Assembly: GCA_963836185.1 (NCBI GenBank) | Contig: CAWIIQ010000001.1 | Coordinates: 864,001-928,000, forward strand | Reading direction: 5' to 3' | Length of the DNA stretch: 64,000 nt | Source: Candidatus Krumholzibacteriia bacterium | GTDB taxonomy: Bacteria; Krumholzibacteriota; Krumholzibacteriia; Krumholzibacteriales; Krumholzibacteriaceae | Shown: positions 1 to 64,000 of the stretch, piece by piece | Layout of the letters: every line of letters starts with the position of its first letter | Position numbering within the stretch: position 1 is the stretch's first letter | The notes under the pieces: generated by a model | The model's database searches: none | What the model saw: the letters and a program-made list of their open reading frames with translations, nothing else | What the model was told of the DNA's origin: nothing | Position numbers and translations under genes: made by a program

Positions 1-101
1 GAGACGATCTGGACTGAGGGACGGCATAAATTGCTATTGCCGGGTCGAAAAAGTATTATTCCCGTATAAGATTGTAATGTGAACCCAAGGAGGAAAACGG
101 A

Positions 102-1277
102 GTGATAAGGGAGAAGATCGAGCAGGCGCAGAATATCATCGGTGAAGTAGATGCGGACCTCTGGCTCACCTTCGTCAGGGAGAGCGAGGCGGCTGGAGAT
201 CCCGTCCTCGATTTGATCCTCGGTGCAGGCTGTACCTGGCACTCGGCCTTTATTATACCAGCGGCAGGAAATCCTGTCGCGATAGTTGGAAGCCTCGATG
301 AAGCGAGGATCGGGGAGACCGGAGCATATGAGGTTATTGGGTACAAGGAGGGTATCGGCAGCGTTCTCATCGAGCAGCTCGACAAGTTCTCTCCGACGAA
401 GATAGCGGTCAACTTCTCTGAAAACGACGTTATGGCCGACGGGCTCAGCCACGGGATGTACCTGACCCTCGTGAAATACCTCAAGGGCACAAAGTACGCA
501 GACTCGCTGGTAAGTTCGGAGGGTATAATATCAAAGCTCAGGGGCAGGAAGACTCCCGAAGAGATAAGAAGGATCAAGGTCAATATAGATCTCACACTCG
601 ATATCTTCTCGAGGGTAACGGAGTTCATAAGGCCCCGGATGACCGAAAAAGAAGTGGCGGCATTCATTCTCGGCGAGGTCGAGAAGGAAGGGGTCGAGAC
701 ATCGTGGGAGAGCTCCCAGTGCCCCGCTGTATTCACCGGGCCGGAGTCGGCAGGCGCCCACGCTAAGCCTACCGACAGGGTGATAGAAAAGGGGCACGTG
801 CTGAATATCGACTTCGGGACCAGGATGCTCGATTACTGCTCTGACCTTCAGAGAACCTGGTACTTCCTCAGGGAGGGGGAGGAGGACGCGCCCGAAGAGG
901 TCAAGAATGCTTTCTACGTCATCAGGGATTCGATAGCCCTGGCCGCTGAGAAGATCCGTCCGGGTATGGAGGGAAGAGAGATCGACTCCTTGTCGAGGGA
1001 CTATATAACGGGGAAGGGTTACGAGGAGTATCCTCATGCACTGGGACACCAGGTCGGACGGAGCACCCATGATGGAGCGGGGCTTTTATGTCCGGAATGG
1101 GAGAGATACGGTAACCTGCCATACCTCAAGATAGAGGAAAACCAGGTATATACGCTCGAACCAAGGATAATCATGCCGAACTACGGCGTAGCGACTATCG
1201 AAGAGATAATCGTTGTCAGAAAAGACGGCGGCGAGTTTCTTTCTGACCCGCAGCAGGAGCTCATACTCGTCAAATAG
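102..1277 (+). CDS. Xaa-Pro aminopeptidase family (M24) metallopeptidase
   Basis: M24 motifs IDFG..YCSDLQRT, HALGHQVG..HD, TLEP and IEE; GTG start after AGGAGG RBS. Confidence 0.9.
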   Translation: MIREKIEQAQNIIGEVDADLWLTFVRESEAAGDPVLDLILGAGCTWHSAFIIPAAGNPVAIVGSLDEARIGETGAYEVIGYKEGIGSVLIEQLDKFSPTKIAVNFSENDVMADGLSHGMYLTLVKYLKGTKYADSLVSSEGIISKLRGRKTPEEIRRIKVNIDLTLDIFSRVTEFIRPRMTEKEVAAFILGEVEKEGVETSWESSQCPAVFTGPESAGAHAKPTDRVIEKGHVLNIDFGTRMLDYCSDLQRTWYFLREGEEDAPEEVKNAFYVIRDSIALAAEKIRPGMEGREIDSLSRDYITGKGYEEYPHALGHQVGRSTHDGAGLLCPEWERYGNLPYLKIEENQVYTLEPRIIMPNYGVATIEEIIVVRKDGGEFLSDPQQELILVK

Positions 1278-1319
1278 ATGGGCCATGGGCGCAGCGGGTA
1301 TCGTTCTTGCTGATATTGT

Positions 1320-2792
1320 GTGTTTATGAAGGATTTTAACAGAGAATACGCGCCCAGGCGGAGGGATCCAGGATTTGTCCAGAAGCATATCTCCAAGGTC
1401 TGGGCCTTCGCTGTAACCGCGGGTGTCGGACTTATAGCGGGTACGCAGATCTATAACCCGAACAAGAGGGTCATCGAGGCGATGGCGGGAGGATTCCTGA
1501 TCCTGCTGCTCTGGAAATTCTCGACCATTTCCGCACTGTGGCTGCTTCTCGTTATGTATCCCTTCCCCTTCGCTATGTCATGGGGAACCTCCAATGAGAT
1601 ATTTGTAGTGATAATCGGTATGGTCGTGTTGATCAGGGTGGCTACGGGAGTGTACAAGATCACCCTCGATCCAATGATCAGGTTGCCACTGATACTGTTT
1701 ATCGTCTCATACATACTTTCTTTCAAGAACGTTCCACCTGGTCTGACCAAGATGGCAATAGTGAACACAGTCAATTTATTCACAGCCGCGACATTCATGG
1801 TCCTGATTATCAATTTCGTGGATGACGAGGAAAAGCTGAGAAAGACACTGAATTTTCTGATGGTATCCGTAGCTCTTTTCATCGTTTTCACGATATTCGA
1901 GCTGCTATTTCCGGGAAAGGTCCTTATTCCCAACTGGCTGTATACCGCGCACAAGACGAAACTGGTAATGAAAGGTATGAGGATGGGAGGGCCCTTTCAC
2001 GACTATGAGTTGACGGCAGAGTTCTTTACGCTCAATGCTTTTATCATCTTCCTGATGTTTGTCAGGTCCAGACGGATGCTTTCCCGTGCGCTTTTTGGAG
2101 CTCTGCTGCTGATCGATCTCTTCATGATGTTCACTACGATCACAAGGGGCGCGATCTTCTCCCTTTTTGTCGGCACGGTTTACCTGATGTTCCTCTCTAG
2201 AAAAGAACTGAACATCGTTCGGATCACATATATAGTAGGTGCATTGGCTCTCATTCTCGTAGTGATGGAGGGGGTCGTCGCAAGGTACACGACATCCGGT
2301 TCACTCTTTGAAAGGGTTATCGCCACAACATTTGAAAAAGGGGTCGTCCCTGCCAACCGCGTGGGGACCTGGTTTCCCGCGATCGAGAGGGGGATGGAGA
2401 ATCCCATATTCGGACATGGAGCCGGGTGGGATTTTCAAGAGGGATTGACCAAGGGCTTCTGGCCGCACAGCCTCTACCTCTTTTTCTTCAATGTCGTCGG
2501 CCTGTTCGGACTCGGGGCATTCATCTTTTTTATAGCCAGGATAATCAAATCGACTCTTGTCGGGGTGAAGGCCTCTCTTGCTACGTCTCCACTTCCCGAG
2601 GCCCTGATGAAGATGCTCCATGTGATCATCATCATATTCCTCTTCGACCAGATAAAGATCGAGTATGTCAGAAACAGCAACTACTCGTATTACGTCTGGT
2701 TTCTTTTCGGTCTGGTAATAGCTACGTACAATATCATCATCAAGCAGAGGACCGAGCGGGAAAAGACCGTTCCTTCGCGTTTACCTGAATAG
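1320..2792 (+). CDS. O-antigen ligase/Wzy-like polytopic membrane protein
   Basis: Many TM segments; TITRGA, R.GTW..AI...ENPIFGHGAG and PHSLYL motifs; start may be ATG 1326. Confidence 0.8.
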   Translation: MFMKDFNREYAPRRRDPGFVQKHISKVWAFAVTAGVGLIAGTQIYNPNKRVIEAMAGGFLILLLWKFSTISALWLLLVMYPFPFAMSWGTSNEIFVVIIGMVVLIRVATGVYKITLDPMIRLPLILFIVSYILSFKNVPPGLTKMAIVNTVNLFTAATFMVLIINFVDDEEKLRKTLNFLMVSVALFIVFTIFELLFPGKVLIPNWLYTAHKTKLVMKGMRMGGPFHDYELTAEFFTLNAFIIFLMFVRSRRMLSRALFGALLLIDLFMMFTTITRGAIFSLFVGTVYLMFLSRKELNIVRITYIVGALALILVVMEGVVARYTTSGSLFERVIATTFEKGVVPANRVGTWFPAIERGMENPIFGHGAGWDFQEGLTKGFWPHSLYLFFFNVVGLFGLGAFIFFIARIIKSTLVGVKASLATSPLPEALMKMLHVIIIIFLFDQIKIEYVRNSNYSYYVWFLFGLVIATYNIIIKQRTEREKTVPSRLPE

Positions 2793-2809
2793 CTGATTAG
2801 ACCGGATAT

Positions 2810-4108
2810 TTACTTATAGGGAATATTGATGTAGCCGATATGATTTTGAACAACAATCGCCGTGTTGAACCCCACACTTTTTATTTGCAAATCGTGAAGA
2901 AGGGAATCTGCTCGAACTCCACTTAGCGCTTCTGGCTGAAAAAGTTCCGGCCCACGTCCTGAAACGGGATGAATAAGAACACCACGAATACGTTTCTGGT
3001 CGATGACGATTTCAGCTAGATAGTTATCAGACCAATGGTTGGTGCTGAACCCGAAAATAAGATTACCAAGCGAATATAGAACAGGTCTTCCCTTGTAGAT
3101 CTCAATGCCATGAGGAATGTGAGGGTGATGTCCGATTATGGCATCAGCACCAGCATCAATCAATAAATGAGCAATCTCTATCTGTCTGGGGTGGATATTT
3201 GGTTGATCCTCAAATCCCCAGTGTAAAGAAACGAAAACAAAATCCGACTTTTCTTTGGCCACTTTTATATCTTCTACGATCAGTTGAGGATCCAAGGGAA
3301 GAATTCCCGGATACTCGGCTGCCACTGAAATAAATTTTTTATTACAAAAATTTGTATAGCCCAAAAACCCGATTTTCAAGCCCTTGATTTCAATGTGCTC
3401 GCCCGATCTAGCGTCCTTGAAATTCTTTCCGCCCCCTGTATACGGGATGCCGACAGCTTCGAGATGATTCAGTGTGTCTGAAAATCCAATATCTCCAGCA
3501 TCAAAGACATGATTATTGGCCAAAGTTACAATTGAAATCCCCGCATCCTTTAAAGCCTGGGCATAACGAGGGTCGCAGATGAAATGTCCCTGAACTCGAG
3601 AATGGTTGCTGAGTGGAGTTTCCAGATTTATCAGTACCAGGTCTTTTTCCTTAAACAAGGGGGCAATCTTTTCGAAAGGGTAAGCGAATTTCGTTGAGTC
3701 AGAAGAATAATCAATGTTGAAAGGGATAAGTGGGTGATTCGCGCCTAGTAACCTTTGTCTTTTGCTTTCAGGCCTTCTTACGCTTAGATCTGTATAAGAG
3801 TTATAAGACCTGGATGATAAATATTTGGGCGAAAAAAAATACTTACACAAGGTCTTTAACATTTTTCGTTTAATGCCCTGGAGCAACAGATTAGCTCTGG
3901 CAGTTGAACGATATACACCACCAATCGGGACGCGGAGCTCATGGTCAAAGGTGACATCACCCCCGACGAGGATTCTGAGAGCGGAGCCTGAAGTGGAGAA
4001 TATCTGTCCTTTTGGTTCTATGCGCTTCCAGGCCAATCTTTGAATAGTCTTGAACCTGGAGTATGTACCCCATTTCAGGAAGCGAGTTGAAAACTTCTCT
4101 GATTTCAT
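2810..4108 (-). CDS. CapA-family (PGA_cap) metallophosphoesterase
   Basis: GGDV, NLETPL, LANNHVFDAG, SLHWG, IIGHHPH and YSLGN motifs; visibly AT-richer than the flanks. Confidence 0.9.
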   Translation of the reverse strand: MKSEKFSTRFLKWGTYSRFKTIQRLAWKRIEPKGQIFSTSGSALRILVGGDVTFDHELRVPIGGVYRSTARANLLLQGIKRKMLKTLCKYFFSPKYLSSRSYNSYTDLSVRRPESKRQRLLGANHPLIPFNIDYSSDSTKFAYPFEKIAPLFKEKDLVLINLETPLSNHSRVQGHFICDPRYAQALKDAGISIVTLANNHVFDAGDIGFSDTLNHLEAVGIPYTGGGKNFKDARSGEHIEIKGLKIGFLGYTNFCNKKFISVAAEYPGILPLDPQLIVEDIKVAKEKSDFVFVSLHWGFEDQPNIHPRQIEIAHLLIDAGADAIIGHHPHIPHGIEIYKGRPVLYSLGNLIFGFSTNHWSDNYLAEIVIDQKRIRGVLIHPVSGRGPELFQPEALSGVRADSLLHDLQIKSVGFNTAIVVQNHIGYINIPYK

Positions 4109-4349
4109 TGGTTTCTCTTGAGGATCATGCTGGAGCAGGTCACACCAAGCCCCAGAAAATGAATAAAGAATGCATCTATCGCGTCAGGTGCCGTATTAAC
4201 GGAAATCAACCCACCATTTAGAAGATATCCATTGATCTTGACTGAGATAATTTACTGTAAATTCATCATATTGTCAATCATGCAGAAGTTCTTTGCCGAA
4301 GTCTTCACCGGCATGAGCCGATGTGTTGCGAGAGACTTTGCACTGAATT

Positions 4350-4415
4350 TGCCTATTCCGGTGATTTCAGCCACCCGTTCCGATCTGAAGCCGGACACTT
4401 CTGATCGGAGCGTGA
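4350..4415 (+). mobile_element. IS21-family terminal repeat remnant (no istA/istB)
   Basis: TGCCTATTCCGGTGATTTCAGCCACCCGTTCCGATCTGAAGCCGGACAC: TG terminus plus tandem TTCCG..CAC sub-repeats, as recalled for IS21/IS408 ends. Confidence 0.55.
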
Positions 4416-4682
4416 CGATCATGTCCACTGGAGCGAGGATATACGGGGTTGGAGAATCATATTACTACCTTCATCCTTATCCCGCTGGGCATGGTGCTCG
4501 GGATTGCTTATAACCTGCTCATCGGGCTGGTTCTTCTGCAGTATACGACGGAGGAGGTCAGCTACGTCTGATAGCCGGGACGCATATTGTCGTTAACATG
4601 ATTATTTATATATAGATAGAGCGCTCTTGCTATGCCGGCAGGAGCGCTTTTTCTGTCCGCTTTTCAGATATACCGAATTTAT

Positions 4683-4711
4683 TTGACAAGAGCGGCCGAG
4701 GCGTATATTGT
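4683..4711 (+). promoter_or_regulatory. Sigma70-type promoter for the redox locus
   Basis: TTGACA-17 nt-TATTGT upstream of the regulator gene. Confidence 0.5.
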
Positions 4712-4800
4712 TCAACGGGATGTGGGGTTGCGGGGCCCGGGAAAAGCGCGGTATTTTCACCGCATTTAATGAAAAATCTTCGATTTTGGAGGAGGGACTC

Positions 4801-5790
4801 GTGAAGGGACGCGTACTTATCATCGACGACGAGGCTGAAATCCGGCGTAATCTCACTGTCGGACTTACCCAGGAAGGCTATAGCGCTGTTGCGTGCCCGG
4901 ACGGGATCTCCGCCATACATGAGCTCAATGCCGCCAAGGATGAGGGCATAGAATACGATTACCTGGTCACCGATATCTTCATGCCCGACATCGACGGCCT
5001 GAAGATCCTCAAGGTGATCAAGATCCAGCATCCCGATCTTCCCGTACTGGTCATAACCGGATTCGGCGACGAGCATCTCAAGCTCACCGCTCTTTCCGAG
5101 CACAACACCGGCTACCTCGACAAGCCTTTCGAGATCCCCGACCTGGTCAAGTCGCTCGAGGAGCTCGCACCCGGTACGACCGGAGAGGTCGCCTCCGCTG
5201 ATGATTCCGGCGATGTAAGCATCAGGGAATCGGTAAGTGCCTATATCACGATCAGGATCACCGACATGGACAGGTCGATGGAGATATATAACGAGCTGTA
5301 CCAGATGCCCGGAGTTCAGAGGTGCGAGGCAGTACGCGGCGACTTCGACATCATCGTCCTGGCGCAGGCCGGATCGCAGGCCGAGATCAAGGAGATCTTC
5401 GAGAAGATAGCGGCGATGGACGGGGTCGAGATCGCTTCCGAGTCTGAGATCGAGCGTCCGAAACTCGACCGCGACGTCGACGAGTTCATCAAGATCTACT
5501 CGAGCGCCGTAAAGGCCCAGGGGCAGACAACGGCGGCGAAACGTCCTGGGACGACGAGCTATATCATAGTCGATATCGACAAGAACGCGATGCAGCAGAT
5601 CTTCACCACCGTCTTCTTCATCGACGAGGTGATCTTCTGCGATGTCATCGAGGACGGGACGAAGCTAGTCGGTATGGTCACCGGCCAGGGCGCCGTAGGC
5701 CGTACACCGAGGATCATCGAGAAGCTCAACGAGATCGACGGGGTGCTCAGGGTCCGCGAAGCTACCGTCATAAAGCTGGTCGAGGAGTGA
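4801..5790 (+). CDS. Response regulator: receiver domain plus two Lrp/AsnC ligand-binding-like domains
   Basis: VLIIDDE..VTDIFMP..KPF receiver; CEAVRGDFDIIV AsnC-type motif; GTG at 4801 after a GGAGGG RBS. Confidence 0.8.
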   Translation: MKGRVLIIDDEAEIRRNLTVGLTQEGYSAVACPDGISAIHELNAAKDEGIEYDYLVTDIFMPDIDGLKILKVIKIQHPDLPVLVITGFGDEHLKLTALSEHNTGYLDKPFEIPDLVKSLEELAPGTTGEVASADDSGDVSIRESVSAYITIRITDMDRSMEIYNELYQMPGVQRCEAVRGDFDIIVLAQAGSQAEIKEIFEKIAAMDGVEIASESEIERPKLDRDVDEFIKIYSSAVKAQGQTTAAKRPGTTSYIIVDIDKNAMQQIFTTVFFIDEVIFCDVIEDGTKLVGMVTGQGAVGRTPRIIEKLNEIDGVLRVREATVIKLVEE

Positions 5791-5945
5791 TCCCGCTTAA
5801 CGCGGAGTAATCGACCCGGTCAGAGTCAATATAGATCATTAATCGGAGGCTGTCTCCTTCCTGTAAGGGGCAGCCGTCGCCTTCACTGTCCCAGTCCGCC
5901 GGCGCGGAGTGCGCCGGGAGAAGGGAGAGAGGTGATCACGACCGC

Positions 5946-6464
5946 ATGGAAGACAACTTCAGTTATCGTCTCTGGCGGTACGACGGCGCGCCGGGAGAAT
6001 TGATTCCGCTTCTCCAATCGGCACAGGATCATTTCGGATACATTCCGCGCAGAGCGATCAGCTACATCTCAGGCGTGACAGGTATTCCCGAATCAGAAAT
6101 CTACGGAGTAATCACTTTCTACAGCCAGTTCCGGCTGCAGCCCATGGGCAAGTATGTCATCAGGGCCTGCGCGGGGACTGCGTGTCATGTCTCGGGAGCG
6201 AAGACGATCATCGAGACGATTGAGGACGAGCTCGGTATCGAGGTCGGCGACACGTCGGAGGATGGACTCTTCACCTTCCAGACCGTAGCCTGCATCGGAT
6301 GCTGTTCGCTGGCACCCGTGATCATGATCAACGATGATACGCACGGCAGGCTTACGCCTGCATCACTGCGAAAACTTCTGAGAAAGACCAAGAGAGATGA
6401 GCAGAGGGCGGCCACAGTCGAGGCCGAGATCGGTTGCGTCGACACGGCCCAGGGGGATGCGTAA
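5946..6464 (+). CDS. NuoE/HydC-like [2Fe-2S] subunit (BfuC)
   Basis: LIPLLQ..Q, TFYSQF, CAGTACHV and CIGCC..AP motifs. Confidence 0.92.
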   Translation: MEDNFSYRLWRYDGAPGELIPLLQSAQDHFGYIPRRAISYISGVTGIPESEIYGVITFYSQFRLQPMGKYVIRACAGTACHVSGAKTIIETIEDELGIEVGDTSEDGLFTFQTVACIGCCSLAPVIMINDDTHGRLTPASLRKLLRKTKRDEQRAATVEAEIGCVDTAQGDA

Positions 6465-8243
6465 TGACGAAAGTAATCGTGGGAATGGGCACATGCGGCC
6501 TCTCTGCCGGCGCCAGGCAGGTGTACGAGAAGCTCGAGGCCATTCTCGAGGAGAACCCGGGAACCTTCGAGCTTTCGGGCACAGGCTGCATCGGGATGTG
6601 CTATCGGGAGCCGCTCGTCGAGATCCGTTCAGGCGGAGAGAGGACTATATACGGCGACGTCACCGAAAAACTCGTCGAGGAGATATTCGAGGGCCACATC
6701 AAGGGCGGCAAGGTGCTTGACCGATCATGTCGCGCTCGGCGTCGAGGACGGGAAGATCGGCTCGGGGGGCGAGATCGAGTTCCAGGGCCAGCAGGAGAAG
6801 ATCGTGCTGCGCAACTGCGGAACGATAGATCCCGAATCGATCGACGAGTACGAAAAGGCCGGCGGTTACGCGGGGCTGAAGAAGGCGCTGCTCGAGATGA
6901 CTCCCGGCGGGATCATCGACGAGATCAAGGAATCGGGCCTGAGGGGCCGCGGAGGCGCGGGTTTCCCGACGGGGCTGAAGTGGTCGTTCGCGGCCGGCTA
7001 CGAGGCCGACCGGAAATACGTCGTCTGCAACGCCGATGAAGGCGATCCGGGCGCGTTCATGGACCGCTCGGTGCTCGAGGGCGATCCGCACGCCATCCTC
7101 GAGGGCATGGTCATCTGCGGCAGGGCGATCGGCGCCTCATTCGGCTACATCTACTGCCGTGCCGAGTATCCCCTGGCGATCCACCGTCTCACGATCGCGA
7201 TCGACGAGGCGAAGGAGAAGGGTTATCTCGGCGAAGACATTCTCGGCTCCGGCTTCGACATTCGATATCAAGATAAAGCAGGGCGCCGGCGCGTTCGTCT
7301 GCGGCGAGGAGACAGCGCTCTTCGCGTCGATCGAGGGACAGCGCGGGATGCCGCGGATCAGGCCTCCCTTCCCGGCCGAGAAGGGGCTGTGGGGCAAGCC
7401 GACGAACAACAATAACGTTGAGACCTACGCCAACGTTCCCTGGATCATCGTAAACGGCGCCGGCGCCTACGCGGCGTTCGGCAGCGAGAAGAGCAAGGGT
7501 ACGAAGGTATTCGCACTGGCCGGCAAGGTCGGCCCGGGCGGACTGGCCGAGGTGCCGATGGGAACCTCGATCAACGATCTCGTCTTCAAGATCGGCGGCG
7601 GGATCAAGGATGGCCGCAAGTTCAAGGCCGTTCAGATGGGCGGCCCTTCGGGCGGATGCATTCCCGCCGACCTGGGCGATACCCCGGTCGACTTCGAGTC
7701 GATTCCCACGACCGGCGCGATCATGGGCTCGGGCGGAATGGTCGTTCTCGACGATACGACATGCATGGTCGAGATGGCGCGGTTCTTCCTCGAGTTTACG
7801 CAGAACGAGTCGTGCGGCAAGTGCACCTTCTGCCGTGTCGGGACGCTGCGGATGCTCGAGATCCTCACCCGCATCACCAAGGGCGAGGGAGAGCCGGAAG
7901 ATATCGAGAATCTCATCGAGCTGGGCGAGAGATCAAGGAGGCGAGTCTCTGCGGGCTCGGCCAGACGGCGCCCAACCCCGTCCTTACCACGATCCGGTAC
8001 TACCGTGATGAGTACGAGGCCCACATAAACGACAAACGTTGCCCGGCAGCCTCATGCGAGGCGCTGGTCGATTTTAATATCGATCCGGAGAAGTGCACCG
8101 GCTGTACGCTCTGCGCGAAGAACTGCCCGGTCGACGCCATCTCCGGCGAAGTCAAAAAAGTACATGTGATCGACAACTCAATCTGCGTCAGGTGCGGCAA
8201 ATGCATCACGAGCTGCAGCTTTGACGCGGTCTACAAGAGTTGA
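6464..8243 (+). CDS. NuoF/HydB-like FMN/NADH subunit (BfuB), interrupted by three single-base frameshifts (~6717, ~7260, ~7930)
   Basis: Joined ORFs give N-terminal [52 protein letters not shown] and a C-terminal 2x[4Fe-4S] domain. Confidence 0.88.
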
Positions 8244-8254
8244 GGAGCGAGTAC

Positions 8255-11200
8255 ATGGACAAGATCAAACTGACGATCAATGGAAAGCAGATTGAAGCAA
8301 CGGAGGGGCAGACGATCCTCGAGGTCGTGAGGGAACAGGATCTCGACAAGATTCCGACCCTGTGCCACTCTCCCGAACTTCCGCCGTACGGATCGTGCTT
8401 CGTCTGCGTAGTCGAGGTAAAGGGAAGATGGAACCTCGTTCCCTCGTGCGCGACCAGGGTCACCGAGGGGATGGAAGTCGCGACCCGTAACGAGAGGATC
8501 GAGAAGTCCCGAAAGACCGCTCTCGAGCTTCTCTTGTCGAACCACTACGCCGACTGCGTATCGCCCTGCATGGAAGGGTGCCCCGCGGGGGTCGATGCCC
8601 AGGGATACATCGCCCTCTCGGCGATGGGACAGTACCGCAAGGCGATCGACCTGATCCGTGAGACGAATCCTCTTCCCGCCATCTGCGGCAGGGTCTGCGT
8701 CCGCAAGTGCGAGATGGTCTGCCGGCGCGAGGATGTCGACGAACCTGTCGGCATCAACGCGATCAAGAGATTCCTCAGCGATGTGCCGGACGCCTACGAC
8801 GGAGATGTCGAGTGTGCGCCTTCGACTGGCAAGACTGTCGGACTGATCGGCGCGGGGCCCGCAGGCCTTACGGCGGCCTGGTTCCTCGGCAGGGCGGGCC
8901 ATAAGCCCGTCATGTACGAGGCGATGGAACGCTCCGGCGGGATGCTGAGGTACGGGATACCGACCTACAGGCTCCCCGATGATGTGATCGACCAGGAAGT
9001 CGACCACATCTGCAAGACCGGAGCGGAGATACAGTACAACGTACGTGTCGGCAAGGATATCACGCTCGACGAGCTGCGGAAGAAGCACGACGCCGTATTC
9101 CTCGGCGCGGGCGCCTGGACGGGCAAGCCGATGAGGGTCGAGGGTGAGTTCGATACGGAGGGCGTGCTGACCGGGGCCGATTTCCTTCCCGTGATGAACG
9201 TGACGCCCGAGCCGCTGACCGGCACGGTCGTCGTGGTCGGCGGAGGGAACACGGCGATGGATGTCGCAAGGACCGCGTGGAGACTCGGCGCCGACAAGGT
9301 CATCGTCCTGTACCGCCGGACGAAGGACGAGATGCCCGCCGACAAGATGGAGATAGAGGAGTGCCTCGAAGAGGGCATAGAGATAATGGAGCTTGCCGCT
9401 CCCGTCGGTATCGTGGCGGAGAACGGGAAGCTCAAGGCGATCACGCTGCCAGCGGATGAAGCTCGGCGAGCCTGACGATTCGGGCCGGCGCCGTCCCGTT
9501 CCGCTGGAAGGATCGGAGTACGATCTGCCCTGCCAGATGGCGATCTCGGCGATCGGCCAGGACACCGTTCTCGACGGGCTTACCGGAGTGGACGGAGATG
9601 AGGTCGAGCTCACGCGCTGGAAGACATATGTGGTCGACCTGGCGACGATGAAGACAAACATACCGGGCGTCTTCGCCGGCGGCGACGCCGCCGACGACGG
9701 CCCGACAGTAGTGATAGACGCTATCCGGGACGGCCAGAGGGCGGGCAAGGCGATAGACCGCTTCCTCAGGGGCGAAGAGAAGCCCGATGAGCCGTTTGTC
9801 GTGCGCAAGGAATTCTGGGCGAAGCCGGGAAAGACCGAGCTCGGCGAGATCAAGGAGAGCCCGAGACACGAAGTGCACTTTATCGATGTCGAGGAGCGGC
9901 GCGGCAGCTTCGAGGAAGTGGCGACCGGTTTCGAGTTCGAGGACAATATCCACGAATGCGACCGCTGCCTATCGTGCGGATGCGTGCGGTTCTACGACTG
10001 CGACCTCAGGCTGCAGGCCGAGGAATACGGCGTCGACATGGAAAAATACAAGGGGTACGCCCGTAAGCACAAGGTCGACGAGCGCCATCCCTACATAATC
10101 TACGATCCGAACAAGTGCATCCTCTGTGCGAGATGCGTGAGGACATGCGAACGTGTCCTGCCGATCTCGGCTCTCGGACTTGTCGGACGGGGGTTCAGGA
10201 CCGAGATGCGTCCCGCGATGAACGATCCGCTCGTAGAGACGAGTTGCGTGAGCTGCGGGAACTGCGTCGATGCATGTCCGACCGGCGCGCTGACGGTCAA
10301 GTACCCGTTCCCCGGAAGGGCCGCTCTCTACGACGAGGTCGTCGAGACCAGTTGCGCCTTCTGCTCGCTCGCGTGTGCTATGAACGTGAGGAAGTTCGGA
10401 GAGGACAGGTACTTCACTACGACTCCGGACGGAAAAGGGGAGTACCTCTGCCGCTACGGACGGTTCGGCCAGGAGCTCTTTATCAGGCACAAGCGGATAG
10501 CCACTCCCATGATACGCAGTGGAAACAAACGTTCAGCGACCGACATGTGCGGCGCGCAGCAGGAGGCAGTCTCGGGACTCCTCTCGATAGCGGGCAAGTA
10601 CGGCGCTGACAAGGTCGGCGTATTCGTATCCCCCGAGCTTACGAACGAAGAGATGTTCCTCGCCGCGAGGATAGCGCGCGAAGCACTGGGAACGAACAAC
10701 ATCGCTTCTCTCTCGATGCTCGGCACGGGGAGCGAGGCTTCCGTACTCGACGGAATCCTCGGATTTACCGCATCGACGGACGACAGGTCCTGTCTCGCCT
10801 ATGCCGACCTGATCATATGCAACAATACATCTCTCGAGTCGGATCACCTGATCCTTGCGGTCGACGTGATCGAGGCGGTCAAGAACGGGGCGAAGTTCAT
10901 CGTCTCGAACTCGACGCTCGATATGACCGACCAGCACCTCGCCAGCATGGCGATGGATCCGATGAGGGGTCAGGCCGCTATCCTGTGGAGCGGGATATCG
11001 AAGGCCCTGGTCGACAGCGGTGCCGTCAAGGCGGACAAGGAATTCTCCGCTTCGATCGCTGCGACCGCCGGAGCGGCCGCAGCGGTGAGCGGTGTGGAAG
11101 ATGAGAAGATAAAGGAAGCGGCAGAGATGATCGCCGCCGCGAAGAAGATAGTGATAATCCACAGCCCCGATCGCAGGCAGGACCAGTCGGCGGGAGATAT

Positions 11201-11915
11201 CGAGACACTTGCCAACCTCGTCGTTCTTCTGAGGACCTCGGGGGCTTCGGCTGAACTCCTCCTTCCGAGGACGTTCTCCAATACGGCAGGTCTCGCCCTG
11301 GCCGGCGCCGATCCTGCGTTCGCACCTGGAAGGACCGCGCCTCCGGCAGAGGCTGCCGGTGTCCGCACGAGGAAGGAGCTGCTCGAGCTCCTCGAGAAGG
11401 GTGAGATAAGGGGCGCTCTCGTCATCGGCGAGGACCCGATGGCCTGGGGAGCTACGGGGACGTGGCTGCAGAACATCGAATTTCTCGCGGCAGTGGACTG
11501 GACGGAGACGGAGACGACAAGGTTCGCCGATGTGGTCCTTCCGGGATCGACATTCCTCGAGACAGCTGGAACGCGCTGCAACTTCGAGGGCAAGGTAGTC
11601 GAGTACAGCCGCGCGGTAGAACCACCCGCCGGAGTCTCGGGCAGGGAAGTGCTCGAAGGTCTGGCCGGCGAGTTCGGGCTCAAGGATGTCTCCGGTTCGG
11701 CCGGACAGCTGAGTTCGCTGGTCGAGAAAAATCTCGGCAAGCAGCTGCCGTGGTACTGGAACACGGGCCAGGAGCGCAAGGGCGGCGTCGATATGAAGCT
11801 GGCCGCGGCCGGTCTGGGTGCGGGCAAGATCGCGCTCATGCCGCCACTGACGCATACTGGCAGATACAGGAAAGAGATCCGCGAGGTGGGAACGGGACGT
11901 TTCAGAGTAAGGTGA
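8255..11915 (+). CDS. Large Fe-S flavoprotein: [2Fe-2S] + GltD-like FAD/NADPH + NuoG/Fdh-alpha-like domains (NfnA-type BfuA), one frameshift at ~9443
   Basis: IPTLC..GSCFVC, CGRVC, GAGPAG, GGGNTA, then after a +1 shift CILCARC, CVSCGNC, CAFCSLAC and a molybdopterin-fold ADVVLP region. Confidence 0.85.
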
Positions 11916-11919
11916 CAGC

Positions 11920-13905
11920 ATGCTGAAGCTGCAGAATTTCTTCGATTTCATGGAGGAAAGCTTCGATTATCTCCTCGTCCTTGACGAGAACGGTAAGGTG
12001 ATGCACGCGAGCGAAGAGATCGTCTTGGATGTCTTCCCCGACGCGGGGCCGCTTGAAGGGAAATCGATAGAGGACCTGCTTACGAGTTCTTCAATAGACA
12101 CTATCAGGTCGGCAATGATCCAGGCAAAAGCCGGAACGCGCGGAGTAGTGGTCCTCTCTACTGAGGATGATGGCTCCTCGACCATTCCGCTCAAGGCGGG
12201 GTATTTTATCGCCGAGAAAGGTGACGTCTATCCGCTCTTCGGCAACAGGCTCGAGGGACTCGTCAAGGGTGACGGATGGGAGAAGGACGAGAGGATCAAG
12301 GAGCTCGGCTGCCTTTATTCGGTCGCCGAGTTGATCGAGGTATCCTCATCGATCCCCGATTTCTTCATAAGGCTTCCAAAGACACTCGAACAGGGGATGC
12401 TCTACTCCGATGAGGTGGTCATCTACTCGAACTACCTGGGGCAGGAGTACGGGCAGAAACCATCATCGAAAAATCAGATCAGGGTGCCTCTCATAGTGGC
12501 CAAGGAAGAGAAGGGTGAGATCCTCGTCGGCTATCACGATGATACCCGCGACCTCCTTCCCGAGGAGCAGAAACTGCTCGACGAGATCGGCAGGATGCTT
12601 ACGGTGGCCCTCGAGAGGAAGGAATTCGGGGAGAAGCTCCATCTGATGGAGGAAGAGGAAGAGGACTACAACACGCGCCTCGACCAGTTGCGCACCGAGA
12701 TAGAAGCCAAGACCAGGGACCTCGAGGAGCAGAAGAGCAAGCTGAGCATCGTCGATTCGTATCTCGACCGCATGAAGGACGGTTGGGAGGAATCGAAATC
12801 GAGGCTCGAGACGATGTTCAAGGCGATACCAGACGACGTCGTCCTGATCGACAAGAAGCGCAAGGTCGTTATGACCAACCGTGAGGACATCGAACCTGGA
12901 AACTACTGCTACACGAGTTATTTCAACCGCGAAAAACCGTGCGAGGATTGCCGTCTCGCGAGGATCCTGCGCGACAAGATCCCCGTATCGCTGACGATGA
13001 AGGTCGGCGAGAGATATATCCAGGTCCAGGCACAGCCTGTTTTCAACCAGGACCACGAGGTCGACGGGATACTCGAGTTCTACCGCGACATCACCCTCGA
13101 GAAGACATACGACCAGCAGCTCCAGCAGGCCGACAAGCTCGCCTCGATCGGACAGCTCGTCAGCGGCATCGGCCACGAGATAAACAACCCGAACCAGTTC
13201 ATCCGCGGAAATATCAAGATAATCCAGCAGTCGCTCGAAGACATGCTTCCCATCGTCGATGATTACGTGAAAGAGCACCCCGACCTGAAGATCGCCAGGC
13301 TGAACTATGACTTCTTCCGTGAGCATATCATGACACTCGTCGATGACATGGCGCACGGATCGGAGAGGATCAAGGCGATCGTCGAGGGCCTCAGGACATT
13401 TACGCGCAAGGACGAGGGCCTTCTTGTCGACAAGGTAGATATCAACACGCTGATCGAGACGTCAGCGAGGCTCGTACACAACGAGGTCCACAAGCGTGCC
13501 GACATCGAGCTCGATCTATCGCCCGATGTCAAGACGTTCACCGGGAACTCGCAGAAGATAGAGCAGGTGCTGATCAACCTGATAGTCAATGCCAGCCAGG
13601 CTATTCCCGACGACCGGCGTGGGCTCATCAAGGTCGCGACCAATTACGATAACGAGAGAATCACCGTTCTCGTCGAGGACAACGGCAAGGGCATGAACGA
13701 GAGCACGGTGAACCAGATATTCAATCCGTTTTTTACCACGAAGAGGGCCAAGGGGGGCACAGGGCTCGGGCTGGCTATAGCCTACCGGATCATCGAGGAA
13801 CACAACGGGAAGATCCAGGTCAAGAGCAAGCCGGGTGTAGGGACCACTTTCATCATCAGGATCCCGACCCTTCAGTTCGAACTGCCTTCCGGGGAGCAGA
13901 AATGA
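11920..13905 (+). CDS. PAS-domain sensor histidine kinase (cytoplasmic)
   Basis: HEINNP H-box, NLIVNA, DNGKG, FFTTK..GGTGLGL; Cys-containing PAS region CY..PCEDC; no TM segment seen. Confidence 0.92.
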   Translation: MLKLQNFFDFMEESFDYLLVLDENGKVMHASEEIVLDVFPDAGPLEGKSIEDLLTSSSIDTIRSAMIQAKAGTRGVVVLSTEDDGSSTIPLKAGYFIAEKGDVYPLFGNRLEGLVKGDGWEKDERIKELGCLYSVAELIEVSSSIPDFFIRLPKTLEQGMLYSDEVVIYSNYLGQEYGQKPSSKNQIRVPLIVAKEEKGEILVGYHDDTRDLLPEEQKLLDEIGRMLTVALERKEFGEKLHLMEEEEEDYNTRLDQLRTEIEAKTRDLEEQKSKLSIVDSYLDRMKDGWEESKSRLETMFKAIPDDVVLIDKKRKVVMTNREDIEPGNYCYTSYFNREKPCEDCRLARILRDKIPVSLTMKVGERYIQVQAQPVFNQDHEVDGILEFYRDITLEKTYDQQLQQADKLASIGQLVSGIGHEINNPNQFIRGNIKIIQQSLEDMLPIVDDYVKEHPDLKIARLNYDFFREHIMTLVDDMAHGSERIKAIVEGLRTFTRKDEGLLVDKVDINTLIETSARLVHNEVHKRADIELDLSPDVKTFTGNSQKIEQVLINLIVNASQAIPDDRRGLIKVATNYDNERITVLVEDNGKGMNESTVNQIFNPFFTTKRAKGGTGLGLAIAYRIIEEHNGKIQVKSKPGVGTTFIIRIPTLQFELPSGEQK

Positions 13906-15251
13906 AGAAGATCCTCATTGTTGACGACGATACCGCCGTGACCAACTACCTGCTGGTCTTCCTCGTGCAGTCGGGGATATTTGAGCCCACCGTGATCAAT
14001 GATTCGAGAGAGGTCGAGGGCCGTCTCGACTCGGAATCGTTCGACGTCGTCCTGCTCGATATGGACATGCCGAACGTAAGCGGTATGGATATCCTGCACA
14101 AGATGAGGGGAAAGGGTGACGAGACCCCGGTCGTCGTGCTCACCGGTGTGAGCGACGTGACGCTGGCGGTCAAATCGATGAAGCTTGGAGCGTTCGACTA
14201 CCTGACAAAGCCTGTCGACGAGGACAAGCTGCTCGAGGTGCTCGACAACGCGATGGCGCACGGAGTGCTCAACAGGGAGATAGGTGATCTTCCCGTCGAA
14301 TTGAGCAGGAAGGACCTGACTCACCAGGCTGTATTCGAGCAGTTCGATACCCAGGACCCCGGCATGATAAGGCTCTTTCACCAGATAGAGAAACTGGCGC
14401 CGAGCGATCTCGGCATCTTCATATGGGGTGAGAGTGGAACGGGCAAGGAGGCGCTGGCCAGGGCGATCCACAACGCCAGTTCGAGAAGCGACAAGCCTTT
14501 TATCGCCGTCGAGGCTGATTCCCAGGACCCCGACAGGTTCTCGGGATTTTTCTTCGGCCAGGACAGGGACTGGAGCGGTTCGCGCGAGGAGGCTGCCGGC
14601 TTACTCGAGCAGGCCAACGGGGGCACCCTCTTTCTCAACAATATAGATGCACTGCCTCTTCCGATGCAGGTCAGGCTCAAGAGGGTCATCCAGAAGGACG
14701 AATTTTACAGGGAGAACTCGACGAAGATCAGGGAGATCGATGTACGCCTGATCGTCTCGTCGACTCACGACCTGACGCAGCCCGAATACAAGGCTACATT
14801 CTCGAGAGACCTTCTCTATCACCTGATGGTCAACTCGATCCAGATCCCCCCTCTTCGCGAGAGGCCGGGGGATATTCCCCTGCTGGCTAAACGTTTTCTG
14901 CGTGAGGAAATCGAAAAGACGGGGAGCAGGATCATAGGTTTTTCAGATGAGTTCCTCGCGTTGCTGAAGGACTACTCATTCCCGACAAATGTGCAGGAAC
15001 TGCGAACTATCGTAGCCCTGGCCGTTGCGAATGAGGAGTCGGACAGGATAACTGTAGATTCACTTTCATCTACGATACGGGAGAGGATCTCTCCCGAGGC
15101 AGCCGTCGAAGGACTGCCGTTCATGCCGAGGAAGCTCGAGGAAGTGATCAGGGAGCACGTCGCCAAGACGCTCGAATATTTCGGAGGGGACCGCGAGGCG
15201 GCAGCCAGGGAGCTCGGGTTATCGCTGGACGAACTGGAGGGTCACGTCTGA
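13902..15251 (+). CDS. NtrC-type response regulator with degenerate AAA+ domain
   Basis: Receiver domain and GESGTGKE Walker A present; GAFTGA replaced by RDWSGS; Walker B reads LFLNNI. Confidence 0.88.
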   Translation: MKKILIVDDDTAVTNYLLVFLVQSGIFEPTVINDSREVEGRLDSESFDVVLLDMDMPNVSGMDILHKMRGKGDETPVVVLTGVSDVTLAVKSMKLGAFDYLTKPVDEDKLLEVLDNAMAHGVLNREIGDLPVELSRKDLTHQAVFEQFDTQDPGMIRLFHQIEKLAPSDLGIFIWGESGTGKEALARAIHNASSRSDKPFIAVEADSQDPDRFSGFFFGQDRDWSGSREEAAGLLEQANGGTLFLNNIDALPLPMQVRLKRVIQKDEFYRENSTKIREIDVRLIVSSTHDLTQPEYKATFSRDLLYHLMVNSIQIPPLRERPGDIPLLAKRFLREEIEKTGSRIIGFSDEFLALLKDYSFPTNVQELRTIVALAVANEESDRITVDSLSSTIRERISPEAAVEGLPFMPRKLEEVIREHVAKTLEYFGGDREAAARELGLSLDELEGHV

Positions 15252-15393
15252 CCGAGCGGATAAATACTTGATTGGGGCATAATACGTCTGGTAGAAATGT
15301 ACTTTGCTTTTTGTACAATATTTTAAATTCGAAGGGGACGGGCCTCCTGTAACCCTTGAGTTTTCAATCGATCAACGATAGAAACGGTCTACA

Positions 15394-16221
15394 ATGAACA
15401 AGATTGTCGAGAAGGAATTCATATCACCGCAGGTCTTCCGTATGGCTGTGGACGCGCCCGATATCGCGAAAAAGAGGAAGGCAGGACAGTTCATCATGCT
15501 TCGAACGTGTGAAGCGGGCGAACGCATACCTCTCACGATCGCCGATGCTGACGCGGAGAAGGGTACGATCGAACTGATCGTCCAGATCGTAGGGAAGTCC
15601 ACCCTGGAGCTGTCAAAGCTCGAGGCGGGAGACGATCTCTGTGATTTCGTGGGACCGCTGGGAAGGGCCACTCACATCGAGTTGTTCGGTACTGTGATCA
15701 TAGTAGGAGGCGGGGTGGGGATAGCCCCCTCCCATCCGATTGCGCAGGCGATGAAAGCCGCGGGCAACAACGTGATATCGATCCTCGGCGGGCGGTCGAA
15801 GGATCTCGTGATAATGGAAGACAAGATGACTGCCTGCAGCGACCGTGTCATGATCACGACGGATGACGGCTCGTACGGTGAGAAGGGGCTCGTCACCGAC
15901 GCCCTGCAGAAGCTTATCGATGAGGGGCTCAAAATCGACATGGTAGTCGCTGTAGGCCCTCCGATCATGATGAAGTTCGTGGCCCTGCTCACGAAGAAAT
16001 ACGATATACCGACGCTGGTCAGCCTCAACACGATCATGGTAGACGGTACCGGGATGTGCGGTGCGTGCAGGGTGACCGTAGGCGACGGCACCAAGTTCGT
16101 ATGTGTCGACGGCCCCGAATTTGACGGGCACAAGGTCGATTTCGACGAGATGATGAAGCGCCAGCGCATGTACGAGGTGCAGGAAAAAGAATCGATGGAC
16201 CGGTACGAGTCCTCGCAGTGA
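15394..16221 (+). CDS. nfnA: NfnAB transhydrogenase small subunit (SudB/PyrK-like)
   Basis: GQFIML..GERIPLTI, GGGVG and MVDGTGMCGACRV..CVDGPEFD motifs. Confidence 0.88.
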   Translation: MNKIVEKEFISPQVFRMAVDAPDIAKKRKAGQFIMLRTCEAGERIPLTIADADAEKGTIELIVQIVGKSTLELSKLEAGDDLCDFVGPLGRATHIELFGTVIIVGGGVGIAPSHPIAQAMKAAGNNVISILGGRSKDLVIMEDKMTACSDRVMITTDDGSYGEKGLVTDALQKLIDEGLKIDMVVAVGPPIMMKFVALLTKKYDIPTLVSLNTIMVDGTGMCGACRVTVGDGTKFVCVDGPEFDGHKVDFDEMMKRQRMYEVQEKESMDRYESSQ

Positions 16222-16271
16222 TATCCGTTACGCCAAGAAGGAGGTAGCGGCCGCGAGCGGCCGCGGGTGAT

Positions 16272-17714
16272 ATGGAAGAAGAAAAGAAGCTGACAGCAAA
16301 GGAGAGATTGGCGATACCGGTCCAGGCGATGCCCGAGCAGGACGCGAAGGAACGGGTTCACAACGTTGAGGAAGTACCTCGAGGATATTCCGACGAGCAG
16401 GCGATGACCGAGGCAACCAGGTGCCTCCAATGCAAGAAGGCGCCGTGCGTCCAGGGCTGCCCAGTCGAGATCAACATACCGGGATTTCTCAACGCGATAG
16501 TCGAGGGCGATTTCCGTGCCGGAATCGATATCATAAAAGAAACGAACATCCTGCCCGCCGTCTGTGGACGTGTCTGTCCGCAGGAAGAGCAGTGCCAGGC
16601 CTACTGCATCGTCGGCAAGAGCCTCAAATCGACAGATCTGGCCGTTCAGATCGGCAAGCTCGAGCGTTTCCTCGCCGACTGGGAGATGGACAAGAGCGAG
16701 ACGAAGATGCCCGAGATAAAGCCTTCAACGGGCAAGAAGGTCGCAATCGTCGGCTCCGGCCCTGCCGGCCTGACCGTAGCGGCCGACGTTCGGCGCGAGG
16801 GGCACGATGTCACGATCTTCGAGGCTCTTCACAAGCCCGGCGGAGTGCTTATCTACGGCATCCCCGAGTTCCGCCTTCCGAAGAAGATCGTCATGAAAGA
16901 GGTCGACAACCTCGAACGGATGGGCGTCGAGGTAAAATACAACTACGTCATAGGCAAGATCTTCACCGTCGACGAGCTTCTCGAGGAGGAGGGATTCGAC
17001 GCGATATTCATCGCTACAGGCGCGGGGCTCCCGATGTTCATGCGCATTGCCGGCGAGAACCTCAACGGTGTCTATTCGGCGAACGAGTTCCTCACCAGGG
17101 CCAACCTGATGCAGGCTTATTCGTTCCCCGAGACCGACACTCCGATCGCCAGGTCGAAGAATGTGGCCGTATTCGGTGGCGGAAACGTCGCTATGGATTC
17201 TGCCCGTACGGCCCTCAGGCTCGGCGCGGATAACGTCTACCTGGTCTATCGCCGCTCGAAAGCGGAGATGCCGGCGAGGGTCGAGGAGGTCCATCACGCC
17301 GGTGAGGAGGGGGTCCAGTTCATGCTTCTCCAGAACCCGCTCCGCCTGATCGGCGATGAGGACGGATGGGTAAAGCAGGTCGAATGCATCAAGATGGAGC
17401 TCGGCGAGCCAGACGACTCGGGCAGGCGCCGCCCCGTTCCCATACCGAACAGCGAGTTCACTATCGATGTCGATACGGTCATAGTCTCAATCGGTAATTC
17501 GTCGAACCCGCTTATTCCCGACACCACGCCCGATATCTCGACAAACAAGTGGGGTAACATCACTGTCGATGGAGCGACGATGAAGACGAGCAAGAAGGGC
17601 GTATTCGCGGGCGGCGATATCGTCCTCGGAGCTGCCACCGTGATCCTCGCCATGGGCCAGGGGCGCAACGCAGCCGCGTCGATCAACGAGTATCTCGAGT
17701 CGGGTAACTGGTAG
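16272..17714 (+). CDS. nfnB: NfnAB transhydrogenase large subunit (SudA/GltD-like)
   Basis: RCLQC..PC..GCP, CGRVCPQE.QC, GSGPAG, YSANEFLTRAN and GAATVILAMG; directly follows nfnA. Confidence 0.88.
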   Translation: MEEEKKLTAKERLAIPVQAMPEQDAKERVHNVEEVPRGYSDEQAMTEATRCLQCKKAPCVQGCPVEINIPGFLNAIVEGDFRAGIDIIKETNILPAVCGRVCPQEEQCQAYCIVGKSLKSTDLAVQIGKLERFLADWEMDKSETKMPEIKPSTGKKVAIVGSGPAGLTVAADVRREGHDVTIFEALHKPGGVLIYGIPEFRLPKKIVMKEVDNLERMGVEVKYNYVIGKIFTVDELLEEEGFDAIFIATGAGLPMFMRIAGENLNGVYSANEFLTRANLMQAYSFPETDTPIARSKNVAVFGGGNVAMDSARTALRLGADNVYLVYRRSKAEMPARVEEVHHAGEEGVQFMLLQNPLRLIGDEDGWVKQVECIKMELGEPDDSGRRRPVPIPNSEFTIDVDTVIVSIGNSSNPLIPDTTPDISTNKWGNITVDGATMKTSKKGVFAGGDIVLGAATVILAMGQGRNAAASINEYLESGNW

Positions 17715-17752
17715 ACCTGTTTTTACATGAGAAGTCAGTCAGGGGAGGCGCC

Positions 17753-18859
17753 TTAAGGCGTCTCCCTTTTTTCGGCCAGGAGCTGCATCAGCAGGCCCGA
17801 AGAGTCGAGGTATCTGGCGATCTCGTCAGCTACGATCCCGACACCGTATGGGTTCCAGTGGTAGTTGTCGGCAAACTCGAAACGGCGGCCGTTCGCGCGG
17901 TACTCGCTCGCAAACCGCTCAGACATGTCGATAAAATGGACGCCTGTCCTGGCGCATACTTCCCTATATATAGGGACATCTTCGAGCGGGGCCGGCTCAC
18001 CACCGCTCTCGTAAGTCATGCGCCGGTCCGAGTCCAGCAGTACGAGGACGGGGACGCCGGGATTCTCAGCCTGGAGCCTGGTAAGTGTCAGTTCCAGTAT
18101 TTCCCTCTTCATCTCTTCCTCACGGGCTCGTTTATCAGGGTCGACAACTACGGCCGCGTCCTGGCCAGCTTCCTGGACTATCCCCCCGCCCAGGGTGATG
18201 TTGGCGTTGAAGAAGAGGTACCGGATAGTGGCGCTCCAGCGCAGCAGGCGGTTCTTGCGCGATACCTGGAAAGGAGAAGGTTTCCCAAGAACGTAGCCTG
18301 TGTCGGCGAGGGCGAACTGGGCCGAGTAGGGTACGAATTTCAGGTCGTGTATGCTGTTGTGCAAGCTCGAGTGATTGGCCTGTACGAGGAGCATCTGCGG
18401 AGAGAAATGATATCGGGCAAAATCGGCTACTTTCAGGCACTGCGAGAAAGACATCCCCGAGGTCCCCAGGTTGTAGACGGCTACCTCGTCCGAGAGATTC
18501 CTCTGCAGGCAGGCGCTCAAATGAGCGTCGACATCACTGTAGAGACCCTGAAGGTACGAATTGCCTATTGCGGCAATGCAGGGCCGCCGCCTCGTTCCGG
18601 CAGCATGGAAGTTCTCCGCCGCATTGGCGCCATAGTTGTTGATGTGCCACCTGAAGGCCGGGTGGCCGAAACGCCCGAGGGTATGGAGGCCCGATCGCGC
18701 GGAGGTCGTGTCGTGAAGCATGATCATGAACTCCGGATCCTGGTATCCTCTCGGCACGTCTGACGCCGGCACGATCGTACGGAAGAATACCTCCAGGACG
18801 AGAAGGGCCAGGATCGAGAAGCCGAGTAGTCTGCCGAGAAAAGCACGCATGATCTCCAC
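17753..18859 (-). CDS. SGNH/AlgJ-like periplasmic O-acetylation protein
   Basis: N-terminal TM anchor, IGNSY block and DNYHWN (DxHW-like) motif; follows the MBOAT gene. Confidence 0.7.
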   Translation of the reverse strand: MEIMRAFLGRLLGFSILALLVLEVFFRTIVPASDVPRGYQDPEFMIMLHDTTSARSGLHTLGRFGHPAFRWHINNYGANAAENFHAAGTRRRPCIAAIGNSYLQGLYSDVDAHLSACLQRNLSDEVAVYNLGTSGMSFSQCLKVADFARYHFSPQMLLVQANHSSLHNSIHDLKFVPYSAQFALADTGYVLGKPSPFQVSRKNRLLRWSATIRYLFFNANITLGGGIVQEAGQDAAVVVDPDKRAREEEMKREILELTLTRLQAENPGVPVLVLLDSDRRMTYESGGEPAPLEDVPIYREVCARTGVHFIDMSERFASEYRANGRRFEFADNYHWNPYGVGIVADEIARYLDSSGLLMQLLAEKRETP

Positions 18860-20293
18860 CTAGAATTGGAAGTATATGAACTGCTGGGAGCCGAATCTCC
18901 CGCACAGGATTATAGCTATTATGACGACGAGATACAGGATCCAGCGCAGAACCGCCGGCAGATGTCCGATGTCGAGCCCATACTGCCTGGTCCGGAGCGG
19001 CCATTCCACGATAAGCGGGATCAGGGCATAGAGCAGGGGTGTTCCATAGGCCATATAATCGAGCCCCAGGTAAGGCGCCTGGACGATCCGTGCCAGAAAC
19101 GCTCCCGCGGCGGGGATAGATTGCGTACGGAATATGGCCAGGCCCAGGAGAACCAGCCCGAATGTCATCAACATGTTTATTGCCTCACGCGGAGAAGGCA
19201 GGAGGCGGCCCTCCGCGACAGTGTCCATGTGCTGTCTCTGTTTGTTTCTGAGCATCAACGGGATGTAGTAGAGCCCGTTCAATGTGCCCCACAGGACGAA
19301 GTTCCAGTTCGCGCCGTGCCAGAAGCCGCTGATAGTGAATGTGATGACGATGTTGAAGATCTGCCTGGCGCGGGAGACGCGGCTGCCGCCCAGTGGTATG
19401 TAGAGGTAGTCCCGGAACCATGTCGAGAGTGAGATATGCCATCGCCGCCAGAATTCGGCGATGTCACGGGAATAGAACGGATAGGCGAAGTTACGCATGA
19501 GGTCGAACCCGAAGAGACGGGAGACACCGATGGCGATATCAGAGTAGCCGGAGAAATCACAGTAGACCTGGAGAGTGAAGAGAAAGACCCCGATCGTCAG
19601 TACGATGCCGTCCTGTTGGCCAGCACTATTGAATATTTCCTCGACGTAGGGAGCCATGTTGTCTGCCACGACCATTTTCTTGAAGAATCCCCACAGCATC
19701 TGGCGCATTCCATCACTGGCAAGAACGGGGTCAAAGACCCTTTTCTTGTGGAATTGCGGCAGAAGGGATTTAGCGCGTTCGATAGGCCCGGCGACGAGTT
19801 GAGGGAAGAAGCTTACGAAAGCGAAGAATGCGATCGGATCGGATGAACTTTTTATCTTCCGCCGGTAGATATCGATGGTGTAGCTCATCGTCTGGAAGGT
19901 ATAGAAGCTGATTCCGACAGGGAGGATGATCTTCAGGACGGGCAGGTTCGGCTCGAGCCCCAGCCATTTTAACAGGGCAGCCAGAGACGCGATAAAAAAG
20001 TTGAAGTACTTGAAAAAACCCAGGATACCGAGGTTTACCACCATGCTCGTAACGAGAAGGGCCTTGCGCCGTGATTCTGCTTCGGTTCGGTCCAGAGCCT
20101 GGCCGATCGTGAAATCGACCAGCGAACTGATGAAGATCAGGGACAGGAATCGCCAGTCCCACCATCCGTAGAACACATAGCTGGCGACGATAAGGAAAGC
20201 GTTCTGCAGGCGTATCCGCTTGTTGCCGATAAGCCAGTAGAGGACAAAGACCAAGGGCAGGAAGATTGCAAAAGCGAATGAGTTGAACAGCAT
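18860..20293 (-). CDS. MBOAT family O-acyltransferase (AlgI/PatA-like)
   Basis: LPVGISFYTFQ, FFPQLVAGPIER, DFSGYSD, FWRRWHISLS and SGFWHGA motifs. Confidence 0.95.
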   Translation of the reverse strand: MLFNSFAFAIFLPLVFVLYWLIGNKRIRLQNAFLIVASYVFYGWWDWRFLSLIFISSLVDFTIGQALDRTEAESRRKALLVTSMVVNLGILGFFKYFNFFIASLAALLKWLGLEPNLPVLKIILPVGISFYTFQTMSYTIDIYRRKIKSSSDPIAFFAFVSFFPQLVAGPIERAKSLLPQFHKKRVFDPVLASDGMRQMLWGFFKKMVVADNMAPYVEEIFNSAGQQDGIVLTIGVFLFTLQVYCDFSGYSDIAIGVSRLFGFDLMRNFAYPFYSRDIAEFWRRWHISLSTWFRDYLYIPLGGSRVSRARQIFNIVITFTISGFWHGANWNFVLWGTLNGLYYIPLMLRNKQRQHMDTVAEGRLLPSPREAINMLMTFGLVLLGLAIFRTQSIPAAGAFLARIVQAPYLGLDYMAYGTPLLYALIPLIVEWPLRTRQYGLDIGHLPAVLRWILYLVVIIAIILCGRFGSQQFIYFQF

Positions 20294-20421
20294 GCGAACT
20301 ATTTCCTCTGGAGGATCATTAAGATGTGACCTGCCACCAGTTACTGTGCCCTGCGAGAGTTCTATCGCCTCTCATGTTAGATTACTGATTATATCCATTT
20401 CTGGCCTGCAATGCCACACTT

Positions 20422-21771
20422 TCAGCATTCCTGCGGGGGGATCTCGATACGGCAGCGGCTGCCGGGACCTTCCGCCTCAACGAACTTTATAGTGCCTCCG
20501 TTGATCTCGACGGCCCATTTCGCGATCGAGAGGCCGAGACCGGATCCCCCTTCCGAGCTTGAACGTGAGGGGTCGAGCCTGTAGAAACGGTCGAAGACTT
20601 TTGAGCGCTCACCGGCCGGGATGCCGGGGCCGGAATCCGAGATCTCGACGTATGCCGATTCACTGTCGCTGCCGGTCTCAATAGAGATCTTTCCTCCGTC
20701 AGGAGTATACCTGATCGCGTTGTGCAGGACATTGGAGATCGCCAGGGTAAGTGTCGATATGTCCACGGTGGTCATGATGCCTTCGGTGGTCCGCGTCGAT
20801 ATCTTCTGGCCCCTCTCCTCAGCGAGGATCCTGAGTTCTCCCGTGATGCCGATGACCGTTTCGGACAGGTCGACCGGAAGAGGATGCAGGCCGGCCGAAC
20901 CGGCGTCACCCCTGGCGAGGACGAGCAGGTCCTCGACCATACGCGTGAGCCTGTCCGTTTCCTCGAGCATGCTTTCTATCGAATCACGGTATGATTTCGT
21001 ATCCTCCGGACCCCGAAGCGCCACCTCGCCCACACTCCGTATGGAAGTCAGGGGAGTGCGCAGTTCATGCGAGGCGTCCGCGGTAAAGCTCCGCAATTTC
21101 TCGAACGACTGCTCGAGTCTTGACAACGTATCGTTGAACACGATGGCGAGGCTGCCAATCTCATCCTTGTCATGAGGGACAGGCAGCCGCTCGGAGAGAT
21201 TGTCCGCTGATATCTCTCTCGCCTTTTCCGTGATATCGCGGACGGGGGAGAGGGCCCTGCCGGCGAGGAAGTATCCTCCGAGCAGGGAGAGCAGGACCGC
21301 GGCGATGCCGGCGATTATAAGGATCGTCGCGAGTTCTCCCGGTATCGCGGCGGCTTCCGTTATTTCGCGTGCGTAGTAAAGAGTGTAGCGGTACTCGGGA
21401 ATCGTGCCCCTGCGGAGAGCGTAGGACCTTCCATCGGAATTGATCCATGTAGCGTACTCCTCAAAATCGAATTCTACGGGAAGACCGGCCCTGTCCCAGC
21501 CGAGCGTCTGGTACTCTGGTTCGTTGTTCATCAGGATGAGGAAGAGCTCGGCGTCTCCGAGGTGCATCAGGTCGAAGATGTCTCCGCCCGAGTTGATGAT
21601 TATCGTCTCTATCGTCGCGTATCCGGCATCAAGGCTGGAACGGATCATCATCTCTACGCGATCGCGCATCAGGTACCAGATGCCGAGGGAGAGGAGCAGG
21701 GTTATGATCAGCAGGACCGCCATGTAGGAGAGGGTCAGCCGCAGGCGGATACCGGGGCCGGAGCGGCTCAT
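20422..21771 (-). CDS. HAMP-domain sensor histidine kinase (CusS-like)
   Basis: Two TM segments, HAMP, ADASHELRTPL, NAIRYT and FDRFYR..GSGLGL. Confidence 0.92.
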   Translation of the reverse strand: MSRSGPGIRLRLTLSYMAVLLIITLLLSLGIWYLMRDRVEMMIRSSLDAGYATIETIIINSGGDIFDLMHLGDAELFLILMNNEPEYQTLGWDRAGLPVEFDFEEYATWINSDGRSYALRRGTIPEYRYTLYYAREITEAAAIPGELATILIIAGIAAVLLSLLGGYFLAGRALSPVRDITEKAREISADNLSERLPVPHDKDEIGSLAIVFNDTLSRLEQSFEKLRSFTADASHELRTPLTSIRSVGEVALRGPEDTKSYRDSIESMLEETDRLTRMVEDLLVLARGDAGSAGLHPLPVDLSETVIGITGELRILAEERGQKISTRTTEGIMTTVDISTLTLAISNVLHNAIRYTPDGGKISIETGSDSESAYVEISDSGPGIPAGERSKVFDRFYRLDPSRSSSEGGSGLGLSIAKWAVEINGGTIKFVEAEGPGSRCRIEIPPQEC

Positions 21772-22451
21772 GGCTCATCCTCCGAGAGGACGAATCCGAC
21801 GCCGCGGATCGTATGGAGGAGACGCTTCCCGTAATCCGCGTCCATCTTACTCCGGAGCCTCGTTATGTGCACGTCGATGACGTTGTCTAGCGGTGTCGCT
21901 CTCTGTTCGGCCTGCCAGACATCACGTGCGAGCATCTCGCGGGTAACCGTCTGGCCGTGATTGAGGGCGAGGTACTCTAGGAGCTCGAATTCCTTCGTAG
22001 TAAGCTGTATCTCATCGCCCGTCCTGGTCACATGTCTTGTCACGCGGTCTATCTCGAGGTCGTCGATCCTTATCCGAAGCACCTCGTCGGAGCGTCCGCG
22101 CCTCGTGAGCGCCCTGACCCGGGCCAGCAGCTCGGGGAAGGCGAAAGGCTTTACGAGGTAGTCGTCGGCGCCCGCGTCGAGGCCCACGACCCGGTCGCCT
22201 ACGGTGTCTTTGGCTGTGAGGATCAGGACCGGGGTCTGGCAGCGTTTCTCGCGGAGCGACTGCAGTATCTCGATACCGCTTCTTCCGGGGAGCATCAGGT
22301 CGAGAAGGATAAGGTCGAAGGTACGTGTAGTCGCAAGGAAGAAGCCTTCTTCACCAGTGTACGCCACGGTGACCTTGTATTTCTCGCGTTCGAGGCCCTG
22401 CCGCAGCGCCTTTGCGACCTTCTCCTCGTCCTCGACAACAAGTATATCCAT
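21768..22451 (-). CDS. OmpR-family response regulator (CusR-like)
   Basis: Receiver with GADDYLVKPF; winged helix NVIDVHI..LR and TIRGVGF. Confidence 0.93.
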   Translation of the reverse strand: MDILVVEDEEKVAKALRQGLEREKYKVTVAYTGEEGFFLATTRTFDLILLDLMLPGRSGIEILQSLREKRCQTPVLILTAKDTVGDRVVGLDAGADDYLVKPFAFPELLARVRALTRRGRSDEVLRIRIDDLEIDRVTRHVTRTGDEIQLTTKEFELLEYLALNHGQTVTREMLARDVWQAEQRATPLDNVIDVHITRLRSKMDADYGKRLLHTIRGVGFVLSEDEP

Positions 22452-22496
22452 CGCTTTCCCTCCGGCGGGATAATAGCAGAAATCCCCGCCTGGCCC

Positions 22497-24665
22497 CTAC
22501 TTCTTTACGATACTGAGCGATATCCCTTCTCCACTTACCTCGATATATGTCGTATCGAGACCGGGATCGTTCTCTATCGCCTCGAGGAAATCCCTCATCG
22601 AGCGTTCCTGCGCGATCACGTTGTGGGCAACTATCGCGCCTCCGGCTACCACGCGGTCACGGACAAGTTCGAGGAATCTTATATAGTCCGGTTTCCACGC
22701 ATCGAGGAATATGAAGTCGAATTCGCCCTCGATCAACGGTATCTCCTCGAAGGCGTCGTTTATCCTCAAGTCGATGATATTTTCGAGCCCGCCCTTCTCG
22801 AAGTTTTCCTTTGCCTCGAGTCCCCTGATCTTTTCGTATTCGATCGTTATTATACTGCCGCCCGTCTGGCGGAACGCAAGTCCCATCCAGAGTGTGGAAT
22901 ACCCGTTCGAAGTGCCGATCTCAAGACCGCGTCTGTATCCCTTCTCGATGATCAGATCGTAGAGGAACCGTCCGTCCGCGGCGGGTACGTTCATCCCCCC
23001 GTGGACCGAAGGGAGATCCTTGAGCATGGGGAGTACCTTTTCGTCCGTGATGCCGGAGAATACACCGGGGAACTGCTCCGCCGGATCGGGGATGTCGAAC
23101 ATGCCTTCCTCCAGGACAGCGTCGTGCGTGACCTCTTCAATGCGAAACCTCGTTCTCGCGTTTTGGCTGTCGAAGTATACCAGGTGCGGTATCAATATCC
23201 CGTCGACCTTCCTGTAATCGGTGAAATATAGACGCCCGGCCTTCTTGAGCAGCCCGGAGCCTGAATCGAAGACGAAACGGATCTCTTTTCCACCGGGCAG
23301 TCTGCCGCTTATGACATAGACGCCGTCTCCTTCATCCTTTTCGGGATCGACTACCTCCAGATCCTTGAAGTATCTGTCCAGACGAAGCCCCCCATGCGGA
23401 TCTATCCACCAGGCGGTCACACCCCAGCCGGAGAGGTCCTCGCTCCGGATGCCGTTTGCGTCCTGGACCCATCCTTTGTCGCCGTCAAAGCCCCTTTTGA
23501 CGGGAGGATCGGAAGACAGGTCGCTATAGAGCCATCTGCCTTCGGCATCGACCGTCACTTCGAATATTCTTTCCTCCCCGGAACGGATGTCATCGCTGCC
23601 TATCCTCGCATGTTTGACTGGTTCGGTAGTGGTCCTGCAGAGGCAATGTCTTGATCTCAGCCTCTCGATGATTTCCCTGCCGCCGAGGGCTCCGGCATAC
23701 CTGTCGAGAATGTAATTGATCGTCATTATATCAGCGAAGGCGGCGATCTCTTTCCCCGATACCGTAACAAGCATCGGGGAACAGCTCCCGTGCTTCGTCA
23801 TCTCTTCGGAGAGGACAAGGGCGCCCGTTCTGCCCCCCGTTTCGCCCAATCTCCCCGTGAAAGTCTTCCTTTCCGTCGTTATCTCATAAGGAGAACCGAT
23901 CTCTTCGGCGGCGCCGGTGATCATCACGGCGCAGCCTTTCATGACCGATCTCCGAGAGGCGTGCAGGGTAACGGGTGGGGATGCCGATTCGGCGAGTCTT
24001 ACTGAATACATCAGATCCTGATCCTCGTGCGCGCCGATAGCGGGGTACCACGCGGCGCGGAAGGTGGGGCCCGGTTCCATGTCGGCGTCGTTGGCGATCA
24101 GCTGGAATCCGAGCTCCCGGCCCTCTGCCGGGTCGACCCCGATGCTGTCACACGGGAAAAAGACCTCGATGACGTAGCCGGCGTCAGTGACTCTGGCCGC
24201 CTGTACTGTCCTCACCGTTCTTTCCGATTCTCCGGCGCCGAAATCGTACAGTTTCCACCTGAGAGAATCGTATTTCTCGTCCGCGCCCGCGGCAAGGACG
24301 AGCTGGACCATATTCCTGCTGCCGCGCAGCTCGGAGATGAATATCTCGACACAGTCTTCCCGCCAGAGCCGCTTCAGTTCCTCGTGCTCGTGCGCGATAT
24401 CATCAGTGATTTCCACGAGGACGAACAGGCCGCCCCTGTTCCAGCCGAGCCTGAACCGGACATCGAAATCGTCAGCGGGGAGGAACCTTCCATCGGGGTC
24501 GGGGAGAAGCTCGACGCGAAATCCCCTGTCGCCCCAGTCTTCCGTGTTCCCGTCGATCTGTATCCTGTCGACAGGGGGGATGTCGAATATCTGCGTCTCT
24601 GCCGGTCCGGGGACCGACAGAAGGACAAACAATATAAACAGCACAGGATCGATCCTTTTCATCAC
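22497..24665 (-). CDS. Secreted fusion protein: CBM9/DOMON-like domain + middle beta-rich domain + class I O-methyltransferase
   Basis: Signal peptide; IDG..EDW, EDCVEIF and GYVIE CBM9-like motifs; C-terminal LEIGTSNGYS, FDFIFLDAWK and AHNV. Confidence 0.75.
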   Translation of the reverse strand: MMKRIDPVLFILFVLLSVPGPAETQIFDIPPVDRIQIDGNTEDWGDRGFRVELLPDPDGRFLPADDFDVRFRLGWNRGGLFVLVEITDDIAHEHEELKRLWREDCVEIFISELRGSRNMVQLVLAAGADEKYDSLRWKLYDFGAGESERTVRTVQAARVTDAGYVIEVFFPCDSIGVDPAEGRELGFQLIANDADMEPGPTFRAAWYPAIGAHEDQDLMYSVRLAESASPPVTLHASRRSVMKGCAVMITGAAEEIGSPYEITTERKTFTGRLGETGGRTGALVLSEEMTKHGSCSPMLVTVSGKEIAAFADIMTINYILDRYAGALGGREIIERLRSRHCLCRTTTEPVKHARIGSDDIRSGEERIFEVTVDAEGRWLYSDLSSDPPVKRGFDGDKGWVQDANGIRSEDLSGWGVTAWWIDPHGGLRLDRYFKDLEVVDPEKDEGDGVYVISGRLPGGKEIRFVFDSGSGLLKKAGRLYFTDYRKVDGILIPHLVYFDSQNARTRFRIEEVTHDAVLEEGMFDIPDPAEQFPGVFSGITDEKVLPMLKDLPSVHGGMNVPAADGRFLYDLIIEKGYRRGLEIGTSNGYSTLWMGLAFRQTGGSIITIEYEKIRGLEAKENFEKGGLENIIDLRINDAFEEIPLIEGEFDFIFLDAWKPDYIRFLELVRDRVVAGGAIVAHNVIAQERSMRDFLEAIENDPGLDTTYIEVSGEGISLSIVKK

Positions 24666-25174
24666 GGACCTCCTTCACCGGTGATCCTGACAGTGCCAAG
24701 TATCCTGCTCATCAGTTCGCTGCACCCGTCATGCTCATCCACGGGACACGATATCTGAACGATGTACAGCGCGTTCTCTTCCCGGTGCCCGCGCGAACTG
24801 CCGTTATGTATGACTGCGAGGATGGTACCAGGAATATCATAGAGGACGACATCGTGGTATTCAGTACTTAAGCTGTCCGGTCCGGATCCTTCGGGGATCT
24901 CCAGGCCCTTCATGCCGGCCATTTTAATCAGGTATCCGCGGGCGTCCTGTTCCGTGGAAGTGTACCAGACCATTACGTGCGCTTTTCCGCTGGGACTGGC
25001 CATCTCGAAGGTCCCCTCGTCCCCTGGACGCGGCACCCTGTGCCATCCCTCGAATGTCTTGAACTGTACAGGCAGGTCTGGATGCCTGTGAGTCTCAGCC
25101 TTAGCCTCGACTCTTACTGCCGCCGCTGGCGCGATTAACACAGATGTCAGCAGGGCGAGAATCATCTGTCTCAT
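24662..25174 (-). CDS. Hypothetical exported protein
   Basis: Signal-peptide-like N-terminus, GGAGG RBS, 4-nt overlap with the next gene. Confidence 0.7.
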   Translation of the reverse strand: MRQMILALLTSVLIAPAAAVRVEAKAETHRHPDLPVQFKTFEGWHRVPRPGDEGTFEMASPSGKAHVMVWYTSTEQDARGYLIKMAGMKGLEIPEGSGPDSLSTEYHDVVLYDIPGTILAVIHNGSSRGHREENALYIVQISCPVDEHDGCSELMSRILGTVRITGEGGP

Positions 25175-25232
25175 CGTTTCACCTCCGTATCTGTCGCATA
25201 TCTATTTATACGCCCCTTAACCTGTTGTGCCA

Positions 25233-25259
25233 CTTAATGATTCCTTAATTGTAGTTAAG
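25233..25259 (-). promoter_or_regulatory. Candidate OmpR-family binding site (CTTAAT repeats at 11-bp spacing)
   Basis: CTTAATgattcCTTAATtgtaGTTAAG upstream of the operon encoding the OmpR-type regulator. Confidence 0.4.
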
Positions 25260-25282
25260 AATACAGAAGGCATGTCCTGCCG

Positions 25283-25312
25283 GTTGACATGTCGCCGGGT
25301 CTTGCTTATCAT
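25283..25312 (+). promoter_or_regulatory. Sigma70 promoter; copy 1 of a 30-bp direct repeat
   Basis: TTGACA-17 nt-TATCAT. Confidence 0.6.
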
Positions 25313-25407
25313 CCTCCTTACGCTCGGCCCTTTTCCGGGACCGGGTGATTCTCATCGGTCAAGCCTTGATAATTGAATGATGAGAGTCGTTTAATGAGGA
25401 GGACTGG

Positions 25408-25701
25408 ATGGCGAATAGACGATTTGACGAAGAAAAGATCCGCAACATCCTTCGGCAGGTAGAAATCGGCGTTCCAGTCGAAGAAATATGTGGAAAACTC
25501 GGCATAACTGAAAAGACATTTTCCAGCTGGAAGAGCAAATATGCCGGGACAAGTGTCGTTGATTTTCAGCGGCTGAAGCAGCTGGAGGAAGAGAACAGGA
25601 AGCTCAAACAGCTGATAGTAGAACTGAGCCTTGATAAGCAGATGCTTCAGGATGTGCTTAAAACAACCCTGAAAGAGGTCAACAAAGAGGTCAAAAAGTA
25701 A
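25408..25701 (+). mobile_element. Solo IS3-family OrfA-like HTH protein (no OrfB integrase)
   Basis: RRFDEE.I..IL..CGKLGITEKTFSSWKSKY.G..RLKQLEEENRKLK..ELSLDKQML; no DDE ORF follows. Confidence 0.8.
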
Positions 25702-25725
25702 GTTTACAGGGCAGGGTCTCCTCAA

Positions 25726-25755
25726 GTTGACACATCACCGTGTCTTGCGTATTAT
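25726..25755 (+). promoter_or_regulatory. Sigma70 promoter; copy 2 of the 30-bp direct repeat
   Basis: TTGACA-17 nt-TATTAT; 24/30 identical to 25283-25312. Confidence 0.6.
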
Positions 25756-25791
25756 TCCCCGTACACTTTATTCAGGCCATGAAAGGCAGGA

Positions 25792-25992
25792 ATGAGAGTC
25801 AAAACGCGGATCTCGATCGTCGGGATCATGGTATCGATCATCGCAGCGCTTCTGTCCGCCATGCTCTCCGCTGGAAGTGACGTCAGGCTGGTCTTTGTCC
25901 TGACCGTCTTCTTCAGCGGATTCGCCGGCGGGGCTGCTCTGGTCGCGCTGATCAGCGGTATCAAGCAAGGAAAAAGTGAGGAGAAGGACTGA
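25792..25992 (+). CDS. Small two-TM membrane protein
   Basis: Two hydrophobic helices; lies just downstream of a promoter. Confidence 0.55.
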   Translation: MRVKTRISIVGIMVSIIAALLSAMLSAGSDVRLVFVLTVFFSGFAGGAALVALISGIKQGKSEEKD

Positions 25993-26046
25993 CAGTTCAC
26001 GAACCGGTCCTTTTTCGTCAAATTCCTCTGAAGGAGGTATGAAGGG

Positions 26047-28146
26047 ATGAAGAGAAAGTTTTTCGCGCCTCTACTGGTCGTCCTGCTGCTGTTCGCCTGC
26101 TCTCCGCAGGAGCAGAATCCTTTTTACACGGAATGGGACACTCCCTTCGGGATCCCGCCCTTTTCCGAGATAAAGGAAGAGCACTACAGGCCCGCCATTG
26201 AGAAGGGCATCGCCGAGCACCAGTTGGAGATCGACGCGATCGCGAACAGCACGGAGCACCCGACTTTCGAGAACACGATCCTCGCCCTGGAATACAGCGG
26301 CGACCTTCTCGGCAAGGTGACCGACGTGTTCTTCAGCCTTAACTCTGCGGTGACCAACGACTCGATGCAGGCTATCGCGATGTGGGCCGGTCCTACACTC
26401 TCAGGCCATAACGACAATATCATCCTGAACGAAAAGCTGTTCAAGCGTATCAAGGTAGTCCACGATGCAAGATTGTCCCTCGCGCTTACGCCCGAGCAGG
26501 ACAAGCTTCTCGATGACTACTACAAGCGTTTCGCACGTAACGGCGCTAACCTCAGCGAGGCCGACAAGGCGAAGATGCGTGAGATCAACAAGGAACTCTC
26601 GATGCTCACCATCAAGTTTGGAGAGAACATCCTCAAGGAGACAAACTCGTTCGAGATGGTCCTCGAGGACAAAAAGGATCTTGCCGGGCTGCCCGATTTC
26701 GTCGTCAGCGCCGCTTCCGAGGCCGCAGAGGCTGCGGGATATACCGGCAAGTGGATGTTCACGCTGCATAAGACGAGTTGGATCCCCTTCCTCCAGTATT
26801 CCGAGAGAAGGGACCTGCGCGAGAAGATCTACACCGCCTGGTTCATGCTGGGCGATGGTGACAACGAATTCGACAACAAGGATACTCTCAGAAAGATCGC
26901 GAACCTGAGACTCGACAGGTCGAACCTTCTCGGCTACGAGACCTACGCGGACTTCGCTCTCGAGGAATCGATGGCCAAGATCCCGTCGAACGTCTACGAA
27001 CTTTTCGAGCAGATCTGGCCACCGGCACTTAACAAGGCGAAAGAGGATCGTGCGCTCTTCCAGGAGATGGCCGACCGCGAAGGCGGCAATTTCAAGATCG
27101 ACAGCTGGGACTGGTGGTACTATGCCGAGAAGCTGAAGAAAGAGAAGTACGACCTCGACGACGAGGTCCTCAAGCCGTACTTCCAGCTTGAAAACGTCAT
27201 GGACGGCTGCTTCATGGTATGCAACAAGCTCTGGGGTATCACCTTCGACGAGATCAAGGATGCACCCGTATATCACGAAGATGTGAAGGTATTCGAGGTC
27301 AAGGAGGAGGACGGCTCCCTTATCGGGATCTGGTTCTGTGACTACTTCCCGAGAGCGAGCAAGAGGGGCGGTGCCTGGATGGGTACCTTCCGCAAGCAGT
27401 CAAGGACGATCGACGGCGAGATGGTCTATCCCCTCGTCTACAATGTCGGCAACTTCTCAAAGCCGACAGGCGATATGCCCTCGCTGCTGACCTTCGATGA
27501 GGTCAACACGATGTTCCACGAGATGGGACACGGCCTTCACGGCCTTCTCTCCAATGGCTCTTATCCGAGCCTGACCGGCACGGCAGTAGCTACCGATTTT
27601 GTCGAGCTTCCGTCGCAGATCATGGAGAACTGGGCGACCGATCCCGCTGTACTCAAGATGTACGCCAAGCATTACAAGACGGGAGAGCCGATCCCCGACG
27701 AGCTTGTCGAGAAGATCAAGAAGGCCAAGCAGTTCAACCAGGGCTTCTTCGCTTCCGAGTACATCGCCGCTTCGATCCTCGACATGGACTATCACACCAT
27801 CGACAAGCAGATAGGTGGAGATATAGACAGGTTCGAGAACAAGTCGATGGGCGCCATCGGCCTTATCCCCGAGATCAAGCCCAGGTACAGGTCGACATAC
27901 TTCAGGCATATCTTCTCGAGCGGCTATGCCGCCGGTTATTACAGCTATATGTGGGCCGAGGTGCTGGACGCCGACGCTTACCAGGCGTTCAAGGAGAACG
28001 GCATCTTCGATCGCCAGACGGCCGACCTGTTCAGAGAGAACGTCCTGGCCAAGGGCGGCTCGGAGGACCCGATGAAGCTGTACGTGCAGTTCAGGGGAGC
28101 GATCCCGAGCATCCAGCCGCTTCTCGAGAGAAGGGGCCTGAACTAG
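26047..28146 (+). CDS. dcp: M3 family peptidase (Dcp/oligopeptidase A-like), lipoprotein
   Basis: LFAC lipobox; KRGGAWM, FHEMGH, DFVELPSQ and GYAAGYYSY motifs. Confidence 0.9.
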   Translation: MKRKFFAPLLVVLLLFACSPQEQNPFYTEWDTPFGIPPFSEIKEEHYRPAIEKGIAEHQLEIDAIANSTEHPTFENTILALEYSGDLLGKVTDVFFSLNSAVTNDSMQAIAMWAGPTLSGHNDNIILNEKLFKRIKVVHDARLSLALTPEQDKLLDDYYKRFARNGANLSEADKAKMREINKELSMLTIKFGENILKETNSFEMVLEDKKDLAGLPDFVVSAASEAAEAAGYTGKWMFTLHKTSWIPFLQYSERRDLREKIYTAWFMLGDGDNEFDNKDTLRKIANLRLDRSNLLGYETYADFALEESMAKIPSNVYELFEQIWPPALNKAKEDRALFQEMADREGGNFKIDSWDWWYYAEKLKKEKYDLDDEVLKPYFQLENVMDGCFMVCNKLWGITFDEIKDAPVYHEDVKVFEVKEEDGSLIGIWFCDYFPRASKRGGAWMGTFRKQSRTIDGEMVYPLVYNVGNFSKPTGDMPSLLTFDEVNTMFHEMGHGLHGLLSNGSYPSLTGTAVATDFVELPSQIMENWATDPAVLKMYAKHYKTGEPIPDELVEKIKKAKQFNQGFFASEYIAASILDMDYHTIDKQIGGDIDRFENKSMGAIGLIPEIKPRYRSTYFRHIFSSGYAAGYYSYMWAEVLDADAYQAFKENGIFDRQTADLFRENVLAKGGSEDPMKLYVQFRGAIPSIQPLLERRGLN

Positions 28147-28178
28147 GATCGAATAAAAAGACGGGAAAACGGTTATAT

Positions 28179-28218
28179 ACGGGCAGAGGGTCCGCCGTCA
28201 GGCGGGCCCGCTACCCGT
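28179..28218 (+). terminator. GC-rich stem-loop after the M3 peptidase gene
   Basis: ACGGG..GGGTCCGCC-GTCA-GGCGGGCCC..CCCGT; no U-tract. Confidence 0.3.
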
Positions 28219-28235
28219 GACAGGAGGTAAGGATC

Positions 28236-28733
28236 ATGTTCAAGGCATGGACAGTTCTGAACACCGTTTTTCTTCTCTTGATACTCTTCAACCTCTTTTC
28301 CTGGTTCATCCTTCCCGACAATGTAGCTATCCATTTCGGCAGGGGCGGAGCGCCCGACAACTGGATGTCGAAAGGGGCGCATATCCTGATATTCACAGTT
28401 CTGACAGGAGTGATCTACGGCAGCTTCGCTCTCGCGCCGAGACTTCTCGACGGGGTGCCGAAGAAATATATCAGCCTTCCAAACAGGGATTACTGGCTTC
28501 TCGACGAGAACCTGCCCGAGGCTGTAAGGAGGATGTCTGGACTGATGTATTCATTCGGCATCGCCACGGGGCTGCTGATGCTCGGCGCCCTGATACTTAC
28601 AGTCACAGCGAATCTCTCCGAAACGGTAAGGCTTAACGAGGGTATCTTCTTCGTCATGTTCATAGCGTATATTGCCTACACGGCATGGTGGCTCGTGAGG
28701 ATATTCACCGCATTCAGGGTGCCGAAAGGATGA
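28236..28733 (+). CDS. DUF1648 (SdpI-like) membrane protein
   Basis: LPDNVAIHFG.GG.PDNW motif; four TM segments. Confidence 0.8.
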   Translation: MFKAWTVLNTVFLLLILFNLFSWFILPDNVAIHFGRGGAPDNWMSKGAHILIFTVLTGVIYGSFALAPRLLDGVPKKYISLPNRDYWLLDENLPEAVRRMSGLMYSFGIATGLLMLGALILTVTANLSETVRLNEGIFFVMFIAYIAYTAWWLVRIFTAFRVPKG

Positions 28734-29818
28734 GCAGCGGCAGGTTCGATCGCAAGGTGCTGAACAGGTCGCTCGTAGTATTCTTTCTCAATGCCGTACG
28801 CGTAGCGATGCGAAGTCCCGCCCAGGCTCTCTCATTCATGAGGACCGTCTGGTGGATGGGGCGGTCGGCATCGATCAGGAGATCATGGAAGAAGCGCGGC
28901 GCCCATATCCCTCCGATAATCATCTACAGCGTCACGAGACGATGCAATCTCAGCTGTGAGGGATGCTATTCGGCCGCTCTCGGCAGGGACGAGGGCGAAG
29001 AGCTCGGCAAGGAAGAGCTCGCGAGGATAGTTCGTGAATCGAAGCAGCTCGGCGTCTCGTTTTTCGTGATCGCCGGCGGCGAGCCGTTCATGCGCCCCGA
29101 GATCGTCGAAGCGGCCGCGGGCCAGCCGGGGATGGTCTTTCTCGTTTTCACTAACGGGCTCCTGATCGACGAGGCAATGGTCGAGACACTGCGAAAAACG
29201 AGAAACCTCGTGCCGATGGTAAGTATCGAAGGGGACATCGCCGAGACTGACGGGCGCAGGGGAGAGGGAATATTCGACAAGGTCACTTCAACGATGCGCC
29301 TGCTCGAGAGCAGGGGGATATTCTTCGGGGCGTCGATCACTCTTACCGGGCGGAATTTCGAGAAGGTCACCGGAGAGGATTTCATCGGAGGGCTGTTCGA
29401 AGCGGGGTGCAGGTTCTTTCTCTTCCTCGAATACACTCCGGTGGAGGAAGGTACCGGCCATCTCGTCGTGAGCGACAGGCTCAGGGCCGATATCCCGGTC
29501 ATCCTCGAGAAGTACAGGAAAAGGTTTCCCGCCCTCTTCATCGGAGTCCCGTGGGATGAGGACGATGTCGGAGGATGCCTCTCTGCCGGGCGGGGTTTCG
29601 TTCACATAGATCCCTGCGGCGATATCGAACCATGCCCCTTTGCCCCGTTTTCCGACTCGAGCGTGCGTGGAAGGCCCCTCGTCGAGGCACTGCAGTCGCC
29701 TTTTCTCGAGAAACTGCGTGCGGACCCTGAGTTCGCCCGCGAAACGGGCGGAGGGTGCGTTCTGTGGAAGAAGAGAGAAGAGGTGGCGGCCCTGCTCGAA
29801 GAGTCAGGTTCCCGTTAG
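28730..29818 (+). CDS. Radical SAM protein with SPASM/twitch domain
   Basis: CNLSCEGC, GGEPF and GCLSAGRG..GDIEPCPF; ATGA overlap with the upstream gene. Confidence 0.88.
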   Translation: MSSGRFDRKVLNRSLVVFFLNAVRVAMRSPAQALSFMRTVWWMGRSASIRRSWKKRGAHIPPIIIYSVTRRCNLSCEGCYSAALGRDEGEELGKEELARIVRESKQLGVSFFVIAGGEPFMRPEIVEAAAGQPGMVFLVFTNGLLIDEAMVETLRKTRNLVPMVSIEGDIAETDGRRGEGIFDKVTSTMRLLESRGIFFGASITLTGRNFEKVTGEDFIGGLFEAGCRFFLFLEYTPVEEGTGHLVVSDRLRADIPVILEKYRKRFPALFIGVPWDEDDVGGCLSAGRGFVHIDPCGDIEPCPFAPFSDSSVRGRPLVEALQSPFLEKLRADPEFARETGGGCVLWKKREEVAALLEESGSR

Positions 29819-30480
29819 AACTCGTGTCCAAGCTCTGTCACCGAACTGACCCCTTCCATGCCTGACAGCTCCTTAATTATTACCAGGTGCGTCTTTTTCG
29901 ATGTGTTGTATTCGATGATAACGTGCCATGTCCCCGCTGAAAGCTTGACGTCGTGGACCTCTGTAGCGATTTTCAGCTTCGAGAACTCTTTCAGCACTGC
30001 CGGGATCATCCCATCACGGGGCTCAAGCACGAGCTGGATGATGTGGTTCGCGTGGAAGTGATGGATGCCTGACTCGAAGAACCTCACCGCGATCAGTGTA
30101 AGTGTGATGATAGCGGCTCCCGCGACGGCCAGAAGGGTATATCCCGCTCCTATGGCGACCCCAAGGGCGGCGAGGACCCAGATCGTAGCTGCAGTGGTCA
30201 GGCCGGAAACAGTGAATCGAGATCGCATGATCGTGCCGGCGCAGAGGAATCCGACGCCCGTTACGACCTGGGCGGCTATCCTTCCCGGATCGGCTATCCC
30301 GGCGGCCGTCCTGGCCACTTCGATAGAGATGATCATGAAGAGGCACGAACCGACGCATATCAGGATATTCGTCCTGATGCCGGCCGGCTTTCCCTTGAAC
30401 TCACGTTCGAGCCCGACGACTCCTCCTACGAGAAGCGCTATGAAGAGTCTGAAGATATAGACTGTGATCGGCTCTGTCAT
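29815..30480 (-). CDS. MgtC/SapB family protein
   Basis: GLERE..KPAGIRT, DPGRIAAQVVTGVGFL and GLTTAATIW. Confidence 0.92.
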   Translation of the reverse strand: MTEPITVYIFRLFIALLVGGVVGLEREFKGKPAGIRTNILICVGSCLFMIISIEVARTAAGIADPGRIAAQVVTGVGFLCAGTIMRSRFTVSGLTTAATIWVLAALGVAIGAGYTLLAVAGAAIITLTLIAVRFFESGIHHFHANHIIQLVLEPRDGMIPAVLKEFSKLKIATEVHDVKLSAGTWHVIIEYNTSKKTHLVIIKELSGMEGVSSVTELGHEF

Positions 30481-30608
30481 CGGATCCCCCTTCCGCTGTT
30501 TCAGGATGATTCTATTTCTACTGACAGCCATGCGGCAAGCGTTTTCGCTGGAAAAGGAACCCTTTCGCCGGTATCTTAATACAGCTTTTTACTCATCGAA
30601 AGAGCCTG

Positions 30609-32927
30609 ATGGATATAAGGAAGATACTCGATCCGCATCTCAAAGAGAACGCAGGCAGGCTGTCTCTCACAGTCAGGGGACGGGTCCAGGGTGTTGGGTT
30701 CCGGCCCGCGGTCTACAGAATGGCAGTAGCTGCCGGCCTGGCGGGCTCGGTGAGGAACACGAGACGAGGCGTCGTCATCGAGATAGAAGGAGGACGGGAG
30801 GCTGTCCTTTCGTTCGCCTCGTCGCTCGAGAACGATCTGCCTCCCCTGGCAAGGATCGATTCGCTCGAGGCGGTGAGGATCGATACCGCCGGCGAAGAGG
30901 TGTTCGTCATCGCCCCGAGCGATGAAACGGGCGGGACGGACGCGCTCTATCCCGTCGACACCGCCGTCTGCGCCGACTGCCTTCGCGAGATGAAAGACAA
31001 AAGCGATCCGAGGTACAGGTATCCATTTATCAACTGCACGAACTGCGGGCCGAGATTCACGATAATCGAGGGGCTGCCTTACGACAGGCCCCTTACAACT
31101 ATGAGCGAGTTCGAGATGGACGGATTGTGCGGCGGGCAGTATACCGATCCTGCCGACAGGAGGTTCCACGCCGAGCCGATATCATGTCCCGGGTGCGGGC
31201 CTTCGCTGTCGCTGATCGACGCGGACCGCCTTGTGATACCGGGAGATCCGGTCGATGAGGCGAAACGTCTCATCGCCGCCGGAAAGATACTGGCTGTAAA
31301 GGGCCTCGGGGGATACCACCTCGCCTGTCTTGCATCCAGCGTCGATGCTGTCTCGACACTTCGCGAGCGAAAGAAACGCCCGGCGAAGCCGTTCGCCGTG
31401 ATGTTCCGCAATATCGATACACTGAAGATGTTCTGCAGGGTGGGGGATGTCGAGCGCGGGCTCCTTCTTTCGCCGGAGGCACCGATCGTTCTTCTGAGAA
31501 ACAGGGGAGCCGGCCTGCTCTCCGAAGGGATAGCTCCGGGAAACAGGTTCACCGGGGCGTTCCTGCCATACACTCCGGTGCAGCACCTGATAATGGAGGA
31601 TTTCGAGGCGCTCGTTATGACCTCGGCCAACTTCACCGACGAGCCGCTGATATCGACCGAGGAAGAGCTTGGCGGGATACTCGGAGCGATCGCCGACGCG
31701 GCTCTGGTCAATGACAGGCGGATATCTCACAAGTGCGATGATTCGATATTCTTCGTCCCGGGCGGGACCCCTGTGCCGGTGCGCCGCGCCAGGGGATTCG
31801 TGCCCGAGCCCGTGCCGATAAGTCCCGGCGCCGGGGTCAGCATCCTCGGGCTTGGCGGCCAGGCGAAGGGGACCTTCACGATGACGAAGGGCGACGCCGC
31901 CTTCGTCTCACCCCATCTCGGGGACCTCGGAGACTTCAGGAGCCAGAAGAACTACCGTAGCGAGCTCGTTTCCTTCGAGAAGATGCTCGGGGTATCTCCC
32001 TCTGTCATCGTCAGGGATATGCACCCCGACTACTTTACATCGAGGCTGGCCGGCGTGCTCGGAGCCGAGACGATAATCGAGGTGCAGCATCATCACGCGC
32101 ACGCGGTCAGTGTCATGGCCGAATACGGACTCAGCGAACCGGTCATCGGGATCTCGTTCGATGGCACGGGGTACGGGGGCGACGGGACGTTGTGGGGCGG
32201 CGAGTTCCTGCTGGCGCGTCCGCACGATTTCCGCAGGCTCGCGCATCTGAAGTATGTGCCGCTCCCTGGTGGGGAGAGGGCCGTTATGGAGCCGTGGAGG
32301 ATGGCCCTGATGTACCTTCGTGAGCTCTTCGGAGAGGAAGCGATCAGCAAGGCGCCAGCCGGGCTGAAGCTCGCCGAACTCCCGGCGGAGATAATCATGG
32401 ATATGGCCGGCCGCAACATCAACTCTATCCCGACCTCCAGCGCCGGAAGGCTCTTCGACGCGGTAGCCAGCCTTCTCGGGCTCGGCCTGAAGGTGAGCTA
32501 TGAGGCTCAGGCCGCTATCGCTCTCGAAAGCCTCGCTCTCGAGGCGGGGCCGGGTGAGACGAAGTACAGGTTCGGTCACGGAGAGAACCATCCGATGGAG
32601 ATAGATGCATCTCCGGTGATAGCGGGGATACTCGATGATATCAGCGGCGGGATCGAGCCCGCAGTCATCGCGGCGGCTTTCCACGAGAGCACTGCGGCTA
32701 TGATAGTCGATACGGCAGTAAGGCTTGCCGGCCTCAACGGATGCTCGACAGCCGTCATATCGGGAGGCGTCTTCCAGAACAGGCTCCTGTGCGAGAGGGT
32801 CATCGAACACTCTTCCGGCACGGGGATCGAATTTCTCATGCACAGGACCGTCCCTCCGAACGATGGAGGGGTCTCGCTCGGGCAGGTGCAGATTGCCGCT
32901 GCCAGGATCGCGCGAGGTGCGCTATAA
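30609..32927 (+). CDS. hypF: Carbamoyltransferase HypF
   Basis: GRVQGVGFRP acylphosphatase domain, CxxC zinc fingers, KGLGGYHLAC, QHHHAH and NDGGVSLGQ. Confidence 0.96.
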   Translation: MDIRKILDPHLKENAGRLSLTVRGRVQGVGFRPAVYRMAVAAGLAGSVRNTRRGVVIEIEGGREAVLSFASSLENDLPPLARIDSLEAVRIDTAGEEVFVIAPSDETGGTDALYPVDTAVCADCLREMKDKSDPRYRYPFINCTNCGPRFTIIEGLPYDRPLTTMSEFEMDGLCGGQYTDPADRRFHAEPISCPGCGPSLSLIDADRLVIPGDPVDEAKRLIAAGKILAVKGLGGYHLACLASSVDAVSTLRERKKRPAKPFAVMFRNIDTLKMFCRVGDVERGLLLSPEAPIVLLRNRGAGLLSEGIAPGNRFTGAFLPYTPVQHLIMEDFEALVMTSANFTDEPLISTEEELGGILGAIADAALVNDRRISHKCDDSIFFVPGGTPVPVRRARGFVPEPVPISPGAGVSILGLGGQAKGTFTMTKGDAAFVSPHLGDLGDFRSQKNYRSELVSFEKMLGVSPSVIVRDMHPDYFTSRLAGVLGAETIIEVQHHHAHAVSVMAEYGLSEPVIGISFDGTGYGGDGTLWGGEFLLARPHDFRRLAHLKYVPLPGGERAVMEPWRMALMYLRELFGEEAISKAPAGLKLAELPAEIIMDMAGRNINSIPTSSAGRLFDAVASLLGLGLKVSYEAQAAIALESLALEAGPGETKYRFGHGENHPMEIDASPVIAGILDDISGGIEPAVIAAAFHESTAAMIVDTAVRLAGLNGCSTAVISGGVFQNRLLCERVIEHSSGTGIEFLMHRTVPPNDGGVSLGQVQIAAARIARGAL

Positions 32928-32958
32928 TGCGCCAGGCAGTGAAAGGGGAATCGCGGGA

Positions 32959-33972
32959 ATGAGAAAGCTCGAGGATGACAAGATACTCCTCGCCCACGGC
33001 GGCGGCGGAATAATGATGAAGGAGCTCGTCTCTTTTCTCATAGATGCTGTAGGGGGCCAGAAGGGCGCACTGCAGGACAGCGCCGTATTCGACGCTCCCG
33101 CAGGCCGGATAGCGTTTACTACCGACTCGTTCGTGGTCCACCCGCTTTTTTTCCCCGGGGGTGACATCGGCCACCTCGCCGTCTGCGGAACGGTCAATGA
33201 TCTCGCCGTATGCGGAGCGGTCCCGAAGTTTATCTCGCTCGCGATGATCATAGAAGAGGGTTTTCCAACAGTCGACCTCGAGAGGATCGCCGTATCGATA
33301 AGGGCTGCCGCCGAAGAGGCGGGAGTAACCGTAGTCACGGGCGATACGAAGGTCGTCGACCGGGGGAAGGCAGACGGCATCTTCATAAATACGGCGGGGA
33401 TAGGTATCGTGCCCGAGGGCATCTCCCTCTCGTCCGATTCGGCGGTCGCAGGGGACAGGGTCATTGTAAGCGGCAATATAGGCGATCACGGCCTTGCCAT
33501 ACTGAGTATGCGCGAGGGGATCGATTTCGGGAGCGATCTCGAAAGTGACGCGGCGCCTCTTTCAAAACTCACCGTGCCTCTTCTCGGGAAGTTCGCCGGT
33601 ATCCGGGCGATGCGTGACGCTACACGGGGAGGCCTTGCGGCCGTACTCAACGAGATCGCCGTAGATTCGAACGTATGTGTCCATATCGAAGAAGAACTGG
33701 TGCCGGTCTCCGGATCGGTGAGAAACGGCTGCGAACTGATGGGGTACGATCCGCTTAACATCGCGAACGAGGGGAAGCTCGTTGCTGTCGTCGACCCCGC
33801 CGAGGCGGACGCGGTGCTCTCCGCGATGCGCTCCACCGAACTGGGGGAGAACGCCGCTATAATCGGAAGTGTGACCGCCGGTCCCGAGGGGCGTGTGATC
33901 ATGAAGACGTCGTTCGGCGGAGAGAGGGTCGTCGACCTGCCTTACGGGGACCTCCTGCCCCGTATTTGCTGA
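32959..33972 (+). CDS. hypE: Hydrogenase maturation carbamoyl dehydratase HypE
   Basis: AHGGGG, FTTDSF, GDTKVV and MRDATRGG; C-terminal LPRIC. Confidence 0.96.
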   Translation: MRKLEDDKILLAHGGGGIMMKELVSFLIDAVGGQKGALQDSAVFDAPAGRIAFTTDSFVVHPLFFPGGDIGHLAVCGTVNDLAVCGAVPKFISLAMIIEEGFPTVDLERIAVSIRAAAEEAGVTVVTGDTKVVDRGKADGIFINTAGIGIVPEGISLSSDSAVAGDRVIVSGNIGDHGLAILSMREGIDFGSDLESDAAPLSKLTVPLLGKFAGIRAMRDATRGGLAAVLNEIAVDSNVCVHIEEELVPVSGSVRNGCELMGYDPLNIANEGKLVAVVDPAEADAVLSAMRSTELGENAAIIGSVTAGPEGRVIMKTSFGGERVVDLPYGDLLPRIC

Positions 33973-34025
33973 TCTGGCCGTACATTGTTGCTGAAATCCC
34001 GCAAAAGGTATATCTTGTCAGTACA

Positions 34026-34907
34026 ATGATCGATTATCACATGCACGGCAATTTCTGCGGTCACGCCGAGGGCGAGCTGGAAGAGTATGTCCTCGAGGCT
34101 CTCGGGAAAGGGTTTGTCGAGATAGGCTTCTCCGCCCATCTCCCGAAGGTCGTAGATCCCGATCCATATCACGCCATGCTCGAGAACCGGCTGCCCGATT
34201 ATGTGGGCCTGATCGAGCATCTCCAGATGAAATACCGCGGGAGCATCAATATCAAGGTCGGGATAGAGGCCGATTACTTTCCCGGCCTCGAGGACAAGAC
34301 GAGGGAGCTGCTTTCTAAATACCCCTTTGACTACGTCCTCGGATCGCTGCACTTCCTCGGGGACTGGCACTTCAGCAGCAAGGCGGGACGGCACCGGTAC
34401 GATTCCGAGGACCCGGATGAAGCATTCCCGAGATACTTCGAGCTGCTCGCCGACATGATCCGCAGCGGGCTCTTCGACGTCCTGGCCCATGCCGATGCGC
34501 TTCGAAAGACGACCTTTGAGCCGGGGCCGGGTTCAAGCGAGGATTACAGGCGGCTCGCCGGCCTGCTTGCCAGGCACGGCATGGCGATCGAGGTGAATAC
34601 CGCCGGCCTGCGCAGGGGAGCCGGTTCGATATATCCCGACAGGCTCTTTCTCGAGGCATGTGGAGCGGTAAACGTTCCCGTCACTCTCGGTTCCGACGCC
34701 CACACTCCGGCCGACGTGGGCCGGGACTTCAGGCATGCCTTCAGGCTCCTCGAGGAGGCGGGCATCGAGGATCTGGCGATGTTCGAGGGGCGGAAGATGG
34801 AGCGCAGACCCCTTTCCGAGTTCCAGTCCAGGCCGGCGAGCAGCCGGTTGTACGAGCTGCTGTCGGGCGAAGGCGGGCCCGGAAGGAGCGGGGCGTCTGG
34901 AACCTGA
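34026..34907 (+). CDS. PHP-family histidinol-phosphatase (HisJ family)
   Basis: DYHMH..CGHA, GIEADY, GSLH, AH.D and GSDAH motifs. Confidence 0.88.
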   Translation: MIDYHMHGNFCGHAEGELEEYVLEALGKGFVEIGFSAHLPKVVDPDPYHAMLENRLPDYVGLIEHLQMKYRGSINIKVGIEADYFPGLEDKTRELLSKYPFDYVLGSLHFLGDWHFSSKAGRHRYDSEDPDEAFPRYFELLADMIRSGLFDVLAHADALRKTTFEPGPGSSEDYRRLAGLLARHGMAIEVNTAGLRRGAGSIYPDRLFLEACGAVNVPVTLGSDAHTPADVGRDFRHAFRLLEEAGIEDLAMFEGRKMERRPLSEFQSRPASSRLYELLSGEGGPGRSGASGT

Positions 34908-34913
34908 AGAATC

Positions 34914-34942
34914 TTGACACTCCATCTGCCAGAGGGTATGTT
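34914..34942 (+). promoter_or_regulatory. Sigma70 promoter of guaB
   Basis: TTGACA-17 nt-TATGTT. Confidence 0.55.
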
Positions 34943-35040
34943 CCTGTCAATACAGGACCTTCATATATAAATATACGGGCTGACAGGCGATACAAGGTTC
35001 GAGAGGAGGAAGAGGGAGCGGCATCGCTCCTTCGGCGTAA

Positions 35041-36507
<1,467 letters not shown>

Positions 36508-36535
36508 TATCGATAAAAGTGCACCGGGGGCACCA

Positions 36536-37237
36536 TTGAACGCGCCACTTCAGTCAGACAGATATTTCGAGATGCTCGAGACAGCGGCGAGGCACAGAGG
36601 GATCGACCTTTTCGGCACCGCTCTGATAGACAAAGAGCAGAGACTCCGGTTCCATGAATCGATCGTCGAGATCGCGAAATCTCTTCCATACGCGGTCTCG
36701 ATGGGGATGAGGCTCTCATACCCGGTGCTGCAGACTGTTCTGACCGCTCCCACATGGACATACAATTACCATTACAGACAGATCAACATCGCCCTGGACC
36801 AGACGGCGCTGTTTATCGCCGGGGAGATCCAGAGGGCGGGATTCTCGGCCCTTCCGATTCCCGCCTCGCAGATACTGGACTGGGAAAAACTGAGGGCCCA
36901 TCTCTCGCACCGGGAGATCGCCGGGCTGGCGGGCCTGGGCTGGATGGGGCGCAACAACCTGCTTGTCACCCCGCGTTTCGGCTCTCAGGTGAGGCTTGTA
37001 ACGATCCTTACCGACATGGAACTTCCGGCCCGGAGCGGGGATGATGCAGGTGGGGATTGCGGAACATGCCGGGCATGCGTTAAGATGTGTCCGGTCGAGG
37101 CGATCGATGACGATCCGGAAAATTTCAACCTCGACAGCTGCGCCGCCCAGTTGAGGCGCTTCTCGAAATCAGAGAAGATCAATACGATGATATGCGGCCT
37201 GTGCATCAAAGTCTGCCGCGGACGGAAAGACGGATAA
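36536..37237 (+). CDS. Epoxyqueuosine reductase/reductive dehalogenase-like Fe-S protein
   Basis: HLSH..AGLG..GRNNLL.TP.FG..RL; CGTCRACVKMCP and CGLCIKVC. Confidence 0.8.
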   Translation: MNAPLQSDRYFEMLETAARHRGIDLFGTALIDKEQRLRFHESIVEIAKSLPYAVSMGMRLSYPVLQTVLTAPTWTYNYHYRQINIALDQTALFIAGEIQRAGFSALPIPASQILDWEKLRAHLSHREIAGLAGLGWMGRNNLLVTPRFGSQVRLVTILTDMELPARSGDDAGGDCGTCRACVKMCPVEAIDDDPENFNLDSCAAQLRRFSKSEKINTMICGLCIKVCRGRKDG

Positions 37238-38142
37238 TGGCAAAGACGCTCGAGAGGATAAACCAGGCGGTGTGGGAGCTCAAAGAGCAGGTACGCCTCA
37301 ATCCTGAGATATACGATTACAGGAAGGACATGCTCGACTTCTGGACCGACAGCAGGATCTTCACCGAGAGGCGCGAAGGGGTGCCGGAGCCGCAGAGAAG
37401 TTTCCTGATGATGCAGAAAAAGGAGTCGGTGGGCGTCCTTCTCATCCATGGCGCGGGAGGTTCTCCAGAGGAGATGCGCCCGATGGCCGAGTATCTTTTC
37501 AGGCAGGGATTCACCGTGCTGGGCATAAGGCTTCCCCTCGACCCGAACTACTCTGACACAGGATTCGTGGAGTATACCAGGGCCATCTTCAGCAAGAGCG
37601 GAGGGAAGCGGGGCAACGGCCGCGGAGTCAACGGAAACGGATCCTGGAGCGCATGCCTGGCGCAGGCGGAAGTCGCTCTCGATACTCTTCTTGCCTACTC
37701 TCCCGATTCGTACGTGGCGGGATTCAGCTTCGGCGGGACGTTAGCGCTGAATCTCATGCAGAAGTTTCCCGTCAAGGGGACGATCCTCTTGTCTCCGGGT
37801 CTCTTTCCGATGAGCGGGACTCGTTTCGCCATGTTCTGGACCGCCCGGCGGTTCATGCCGGGGCTGACGAAGAAGGCCATGCCGGTCCGCTGCATGATGC
37901 TCGATATGATCGAGAGGACCCGTTCGAACATCGGGTCGGGGCCTATCGATAACCCGATCCTCGTGATACAGGCTGCCGACGATCCGGTCATCTCCGCCAG
38001 GGGATACCAGTTCCTTCAGAAGAGGTCGTCGAGTCCGAGGTCGAAGTTCATCCTTCTTTCAGGTGGAGGCCACGTCATAATCGGAGGCGAAGGCGCCGCT
38101 AAGGTCTTCGGCTATTGCGGAGATTTTATCAAGGGCATCTAG
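37237..38142 (+). CDS. Alpha/beta hydrolase (carboxylesterase-like)
   Basis: LLIHG, GFSFGG nucleophile elbow, DDPV and GGH. Confidence 0.82.
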   Translation: MAKTLERINQAVWELKEQVRLNPEIYDYRKDMLDFWTDSRIFTERREGVPEPQRSFLMMQKKESVGVLLIHGAGGSPEEMRPMAEYLFRQGFTVLGIRLPLDPNYSDTGFVEYTRAIFSKSGGKRGNGRGVNGNGSWSACLAQAEVALDTLLAYSPDSYVAGFSFGGTLALNLMQKFPVKGTILLSPGLFPMSGTRFAMFWTARRFMPGLTKKAMPVRCMMLDMIERTRSNIGSGPIDNPILVIQAADDPVISARGYQFLQKRSSSPRSKFILLSGGGHVIIGGEGAAKVFGYCGDFIKGI

Positions 38143-38918
38143 CGGATATCGGCGGCGATCGGATCGAAAGAGAAAGATGGATCGGATTTTTTCAACTCCA
38201 TGGCAGCTGACCTGAGCTTTTTCCTCTCCTCATGCCCTCCCGATCTGCGGTATGCGTTCCATGCGTCGAGAAAGCCGTCGTAAAGGGCCGCGACCTCATT
38301 TTTCCTGTCCTCATCCATAACGTTTCGCTCGAGATGGAACATCTCGCCATCACTGATACGCGGGATCATGTTGAGGCAGGATGACCTCATCGATGAGATG
38401 ATACCTACATATTGCTCGAATCCGCGGGAGAGCTTTTCCATCACATCGCCGATCGCTGTCGGCCGTCTGAATGTCTCTGCCGCCGAGGCCCAGGCGAGCC
38501 TGTAGTATGCAGCCCCCCGGCCGATCCACACCTCCCTTGTCCGGGCCATGTGTGAGGCTGACCCCGGCCTGCGTCCCTCCGGATTATCGAAGACTCCAAG
38601 CCTGAGAAGCAGATCGTCGGCGTTGGCCCGGTAGATAGTGAACCGCTTGCGCGGGTCCATCTCCCGGCTCATGGTCTCGAATAGGGGGATGTCGTATCTG
38701 ACTATCGCCGCGGATGTCGAGTCTGCACGGCGGCCGTAGATATTTGATGTGAGAAGCCCGGCGAGGTAGACATTGACGTCCTCATCGAAGAATTCATCGT
38801 TTGAGGGGAAATCGCTCTCTTTCCTGCACTCAAGCAGGTTGTCGATCATGTAGAAATAGGCGGGAGAAGGACTTGTTCCTCCGCTTCCTACCGGCCTCCA
38901 GGCTGTTGAAGACTCCAT
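38139..38918 (-). CDS. Hypothetical protein
   Basis: Intact ORF; GGAG RBS before ATG 38918; sigma54-like promoter upstream. Confidence 0.75.
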   Translation of the reverse strand: MESSTAWRPVGSGGTSPSPAYFYMIDNLLECRKESDFPSNDEFFDEDVNVYLAGLLTSNIYGRRADSTSAAIVRYDIPLFETMSREMDPRKRFTIYRANADDLLLRLGVFDNPEGRRPGSASHMARTREVWIGRGAAYYRLAWASAAETFRRPTAIGDVMEKLSRGFEQYVGIISSMRSSCLNMIPRISDGEMFHLERNVMDEDRKNEVAALYDGFLDAWNAYRRSGGHEERKKLRSAAMELKKSDPSFSFDPIAADIR

Positions 38919-38971
38919 GATGCCTCTCCGTTGCTTTTTTGACGTTGTCATCCGGCGCAGGAGGGCGAAAT

Positions 38972-38987
38972 TGCAAGGTCTATGCCA
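38972..38987 (-). promoter_or_regulatory. Sigma54 (-24/-12) promoter
   Basis: Minus strand TGGCAT-AGACC-TTGCA. Confidence 0.65.
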
Positions 38988-39111
38988 TGGAAAATTCAGA
39001 TAAATCTTATAAGAGGAAAAACTGTTTATTTTTCAGGGGAGACTCTGATATACTGCCTCGAAAGTGTGATTTCGGCTCTTTCCATCGTACCCATCCTTCC
39101 AGGGGGAGCAA

Positions 39112-39921
39112 ATGAGAGTAGGATTCCTTCAGCTCCGCGTCAAGTTTGGGGAAGTCAAAAAGAACGTAAAGAAAGCAGTTACCCTGCTTGGAAAGGTTGA
39201 GGACGCGACCATCGTCCTGCCCGAGCTGTTCAACACGGGTTACCTTTTCAAGAATCAGAGGGAACTGAACTCGCTGGCCGAACCTGTCCTGAAGGGTTAT
39301 ACGGTCTCCGAGATGAAGAAGGTCGCGAAAAAGCGCAATCTGCACCTGATATTCGGGATGGCCGAGAAAAAGGCCAGGTCCATCTACAATTCCGCCGTTT
39401 TCATCTCGCCTAAGGGCAAGGTCGAGGTCTATCAGAAGGTGCACCTGTTCGACCGTGAGAAGCTCTTCTTCACGCCGGGGAAGGCTCTCAAGACGGTCAG
39501 CACACCTGAGGCAAAGATCGGCGTAATGGTCTGTTTTGACTGGATCATGCCCGAGGTCGCCCGCTCGCTCGCTCTCAAGGGAGCCGGGATCATCGCTCAC
39601 CCGGCGAACCTCGTGCTGCCGTGGGGGCAGGAGGCGATGAAGCTCAGGTGTATCGAGAACAGGGTCTTCGGAATAACAGCCAACAGGATAGGCACCGAAA
39701 GGCGCGGCACGCTCAACCTTACATTCACGGGCGGGAGCCAGATAATCAGCCCCGCGGGTGAAGTGCTCGTCTTCGCTGGTGACCGAAGTGAATCGCTCAA
39801 GGTGATCGATATAGATGTCGCCGAGGCCGAAGATAAGCACGTTACTCCAGCGAACGATATATTCGCTGACAGGTTCCCCGGCCTTTATTCGCAGATCACG
39901 TCGAAAGCGAAGAGAAAATAG
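39112..39921 (+). CDS. Carbon-nitrogen hydrolase (nitrilase family)
   Basis: LPELF, YQKVHL and VCFDW catalytic E-K-C triad. Confidence 0.92.
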   Translation: MRVGFLQLRVKFGEVKKNVKKAVTLLGKVEDATIVLPELFNTGYLFKNQRELNSLAEPVLKGYTVSEMKKVAKKRNLHLIFGMAEKKARSIYNSAVFISPKGKVEVYQKVHLFDREKLFFTPGKALKTVSTPEAKIGVMVCFDWIMPEVARSLALKGAGIIAHPANLVLPWGQEAMKLRCIENRVFGITANRIGTERRGTLNLTFTGGSQIISPAGEVLVFAGDRSESLKVIDIDVAEAEDKHVTPANDIFADRFPGLYSQITSKAKRK

Positions 39922-40052
39922 CCTGAGCGCTCTTCCGCGCTTTCTTGCAAATCGCACTCTAAACGGGCAAATCGGTCCTCTCCGTCCTTTGCACGCCCTT
40001 TCTATTCCCAGTTATTTCCAGTAAATACGCCGGATTTCCGTAATCCAAGCAT

Positions 40053-40068
40053 TGGCATAATCTTTGCG
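40053..40068 (+). promoter_or_regulatory. Sigma54 (-24/-12) promoter
   Basis: TGGCAT-AATCT-TTGCG upstream of the MCP-like gene. Confidence 0.6.
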
Positions 40069-40161
40069 GATTCGGCGAGGGAACGGAAACGACTTTGAGA
40101 ACGACTGCGCTCAATGCGGGAGTCGGACAGCCAGTTTTTTATCTGTGCGAAGGAGATAGAA

Positions 40162-42135
40162 GTGGGAAAGCGAAAGCGAAACAGGAAACCCGTGCTTACC
40201 TCTCCGTGGAAGATCGGTACCCTGGTGGCGCTCATGCTCACCGTGACCAGTTTCGGTGTCGGTTATTACATGGTCAAAATGTACAACATCGAACTCTACT
40301 GGCTCAGCTCGGATGTCAGCAAATGGGTCGTCGACTCTTATGAGTTCTTCAGGGAGATCTATCCGGCAGCGGCCGGAGTAGTGCTTCTCGCACTCTTTAC
40401 CTACTTCGTCATCGCTTCCGCTGTGCGCAGATACAAGTACTACCTCAATTCCGGACAGGACTACCGGAAGATGATCTCTCTGGCTGACAGCGTAGACGAT
40501 CTGACCAATCCGGCACAGATAGCGAGGCTTTCCGAGTACCCGGAGCTTCAGGATGTCCTCAGAAACTACGGGGACCAGATCCGCGAGATCTCGGAGAGTA
40601 TGGAGGTCCGTGAGGAAGAGATAAGGTCGGTCGATCTCGAGGTCGAGATCGATTCGATACTGGGCGGCAGAGGGATCAACGAGACGCTTGTCGAAGGCAA
40701 GTGGTGGGCCCCGGTCGCGAAAAAGGTCGAAGCGTATGTCGAAGAGAACTCGGGCGGTACGGAAGAGCTGAAAAGACAGTCGGAGGCTGCCAGGCACGCC
40801 GCCGGCAGAGCTTCCCTTTCCTGCGGCAAGGTGATCGAGACCGCATCGGGCGCGAGCGAAGACATACTCGATATAGTCAGTTCAGTCGAGCTGCTCAATG
40901 CAGCCTCTGATGCGCTCGGTTCGGGCGGATCCGGCGATGGAGCCGATGCCGGTTCAGCCTCGGATGCGATCACGGCGATAGAGAATGCAGCCGCCACACT
41001 GGAAGAGAGGGGCGCGGCGATACACGAGCTCACCGAGGAAAGCAACGGCCTCGCTCTGAATATGGCGCTGATGGCTGCCAGGGGCGATGCAAACGAGAAG
41101 GATCTGGCGCAGCTGGCTGAGAAGGTCAGGTCATCGGCAGAGAGATTCGGCAAGCTCGGCAGAGAACTCGAGAGTCTGGCGAGGACCATTGCCGACAACA
41201 GCAGAAACGCAAAATCAACGGCAGGTGACACGTCTGTCGCCGCTGTTTCCCCCGATGCCTGTCGTGGTATCCAGGAGATATCTGAAAAGATCGAAACACG
41301 AAGCAGGGCCCTTCAGCAGAAGATGGCGGACCTTGGCAACGACATAGATGAGATAAACAGGGCACTTAATTCGGGACCGGAAGAGGCCCCGGAAGACCGT
41401 ATTCGCGCTTCGGACGGTTCGATCGTGAATTTCGGCTCCGATGCAGAAGATTCGGACGAGAAGCAGGTCGAGATCGATGAATCCGAACTCGTTATCGATC
41501 ATGGAAAGATCTGGGATGACTCAGAAGAGGTTTCCGCGGAGGCTGAAGAAGAGAGCGATGACAGCGGGGACCTGCTCATATCGGGATTCCAGGAGGCGAT
41601 GGGCGCCATGCAGACCGATTCCGGGCAGCCGGAGGAGGCCGACGTTACAGAGGATGAGCCTGAAGTAGAAGAGGTCCTGCAGTCAGAAGAAGAGATTTTC
41701 ATGCAGGCGGAAGAGGCTCCTGAAGAGGCCCCTGAAGAGATCCACGAAGAGATACATGAAGAGATAGTCGAAGAAACTGCCGAAGAGATCATCGAAGAAA
41801 CTGCCGAAGAGATCGTCGATGAAGTGATAGAAGAAATCGTGGAGGAAGCACAGGCTGAAGAGCCGGTCGATGTGGTGGATGAGTTGTTTGAGAGTGCCCC
41901 GGCAGTTGAAGAAAACTGGGATGACATGCAGGCGGAGGCGGCACCTGAAGCGGAGATCGCTCCGGTCGATGAAAAGCCTGTAGTCGAGCCCGAGATAGTC
42001 ATGGAGCCACAGGCTCATGAACCGGCGGCCGTCGCGAAGGATGAGGTCGTGCCTGAGGTCGATGAAGAGCCTGTATACGACCTGTTTGAACTCGGAGCAG
42101 TCGAGTACGTGAATGAGACAGAAGTAAATCTGTGA
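40162..42135 (+). CDS. Atypical methyl-accepting chemotaxis-like protein with long acidic tail
   Basis: Two TM segments; SNGLALNMALMAARG..LAEKVR is a divergent MCP hairpin; Glu-rich C-terminus; GTG after AAGGAG. Confidence 0.7.
   Translation: MGKRKRNRKPVLTSPWKIGTLVALMLTVTSFGVGYYMVKMYNIELYWLSSDVSKWVVDSYEFFREIYPAAAGVVLLALFTYFVIASAVRRYKYYLNSGQDYRKMISLADSVDDLTNPAQIARLSEYPELQDVLRNYGDQIREISESMEVREEEIRSVDLEVEIDSILGGRGINETLVEGKWWAPVAKKVEAYVEENSGGTEELKRQSEAARHAAGRASLSCGKVIETASGASEDILDIVSSVELLNAASDALGSGGSGDGADAGSASDAITAIENAAATLEERGAAIHELTEESNGLALNMALMAARGDANEKDLAQLAEKVRSSAERFGKLGRELESLARTIADNSRNAKSTAGDTSVAAVSPDACRGIQEISEKIETRSRALQQKMADLGNDIDEINRALNSGPEEAPEDRIRASDGSIVNFGSDAEDSDEKQVEIDESELVIDHGKIWDDSEEVSAEAEEESDDSGDLLISGFQEAMGAMQTDSGQPEEADVTEDEPEVEEVLQSEEEIFMQAEEAPEEAPEEIHEEIHEEIVEETAEEIIEETAEEIVDEVIEEIVEEAQAEEPVDVVDELFESAPAVEENWDDMQAEAAPEAEIAPVDEKPVVEPEIVMEPQAHEPAAVAKDEVVPEVDEEPVYDLFELGAVEYVNETEVNL
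41710..41853 (+). repeat. Imperfect 12-bp tandem repeat (about 12 units, EExx)
   Basis: GAAGAGGCTCCT GAAGAGGCCCCT GAAGAGATCCAC GAAGAGATACAT ... encoding EEAP EEAP EEIH EEIH EEIV EETA EEII EETA EEIV. Confidence 0.8.
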
Positions 42136-42140
42136 GGTGA

Positions 42141-43814
42141 ATGTCCGTGGTGATGCTGAGCAGTGAAAACAGACAGCTATTTGGCGAACAGGTCAACGAC
42201 CACATCGCCAAGCTAAACGATCTGATGGGACTGGCCTGCGGACAGCCGCTGGACAGGACCCCCGTCGAGAAGGCCTGCTTTGCGGGAAGGCTTCTCGAGG
42301 GCAGCACGCGGATGCTAGGTCTCGATGAATGGTGCCGGGCACTGGAGTTGTTCAGGACCCTTCTGGAGAGATCTCTTGCCTCCGGAAGGCACTGGGACGA
42401 GCAGGTGTCACAGATCGTATCAGAAATACTGGAGACCGAAGAAGTCACGGTCTCCGAGTTAGCCGCCATGGAAGAGGGAGAGATCGACCTCACGCATTTC
42501 GGAGGGCTTCAGCAGGAAATAGAGCTGATCCTTTCGGAACCGTTCGAGGGTGTCGATGAGCCATCTTCAGAACCGGGCGTCCGGCTCGAGAAAGATCCCG
42601 GCGATGAGGAAGAGATCCTTTTCGAGATGCCCGCGCGGGAAAACAGCGCCGATGAACCAGCGCCGCGCAGGAATGAATTCGAATCCAGAGAATCGATGCC
42701 CGGCGAGAGAGACGGATTCGCGACGATAACGAGACTGCAGAATTCTCTGAAAAAGATCGACGTCAGGCTTGAGGAATGTCTCAGTGACGGGAACAGGGGG
42801 GACGCAGCGGTAAGGGACCTCGAGCTCGCTATAGGTGAGAGCGAGTTCTTCATGGCCATGCTCGGGAGTATGCTGAGCAGGCTTGGAGATAATCGCAAGA
42901 CATTCAGGTCAAAGGTATCCAGTTCGACCGTGATGGACGGCCTCAGGGATTTTATAGGTGTCCAGAGCAGGATGAGGAACTGGAAAACAGAGCTGAGGAC
43001 AAGGACCGATGACTTTTCACTCGAGAGGGAGGCCGCGACCGATCTCGCAGTGATCCTCGAAAACTGCGTGTTCGATATCTGCAGGATGAGTGAACGTGAC
43101 AGCAGAAGAGATGTAAGTGTGAAGATCGATGTGTCGAGCGAAGGCTCGTATCTGACCGCAAAGGTGTTCGATGACGCGAGTAACTATCTCAGTGATTCAG
43201 AGATAGACAGGGACGACGCCATGGCGTTCTACCATGGCCTGCTTCAGGCCAGGGGGCTTCTCAGGAAATGGGGAGCGCTGCTGTGGGTAGAGCCGTGTGA
43301 AGGAAGCGAGGACCGCTTCAGGTTCACCTTCCCCCGCACATCTGTGATCACCGACTATCATCTGATAGATTCGGCCGGCATAACAGTTGCTGTTCCGAAA
43401 CACGGAGTAGATGGCGTCATAGATCTGTCACACGCACGTATTGACAGCGACCAGGGAGGCAGGTCCGTCATGTACGGCGGCTCGCGTATCCCTGTCTGCA
43501 GGATAGACGAACTTGCGGCCGATGAGCTTGATGTCGGTTCCGAGGGCGACCACGTAGTGGTACTCGGACTGGCGGAAAAGAGGATCGGCATCCTGTCCGA
43601 CGGACCCGGCCGGAAGGTCGAGGGCCTTATCGAACAGGTAACGGAGAACGGCTGGGCGTCACTGTCCAGGCGTCTTCTCCACATCGGGGAACGGGAATTC
43701 CCTGTACTGGATTTCCAGCTTGTGCTCGATCGATATGGCTGGATCCTGGGTCTTGATGATGAGGCTGGGGAGCCCGGATCATGGGTGGATGAGGTTGCGG
43801 AAGTAAATCAGTAG
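42141..43814 (+). CDS. Degenerate CheA-like protein (Hpt-like, HATPase-like and CheW-like domains)
   Basis: FAGRLLEGSTRMLGL Hpt-like region, RFRFTFP, C-terminal CheW-like IPVCRI..PVLD. Confidence 0.65.
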   Translation: MSVVMLSSENRQLFGEQVNDHIAKLNDLMGLACGQPLDRTPVEKACFAGRLLEGSTRMLGLDEWCRALELFRTLLERSLASGRHWDEQVSQIVSEILETEEVTVSELAAMEEGEIDLTHFGGLQQEIELILSEPFEGVDEPSSEPGVRLEKDPGDEEEILFEMPARENSADEPAPRRNEFESRESMPGERDGFATITRLQNSLKKIDVRLEECLSDGNRGDAAVRDLELAIGESEFFMAMLGSMLSRLGDNRKTFRSKVSSSTVMDGLRDFIGVQSRMRNWKTELRTRTDDFSLEREAATDLAVILENCVFDICRMSERDSRRDVSVKIDVSSEGSYLTAKVFDDASNYLSDSEIDRDDAMAFYHGLLQARGLLRKWGALLWVEPCEGSEDRFRFTFPRTSVITDYHLIDSAGITVAVPKHGVDGVIDLSHARIDSDQGGRSVMYGGSRIPVCRIDELAADELDVGSEGDHVVVLGLAEKRIGILSDGPGRKVEGLIEQVTENGWASLSRRLLHIGEREFPVLDFQLVLDRYGWILGLDDEAGEPGSWVDEVAEVNQ

Positions 43815-43910
43815 ACGGTTTCGCGTGCCCGGACGCGTGCAAGTATAGAATGAAACGGTTCCGGCGTTCTCTGCCGCTGGTTCCAGTTCACCAAGCGTAG
43901 AGAGGTTGTC

Positions 43911-44153
43911 ATGGTTAAACAGCACCACAGGGACTACGGCAGCATCATAATCGGCGGCAACGACGACGCCACCGAAGTCATGACATCCGTCGAGGCGGCG
44001 GAGTATCTCAAGATGCACGTCAAGACAGTATGCCGTCTCGCGAAGGAAAAAAAGATTCCCGCGAAGAAGGTTGGAAGCGAATGGCGCTTCCTGAGGAGCG
44101 TTCTGGACAGATGGCTCGCTCAGGAAGAAGAGGTGGTATTAACCGCGGATTAA
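43911..44153 (+). CDS. Excisionase-like HTH_17 DNA-binding protein
   Basis: MT..EAAEYLK.H..TV.RL....IPAKKVG.EWRF. Confidence 0.85.
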   Translation: MVKQHHRDYGSIIIGGNDDATEVMTSVEAAEYLKMHVKTVCRLAKEKKIPAKKVGSEWRFLRSVLDRWLAQEEEVVLTAD

Positions 44154-44174
44154 CATCAGGGCGGGAGCGGCTAG

Positions 44175-46028
44175 ATGACAAGGACCAGATTCGAAAGACT
44201 CGAGATCGGAGGAGCCGACACGGCTGGATTCCAGATCTCGGGTAAGCTCGGATTCCACGAAAACGAGAAGATCGGACAACTGACCGAGGAATGCCTCAAG
44301 AGGGAGTTCAAGCAGGTCGTATTCGACTTTTCCGAGCTCACATCTCTTGGAGGCGGCGTGGCCAGGATTCTCCGGGGATTCGTCAAGGATCTCGCGGAGA
44401 CCGGCGGCAAGGTCACGTTTGTCGTGACCAGCAGTGTTGTGCTCGATTTTCTGCAGGATGCCGATACGAAGATCCACATCTGTTCCACGATGGAGGAAGC
44501 CATTCCGGGAGGCAAGGTATCTGTAGCGAAGGAAGAGATAAAAGAGGAGACCGAGGTCACAGCCGATCCTGCTGAAGACGTAAAAGCTGAAGAGGAAGCC
44601 GTCGGGGACAAGGAGGATGCCGGCAAGCAGGAGGAGGTTTCTCCCGAGAGCGAGCCGGCCGGGCAGGACGGTGTCATTCTGATGGCTTATGATGACGGCG
44701 GCCAGCCGGAGGCGGACAATGCCAAAGATCGACCGGCCGTCGATGAACCGGCCGCGGCGGAGGCAGAGGAAAACTCTCAGCAGGAAGTCGCCCAGGAGGA
44801 TACGGGGCAAGAGGAAGAGATCATCTCCGAAATATTCGATTCAGGGGGACGGAGCGTCGATCCGCCCGAGTGGATCGATGATCCGGTATCTCCATTCAGT
44901 CTCGCCGATGAGATAGAGACAGAGGACGCCAAGGATCTCAACAAGAAACTCAAGAGGCGCATTCTCGAGCTCAAGACCCTGTTCTCCATCAGCGCCGATT
45001 TCAACTCGATCAGGGAGCGGAAGAAACTTCTGGATATATTCCTGCTGACCTCGATAGCCCAGGGCGGAGTCGAATCCGCTGTTTTCTACGAAAAGAAAGA
45101 CGGCGTATTCCAGCCCAGGATAGCCAAGGGTATAGATGAGGAGAAACTTTCCCCTATCGAACTGAGCGATAACGAAAGAGAGCGGATCAACTGGGGACGG
45201 GACGTGTTCGAAATCGCCAGCATGGAATTCAACGACAAGACGAAGAAGAACTTGAGCGATGCGGGGCTGGAGTATGTATGTCCCTTCAACCAGGGCGAGG
45301 ATATGGCCGGACTGATATTCCTCGGCAAGAGGCTGGCCGGCAGGGGGATGCAGAAGGAAGATTTCGAGTTCATGAAGATCCTCGTGAACCTCGCGAAGGG
45401 GGCTTACAGCAATGCCCTTATGTTCGAAAGGGAGAATGAGAGGACACTCGGGATAGTCAAGACACTGATATCACTCATAGAAGAAAACACGATGCTCAAA
45501 GGTACATCCGAGATCGTGTCCCGCTACGTGGGTATGCTCGCGAAGAATATGGATTACCCGGAAGAGAACTTCAAGGATCTGATATATGGCACCGTTCTCA
45601 GGGACATGGGCATGGTAAAGGTCAGCGAACTTATTGTACGAAGCCCGAGAGAACTGTCCAAGGATGAATGGCAGATCATAAAGAGGCATCCCGAGGATGG
45701 GGCGGAGATGCTCAGACGCATGAAATTCAACAGTCATGTTGTGGATGTCGTGTTGAGCCATCACGAACGGTTCAACGGTGAAGGCTATCCGCGCGGCTTG
45801 AGGGGAAAGGATATTCCCCTCGGAGCGAGGATAATCTCCGTTGTCGAGAGTTACGCGGCTATGATCAACGAAAGGCCCAACCGTCCACCCCTGTCAGCCA
45901 GGGAAGCGCTTGATACGCTTAAGGAAAATTACGGTCTTCGATACGATCGTGAGGTCGTCAACCAGTTCGCCGCCATCATGGAGAAGGAAATAGCAAAATC
46001 GGTCCAGCCCGTAGGCGCCGTTTCCTGA
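44175..46028 (+). CDS. STAS-like + GAF + degenerate HD-GYP protein
   Basis: N-terminal STAS-like region; HHERFNGEGYP present but HD reads RD (LRDMG) and GH reads GT. Confidence 0.8.
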   Translation: MTRTRFERLEIGGADTAGFQISGKLGFHENEKIGQLTEECLKREFKQVVFDFSELTSLGGGVARILRGFVKDLAETGGKVTFVVTSSVVLDFLQDADTKIHICSTMEEAIPGGKVSVAKEEIKEETEVTADPAEDVKAEEEAVGDKEDAGKQEEVSPESEPAGQDGVILMAYDDGGQPEADNAKDRPAVDEPAAAEAEENSQQEVAQEDTGQEEEIISEIFDSGGRSVDPPEWIDDPVSPFSLADEIETEDAKDLNKKLKRRILELKTLFSISADFNSIRERKKLLDIFLLTSIAQGGVESAVFYEKKDGVFQPRIAKGIDEEKLSPIELSDNERERINWGRDVFEIASMEFNDKTKKNLSDAGLEYVCPFNQGEDMAGLIFLGKRLAGRGMQKEDFEFMKILVNLAKGAYSNALMFERENERTLGIVKTLISLIEENTMLKGTSEIVSRYVGMLAKNMDYPEENFKDLIYGTVLRDMGMVKVSELIVRSPRELSKDEWQIIKRHPEDGAEMLRRMKFNSHVVDVVLSHHERFNGEGYPRGLRGKDIPLGARIISVVESYAAMINERPNRPPLSAREALDTLKENYGLRYDREVVNQFAAIMEKEIAKSVQPVGAVS

Positions 46029-46041
46029 GAGAGGCATTACG

Positions 46042-47592
46042 TTGAGCGGTAATATTCTCGTAGTCGACGACGATCCCAACGTGGTCGAAATAATCACCGA
46101 ATCGCTGAGGAGCAGAGGGTACAATACCGAGTATGCTATGGACGGCGAGTCGGCTCTGCGAAAATACGACGAATTCCTTCCAGATCTTGTAGTGCTCGAT
46201 GTGGTCCTTCCGAGAAAAGACGGGTTCGCCGTCTGTGATGAGATAAGGACACGTGACGTAAACCGCGACGTGCCCGTTATAATGATCTCCGGGAACGCCA
46301 TCCCTGACGACATGCTCGAAGGATTCAAGTCAGGGGCGCAGGACTATATAAAGAAACCTTTCTCCGTCAAGGAGATGATAGCGAAGGTCGATAACTTTCT
46401 TTCGCAGGCGAACAATCGAAGGGATCTGCGCGAGCAGAACGAGCATCTCGAGGATGAGATACAGAAGAACGTGGATGATCTTCAGCGTGTCAACAAGGAG
46501 CTGAAGAAAAAGGTCCTCGACCTGCGTTCTATCTTCGATCTGAGCCAGGACCTCAACAGGCTGCGTGATCCCGAAGAGTTGACGAATGTCTTCTTTCTCA
46601 CGATCGCCGGGCAGCTCGGAATCGGTTCGGTCTGTCTCTTCTTTGCGCCGAATGACGCTCAGAGCCATCTCTCTTACGCGGGGGGCAGGGGTATAAGGGA
46701 TTCCGTCCTCAGAGCCGTGAGGCTTTCCAGGGAGACGGGGATGAGCCATCTGCTCTTCACCGGCCAGGGGAAACTCGACCTGGGAAACGATGATGTGCCG
46801 GAAGAGGCGAAACGCGAGATCAAGTTCATGCGGGACCTGGGTTTTCTCTACTGTTATCCACTGATCGTAAAGTCTTCCCTGATAGGAATAGTGTTTCTGG
46901 GCAGCAAGGTCAGCGGGCTGGAATATTCAGCCAACGACTGGGATGTCTTCAAATCGATATGCAGTTCTTTCGCGACGGGTCTCGAGAACGCGAGACTCTA
47001 CTCCGAACTTCAGTCCACCTATCTCTCGACGATCAAGGTCCTCGTCTCGACGATCGAGGCAAAGGACTCGTATACGAGGGGTCACACGGAGAGAGTGGCG
47101 ATGTTCGCCAGGCTCATAGCCGAGGAGATGGGACTGGACAAGAAGGAGCTGGAGACGGTCAGCTTCGGCGCGGCCCTCCACGATATCGGAAAACTCGGTG
47201 TATACGAGGATATTCTGAATAAGCCGGGAGAGCTTACAGATGGTGAATGGGAAATCGTAAGGAGCCATCCGGAGGTCGGGGCAAACATCATCAAGAATAT
47301 GAAATTTCTCGAAGCTGCCTGTGATCTCGTAAGGCATCACCACGAACGTCTCGATGGCCGGGGATACCCCGACGGCCTGAAGGGCGAGCAGATATCGCTC
47401 GGGGCGAGGATCGTGGCTGTTGCCGACAGTTTCGACGCGATGACGAGCGACAGGCCTTACCGTATCGCTTTCGGATACAGGGACGCGCTCGAGCAGCTCA
47501 AGCTTCAGACCGACAAGTTCGACGTGGACGTCATCGAGCACCTTATCAGGCTGGTCGAAAGAGGCATGATCAGGGAACCGCGAAGAGACTAG
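46042..47592 (+). CDS. Receiver + GAF + HD-GYP cyclic dinucleotide phosphodiesterase
   Basis: Receiver domain; GHTERV, LHDIGK, HHERLDGRGYP and ADSFDAM all intact. Confidence 0.9.
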   Translation: MSGNILVVDDDPNVVEIITESLRSRGYNTEYAMDGESALRKYDEFLPDLVVLDVVLPRKDGFAVCDEIRTRDVNRDVPVIMISGNAIPDDMLEGFKSGAQDYIKKPFSVKEMIAKVDNFLSQANNRRDLREQNEHLEDEIQKNVDDLQRVNKELKKKVLDLRSIFDLSQDLNRLRDPEELTNVFFLTIAGQLGIGSVCLFFAPNDAQSHLSYAGGRGIRDSVLRAVRLSRETGMSHLLFTGQGKLDLGNDDVPEEAKREIKFMRDLGFLYCYPLIVKSSLIGIVFLGSKVSGLEYSANDWDVFKSICSSFATGLENARLYSELQSTYLSTIKVLVSTIEAKDSYTRGHTERVAMFARLIAEEMGLDKKELETVSFGAALHDIGKLGVYEDILNKPGELTDGEWEIVRSHPEVGANIIKNMKFLEAACDLVRHHHERLDGRGYPDGLKGEQISLGARIVAVADSFDAMTSDRPYRIAFGYRDALEQLKLQTDKFDVDVIEHLIRLVERGMIREPRRD

Positions 47593-47864
47593 ACACCGTC
47601 AAATCAGTTTCCATCACAGCAAATACACTCAGGCAGCGCGGTTACCCGTATGCCCCGTAAACAGCGGCTGCGCCTTTTACCTGTCCGGCAGGATCACGGT
47701 CATGCTGAAGTACGGCGTAACTGACATGTATGTCTGTGATTAGGTGGTGCAGTGCCGTCGGGCACCATCCTTGCCATCATACCCTGCCGGAACGGTCCTG
47801 AAGGAGAAGGGAGCGGAGGTCAGGGCGTGAAGACGTGTGTGGTGAGGCTTCCGCTCCCGTTCCG

Positions 47865-48641
47865 TCACGCGGCGGGAACGGTCTCCGCGGATTTTATTCC
47901 CAGTATGGCGACGAGCTCATTTCGCAGTGCGTTGAGGTCGAGTTTTCGCTTGAGCTTGCCCTCGCGTGCCAGCGAGATCGAGCCCGTCTCCTCGCTGACG
48001 ATGATCACGATAGCATCGGTCTCCTCGGAGAGTCCCAGGCCGGCCCTGTGCCTAGTTCCCAGCGCGCGGCCGATGCGGGGATTCTGGGAAAGGGGCAGTA
48101 TGCAGCCAGCCGCGATGATCCTGTCCTTTTCGACGATCACCGCGCCGTCGTGCAGGGGGCTGGGGGGTGTGAATATCGTCACGAGCAGTTCGCTCGAGAC
48201 CTTGGCGTCGAGTCTTGTGCCTGTCTCGATGTAGTTCTTCAGGCCTACATCTCTCTCAACGACGATTATAGCTCCGAGGCCTTTCTGCACGAGAAGCTGA
48301 CAGGCTTTCACCGTCTCCGATACGGTTCCGGTAGATTCCACCTTCAGGAACATGCCTATGATCCTGTTCTGTCCGAGCTGCGTCAGAGCTTTTCTGAGTT
48401 CGGGCTGGAACAGGATCACGAACGCTATCACCCATACGGTCTTCAGGCTGCTGAGAATCCAGTTGAGAGCGTTGAGATTGACCCACTGGGCGATGAACGA
48501 TACGATGATCAGCAGAAAGAGGCCGATGAACATCTGGATGGCCCTTGTGCCCTTGATGAGCATGAACAGCCTGTAGAAGAGAAAGGCGACGATCAGTATG
48601 TCGAGCATATCGATCGTGAGATTGAAATGAAAAGAGCTCAA
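47865..48641 (-). CDS. cdaA: Diadenylate cyclase
   Basis: Three TM segments, FQPELR, PLHDGA and GTRHRA. Confidence 0.95.
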   Translation of the reverse strand: MSSFHFNLTIDMLDILIVAFLFYRLFMLIKGTRAIQMFIGLFLLIIVSFIAQWVNLNALNWILSSLKTVWVIAFVILFQPELRKALTQLGQNRIIGMFLKVESTGTVSETVKACQLLVQKGLGAIIVVERDVGLKNYIETGTRLDAKVSSELLVTIFTPPSPLHDGAVIVEKDRIIAAGCILPLSQNPRIGRALGTRHRAGLGLSEETDAIVIIVSEETGSISLAREGKLKRKLDLNALRNELVAILGIKSAETVPAA

Positions 48642-49855
48642 AAGGAGCCGCCTTTCCCGTTGATAGCCTGCCAGACCTTAATATAATCAGCCGTTTCACT
48701 GACATCATGGACGCGCAGTATCTGGATACCCGCATCGAGGCAGATGCCCGCCGCGGCGAGTCCGCCCGGCAATCTTTCCCCTGGTCTGTCCCGTCCCGTG
48801 ATCGCCCCGATGAACGATTTGCGCGAATGCCCGACAAGAACAGGGTACCCGAGCGTATGGAGATCTCCGACGCGGCCGATGATCTCCAGGTTATCCTCCA
48901 ATCTTTTGCCGAATCCTATTCCCGGGTCAACGATTATTTTATCGCGGGCGACGCCTCCTTCGATGAGCCGGACAGCGGCTGACTCGAGCCAGGTGGATAT
49001 TTCGTCCGGGGCATCATCATAATACGGGTCGTCCTGCATCTTCTCCGGGCTCCCTTTCATATGCATTATGACGGCTGCGGCGCCTGTGTCCGCGGCCAGT
49101 CCGGTCATCCCGGGATCATGCGTGAAGCCGCTGATATCGTTGATGATCGATGCTCCGAGGCGGATAGCTTCCCGCGCTACCATGGAGTGGCGGGTATCGA
49201 TCGATATTACCGCGCCGGCGATGCCTGATATCTTCTCGAGAACCGGGGCGACGCGGTCGAGTTCCTCGGCAGGGTCGAGTTCCCCGGCCCCCGGCCTGCT
49301 CGATTCTCCGCCGATGTCGATTATCGACGCGCCCTCCTCGACCATCCGCGCACCCCTGTCCGCCGCCGCCGATGGGTCGGTAAAGAGGCCTCCATCGCTG
49401 AAGCTGTCAGGCGTCACATTCAGGATCCCCATTATCAGTGGAGCGCCTGTCAGGTCGAGCCGGCCCTGCGGAAGGCTGACGGCCTGCGGGGGAGAGGCTC
49501 TCAATCCCAGAAGCCTGACGATCTCAAGTCCTGCTTCGCCGAGGCCGAACGGCTGGCACGCCAGGTTACCCGCGAGTATCTCGAGCCTTTTAGCGTCAGA
49601 GATAAGGTAGGCGCATGATTCGCCGGGGCCGCCGCGGATGACTTCCCTGTGAACGGCAGCGTCTCCGCCCAACGACAGCAACTGCTGTTTTACGATATTA
49701 GCCGCCGCCGCGGAGAGGCCGCAGATCCGTATCACAACGGTCTCAGCTTTACGGGTCATGATATCAACACCGGCCGGATCTACACCTGCCCTGTGGAGGT
49801 GCCCGGCGAGCGTTGCCCTGCGGGTGGAAGAGATGAGGTGGAGCTTGTAACGCAT
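48638..49855 (-). CDS. folP: Dihydropteroate synthase with N-terminal extension
   Basis: MGILNVTPDSFSDGG, DPGIGFGK, SRKS and RVHDV. Confidence 0.95.
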   Translation of the reverse strand: MRYKLHLISSTRRATLAGHLHRAGVDPAGVDIMTRKAETVVIRICGLSAAAANIVKQQLLSLGGDAAVHREVIRGGPGESCAYLISDAKRLEILAGNLACQPFGLGEAGLEIVRLLGLRASPPQAVSLPQGRLDLTGAPLIMGILNVTPDSFSDGGLFTDPSAAADRGARMVEEGASIIDIGGESSRPGAGELDPAEELDRVAPVLEKISGIAGAVISIDTRHSMVAREAIRLGASIINDISGFTHDPGMTGLAADTGAAAVIMHMKGSPEKMQDDPYYDDAPDEISTWLESAAVRLIEGGVARDKIIVDPGIGFGKRLEDNLEIIGRVGDLHTLGYPVLVGHSRKSFIGAITGRDRPGERLPGGLAAAGICLDAGIQILRVHDVSETADYIKVWQAINGKGGSF

Positions 49856-49889
49856 CTGCCGCTGCCGCGCGCCCCTCCTTCCTGAGCGA

Positions 49890-51983
49890 TCAGGCTTTCG
49901 TGTCCGGATCCTCGTCCTTCGGATCGATATCCGAGAAAAGATCGGCCGGACCCGGTTCGTCCTTTATCGTATCTTCGGGTTCATCGATAGAGGGCGGTTC
50001 TTGGTCTGCCTCGGGCTCAGCGGGCTTAACGGGCGGCTCTGGCTTTTTCTGCTCCGGTTTCCTTTTCACGGGAGGGAGTGTGCCGCCGCTGAGGAGTATC
50101 TTTACATCCTCGCCGTCAAGGGTCTCGCGCTCGAGAAGAGCCTCGGCAACCGAGTGAAGCTCTTTTTCGTGCTCGGTCAGGATGCTGCGGGCCTTCTCGT
50201 AGCATTCCGATATGATCCTCTTTACCTCGAAGTCGATCTCCTGGGCCGTCTGCTCACTGTAGTCCCTGTGCGTGGATATCTCACGTCCGAGGAAGATCTG
50301 TTCTTCCCTCTTGCCGAACGCTATCGGGCCCAGCTTCTCGCTCATACCCCACTGCGTGACCATCTTCCGAGCGATGCCCGAGGAGGTCTTGATGTCTCCA
50401 TAGGCGCCGCTGCCGATCCTGCCGATGACGAGTTCCTCGGCGACCCTGCCGCCGAGAGCCATGGTGATCATGTCGAGGAGGTATTCCTTCGACTGGTAGA
50501 AATAATTGTCGTCGTCGGTGAGGAACGAGGTAAGGCCGCCCGCCCTTCCCCTTGATATGATCGTCACCTTGTGAAGAGGATCGGCGTCCTTGAGGTACGA
50601 ACCGACTACGGCGTGTCCGGCCTCGTGGTAGGCGGTCATCCGCCTTGTGTCTTCCTTGAATACGCGGCTTTTTCTCTCCGGTCCGAGGAATACCTTGTCT
50701 TTCGATTCCTCGAACTCGTCCATGTAGACCTTGTCCTTGTCCCGCCTCGCCGCCAGCAGCGCCGCCTCGTTGACGAGGTTGGCGAGGTCGGCTCCCGACA
50801 TCCCCGGTGTGCCCCTGGCGAGTATCTCGAGATCGACATCTTCCGCCATCGGTATATTTCTCGTATGGACCTTCAGGATGCCGAGCCTTCCCCTGACGTC
50901 CGGCATATCGACTATCACGCGACGGTCGAATCGCCCGGGCCTCAGCAGCGCCGGGTCGAGGACGTCGGGCCTGTTCGTCGCGGCAAGCAGGATGACTCCC
51001 TCGTTTGTCACGAATCCATCCATTTCGACCAGCAGCTGGTTGAGAGTCTGCTCGCGCTCGTCATGTCCTCCGCCCAGTCCCGCGCCCCTGTGGCGCCCGA
51101 CCGCGTCGAGCTCATCTATAAAGAGGATGCACGGTGCGTGCTTCTTGCCCTTGTCGAAGAGATCGCGTACACGGCTTGCGCCTACACCGACGAACATCTC
51201 GACGAAGTCCGATCCGCTCATGCTGAAGAACGGGACCCCCGCCTCGCCCGCGACGGCCCTGGCGAGCAGTGTCTTGCCCGTTCCGGGAGGGCCGAGCAGG
51301 ATGACGCCCTTCGGTATCCTGCCGCCGAGCTTCTGGAACTTCTTGGGATCCTTGAGGAACTCGATCACTTCCTGGAGTTCCTCCTTGGCTTCATCAGCGC
51401 CTGCGACGTCGTCAAAGGTGACGCGCGGCATATTGTTGTCCATCATCTTCGCCTTGCTCTTGCCGAACGAGAAGGCCTTGTTGCCGCCGCCCTGCATGTT
51501 GCGCATCAGTATCACCCAGAGGACAAGAAGCGCGATAAGGGGGAGAGCTGTGGCAAGCGCCTTCACCCATACGCTGCTTCCCGGATACTCCGCCTCGATC
51601 TGGGTATCAGGATTGCCTGCCCAGATGCGTTCCGCCAGCTGGGGGTCCTCGGCGGGCAGAATCGTCTTGAAATTCGTTATCGTTGTGCCATCACCGCCGG
51701 TCGGGATCGTTATAGGGGTTACGAGGATTCCGCGTACCTCGATCCCCTTGATCTTTACGCTGGCGATGTTGCCGTTATCCACTTCAGCGATGAACTGGCT
51801 GTAATCTATGGGCCATTCCCTCTCCTTGCTCGAGTTGAAGAGGAGGAAGGCGAGGAAGAACAGGATGATGACCATGACCCAGAGAGCCATCGATCTCGAC
51901 GGTTTCTGCTGTCCTGGTGACCCGCCCGGCGGGATCCATTTCTTCCTGGGATTCTGGTCACGGTTCTTGTCGTCACCGTTCAT
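49890..51983 (-). CDS. ftsH: ATP-dependent zinc metalloprotease FtsH
   Basis: Two TM segments, [23 protein letters not shown] and HEAGH; ATG 51983 after GGAG. Confidence 0.97.
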
Positions 51984-52131
51984 ATTTTTGTTACTCCGTA
52001 GATTAATGGCTGTAACGGCCGGAAAGGGCAGAGCGTAATCTCTCCCTTCATGCGGCCGGTAAATCAGTCGCATCCAAGTTTCTGAAATCAAGATAAGCGA
52101 AAACCGGTTCTTTGTCCAACCTAATAACCCG

Positions 52132-52680
52132 TTACGAGTTAATGGTTTTTTTGATACCGGTGGTAAGCTCGGCTATGTAGGGGAGGTTACGGTACCGTTC
52201 CAGATAATCGAGTCCGTAACCCACTACGAAAACGTCAGGTATGGTGAATCCGATGTAGTCCACCTCTATGTTCACCTCACGTGCGTCGGGCTTGTCGAGC
52301 AGGGTGCAGATCCTGTGGCTGCGGGCGTTGTGGTCCTTCAGGGTCCTTATCAGACGGGAGAGGGTATGGCCGGTATCGACGATCTCGTCGATTATTATGA
52401 TATCGCGGTCCTCGATGAGGCTGCGGATATGGTTGATCACTCCGACGTCGGCGCTGCGCTTCATTCCGTTCTGGTAGCTGAAAAGAGTGATGAAATCGAT
52501 CTCGTGCGGTATGGAGAGATTGCGGGTCAGGTCGGCGGCGAAGATGAAAGCGCCCTTCAGGAGAACGATGAACAGCGGGCTTGAATCAGCGTAGTCGGCG
52601 GAGATGCGTTCTGCCATCTCACATACGCGGCGCTTGATATCTTCGGCTTCGATGAGCGTTTTGAATCCATGCTGTTCCAT
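52132..52680 (-). CDS. hpt: Hypoxanthine phosphoribosyltransferase
   Basis: LKGA..F.ADL, DEIVDTGHT and FVVGYGLDY..YRNLP. Confidence 0.95.
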   Translation of the reverse strand: MEQHGFKTLIEAEDIKRRVCEMAERISADYADSSPLFIVLLKGAFIFAADLTRNLSIPHEIDFITLFSYQNGMKRSADVGVINHIRSLIEDRDIIIIDEIVDTGHTLSRLIRTLKDHNARSHRICTLLDKPDAREVNIEVDYIGFTIPDVFVVGYGLDYLERYRNLPYIAELTTGIKKTINS

Positions 52681-52766
52681 CGCATCCCGTCTTCCGTAAA
52701 GGTCATCCAGACAATACTAGCACAACCGGCGGGATTTGACATTTAAATTCAGAGGAAAGAGACGGA

Positions 52767-54134
52767 TCATTCCGTTTCAGTGATGCGGATCGCCGTGATC
52801 TTCCTGCTCGCGCCCGTGATCCGTGTTCTCTCTGCGGTTACAAGGTCGGGGACCCAGATGATCCCGCCTCTGTCCTCGAAGACGGGGATGGCACCGCGGC
52901 TGCGAAGGGGGATCTTCGCGTCGATCATGATGTCGCTGAGCTTTTTTGTCCCTTTCATGCCGAACGGGATGAGCCTGTCGCCATCCTGTCTCGGCCTGAC
53001 CCGTACGGGAAATGAAACGCCGGCCAGCGCCGCGCTCTTTCCTGACGACTGGTACGGAGGCCTGTCCTGCCTCGCGGCCGTATTCACCGAGACCGTCATC
53101 TGCCAGCCCGGCAGTTCGAAATCTCCGTCGCCGGGAAGAAGGATGCCGTCCGGCGGGAGTATGGGGCCGCGGCCCTCGATGGATCGTTCGAAACGGACCG
53201 TGCCGTGCTCGATGGTCACCTCGATCCCATGGGGGAGGGAAGTCCTCTTGCCCGACCGTCCCGACCTGATCAGACTGGCTACAGCTTCGTAGTGCGTCCT
53301 GCCGATGTCACGATATACTCCGAGCCTTTCCCTGAGGATCGCGTCGACTAGAAGATATAGCCTGTAGTCGGAGAGATCGCCGGCCATGCGTGTATCGAGT
53401 GTGACGCTTCCATCATCGGCCGTGACCGGCAGTATCCTGCCGATCCCCTCGCTGAGGGCGGCGAGTCCATCGCGCGCGCTGCCCGCGAGCCTGATGACAG
53501 CATCGTCCACGGCAGGATTGAAGTCTCTTCTCAGCGCCGGCAGCAGACTGTGCCTGATCCTGTTACGGAGAAAGGTGATGTCTCTGTTTGAAGGGTCGAC
53601 GGCGTAGCCGATGCCGCGAGCCCTGCAGTGCTCCTTCAGCTCCCTGCCCGTGCAGCACATCACCGGCCTGATAAACGTTCCCCGCCGCACCGGCATCCCG
53701 GCGAGACCGCGGATCCCGGTCCCCCTGATGAGATGGTGCAGCACCGTTTCGACCTGGTCGTCGCTGTTGTGTCCCAGCGCGACGATGCCGAACTTCTCGA
53801 GAAATCCGTATCTTGCTTCCCTGGCCGCTTCTTCCAGCCCGATCCTGCCCTTTTTCGCCAGGGCCGGGACGTTCGCCTCTCCGGTAAACAGGGGTATTCC
53901 AAGGCGCCCGCACCATCTTTCGACGATACGCCGCTCCCGCTGCGTCCCTTTCCTGATCTGATGGTCGAGGTATGCGGCAGACAGGGTATATCCCATACCG
54001 GAGGAGAGACCGTGAAGGATCGAGAGCATCGCCATCGAATCAGGCCCGCCCGAGACCGCGGCCGTGACCCTGTCGCCGCGGTTTATGAGCCCGTTTTCGA
54101 TGATCCAGTCTCTGACACTGTCTGTGCAGTCCAT
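52767..54134 (-). CDS. tilS: tRNA(Ile)-lysidine synthetase
   Basis: SGGPDS PP-loop, H..DDQVET and D.SN..RNRIR; tilS-hpt-ftsH synteny. Confidence 0.95.
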   Translation of the reverse strand: MDCTDSVRDWIIENGLINRGDRVTAAVSGGPDSMAMLSILHGLSSGMGYTLSAAYLDHQIRKGTQRERRIVERWCGRLGIPLFTGEANVPALAKKGRIGLEEAAREARYGFLEKFGIVALGHNSDDQVETVLHHLIRGTGIRGLAGMPVRRGTFIRPVMCCTGRELKEHCRARGIGYAVDPSNRDITFLRNRIRHSLLPALRRDFNPAVDDAVIRLAGSARDGLAALSEGIGRILPVTADDGSVTLDTRMAGDLSDYRLYLLVDAILRERLGVYRDIGRTHYEAVASLIRSGRSGKRTSLPHGIEVTIEHGTVRFERSIEGRGPILPPDGILLPGDGDFELPGWQMTVSVNTAARQDRPPYQSSGKSAALAGVSFPVRVRPRQDGDRLIPFGMKGTKKLSDIMIDAKIPLRSRGAIPVFEDRGGIIWVPDLVTAERTRITGASRKITAIRITETE

Positions 54135-54168
54135 GGGATTTCCGCTGATGATAGATTCCGGATAGAAC

Positions 54169-54245
54169 TGGTGGCGGTGCAGGGACTTGAACCCCGGACA
54201 CGCGGATTATGATTCCGCTGCTCTAACCAACTGAGCTACACCGCC
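54169..54245 (-). tRNA. tRNA-Met (CAT), probably elongator
   Basis: GGCGGTGTAGCTCAGTTGGTTAGAGCAGCGGAAT-CAT-AATCCGCG..GTTCAAGTCC..CACCGCCACCA. Confidence 0.95.
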
Positions 54246-54257
54246 ACGCACCAGTGA

Positions 54258-54285
54258 ATAGTATAAAAAAGTACCGCCATGTCAA
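54258..54285 (-). promoter_or_regulatory. Sigma70 promoter for the tRNA-Met-tilS unit
   Basis: Minus strand TTGACA-16 nt-TACTAT. Confidence 0.5.
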
Positions 54286-54429
54286 GCGAAAAGCAGAGAG
54301 ATGACGGCGAAACATGCTGAAATACTGGCAGTTCCGGGATTGCGGAACCTGCTGCTCAACCCTTATATTACTTGCCCGGCCGATGCCCGTTTGCTATAGA
54401 TACTTCGTGCAACCGGAAGGAAAACGGAA

Positions 54430-55440
54430 GTGAAGGTGCTGACCGAAAAGGATGTTCCCCAGGGGACTCTCGATAACCGCAGGATCATCATTCTCGGCTA
54501 TGGTAACCAGGGCAGGCCGCAGGCGCTCAACCTGCGCGACAGCGGGGCGGATGTCGCCGTCGCGGCGAGGCCCGGCGGTACGGCCTGGAAAACGGCCGTG
54601 GAGGACGGATTCGAGGTAATGGAGGTCAGCAAGGGTGTGGCACAGGCGGATATCCTGATGTGCCTTCTCCCCGACGAGGTGCAGGGAGATGTATATATAG
54701 AGGATATAGCGCCCGCACTGTCCGAAGGTTCGGCCATCTGTTTCGCGCACGGCTTTGCCGTCACGTTCGGGCAGATAGCCCCGGGCAGTTTCGATCTTGT
54801 ACTTGTAGCGCCCAAGGGGCAGGGGAAAGCCCTGCGTTCGGCATATCTCGAAGGGTCCGGGCTGCCGTGTCTTTTTGCTGTCGAGCATGATCATTCGGGC
54901 AGCGCCCGTGAAATCGCCCTCGGCCTCGCAAAGGGGCTCGGCTGCCTGAGAGTAGGCGCCTTCGAGACGACTTTCCGCGAGGAAGCGCTCAGCGATCTGT
55001 TCGGCGAGCAGGCGATCCTTGTAGGCGGGGTGCCGGCGCTGATCAAGGAGGCCTTCGACATCCTTGTCGAAAAGGGTTTCAGCCCTGAGGTCGCCTACTT
55101 CGAGTGCATGCACGAATTGAAGATCATAGTAGACCTCTTTACAGTGCACGGCATAGCGGGGATGAGAGAAGTAATCAGCGGGACAGCCGCTTACGGGGGC
55201 CTGAAGTACGGCGAGAAACTGGTCACGAAAGAGACCGCCGCCGAGATGCGAAGGATGTTCGACAGGATAGAGAGTGGAGAGTTTGCCCGTGTGTGGCTGG
55301 AGGAGACAGCCGGAGGGAAAAAGGAACTTTCCGATATGATCGAAAAGGAAAAGGACCTTGATATAGAGAAGGCCGGCAGCGAAGTAAGGAAGCTCTTCGC
55401 CCGGCGGTTGAACGACAAGAAAGACGGAGGCTCGAGATGA
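54430..55440 (+). CDS. ilvC: Ketol-acid reductoisomerase
   Basis: GYGNQG..QALNLRDSG, PDE, FAHGF, DLFGEQ and AYFECMHELK. Confidence 0.95.
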   Translation: MKVLTEKDVPQGTLDNRRIIILGYGNQGRPQALNLRDSGADVAVAARPGGTAWKTAVEDGFEVMEVSKGVAQADILMCLLPDEVQGDVYIEDIAPALSEGSAICFAHGFAVTFGQIAPGSFDLVLVAPKGQGKALRSAYLEGSGLPCLFAVEHDHSGSAREIALGLAKGLGCLRVGAFETTFREEALSDLFGEQAILVGGVPALIKEAFDILVEKGFSPEVAYFECMHELKIIVDLFTVHGIAGMREVISGTAAYGGLKYGEKLVTKETAAEMRRMFDRIESGEFARVWLEETAGGKKELSDMIEKEKDLDIEKAGSEVRKLFARRLNDKKDGGSR

Positions 55441-56390
55441 GACTCGTATGGAGAACGACAGCTGTCATATCTCTCGTAGCGGCAATGGCCCTGGCGGCAG
55501 GCTGCGGAGGTGAGAAGAAGCAGGATTCAGCGATGGATGACGAGAGTTTCAGGGTGCCTGATTCCCTTCTCTCGCCGATCGAGGCGTACAACCTCGTCAT
55601 CGATGAATATCACCCGGTCGATGGCGGCCGGATGGCCAACGCCGATCTGGAGGTGCAGTACCCTTCGCAGGAGGTAGCCCGGTTCATAGCTGTCAGGACT
55701 TTCGGAGAGATCCTGGACGGGTACAGGGAGGTAGCAACGAGCATAGGCCGGCCAGCCGTCGGCAGGGTCGTCATAATCGGTGCGAAGGACCTCCCCGAAT
55801 ATGCTGTCATAACCCGCAAGGAATGGTGGTACTACGCCTGGATCAAGGGAGATACGATTTACAGCGAGCCGTTCAACATAATGCTCAAGCGCTTCGATCC
55901 GGTCACTGAGAAGTCGATCGCGCGGATAGGATTGACACAGAGGATGGCGCAGATGGCGCTCGAAGGGATCTCCGGGGGGAAGGTCCCAGTATGGATGAAG
56001 GAGGCCGCCGCTTCCTACGTGGCGGACGAGCGTCCCATACTGCGTATGCAGGTGCATCAGTTCGCATCCGCACTGGAGGTCTTTGCTCCTACCATCGATG
56101 AGCTGGAGATGTACATCCAGTCGGGAGATGACATGGAGATGTCGAGGCTCTCTTACTTCTATGCTTACAGGATGCTCGAGATCCTGCTGGAGAAGTACGA
56201 ATTCTCGAATGTGACAGGGTTTGCCCGCCGTCTCGGCGAAGGTGCCTCTCTCGACGAGGCCGCCAGGCAGGAATTCGGGATGAGTTACGGAGAACTTTTA
56301 TCAGCCGTGATGCCGTCCAATATGATGGATGGAGCCGGCCCGCTGCCTGAGCCGGTTAGGAAGGACGGTACGCACGACCATGACCACTGA
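55437..56390 (+). CDS. Lipoprotein with peptidase MA-like fold lacking HExxH
   Basis: LAAGC lipobox; PVWMKEAAASY motif; His-rich C-terminus. Confidence 0.65.
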   Translation: MRLVWRTTAVISLVAAMALAAGCGGEKKQDSAMDDESFRVPDSLLSPIEAYNLVIDEYHPVDGGRMANADLEVQYPSQEVARFIAVRTFGEILDGYREVATSIGRPAVGRVVIIGAKDLPEYAVITRKEWWYYAWIKGDTIYSEPFNIMLKRFDPVTEKSIARIGLTQRMAQMALEGISGGKVPVWMKEAAASYVADERPILRMQVHQFASALEVFAPTIDELEMYIQSGDDMEMSRLSYFYAYRMLEILLEKYEFSNVTGFARRLGEGASLDEAARQEFGMSYGELLSAVMPSNMMDGAGPLPEPVRKDGTHDHDH

Positions 56391-57939
56391 CAGCAGTGAA
56401 AACACCATCAGGGTGAGGTTCGCTCCGAGCCCGACCGGCCATCTTCATGTCGGCGGGGCGAGGACGGCTCTTTACAACTGGCTGTACGCGAGAAAGACGG
56501 GCGGTGTCTTCGTACTCAGGATAGAGGATACGGACGCCCAGCGTTCGACACGCGAGTCGTATGAAGGGATACTCAGGGGGATGCGATGGCTCGGCCTCGA
56601 CTGGGACGAAGGGCCCGACGTCGGCGGCGATTACGGGCCGTACGTGCAGTCGGCCAGGGGCGTGCTGTACCACACCGACGCGGCCAGGCTGATAGACGGG
56701 GGCAAGGCATATCACTGCTTCTGCACTCCGGAGAGGCTCGAGGATCTCAAGCTCGAGCAGAAGGAGAAGAAGCTCCCCATAAAGTATGACGGGTTCTGCC
56801 GTTCGCTGTCTGTCGAGGATGCGGATGAGAAGATCAAGGCTGGTGAACCGCACGTTCTGCGCTTCAGGATGCCCGTAGAGGGCGAGGCGAGGTTCAGGGA
56901 TATAGTAAGGGGCGATTTCAGTACCCCCAATACCGAGCTCGATGATTTCGTGCTTATCAAGTCCGACGGGCTTCCAACCTACAATTTCGCCGTCGTCGTC
57001 GATGACGCGAGGATGAAGATAAGCCATGTGATCAGGGGAGACGATCACATCTCCAATACGCCCCGGCAGGTCCATATCTACCTCGCGCTGGGTTACAAGG
57101 TGCCGAAGTTCGCCCACCTGCCCATGATACTTGGGGGAGACAGGACGAGGCTGAGCAAGAGGCACGGAGCGGTATCTGTCGACTGGTACGCCGACCAGCA
57201 GTATCTGCCGGATGCGATGGTAAACTATCTGGCCCTGCTCGGATGGTCATTCGATGACCGCCAGGAGCTCTTCTCCCGAAAGGCCCTGACGGAGAAGTTT
57301 TCGCTCAAGAAGGTGTCGAAGAATCCGGCGATGTTCGACAACGACAAGATGGAATATATCAACGCTGAGCATTTCAAGAAGATGTCGCCGGCGCAGAAGG
57401 TCATGCATGTCTATCATGTCCTGAAGGACGAGGGATATATCCCGGGTGATTTTCATGTCGACCTGGAGAAACCGGTCGACCTGAAGCTCGTTCCCGGCAC
57501 CGAGCCGCTGACCGGTAACGGCGAAAAGACGGAGAGGGACGAACTGGGACGTCTCTTTCTCATAGTCTCCGCGCTGGGGAACAGGCTGAAACTCCTCAAG
57601 GACGCCCCGGGCCACATAGGGTATTTCTACAAGGACGACTACGAGGTTGATGGGAACGCCGTCGAGACGCATCTCGCGCGCAAGGAGGTGCCCGAGCGCC
57701 TTGAGAGACTTGCCGACGCTCTCGGCAAGCTGAATTATTTTGACAAGGAGAGAGTGGAGGAGGCTGTCAGGACCCTGGCCGACGAGATGGGGATCGAGGC
57801 GGGAGAGCTGATCCATCCGAGCAGGGTCGCCCTTACCGGCGGCACCGTTTCTCCCGATATTTTCCAGGTCATAGTCCTTCTCGGTAAGGGAAAGACGGTC
57901 GAGCGACTCAGAAAAGGCGCCGGAATTGCGAAACGTTGA
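56380..57939 (+). CDS. gltX: Glutamate--tRNA ligase
   Basis: RFAPSPTG.LHVGG, RIEDTD, IRGDDH and RLSKRH. Confidence 0.96.
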   Translation: MTTDSSENTIRVRFAPSPTGHLHVGGARTALYNWLYARKTGGVFVLRIEDTDAQRSTRESYEGILRGMRWLGLDWDEGPDVGGDYGPYVQSARGVLYHTDAARLIDGGKAYHCFCTPERLEDLKLEQKEKKLPIKYDGFCRSLSVEDADEKIKAGEPHVLRFRMPVEGEARFRDIVRGDFSTPNTELDDFVLIKSDGLPTYNFAVVVDDARMKISHVIRGDDHISNTPRQVHIYLALGYKVPKFAHLPMILGGDRTRLSKRHGAVSVDWYADQQYLPDAMVNYLALLGWSFDDRQELFSRKALTEKFSLKKVSKNPAMFDNDKMEYINAEHFKKMSPAQKVMHVYHVLKDEGYIPGDFHVDLEKPVDLKLVPGTEPLTGNGEKTERDELGRLFLIVSALGNRLKLLKDAPGHIGYFYKDDYEVDGNAVETHLARKEVPERLERLADALGKLNYFDKERVEEAVRTLADEMGIEAGELIHPSRVALTGGTVSPDIFQVIVLLGKGKTVERLRKGAGIAKR

Positions 57940-58000
57940 TTTTTTTTGACAAAGGATATTGCGCAGGCGCAACAAATATTGTAACTTGTCTTGTACTTTC

Positions 58001-58074
58001 TGGAGAGTCGTCCAACGGTAGGACAGCTGACTCTGGATCAGCCGATGGGGGTTCGAGTCCTCCCTCTCCAGCCA
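58001..58074 (+). tRNA. tRNA-Gln (CTG)
   Basis: TGGAGAG/CTCTCCA acceptor stem, GCTGA-CT-CTG-GA-TCAGC anticodon arm, GTTCGAG, CCA end. Confidence 0.95.
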
Positions 58075-58085
58075 TTTTTTATCAA

Positions 58086-58160
58086 GGCCCCTTAGTCTAG
58101 TGGTCAGGACGCATGGTTCTCAGCCATGAATCAGGGGTTCGACTCCCCTAGGGGCTACCA
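58086..58160 (+). tRNA. tRNA-Glu (CTC)
   Basis: GGCCCCT/AGGGGCT acceptor stem, CATGG-TT-CTC-AG-CCATG anticodon arm, GTTCGAC, CCA end. Confidence 0.95.
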
Positions 58161-58165
58161 GATAG

Positions 58166-58201
58166 AAGAACCGGCCGCCGTAATGGCAGCCGGTTCTTTT
58201 T
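58166..58201. terminator. Probable bidirectional intrinsic terminator
   Basis: AAGAACCGGC.GCC-GTAAT-GGC.GCCGGTTCTT-TTT between convergent transcription units. Confidence 0.75.
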
Positions 58202-58219
58202 CTGTCAGCAAGTCCCTCA

Positions 58220-58236
58220 AGCGGCGGACCGCCGCT
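58220..58236 (-). promoter_or_regulatory. Candidate bacterial SECIS for the FmdB-family gene
   Basis: AGCGGC-GGTCC-GCCGCT hairpin starting 15 nt after the in-frame TGA at 58252-58254. Confidence 0.5.
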
Positions 58237-58425
58237 CTATCTGAAGGGGTTTCAGCCGAAACCACCCGACGGGGCGCATCCCGAAGCGGAGCTGGCGAAG
58301 ATAGAGAATTCCCTCTCTACGTCGTCGCTTTCGCAGTCGGGGCAGGAGACTCTCTCCGTGGAGTTCATCACGAGCTCCTCGAAGCGCTTCCCGCACGTCT
58401 CGCATCTGTATTCGTACAGCGGCAT
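58237..58425 (-). CDS. FmdB-family zinc-ribbon protein; candidate selenoprotein (57 aa to TGA 58252, 62 aa to TAG 58237)
   Basis: Hand translation MPLYEYRCETCGKRFE..CPDC..GCAPSGGFG-[TGA]-NPFR-TAG; GGAG RBS; absent from the ORF track. Confidence 0.85.
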
Positions 58426-58593
58426 CTATTCTCCTTCGGTTTTCTTTTCTTCCTTCTTTTCTTTATCTTCATACCGGTCCCCGGTATCGCACGTTCCGCT
58501 CATTCAGGTGGGAACGCCCATGCGGGGCAGCACTATCCTCATTATCACGATCCATATCGCAAGAAACAATAAAAGCTGCAGGATCTCACCCAT
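58426..58593 (-). CDS. Small single-TM membrane protein; candidate selenoprotein (UxxxxC)
   Basis: Hand translation MGEILQLLLFLAIWIVIMRIVLPRMGVPT-[TGA]-MSGTCDTGDRYEDKEKKEEKKTEGE-TAG; the readthrough frame ends directly before the next ATG. Confidence 0.75.
58471..58487 (-). promoter_or_regulatory. Candidate bacterial SECIS for the small membrane protein
   Basis: ATACCG-GGGAC-CGGTAT hairpin starting 16 nt after the in-frame TGA at 58504-58506. Confidence 0.6.
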
Positions 58594-58596
58594 TCA

Positions 58597-58983
58597 CTAC
58601 ACTCCCTCTATTACATCGGCCAGCTTGTCGCGGACAATCGCTCCGACCCCCGCGAGGGCCTCGTTTCCTACCACGCTCATCGCGGACATCGGATCTATAG
58701 CGGATACCTCGACGCTTCCATCGTCGGTCTCGCGGACGATGACGTTGCATGGAAGCATAAGGCCCACTCTGTCCTCGGCCTTGAGCGTCTCGTACGCGAG
58801 CGGAGGATTACAGGCTCCGAGTATCCTGTACTGCGTAAACTCGACATCGAGCTTTTTCTTGAGCACCGCTTTGACATCTATGTCGGTCAGTACGCCGAAT
58901 CCCTGCTTCCCGAGCTCCTCGATAGTCTTCGAGACCGCTTCGTCAAAACCCAGTCCGACTCTCTTCGATATATGATAACTCAT
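58597..58983 (-). CDS. DUF302 domain protein
   Basis: GFGVLTDIDV..KKKL..YRILGACNP..GLMLPCNVIV. Confidence 0.9.
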   Translation of the reverse strand: MSYHISKRVGLGFDEAVSKTIEELGKQGFGVLTDIDVKAVLKKKLDVEFTQYRILGACNPPLAYETLKAEDRVGLMLPCNVIVRETDDGSVEVSAIDPMSAMSVVGNEALAGVGAIVRDKLADVIEGV

Positions 58984-59396
58984 TCCGTGTCGCCTCCGGC
59001 CAGCGGCTGATCGGCAGGGGATATACCGGGATCCCCCGCCGGTCGCCGTGGATAAAAACTGCGCAGCGCGTCCAGTCGATCTGTTGCTGTGTCTTCGATC
59101 GATCTGCAGACCATTCGGCAGATATCCTCAGGAAGGGTGCTGGTAAGGCTGTAGAAGATCTTCCTGTGGTCCCGCCGGGTACTGACCAGCTCGTGCCGTC
59201 GCAGTATACTCAGATGTTTCGAAACGCAGGCCTGGCCGTATCCTGTCTCATCGACGATGCAGGAGACGTTTTTTTCTCCGCCGCACAGGCAATGGATTAT
59301 GGCGAGCCTCGCCGGGTCCGACATAGCCCTGAGCCTGCCTGCAATCGCGTCGAAAGTGCCGTTATCGTTTTTCGCGGCCAAGTCTGCTCCTTTCAT
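58980..59396 (-). CDS. ArsR/SmtB family transcriptional regulator (Cys-rich)
   Basis: AMSDPARLAII, VSKHLSILR and IFYSL; true start may be TTG 59381 after AGGAG. Confidence 0.9.
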   Translation of the reverse strand: MKGADLAAKNDNGTFDAIAGRLRAMSDPARLAIIHCLCGGEKNVSCIVDETGYGQACVSKHLSILRRHELVSTRRDHRKIFYSLTSTLPEDICRMVCRSIEDTATDRLDALRSFYPRRPAGDPGISPADQPLAGGDTE

Positions 59397-59451
59397 ATTC
59401 TCATATATTAATATAACAATATGAAAGGTATGTCAAGGAGTTATTTCAGGG

Positions 59452-60783
59452 TCAGATCCGGATCTTTTTCCAGCCGCCCTCGCGGAACTTCCATGCCATC
59501 ATCAGCGAGAAGACTATCATGTAGAGGTAGAGGCCGATCCAGGCAATCGTCATGTTCCCGCCGTAGTGCTCGACCGCCAGCCAGGAGAAGGGGATCATCA
59601 CCATCCATATGCAGACCATCTCGCAGATCATCACGTACATGGTGCTGCCGGCCCCCTGGAGGGTGCGCGAGAGGACGATCCCGACTCCGTCGATGAGCTG
59701 GAAGGCTCCGAGCAGCCTGAACGATGTGACTCCGAGTTCTATCGTACCCGGGGAATCCGAGAAGATACCCATGATCTGACGCGGGAAGAACATGAAGAGG
59801 GTGCCTGTTATTCCCATCAGCACCGAGCCGATAAGGGCCGATCTCCATCCGTAACGTGACGCGAGTCTCTCGTTTCCCTCGCCGAGACTCCTGCCGACCA
59901 GTGTCGCGGAGGCGACCCCGACCGCCATCCCTATCATGAACGAGAGGTTAAAGGCCTTGAATATGATATTGCTGATCGCCAGCTCCTTTACTCCGATCCT
60001 TCCGATGAAACTCAGGAAGACGAGGAACCCGACGATCGATACGCTCTGCGCCGCCCTCGGCGCCGATATGCGGACTATCGTGCGTACGATCTCAGAAGAG
60101 AGCAGGCCTGCCGCGCGGCGGACTGTTCCGCGGAGGATCAGCCGGTGGACGAGGATGAGGTAGAGGGCCAGGCCGATCACGGTAGAGATCACTGATGCAA
60201 GCGCCGCTCCCCGGACTTCCAGCCGGGGGAACCCGAGCTTGCCGAATATCAGGACCCAGTTAAGCAGTATGTTGAGCAGGTTGATGACTATCGATACGGT
60301 CATATCGATCCTCACCCGCGCGACTCCGAATACGAATCCCCTCAATGTGAATATCATGACCATCGTAAAGAGGCCGAGGAGCCTGATCTCGAGGTAAGGG
60401 ATCCCCGCGGCGACGACTTCCGCGTCGCGGGACAAAGCCGAGAATATGCGCGGCGCGAGGAAAAATCCCGCCGCTGACGCGGCGAGTCCCACGACAAGGG
60501 CGAGCAGGAGAGAATTCGCCACGATCCGGGGAAACTCCCCGGGACGGTTTTCACCGAGGCGCCTGGAGGTCAGCGCCTGCGTACCGATGTTGAGGGCCCC
60601 GAATACAAGCACCGCGACGAGTATGAAGAAAGAGCCGAGCCCCACCGATGCCAGCGCGACGTCACCCAGTCTTCCGACCATGGCCGTGTCGACGATGTTC
60701 AGAGTAGTGTGGGAGATCATGCCCGCTACGATGGGCAGGGCCAGCCGCACTATTTCCCTGTTCATATCGGATCCGGTCTTCAT
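59452..60783 (-). CDS. MATE family efflux transporter
   Basis: LALP..DTAMVGRLG, NILLNWVLIFG..GAALAS; about 12 TM segments. Confidence 0.92.
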   Translation of the reverse strand: MKTGSDMNREIVRLALPIVAGMISHTTLNIVDTAMVGRLGDVALASVGLGSFFILVAVLVFGALNIGTQALTSRRLGENRPGEFPRIVANSLLLALVVGLAASAAGFFLAPRIFSALSRDAEVVAAGIPYLEIRLLGLFTMVMIFTLRGFVFGVARVRIDMTVSIVINLLNILLNWVLIFGKLGFPRLEVRGAALASVISTVIGLALYLILVHRLILRGTVRRAAGLLSSEIVRTIVRISAPRAAQSVSIVGFLVFLSFIGRIGVKELAISNIIFKAFNLSFMIGMAVGVASATLVGRSLGEGNERLASRYGWRSALIGSVLMGITGTLFMFFPRQIMGIFSDSPGTIELGVTSFRLLGAFQLIDGVGIVLSRTLQGAGSTMYVMICEMVCIWMVMIPFSWLAVEHYGGNMTIAWIGLYLYMIVFSLMMAWKFREGGWKKIRI

Positions 60784-60876
60784 GCATGCCTTTACGGTTC
60801 GGGACTGCTGCGGACATCAGGAACGACGAATATAGTCTAATAGTCGAAAGTGTTCAATGGAGAAGGGGGAGCAGCG

Positions 60877-61404
60877 TCATCTGTGGATAGTCTTGATCCC
60901 GCCCCAGGTGCTCTGTTCGGTCGAGGTAAGTACGGGAAGCGTGATGGAGTAGACCCACAACTCTCCCGCGGTACTGGTAGTAAGCCTTGCCTTGTACACG
61001 GGGCCGTACAGCCCGAGGATGTCTCCGCCGAGTGAGAGGATGTTGCAGCTGCAGCTTCCGAATCCGGCGCCGGTGAAATCGAAGGGGATCACCTGCTGCT
61101 CGCTGGTCAGTATGTTCGTCACGGTCAACTCGAGATGGTACTGCACGCTGTCTTCGCCCCTGGTGGCCATCCGGATCTCGTAGGTGCCGTAAGATTGTGG
61201 AGAGATATCGTACTCGACCCATTCGCCGGGGAAATCGAGGCCTGTCATCCATCCGATAAGGTTGGAGCCTACCGGATCGCCAGCTATGTCGAGGCTGTCG
61301 GTGTATTCGCTGGCGTATAGGAGGATATCCTGCGACGATGCCGCCTGCGGAAATACCAGCGACAACGTGCTAAGGGTGATGATTGCAGCGACCCTGAACT
61401 TCAT
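60877..61404 (-). CDS. Secreted protein (CBM6-like beta-sandwich) with C-terminal STWGGIK motif
   Basis: Signal peptide MKFRVAA..; GEWVEY; ends TSTEQSTWGGIKTIHR; GGAG RBS. Confidence 0.7.
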   Translation of the reverse strand: MKFRVAAIITLSTLSLVFPQAASSQDILLYASEYTDSLDIAGDPVGSNLIGWMTGLDFPGEWVEYDISPQSYGTYEIRMATRGEDSVQYHLELTVTNILTSEQQVIPFDFTGAGFGSCSCNILSLGGDILGLYGPVYKARLTTSTAGELWVYSITLPVLTSTEQSTWGGIKTIHR

Positions 61405-61443
61405 CTGATGGTCTCCATATAAGAAAAACTTACTTGAATTGTA

Positions 61444-61472
61444 AGTATATATCAGTGGGATGTTTCTGTCAA
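61444..61472 (-). promoter_or_regulatory. Strong sigma70 promoter
   Basis: Minus strand TTGACA-17 nt-TATACT. Confidence 0.6.
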
Positions 61473-61489
61473 TGCCGCAAGGCGATGCG

Positions 61490-63406
61490 TCAGTCTGTAT
61501 CGACCGGTCTGCCCACGAACCTGACGAATGCCAGCAGGAATCCGGCGCCCGTCGCGAGCGAGAGGACGGCGGGTACTCCTGCCGCCAGGAGGAGGTAACC
61601 GAACACGATCGATGCCGCTCCGACCGTAAGGGCATAGGGGAGCTGAGTGCGGACATGATCGACGTGGTCTGCGCCGGATGCCATCGAGGACATGATCGTC
61701 GTGTCGGAGATAGGTGAGCAGTGATCGCCGAACACCGCTCCCGCGAGGATAGCGGCTATCGATGAGTAGAGTACGCGGTCCAGCTCCGCGCCGCTTCCCG
61801 CCTCGCCCGCGAATGTTCCATAGACGAGCGGAATGACGATGGGAGTGAGTATCGACATCGTGCCCCAGGATGTACCCGTTGAGAAAGAGATGCCGACTGC
61901 CAGAAGGAAGACGAGCATCGGGAGGAACCGGGGCGAGATGAGACCCGACAAGTGATGAACCAGGTAATCGGCAGTCCTTATCTCGGAGCAGACCCTGCCG
62001 ATGCACCATGCCAGAACGAGGATGATCATTGCCGGCACCATCGATTTGATTCCGTTGACCAGCGCCATCACGGTATGCGTGAGGTCGAGCAGTCTCTGTC
62101 CCAGGGCCAGCGCGGCGGCGACGAAGCACCCTGAGAAGGATGCCCAGAGCAGCGCCTTGAAAGAATTCGATTCCTTTATAATGTCAAGAAGGCCGGCGCC
62201 GGTGACCCCCTCCGCTGCGAGGGATGACTTTCCCGTCACGATCAGCCCGATGATAGTTACGATTATCACCGTCGATATCGGAATGATGCCGTTGAGGAAA
62301 CGTGGGGCCGCCCCCGGGGCGGGAGCGATGCTCTCCGCGTCCATGTCGGACATCGGGAGGGCCGAGTCGCTCGCGAGCCTGCCGGTCGTACGCGCGCGGC
62401 GTTCAGCCTTGTACATCAGGGAATAGTCTCTCCCCGACAGTACGATTATAAGGACGAAGAGGATCGCGAGGATCGGGTAAAAGTTGTACGGGATAGCGGA
62501 GACGAACGTGCCGAGCGGATTGCGGTCGACGCCCAGCGCAGTGAAAGACTGTGCGATCAGCGAGATCTGAAATCCTATCCAGCTAGTGATCACGGCCAGC
62601 ACCGTGACGGGCGCGGCGGTGGAGTCGACTATATAGGATAGTTTCTCACGGGAGATCTTCAGCCTGTCGGTGAGGGGCCGCATCGAGTTTCCTACTATAA
62701 GCGTGTTGGTGTAATCATCGAAGAAGATCAGGACCCCGAGCAGCCATGTGGTCAGCTGTCCCCTTTTCGGAGTCGTCGCAAGTCGGGACACCTTGTCGAC
62801 GATGCCCTGCATCCCGCCCATCCTCGATGTGATACCGACCATTCCGCCGAGTAGAAGAGTAAACACTACGATCGAGACATGATCCGCTCCTTCATCCGGG
62901 CTCGAGAGTGTGCCGACTATATAGTAGTCGACTACGTGCAGGAGCGAACCGAGCGGATGGTACCCCCAGAGTATGAACGATCCGAGCCAGACTCCGGCGA
63001 GCAGCGCGACTATGACCTGCCTGAATGCCAGGGCGAAGACGATCGCGATCAGGGGCGGGAGGATCGAAAGAAGACCGTTTACCGCTCTCGTCTCTACATC
63101 CCATGTCTTTCCGCCGGCGGTCGTGCTGATACTGTGCGCGCCCGGGCCATCGATCTCGAGCATGGGGGGAGAGGCCTTCAAACCCTCTGAAGAGCCTGAA
63201 TAGACTATCTTCCCGTCCAGGGCTATGGTGACGGGGATATCGATCCCGATGTATTCTTCTGAGTATCCGGCAGGGGGCGAGTACCTGAAAGGCACCCCCT
63301 TCAGGACCGTCGTTTCAGGTGACGCTATCAGGGCAGACGGCACAATATGCAGAAGGATCATGGTGACGAGGACCGCGAGAAAAATTCGTCGCGGGAAATG
63401 GCTCAT
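61490..63406 (-). CDS. Na+/H+ antiporter NhaC family protein
   Basis: IFFDDY, SREKLSYIVDSTAAP, TGTSWGT, GDHCSPISDTT and HVRTQLPY. Confidence 0.92.
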   Translation of the reverse strand: MSHFPRRIFLAVLVTMILLHIVPSALIASPETTVLKGVPFRYSPPAGYSEEYIGIDIPVTIALDGKIVYSGSSEGLKASPPMLEIDGPGAHSISTTAGGKTWDVETRAVNGLLSILPPLIAIVFALAFRQVIVALLAGVWLGSFILWGYHPLGSLLHVVDYYIVGTLSSPDEGADHVSIVVFTLLLGGMVGITSRMGGMQGIVDKVSRLATTPKRGQLTTWLLGVLIFFDDYTNTLIVGNSMRPLTDRLKISREKLSYIVDSTAAPVTVLAVITSWIGFQISLIAQSFTALGVDRNPLGTFVSAIPYNFYPILAILFVLIIVLSGRDYSLMYKAERRARTTGRLASDSALPMSDMDAESIAPAPGAAPRFLNGIIPISTVIIVTIIGLIVTGKSSLAAEGVTGAGLLDIIKESNSFKALLWASFSGCFVAAALALGQRLLDLTHTVMALVNGIKSMVPAMIILVLAWCIGRVCSEIRTADYLVHHLSGLISPRFLPMLVFLLAVGISFSTGTSWGTMSILTPIVIPLVYGTFAGEAGSGAELDRVLYSSIAAILAGAVFGDHCSPISDTTIMSSMASGADHVDHVRTQLPYALTVGAASIVFGYLLLAAGVPAVLSLATGAGFLLAFVRFVGRPVDTD

Positions 63407-64000
63407 CAGCCGATCTCCTTTATCGTCACTTCCATGTCCCTGCCTAGCAGGCGGGCAGCTTCCTCTACATGCGGATAAGAAGATTTTTTATTGTACTCGG
63501 CGAACCTGTCATTCGATCCGGTCTCTTTTTTAAGGATGTCAAGTGACGCGATGTCGACCGACACCATGTCGGCTCCGCACACGAATCCTGTATCATCGGC
63601 GACGACCGGACCGGAGTCAGCGATGCAGTCGCAGAGCTGCGTCATGTTCTGCATCACATTGATCGCGTAACTGCTGCCGAACTTTTCAAAGGCGATCGTT
63701 GCCGCTTCGGCGAGAAGAAAATCGAAATTCGCCGTTTTCGGCGTAATGCATTTTTCAGGGCACGAAATGATACAGTTGCTGCACCCGGGACACCACGACA
63801 CATCGAAGAAAGGACGTCCCTTGTCGAGCCGGATGTTATCGGTCGGACAGTTTTCAACGCACGCTCCGCATTCGGTGCACCCGTTTCCATACACAGGTTC
63901 GCCGCCAGTGTGTATCGCGCCCTTTGTCGACTTGGACATGCATCCCATCCCCACGTTTTTGATCGCGCCTCCCATGCCGGAGCAGATGTGACCCTTGAAA
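63406..64000 (-). CDS. DUF362 domain Fe-S protein (5' part outside the window)
   Basis: FKGH..GGAIKNVGMGC, CTECGACVENCP, CPGCSNC..CP and CDC. Confidence 0.85.
   Translation of the reverse strand, partial: FKGHICSGMGGAIKNVGMGCMSKSTKGAIHTGGEPVYGNGCTECGACVENCPTDNIRLDKGRPFFDVSWCPGCSNCIISCPEKCITPKTANFDFLLAEAATIAFEKFGSSYAINVMQNMTQLCDCIADSGPVVADDTGFVCGADMVSVDIASLDILKKETGSNDRFAEYNKKSSYPHVEEAARLLGRDMEVTIKEIG

Follow-up and report, generated by a model that had tools for sequence, protein, structure and literature searches.

Between a MATE exporter gene and a tRNA-Glu/tRNA-Gln/gltX block of a Krumholzibacteriia genome lie two very small reading frames, each interrupted by a TGA codon, which raises the question whether these codons are stops or are read as selenocysteine (Sec, U), and what the encoded peptides might do. 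The locus lies within a stretch of 64,000 nucleotides (C1:864001-928000, in the following the window) of this 3.5-Mb genome of six contigs. A sequence-only reading of the window had proposed an operon of ArsR, DUF302 and two small minus-strand frames, each with an in-frame TGA near a Cys codon, and we found both frames at the expected places, ORF1 at 58593-58426 and ORF2 at 58425-58237. The features of the locus, in window positions, are:

59431..59436, minus strand: probable -35 box TTGACA of the operon promoter, an exact match
59394..59423, no strand assigned: imperfect AT-rich palindrome of 30 bp, self-complementary at 22 of 30 positions, which covers the -10 region and is probably the ArsR operator
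58980..59396, minus strand: ArsR/SmtB repressor (NF033788, 69.2 bits versus a cut-off of 55)
58597..58983, minus strand: DUF302 protein (PF03625, 89.5 bits), a variable member of the locus
58426..58593, minus strand: ORF1, predicted selenoprotein of 55 aa that crosses the membrane once, carries U30-x4-C35 and ends in a charged, disordered tail; its family is uncatalogued
58504..58506, minus strand: in-frame TGA of ORF1, predicted Sec codon 30 (TGA at 30/30 close and 40/40 distant sites)
58471..58487, minus strand: SECIS-like hairpin of ORF1, within the reading frame, 16 nt past the TGA, pairing conserved
58237..58425, minus strand: ORF2, 62-aa FmdB-family zinc ribbon (TIGR02605, 60.7 bits; CxxC...CxxC), predicted selenoprotein
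58252..58254, minus strand: in-frame TGA of ORF2, predicted Sec codon 58 (first stop is TGA in 65/65 relatives)
58220..58236, minus strand: SECIS-like hairpin of ORF2, directly past the final stop codon, 15 nt past the TGA, pairing conserved
58167..58201, no strand assigned: hairpin with T-run (-28.8 kcal/mol), probably a terminator that separates the tRNAs from the operon

The four genes were as tightly packed on the minus strand as had been noticed at first sight. ArsR (59396-58980) and DUF302 (58983-58597) share 4 nt in an ATGA overlap, ORF1 begins 3 nt past the DUF302 end, and the start of ORF2 directly abuts the TAG of ORF1. The terminator-like hairpin at 58167..58201 stands after tRNA-Glu read on the plus strand and was absent from the list of a simple terminator scan. 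None of the RNA runs screened contained more than 6% of the words of the window; in four of them, compared at 85% likeness, short contigs from relatives covered ArsR and mere fragments matched elsewhere, and such contigs cannot show transcription.

A reading of the TGA codons as Sec depends on the presence of the Sec machinery, and a search of the genome returned selA (E 8e-124), tRNA-Sec (71.2 bits, anticodon tca, the sole tca tRNA of the genome) and selD, which carries an in-frame TGA of its own with a bulged GGA-loop hairpin about 20 nt downstream. The remaining gene, selB, was present at C1:47.9-49.8 kb in a frameshifted form and in pieces. Compared with a genome of the same genus, the selB region showed many single-base insertions, which continued into murA and a prmC-like gene upstream of it; a tuf-like gene of this assembly was split too. 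Because these other genes are broken as well, and because selB scored above the family cut-off in 37 of 40 relatives, the selB frameshifts are probably assembly errors. Among genomes of the phylum, selA was found in 200 of 208, including all 125 of high quality.

In ORF1 the TGA is codon 30 and a Cys follows at codon 35 (UxxxxC). The best 30 matches to ORF1, from 41 genomes, each contained one TGA at the same codon and an invariant Cys five codons on. With E up to 0.01, a profile built from these 30 close sequences had matches in 150 of the 208 genomes of the phylum, the weakest few of which may be chance; by family, it matched 87/91 genomes of f4, 38/42 of f1, 9/13 of f9, 1/23 of f6 and 0/7 of f5. 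The TGA was present in 146 of the 150 listed matches (158 in all), and of the four others two stop just short of a TGA. Our distant set consists of 40 stretches from 38 genomes, picked by hand from the 150 listed so as to cover different genera. The U-to-C distance ranged from four to six residues in distant families, with the second Cys missing in a few cases.

Outside these genomes, the profile retrieved 631 of 1.84 billion representative proteins at E up to 0.001. Among the best 150 of them, 146 carried new identifiers, and at the position of the TGA these showed Cys in 99, Trp in 22, Gly and Ser in 3 each, and Leu and Arg in 1 each; 14 ended just before that position and 3 were not parsed. 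The second Cys stood at +5 in 97 of the 99 Cys forms, which are encoded as one continuous frame, and Cys-rich tails were common among the database homologues. Third codon positions were the most variable ones in ORF1 homologues, a sign of coding conservation past the TGA. The expected homologues with Cys in place of the TGA, and conservation beyond it, thus exist.

The expectation that standard gene callers would truncate both frames was borne out as well. Translation with table 11 yields 29 residues for ORF1 and 57 for ORF2, and the databases hold products of just these lengths. Among 53 database matches to ORF1 we inspected 35, of which 34 end one residue before the TGA and 1 continues with Cys, and the other 18 are all 29 aa long. 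In a named genome collection two loci were found in all, with a match to Candidatus Krumholzibacteriota at 85% identity. Neither ORF1 nor 20 of its Cys homologues exceeded any Pfam or NCBIfam cut-off (NCBIfam June 2026). Source names were 'hypothetical protein' only, apart from an AbgT transporter label on a few homologues, which is unfit for peptides this small. No match to the Cys form of ORF1 was found on plasmids, and the single viral-contig match to the ORF1 pattern was the wrong frame of a terminase-like gene. With a Cys form as query, the ESM Atlas yielded a single unnamed cluster (0.88), which is no more than a lead.

These data bear on a reading in which neither TGA specifies Sec, so that translation of ORF1 would either stop after 29 aa and resume at the next ATG, or pass a TGA reassigned to Trp or Gly. 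The codon directly after the ORF1 TGA is indeed ATG in 24 of 30 close loci, and the 22 homologues with Trp and 3 with Gly at this position would fit a reassignment. However, in the other 6 close loci and in most distant ones the next codon is not ATG, and the Cys homologues run through as one frame; we therefore rejected stop and restart. A change of the genetic code was rejected because TGA ends ordinary genes here, ArsR being an example, and because no tRNA other than tRNA-Sec has the anticodon tca. Gene callers that translated TGA codons under another code probably account for the Trp and Gly forms. We regard it as very improbable that neither codon is read as Sec.

Bacterial Sec insertion further calls for a hairpin shortly behind the UGA. 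The two stems quoted in the first description (ATACCG-GGGAC-CGGTAT and AGCGGC-GGTCC-GCCGCT) were recovered at the stated 16 and 15 nt past the TGA of ORF1 and ORF2, respectively. In the available text of PMC13188914, the bSECIS model is described by a loop 16-37 nt past the UGA, a G in the first two loop positions, a stem of 4-16 bp and an energy of at most -7.5 kcal/mol. Both hairpins fall within these bounds, with loops 22-23 nt downstream that start with G followed by G or U, stems of 7-8 bp and energies below -7.5 kcal/mol. Folding gave -10.5 kcal/mol for the ORF1 hairpin (0 of 200 shuffles as good) and -19 kcal/mol for that of ORF2 (8 of 200), and the folding program added one closing pair to each, on which reading the loops are GGA and GTC.

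In 29 distinct sequences of the ORF1 hairpin 92% of the cells of the six pairs were paired, with 34 two-sided changes; none of 500 shuffles reached either value, and controls with slid partners were paired to 20-37%. For the ORF2 hairpin the values were 90% paired and 26 two-sided changes, again not reached by any of 500 shuffles, with the reservation that relatedness can inflate all such covariation counts. Loss of the hairpins among relatives had been named as evidence against Sec; instead, both were kept with compensatory changes. The loop of the ORF2 hairpin contains an invariant GT, although it lies outside the coding sequence. In the codons of the ORF1 hairpin we counted 14 synonymous and 52 non-synonymous changes, as against 89 and 37 in the codons before the TGA, and such a scarcity of synonymous changes is expected if the RNA constrains these codons.

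A loose hairpin test, whose window was set after seeing the data, was positive at 30/30 close and 36/40 distant ORF1 TGA sites (66/70 together), compared with 2/16 distinct Cys sites and a background of 312/2,531 TGA-ending ORFs of the genome (12%). For stems of six or more pairs the counts were 27/30, 34/40, 2/16 and 147/2,531. A strict version of the shared hairpin, like the loose one defined after the candidates had been seen, followed 29 of 116,172 TGA triplets of the genome, two of them being those of ORF1 and ORF2. The hairpin test missed 4/70 ORF1 sites and 7/65 ORF2 sites, and its stricter version also missed the bulged SECIS of the genome's own selD.

ORF2 fits the FmdB family (TIGR02605/PF09723) with a CxxC...CxxC zinc ribbon followed by a Ser-rich stretch, scoring far above the TIGR02605 cut-off of 31.3 and with 28 of 28 aligned members matching the model. 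It ends in a Gly/Ser tail, C-x7-U-NPFR, in which the TGA at codon 58 is followed by NPFR and TAG; the Cys nearest to the TGA lies 8 residues before it. ORF2 was present in 30/30 close and 35/40 distant loci. The four zinc cysteines were invariant as Cys. Among the 65 relatives the last Cys stood 4-12 residues before U, and 6 of 65 had a UxxC tail. Among the best 120 database homologues of ORF2, some of them labelled Zixibacteria, GN15 or Latescibacterota, 88 end at the TGA point by pattern, and so do a further 22 of 23 that were classed apart for a nearby Cys. Two homologues end in CxxC, and a Cys-rich tail possibly matching the Sec site was seen in 2-3 of 120, clean Cys-for-Sec forms being few.

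Could the ORF2 TGA be a true stop and its hairpin a terminator or a 3' protective stem, with ORF1 as the sole selenoprotein? In favour of a stop, the operon ends with this hairpin, which is not part of the coding sequence, and TGA ends 2,531 of 4,304 long ORFs of this genome. The 1-4 codons past the TGA are poorly conserved and offer little coding conservation to test. Against a true stop, the first stop was invariably TGA, and a second stop followed within 1-4 codons in 65/65 relatives compared with 419/2,531 (17%) in the genome background. Neither does the hairpin resemble a terminator, since a U-tract followed it at only 1 of the 58 sites (of 65) where it was found, the GT of its loop is invariant, and a separate probable terminator stands 20 nt beyond it. 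The UxxC tails of six relatives likewise speak for a coding TGA. As controls, the other FmdB gene of the genome ends in TGA-TAA, and the hairpin followed 0 of the 18 FmdB-type genes that end in TGA among viral contigs, in a set of 43 zinc-ribbon loci of other subfamilies of which 39 were parsed. That ORF2 terminates at its TGA is, on these grounds, improbable.

Taken together, both TGA codons are highly likely, by prediction from sequence, to be decoded as Sec via the hairpins just behind them, and Sec machinery, homologue conservation and hairpin conservation all left the proposed selenoprotein reading of both frames standing. The counts on which this prediction draws come from related genomes and are not independent events. 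SelB would very probably read the ORF1 hairpin and insert Sec, and with slightly less certainty would do so at the ORF2 hairpin. The decoding route predicted for both codons is a standard one. As in bacterial SelB/bSECIS genes, there is an in-frame UGA with matching loop position, stem, energy and Cys homologues, as far as the available text of PMC13188914 describes these; unlike them, ORF2 has its hairpin wholly behind the final stop.

The proposed order ArsR, DUF302, ORF1, ORF2 was present here, but as a four-gene set it is local only. DUF302 was intact in 3/30 close loci, internally deleted in 2/30 and not found in 25/30 (3 of them with little upstream DNA), and it was found in 0/40 distant loci, which rules it out as a core member. 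ArsR preceded the pair in 22/30 close loci (3 others had too little upstream DNA) and sat between ORF1 and ORF2 in seven f9 loci; within about 3 kb it was not found in the sampled loci of f4, the largest family. Synteny in relatives was thus kept for ORF1 and ORF2, with ArsR frequent and DUF302 rare, and this patchiness indicates that the two selenoprotein genes are the conserved unit.

The probable start of ArsR is a TTG at 59381, which from the sequence is preceded by an AAGGAG ribosome site, and the TTGACA box and the 30-bp palindrome overlap the ArsR start. Most of the 20 regions compared upstream of ArsR have TTGAC(A/T) at this position; a promoter scan did not list the box, owing to an imperfect -10 box. 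The palindrome pattern occurs once in the genome, and its ATAT arms were conserved when 10 upstream regions were aligned. It is a probable ArsR operator, predicted to serve autorepression. In ArsR, helix 2 carries Cys38 and helix 5 carries Cys93-x3-Cys97; Cys38, Cys93 and Cys97 are kept in 21, 24 and 27 of 34 homologues, respectively. On balance, we expect that ArsR would bind the palindrome and release it once its cysteines are oxidised or persulfidated, thereby inducing the operon.

What the pair does may be approached through its neighbours, which favour, by inference, reactive sulfur or thiol redox over metals. In the phylum the pair stands beside housekeeping genes (gltX with tRNAs, metG, rpoA-rplQ), not sulfur enzymes, so that its neighbours there are of little help; 19 loci have a MATE exporter upstream. 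We further surveyed neighbours at all but two of 21 metagenome loci with Cys-form ORF1, which came from a pattern requiring Cys and include several near-duplicates. Thioredoxin adjoined 6 of the 21, ArsR 5, RND efflux parts 4 and CcdA 2; three near-identical loci had DsrE, rhodanese and TauE genes with a divergent ArsR; DUF302, an ECF sigma factor and an anti-sigma factor were found at 1 each; and one locus had unrelated neighbours. Outside the phylum, Thermomicrobium roseum encodes an ORF2 homologue that ends GGG-TGA-AIRW-TGA with a GTG-loop hairpin, in an operon of the order ArsR, FmdB, DUF302, MBL/rhodanese fusion, rhodanese. The supplementary table of PMC5029168 has a row that marks the strain as SelD+ and Sec+ with five known selenoproteins, and its Sec status rests on this table, the search for selA having covered the T. 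roseum plasmid, where none was found. According to the available text of PMC7315123, dioxygenase and TauE genes mark persulfide-detoxification operons, and that of PMC5037610 places DUF302 in sox clusters. Because of the rhodanese, DsrE, TauE and thioredoxin neighbours, the T. roseum operon and these reports, we tentatively favour, by gene association, a role of the pair in reactive-sulfur or persulfide handling, with somewhat less than even confidence; of all steps in the proposed scheme this is the weakest.

The same neighbourhoods have been weighed against two other roles that keep both selenoproteins. The module might bind soft metals or metalloids (Cu, Ag, Hg, As) or pass them on, with ligands provided by the U/C pairs and with ArsR as metal sensor. 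Membership of the regulator in the ArsR/SmtB family, the RND efflux parts, the Cys-rich tails of many ORF1 homologues and the upstream MATE exporter would all suit a metal role. The scan of 64 + 14 neighbours, though, returned no arsenic, mercury or P-type ATPase genes and did return rhodanese, DsrE, TauE and thioredoxin. Compared with solved sequences, the ArsR profile came closest to SqrR, NolR and BigR, yet the metal sensors SmtB and NmtR scored close behind; a structure model (pLDDT 85) resembled both redox and metal sensors and was undecisive. We consider metal handling rather unlikely. Much the same small chance is given to a general thiol or peroxide defence without specificity for sulfur species, for which the thioredoxin and CcdA neighbours and a CMD/AhpD-like gene after ORF1 in two f8 genomes speak, and which leaves the rhodanese, DsrE, TauE and MBL-rhodanese neighbours unexplained.

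If a reactive-sulfur role is adopted, ORF1 and ORF2 would together form a small redox or sulfur-carrier system that counters reactive sulfur stress. The Cys...Sec pair in the flexible tail of ORF2 would take up and pass on sulfane sulfur or electrons, and thioredoxin would reset it. For ORF1, the predicted structure is a single helix at residues 2-25 followed by a low-confidence tail (pLDDT 65 beyond the helix). A stretch of 13 residues around the helix end averages 2.0 Lys/Arg and has hardly any acidic residues, compared with 0.3 Lys/Arg in the first six residues. By the positive-inside rule, the positively charged flank of a membrane helix faces the cytoplasm. ORF1 would thus be oriented N-out/C-in, and its U/C pair would face the cytoplasm beside the membrane. 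In eukaryotic SELENOK and SELENOS a single membrane helix is followed by a disordered cytosolic tail with Sec at its C-terminus; the likeness to ORF1, where Sec lies 5 residues from the helix end, is an analogy of layout only. It is possible, if rather doubtful, that ORF1 defines a large family, so far uncatalogued, of bacterial selenoproteins with a single membrane pass (631 clusters at 50% identity) and forms with ORF2 a dedicated inner-membrane relay for sulfane sulfur or electrons, retained across most of the phylum.

Several described systems share parts of this arrangement. The cysteines in ArsR helices 2 and 5 recall SqrR and BigR, as described in the available text of PMC7315123 and bioRxiv 10.64898/2026.05.15.721447, and at homologous loci there are rhodanese, TauE and MBL-rhodanese genes as in SqrR/BigR operons; unlike those operons, the present one contains no dioxygenase or transporter. 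The Cys-pair positions of SqrR/BigR were not found in the ArsR of this locus, where Cys38, Cys93 and Cys97 are conserved instead: SqrR C41 aligns with His35 and C107 about 3 residues past Cys97, so that the pair is shifted by roughly one helical turn. Seven f9 ArsRs do carry a Cys at the C41 position. An ArsR regulator adjoining several small selenoproteins is also found in the Tso ('three selenoprotein operon') families, which are listed in Table 1 of PMC13188914. However, the ArsR of this locus scored 47.6 against a cut-off of 115 for the TsoR model (NF045707), and ORF1 and ORF2 matched no TsoA/B/C/X/Y model.

With respect to novelty, ORF1 fits no entry in the table of 119 families in PMC13188914 (2026), and no bacterial family listed there has the layout of a membrane-anchored Sec peptide. 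ORF2 shares the zinc-ribbon family and predicted Sec with FmdB selenoproteins (TIGR02605) reported in PMC2398784 (2008), where the text describes two GOS sequences with a CxxU motif; Table 1 of PMC13188914 (2026) lists FmdB only in a UxxU form. In ORF2 and its relatives the predicted Sec belongs to a Gly-rich tail and is 1-4 residues away from the C-terminus. Neither CxxU nor UxxU, the published motifs as given in text and table, was found among ORF2 relatives, and CxxU spacing occurred in none of them. The text of BSepDB and its one supplement contain no FmdB or zinc-ribbon entry. Within the freely accessible literature covered, there was no account of an FmdB tail-Sec or a small transmembrane UxxxxC selenoprotein, and nothing on selenocysteine in Krumholzibacteriota. 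It is very probable that the operon encodes two unannotated selenoproteins, one representing a new family and the other a new Sec position in a known family.

The inventory of bacterial selenoproteins would thereby gain one family and one Sec position, both of which stayed hidden because the databases hold truncated products. As the true stop of ORF1 abuts the start of ORF2, Sec readthrough of ORF1 could gate the translation of ORF2, in which case the operon would depend on selenium supply as well as on a sulfur signal. FmdB and DUF302 are families without settled function, and their neighbourhoods suggest a testable role in persulfide handling. The zinc-ribbon form is carried by a cultured bacterium, Thermomicrobium roseum, which makes that half of the pair directly testable.

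A locus for the zinc ribbon, the second of the two predicted selenoproteins, also lies on a plasmid of the cultured organism Thermomicrobium roseum (NC_011961.1), where the gene order is ArsR, zinc ribbon, DUF302, a fusion of MBL and rhodanese, and rhodanese (L189:2642-5563). The T. roseum zinc ribbon gene ends with TGA and four further codons and has a SECIS-like hairpin, and its annotation terminates at the TGA. A second FmdB-family gene of the window's own genome, G000 (C1:2234785), which belongs to a different subfamily and ends TGA-TAA, served as control.

Gene number and arrangement varied among the loci. One stretch (L126, G048:C186) carried the TGA-bearing membrane peptide twice, with 2.7 kb between copies that both lacked a Cys at +5, and genome G168 encoded the entire pair of membrane peptide and zinc ribbon in two copies (L113, L114). 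In loci of the family-level group f9 (L130, L136, L138-L142) ArsR sits between both selenoprotein genes and has one Cys exactly at the position of C41 in the persulfide-sensing repressor SqrR and one in helix 5, a pattern unlike that of the window's ArsR. Of DUF302, only the first 35 and last 25-35 codons were left in L033 (G004) and L035 (G006), which suggests an internal deletion within the genus, independent or shared.

Three tRNA genes of the window were ordinary:
54169-54245, tRNA-Met(cat), adjoining a tilS-like gene
58001-58074, tRNA-Gln, behind gltX
58086-58160, tRNA-Glu, behind gltX

Compared with another genome from the same genus, the stretch C1:45500-49800 of G000, which lies beyond the window, has single-base insertions that shift the reading frames of selB, murA and a prmC-like gene alike, and this region is probably a badly polished part of the assembly. 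A tuf-like gene (C1:71107-71980) was also split.

In two genomes of group f8, a CMD/AhpD-like gene followed the membrane peptide (L117:2067-2633 in G059, L119:2418-2984 in G058). It was in two parts in both genomes, the first stopping after ECRY and the second being a separate ORF behind it. CxxU CMD-like proteins are a family entered in a selenoprotein inventory (PMC13188914). The f8 membrane peptide and CMD/AhpD-like gene are possibly a further two-selenoprotein pair.

Follow-up and report, generated by a model that had tools for sequence, protein, structure and literature searches.

Bacterial selenoproteins decoded by SelB and a SECIS element have been grouped into 119 families (Table 1 of PMC13188914), which share an in-frame TGA, Cys homologs, a G-loop hairpin 16-37 nt downstream and the genes selA, selB, selC and selD. 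The bacterial SECIS rules given in the same source place the loop 16-37 nt after the UGA, with a G in the first two loop places and a stem of 4-16 bp. Small selenoproteins behind an ArsR/SmtB regulator are described for the Tso operon, which comprises TsoA (LULAxC), TsoB (UxxxxU), TsoC, TsoX, TsoY and TsoR (Haft and Tolstoy 2025), and selenoproteins of the FmdB family were reported from ocean metagenomes (PMC2398784). Rhodanese, persulfide dioxygenase and TauE are parts of the cst sulfide-detoxification operon (PMC12934615), and DUF302 was reported inside sox clusters (PMC5037610).

Here, we analysed a peptide gene in a 64,000-nt stretch of DNA from Candidatus Krumholzibacteriia bacterium (GCA_963836185.1), referred to as the window. 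The gene (58426..58593, minus strand) very likely codes for 55 residues with one membrane helix, a predicted Sec at position 30, Cys35 and a charged, disordered tail. As in the Tso operon, more than one small selenoprotein would stand behind an ArsR/SmtB gene, and the U-to-C/U spacing of five described for TsoA and TsoB is that of the peptide; however, the peptide matches no Tso model and the ArsR protein scores 47.6 against a TsoR cut-off of 115. Neither its motif nor its build (one helix, disordered tail, no folded domain) occurs among the 119 families tabulated in PMC13188914. Searches with NCBIfam (June 2026) and Pfam brought none of 58 aligned members near the cut-off of a model, and none of the catalogued selenoprotein families (Tso, Sao, UXX-star, GOS, deep-Sep hypotheticals) passed its NCBIfam or Pfam cut-off for the peptide. 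The best E-values, 0.022 for NCBIfam and 0.0024 for Pfam, belong to generic membrane-helix matches; weak hits to ATP synthase b' and an arabinan transferase were dismissed as generic helix similarity. A prior description was not found in the literature searched, and the family may be mentioned earlier in Haft and Tolstoy 2025, BSepDB or bioRxiv supplements. It is well supported at the sequence level that the peptide represents a new selenoprotein family, outside all listed families, which would employ the known SelB/SECIS decoding.

The peptide gene and its in-frame TGA

The reading frame consists of 29 codons, the TGA at codon 30 (58504..58506, minus strand), which we infer to be a Sec codon, and 25 sense codons with a Cys at +5, and it ends with a TAG (58428-58426) that adjoins the ATG (58425) of an FmdB-family gene. 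Translated with Sec at the TGA, it yields a hydrophobic helix, an LPRMGVPT turn, position 30, Cys35 and a Lys/Glu/Asp tail. The ribosome-binding site GAGGGAG (58602..58608, minus strand) lies within the 3' end of the preceding DUF302 gene, overlaps its last codons and is spaced 8 nt from the ATG at 58593. The sequence features named in the first-pass annotation are thereby confirmed, and they lie on the minus strand; a plus-strand reading of 58426..58593 gave no sensible ORF and was discarded. That the readthrough frame exactly fills the intergenic gap is true of the window, but it does not hold as a conserved trait: the distance between frame end and FmdB start is 0 nt in only 5 of 63 loci and lies between -14 and 61 nt in 58 of them.

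An open frame behind a TGA is common in itself, as at least 14 open codons follow the TGA in 553 of 970 long TGA-ending ORFs of the source genome. A protein query matched the peptide in 48 of 61 related genomes; among the 49 matches listed, 44 contain one TGA, and the five without it are weak helix-only matches. All 30 loci returned by the query have the TGA and all 30 have the Cys at +5, compared with a Cys at +4 to +6 after 52 of the 970 control stops. It is therefore conservation, rather than the open frame or hairpin stability alone, that exceeds chance.

We placed 200 non-redundant family sites from at least four bacterial phyla, in which codon 30 is TGA at 134, TGC at 52 and TGT at 14, while TAA and TAG do not occur. 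The Cys forms (66 of 200) were mostly found with patterns demanding PTCM, so that the ratio of 134:66 is not a census. Duplicates of the first 30 loci were left out before counting, as were L007 (TGA) and L132, L133 and L168 (Cys), which the motif pattern missed. A second Cys at +4 to +6 is present in 122 of the 134 TGA forms and absent from the other 12. Judged from these alignments, Sec or Cys at codon 30 is the invariant element, and the second Cys appears dispensable in some members. The TGA/Cys alternation and the conserved downstream Cys, both named beforehand as support for selenocysteine, hence back the selenocysteine reading of the first-pass annotation, in which the redox motif is a putative one, and the alternative stop codons that would have contradicted it are missing from all 200 sites. 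We followed the selenoprotein criteria of Haft and Gwadz, together with the SECIS rules of PMC13188914: where at least 10 candidates are asked for, TGA makes up 134 of 134 stop-bearing sites, and similarity continues across the site, where 101 of 131 full-length proteins, comparable in length, have Cys.

The 50%-identity protein library gave 276 matches, and among the 131 full-motif proteins listed the site holds Cys in 101, Trp in 22 and Gly in 3. The Trp and Gly entries could suggest a genome-wide reassignment of TGA to one of these residues in the lineage. We give this hardly any credence, as 970 long ORFs of the source genome end at TGA, its tRNA with a TCA anticodon is classed as tRNA-Sec, and homologs free of the TGA align a Cys at this place in the 101 of 131 just mentioned; the two residues probably stem from gene callers applying codes 4 or 25. 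In the 90% library, 84 of 92 matches end in PT and are mostly stubs. Databases hold the family as a stub of 26-30 residues or not at all, and standard searches miss it because it is short.

These truncated entries would also fit a TGA that truly stops translation after a 29-residue membrane peptide, whether or not a 25-residue peptide (MSGTC...) starts on its own behind it. In line with this are the broken selB of the source assembly and the 79 TGA forms, out of 134, in which an ATG follows directly. This reading is very improbable. TAA and TAG never replace the TGA, whereas Cys codons do; the Met is missing from 55 of the 134 TGA forms (which have Ala, Gly, Leu, Val, Arg, Ser, Thr or Ile there) and is equally present in Cys forms, internally in the chain. 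An inner ATG is preceded by a Shine-Dalgarno core in only 8 of 48 cases and lacks it in 40, compared with 54 of 94 for the upstream start, so that a conserved initiation signal for the second peptide was not found and the two-peptide version was rejected. The covarying hairpin described below also speaks against a plain stop.

A selenocysteine reading agrees with the equipment of the genome. The source genome has tRNA-Sec, and selA and selD score above cut-off, while selB is present as several frameshifted pieces (C1:47900-49840), so that all of selA, selB, selC and selD are represented. The breaks in selB are likely assembly indels because an EF-Tu-like gene is similarly split in two (C1:71107-71980) and selB is whole in five of five genus mates. 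Within the phylum of the source genome, selA occurs in 176 of 181 genomes. In the sample seeded with Planctomycetaceae, selB accompanies 23 of 23 TGA carriers (background 180 of 251), and the sole Cys carrier lacks it. The picture is less tidy elsewhere, as selA is present in 4 of 10 genomes with the Cys form. We hold insertion of Sec by SelB at codon 30 to be almost certain. The RNA runs were uninformative, with shares of at most 0.06 and with contigs from relatives that include arsR but lack the peptide gene.

The family is widespread, and its build (a single membrane helix and one Sec, without a folded domain) is absent from the current catalogue. It was found in 127 of the 181 genomes that represent one phylum, and sampling of three other phyla gave 10-29%. 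The first value comes from a profile search in the phylum of the source genome, where 40 lower-scoring loci that we inspected have TGA without exception. The other phyla were sampled from a Planctomycetaceae seed (24 of 251 genomes), a Deltaproteobacteria seed (24 of 201) and a Bryobacterales seed (58 of 201); 49 loci read from the latter two samples comprise 40 with TGA and 9 with a Cys codon. Pattern scans located Cys forms in genomes of Acidobacteria, Planctomycetes, Deltaproteobacteria, Chloroflexota and Cyanobacteriota, plus 63 metagenome loci. In 28 mixed TGA/Cys rows, P23, G26, P28, T29, C/U30 and C35 are invariant; among Cys forms alone, P23, G26, C30 and C35 do not vary over 72 aligned proteins.

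Some genomes carry two or three copies (L088, L099 in G065, G112, G149, G698), and two copies of G065 are without the second Cys. A tree of 198 rows and 31 columns gave 18 Sec/Cys changes, a figure without a null from an alignment too short to trust. No member was found in viral contigs with a pattern that recognises Cys forms only, and the search for longer proteins returned a single match explained by an over-extended start. A pattern match in an archaeal genome (L042:3977-4228), without helix or second Cys, was dropped as a chance hit. Apart from the peptide, the in-frame TGA within selD itself (C1:1062116, plus strand) falls in a UxxK motif and represents a selenoprotein form already known. 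A rough scan listed four further candidate Sec sites: UxxC with a hairpin, preceded by a strand-like segment (C2:103354, plus), CCGU (C3:218979, minus), a CxxxU-like motif (C3:177802, minus) and a CxU-like motif (C1:968359, minus).

The hairpin downstream of codon 30

A SECIS-like hairpin (58471..58487, minus strand) with a 7-bp stem and a G-led GGA loop begins 16 nt after the TGA, where the first-pass annotation had put it, and its loop lies 23 nt after the TGA. The element satisfies the spacing, loop and stem rules stated in PMC13188914. Its stability alone is only mildly higher than that of shuffled sequences (z -1.35 and -1.94), and the stem energy is -7.7 in the window and weaker than -7.5 in 6 of 30 loci. 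In all 30 near loci, the loop is G-led, closed by a stem of 5-8 bp and placed exactly 23 nt behind the TGA. Covariation within these stems is high: 95.9% of cells are paired and 39 cells are changed on both sides, and neither value was reached in any of 500 shuffles, although this is not a probability, the rows being related. Controls in slid registers pair only 17-34% of cells.

The hairpin marks TGA forms rather than Cys forms. A hairpin at least as strong as -6 kcal/mol at 16-26 nt was detected in 82 of 94 TGA forms versus 8 of 58 Cys forms. Across six loci of the genus, the six codons of the hairpin show zero substitutions, compared with 18 silent and 5 other changes in the five preceding codons. 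The residues encoded by the hairpin, GDR, are kept in near TGA forms and missing from Cys forms, and the tail 3' of the hairpin is poorly conserved. The locus is a clear example of protein sequence being dictated by an RNA signal, with GDR conserved only where the SECIS is present. Two scans were given no evidential use: a genome-wide search for one loop type after TGA, with 139 matches among 116,182 TGAs that are nearly all noise, and a codon-usage scan that failed to recover the peptide gene itself.

The zinc-ribbon partner gene

Directly downstream lies an FmdB-family zinc-ribbon gene (TIGR02605, PF09723; 58237..58425, minus strand) with a GGAG site of its own. It is predicted to encode 62 residues, with Sec58 on a Gly/Ser-rich tail followed by four residues. 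The CxxC...CxxC protein reaches 61 bits with TIGR02605 (cut-off 31.3), and 20 of 20 aligned partners match this model as well. The gene ends with TGA in 63 of 63 loci; in all 63 the next in-frame stop is no more than four codons away, and 55 have a G-loop hairpin, whereas of 970 control genes 182 have such a close second stop, 22 a hairpin and 6 both. Twelve further FmdB TGA cases were noted in other phyla. In the window, the hairpin (58219..58237, minus strand; z -3.24) places its loop 22 nt after the TGA (58254-58252) and has no U tract; its stem covaries at the base, and a separate terminator-like hairpin stands farther 3'. The latter is probably a two-way terminator between the operon and a convergent tRNA-Glu (58166..58198; z -8.4 and -7.5), though a scan did not call it. 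Measured against the criteria for C-terminal Sec, the invariant TGA, the near second stop and the hairpin are present, but Cys homologs are lacking, with Cys at the Sec position in none of the 120 homologs listed (best 120 of 908). Sequence features make it very likely that the FmdB gene hides a second Sec near its end, a point absent from the first-pass annotation.

The partner belongs to the same TIGR02605 family as the FmdB selenoproteins from ocean metagenomes. In the account given by PMC2398784, those rest on two reads and carry Sec in a CxxU motif (UxxU according to PMC13188914), while here all four zinc Cys are kept and Sec would sit on the tail. A C-terminal Sec is also found in UXX-star, KCU-star and SaoC proteins, and that of the FmdB partner would likewise be 1-4 residues before the end, but none of the UXX-star models match it.

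FmdB neighbours are restricted to TGA forms (77 of 134, against 0 of 66 Cys forms). One may ask whether the TGA of the peptide gene serves as a selenium gauge, in which readthrough dependent on Sec-tRNA brings ribosomes to the FmdB start, so that the zinc ribbon is made only with enough selenium and the peptide itself matters little. This neighbour bias, the narrow range of -14 to 61 nt between frame end and FmdB start in 58 of 63 loci, and the weakly conserved tail after the hairpin would all suit such a device. We nevertheless regard it as unlikely: 57 of the 134 TGA forms have no FmdB gene in the flanking DNA covered, the FmdB gene has its own GGAG site, and Cys forms, which have no TGA to sense, keep P23, G26, C30 and C35 throughout the 72 proteins.

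Topology, neighbouring genes and proposed function

The hydrophobic stretch of the peptide has a mean Kyte-Doolittle value of 2.6 over 17 residues, and AlphaFold predicts a single helix (residues 2-25, pLDDT about 90), no strands and a disordered tail. Foldseek retrieved no PDB match for this model, and a single ESM Atlas cluster at 0.88 with 123 members is a lead only. The helix is flanked by acidic residues on its N-side and basic ones on its C-side, and the C-side is the more positive in 96 of 131 and 52 of 63 sequences, the remainder being mostly equal. Because of this charge bias and the positive-inside rule, we infer that the N-terminus is out and the C-terminus in, which would place Sec30 and Cys35 on the cytoplasmic side. 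The eukaryotic proteins SELENOK and SELENOS are likewise single-pass, N-out/C-in anchors with Sec in a disordered cytoplasmic part near the C-terminus. By analogy, anchor, topology and a disordered Sec-bearing part would be shared, but the Sec of the peptide adjoins the membrane instead. The peptide is no thioredoxin-fold selenoenzyme, for which a Trx fold with UxxC or CxxU is expected, as it has one helix and a UxxxxC spacing.

Genes in the window are arranged in the order MATE exporter, ArsR, DUF302, peptide and zinc ribbon. The DUF302 gene (58597..58983, minus strand), with two invariant Cys, represents a recurrent neighbour of the family, and the ArsR/SmtB repressor (58980..59396, minus strand), with CxxxC in its last helix and a Cys after helix 2, is the probable regulator of the operon. 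A TTGACA-like hexamer followed by an AT-rich imperfect palindrome (59400..59436, minus strand; palindrome at 59400-59430), recognised visually in each of 13 upstream regions, forms a probable promoter/operator, although the promoter scan did not call it. In 29 own-family loci, ArsR flanks the peptide in 23 and the zinc ribbon in all 29. Within 1.5 kb of the 200 sites, we counted zinc ribbons at 77, ArsR at 36, YgaP-like membrane domains at 32, DUF302 at 24, thioredoxin at 21, rhodanese at 12, CcdA at 10, metallo-beta-lactamase and pyridine nucleotide-disulfide oxidoreductase at 5 each and TauE at 4. These figures derive from profiles built from Pfam-identified members, with uneven flanks, no random background and related genomes that are not independent. 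At least one thiol or sulfur gene stands beside 45 of 59 pattern-found Cys sites versus 4 of 71 sites of the own phylum, where the zinc ribbon is the steady partner. Other frequent neighbours are Usp, RND efflux and anti-sigma genes, which fit general stress or metal export equally.

Rhodanese, metallo-beta-lactamase, TauE and a Cys-bearing repressor, as found in the cst operon of Staphylococcus aureus (PMC12934615), recur beside Cys-form members. We found no such peptide in the description of cst-type operons in PMC12934615, however, and the operon in the window has only DUF302, ArsR and the zinc ribbon. In five genomes (L212-L216), the Cys form is fused to DUF302 via a flexible linker, and all five fusions lack the second Cys; the linker of the fusion model has a pLDDT below 50 and so carries no information on contacts between peptide and DUF302. 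Rhodanese, ECF sigma or DsbA-like genes were seen beside these fusions. A database protein (P0200) joins the peptide and thioredoxin in one chain, a single case that may be a frameshift artefact. Directly before the Cys-form peptide, a zf-HC2 anti-sigma gene was observed at 12 of the 59 pattern-found Cys sites (e.g. L143, L147, L155, L162, L171), an adjacency that could reflect a role in ECF sigma signalling.

From the neighbours (DUF302 and its fusions, thioredoxin, rhodanese, YgaP and CcdA), we consider it somewhat probable that the peptide, tethered to the membrane, carries sulfane sulfur or exchanges disulfides through its selenol or thiol at the cytoplasmic face. The downstream hairpin would direct selenocysteine into the TGA at codon 30 to yield a 55-residue one-helix selenoprotein, with Sec30 held a few residues off the inner membrane surface, past the helix-breaking LPxxG turn. 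Sec30 may then attack a persulfide or disulfide, and Cys35 would resolve the product into a selenenyl-sulfide ring. A soluble operon partner with Cys or Sec (DUF302, thioredoxin or, here, the zinc-ribbon Sec on its flexible tail) might recycle or unload the peptide, and ArsR with its CxxxC would lift repression as thiol-reactive stress rises. Against this role weigh the missing resolving Cys in 12 of 134 TGA forms and in all five DUF302 fusions, and the scarcity of thiol/sulfur neighbours in the own phylum (4 of 71). Extending the carrier proposal, we tentatively suggest that peptide and zinc ribbon may form the smallest known selenium relay, in which sulfane sulfur or electrons move between cytoplasm and membrane by way of an anchored selenol and a soluble one carried on a swinging Gly-rich arm. 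Such a module would be retained throughout most of a phylum as well as in Acidobacteriota, invisible to annotation, and would be the Sec version of a Cys micro-protein of persulfide operons in many phyla.

The ArsR gene raises the question of metals. Sec30 and Cys35 might instead be membrane-bound ligands of a soft metal or metalloid (As, Hg, Cu, Cd), which would then pass to efflux systems or the zinc ribbon, with ArsR sensing the metal. ArsR/SmtB genes upstream at 36 of 200 sites and 23 of 29 own-family loci would agree with this idea, as would Cys in the last ArsR helix (29 of 40 and 34 of 40), RND efflux genes by 5 of 48 Cys loci scanned, the MATE exporter upstream in the window, and several membrane selenoproteins that PMC13188914 ties to metal resistance. 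We hold metal binding to be the leading alternative, though rather improbable: genes for thioredoxin, rhodanese, CcdA, TauE and persulfide-dioxygenase-like proteins are more numerous among the neighbours than metal-resistance genes, members with a single Cys are expected to bind metals poorly, and the ArsR protein passes none of the metal-specific cut-offs of NCBIfam. It likewise falls below the cut-offs of all other named NCBIfam subfamilies, among them the BigR/SqrR-type persulfide sensors (BigR 49.8 of 155) and TsoR (47.6 of 115). The family offers a way into DUF302 and FmdB zinc ribbons, both of them common and of unknown function, and its Cys form is short enough for direct synthesis and assay.

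Elsewhere in the window, tRNA-Gln and tRNA-Glu genes (58001-58160, plus strand) lie behind gltX and converge with the operon, and a tRNA-Met(CAT) gene (54169-54245, minus strand) adjoins tilS. An ORF of 259 codons without a family (60877-61656, minus strand) ends in a short TWGxIK-type tail, which we take to be a sorting motif of the source lineage; an ORF near C1:1391600 has a related FlgD-like context.
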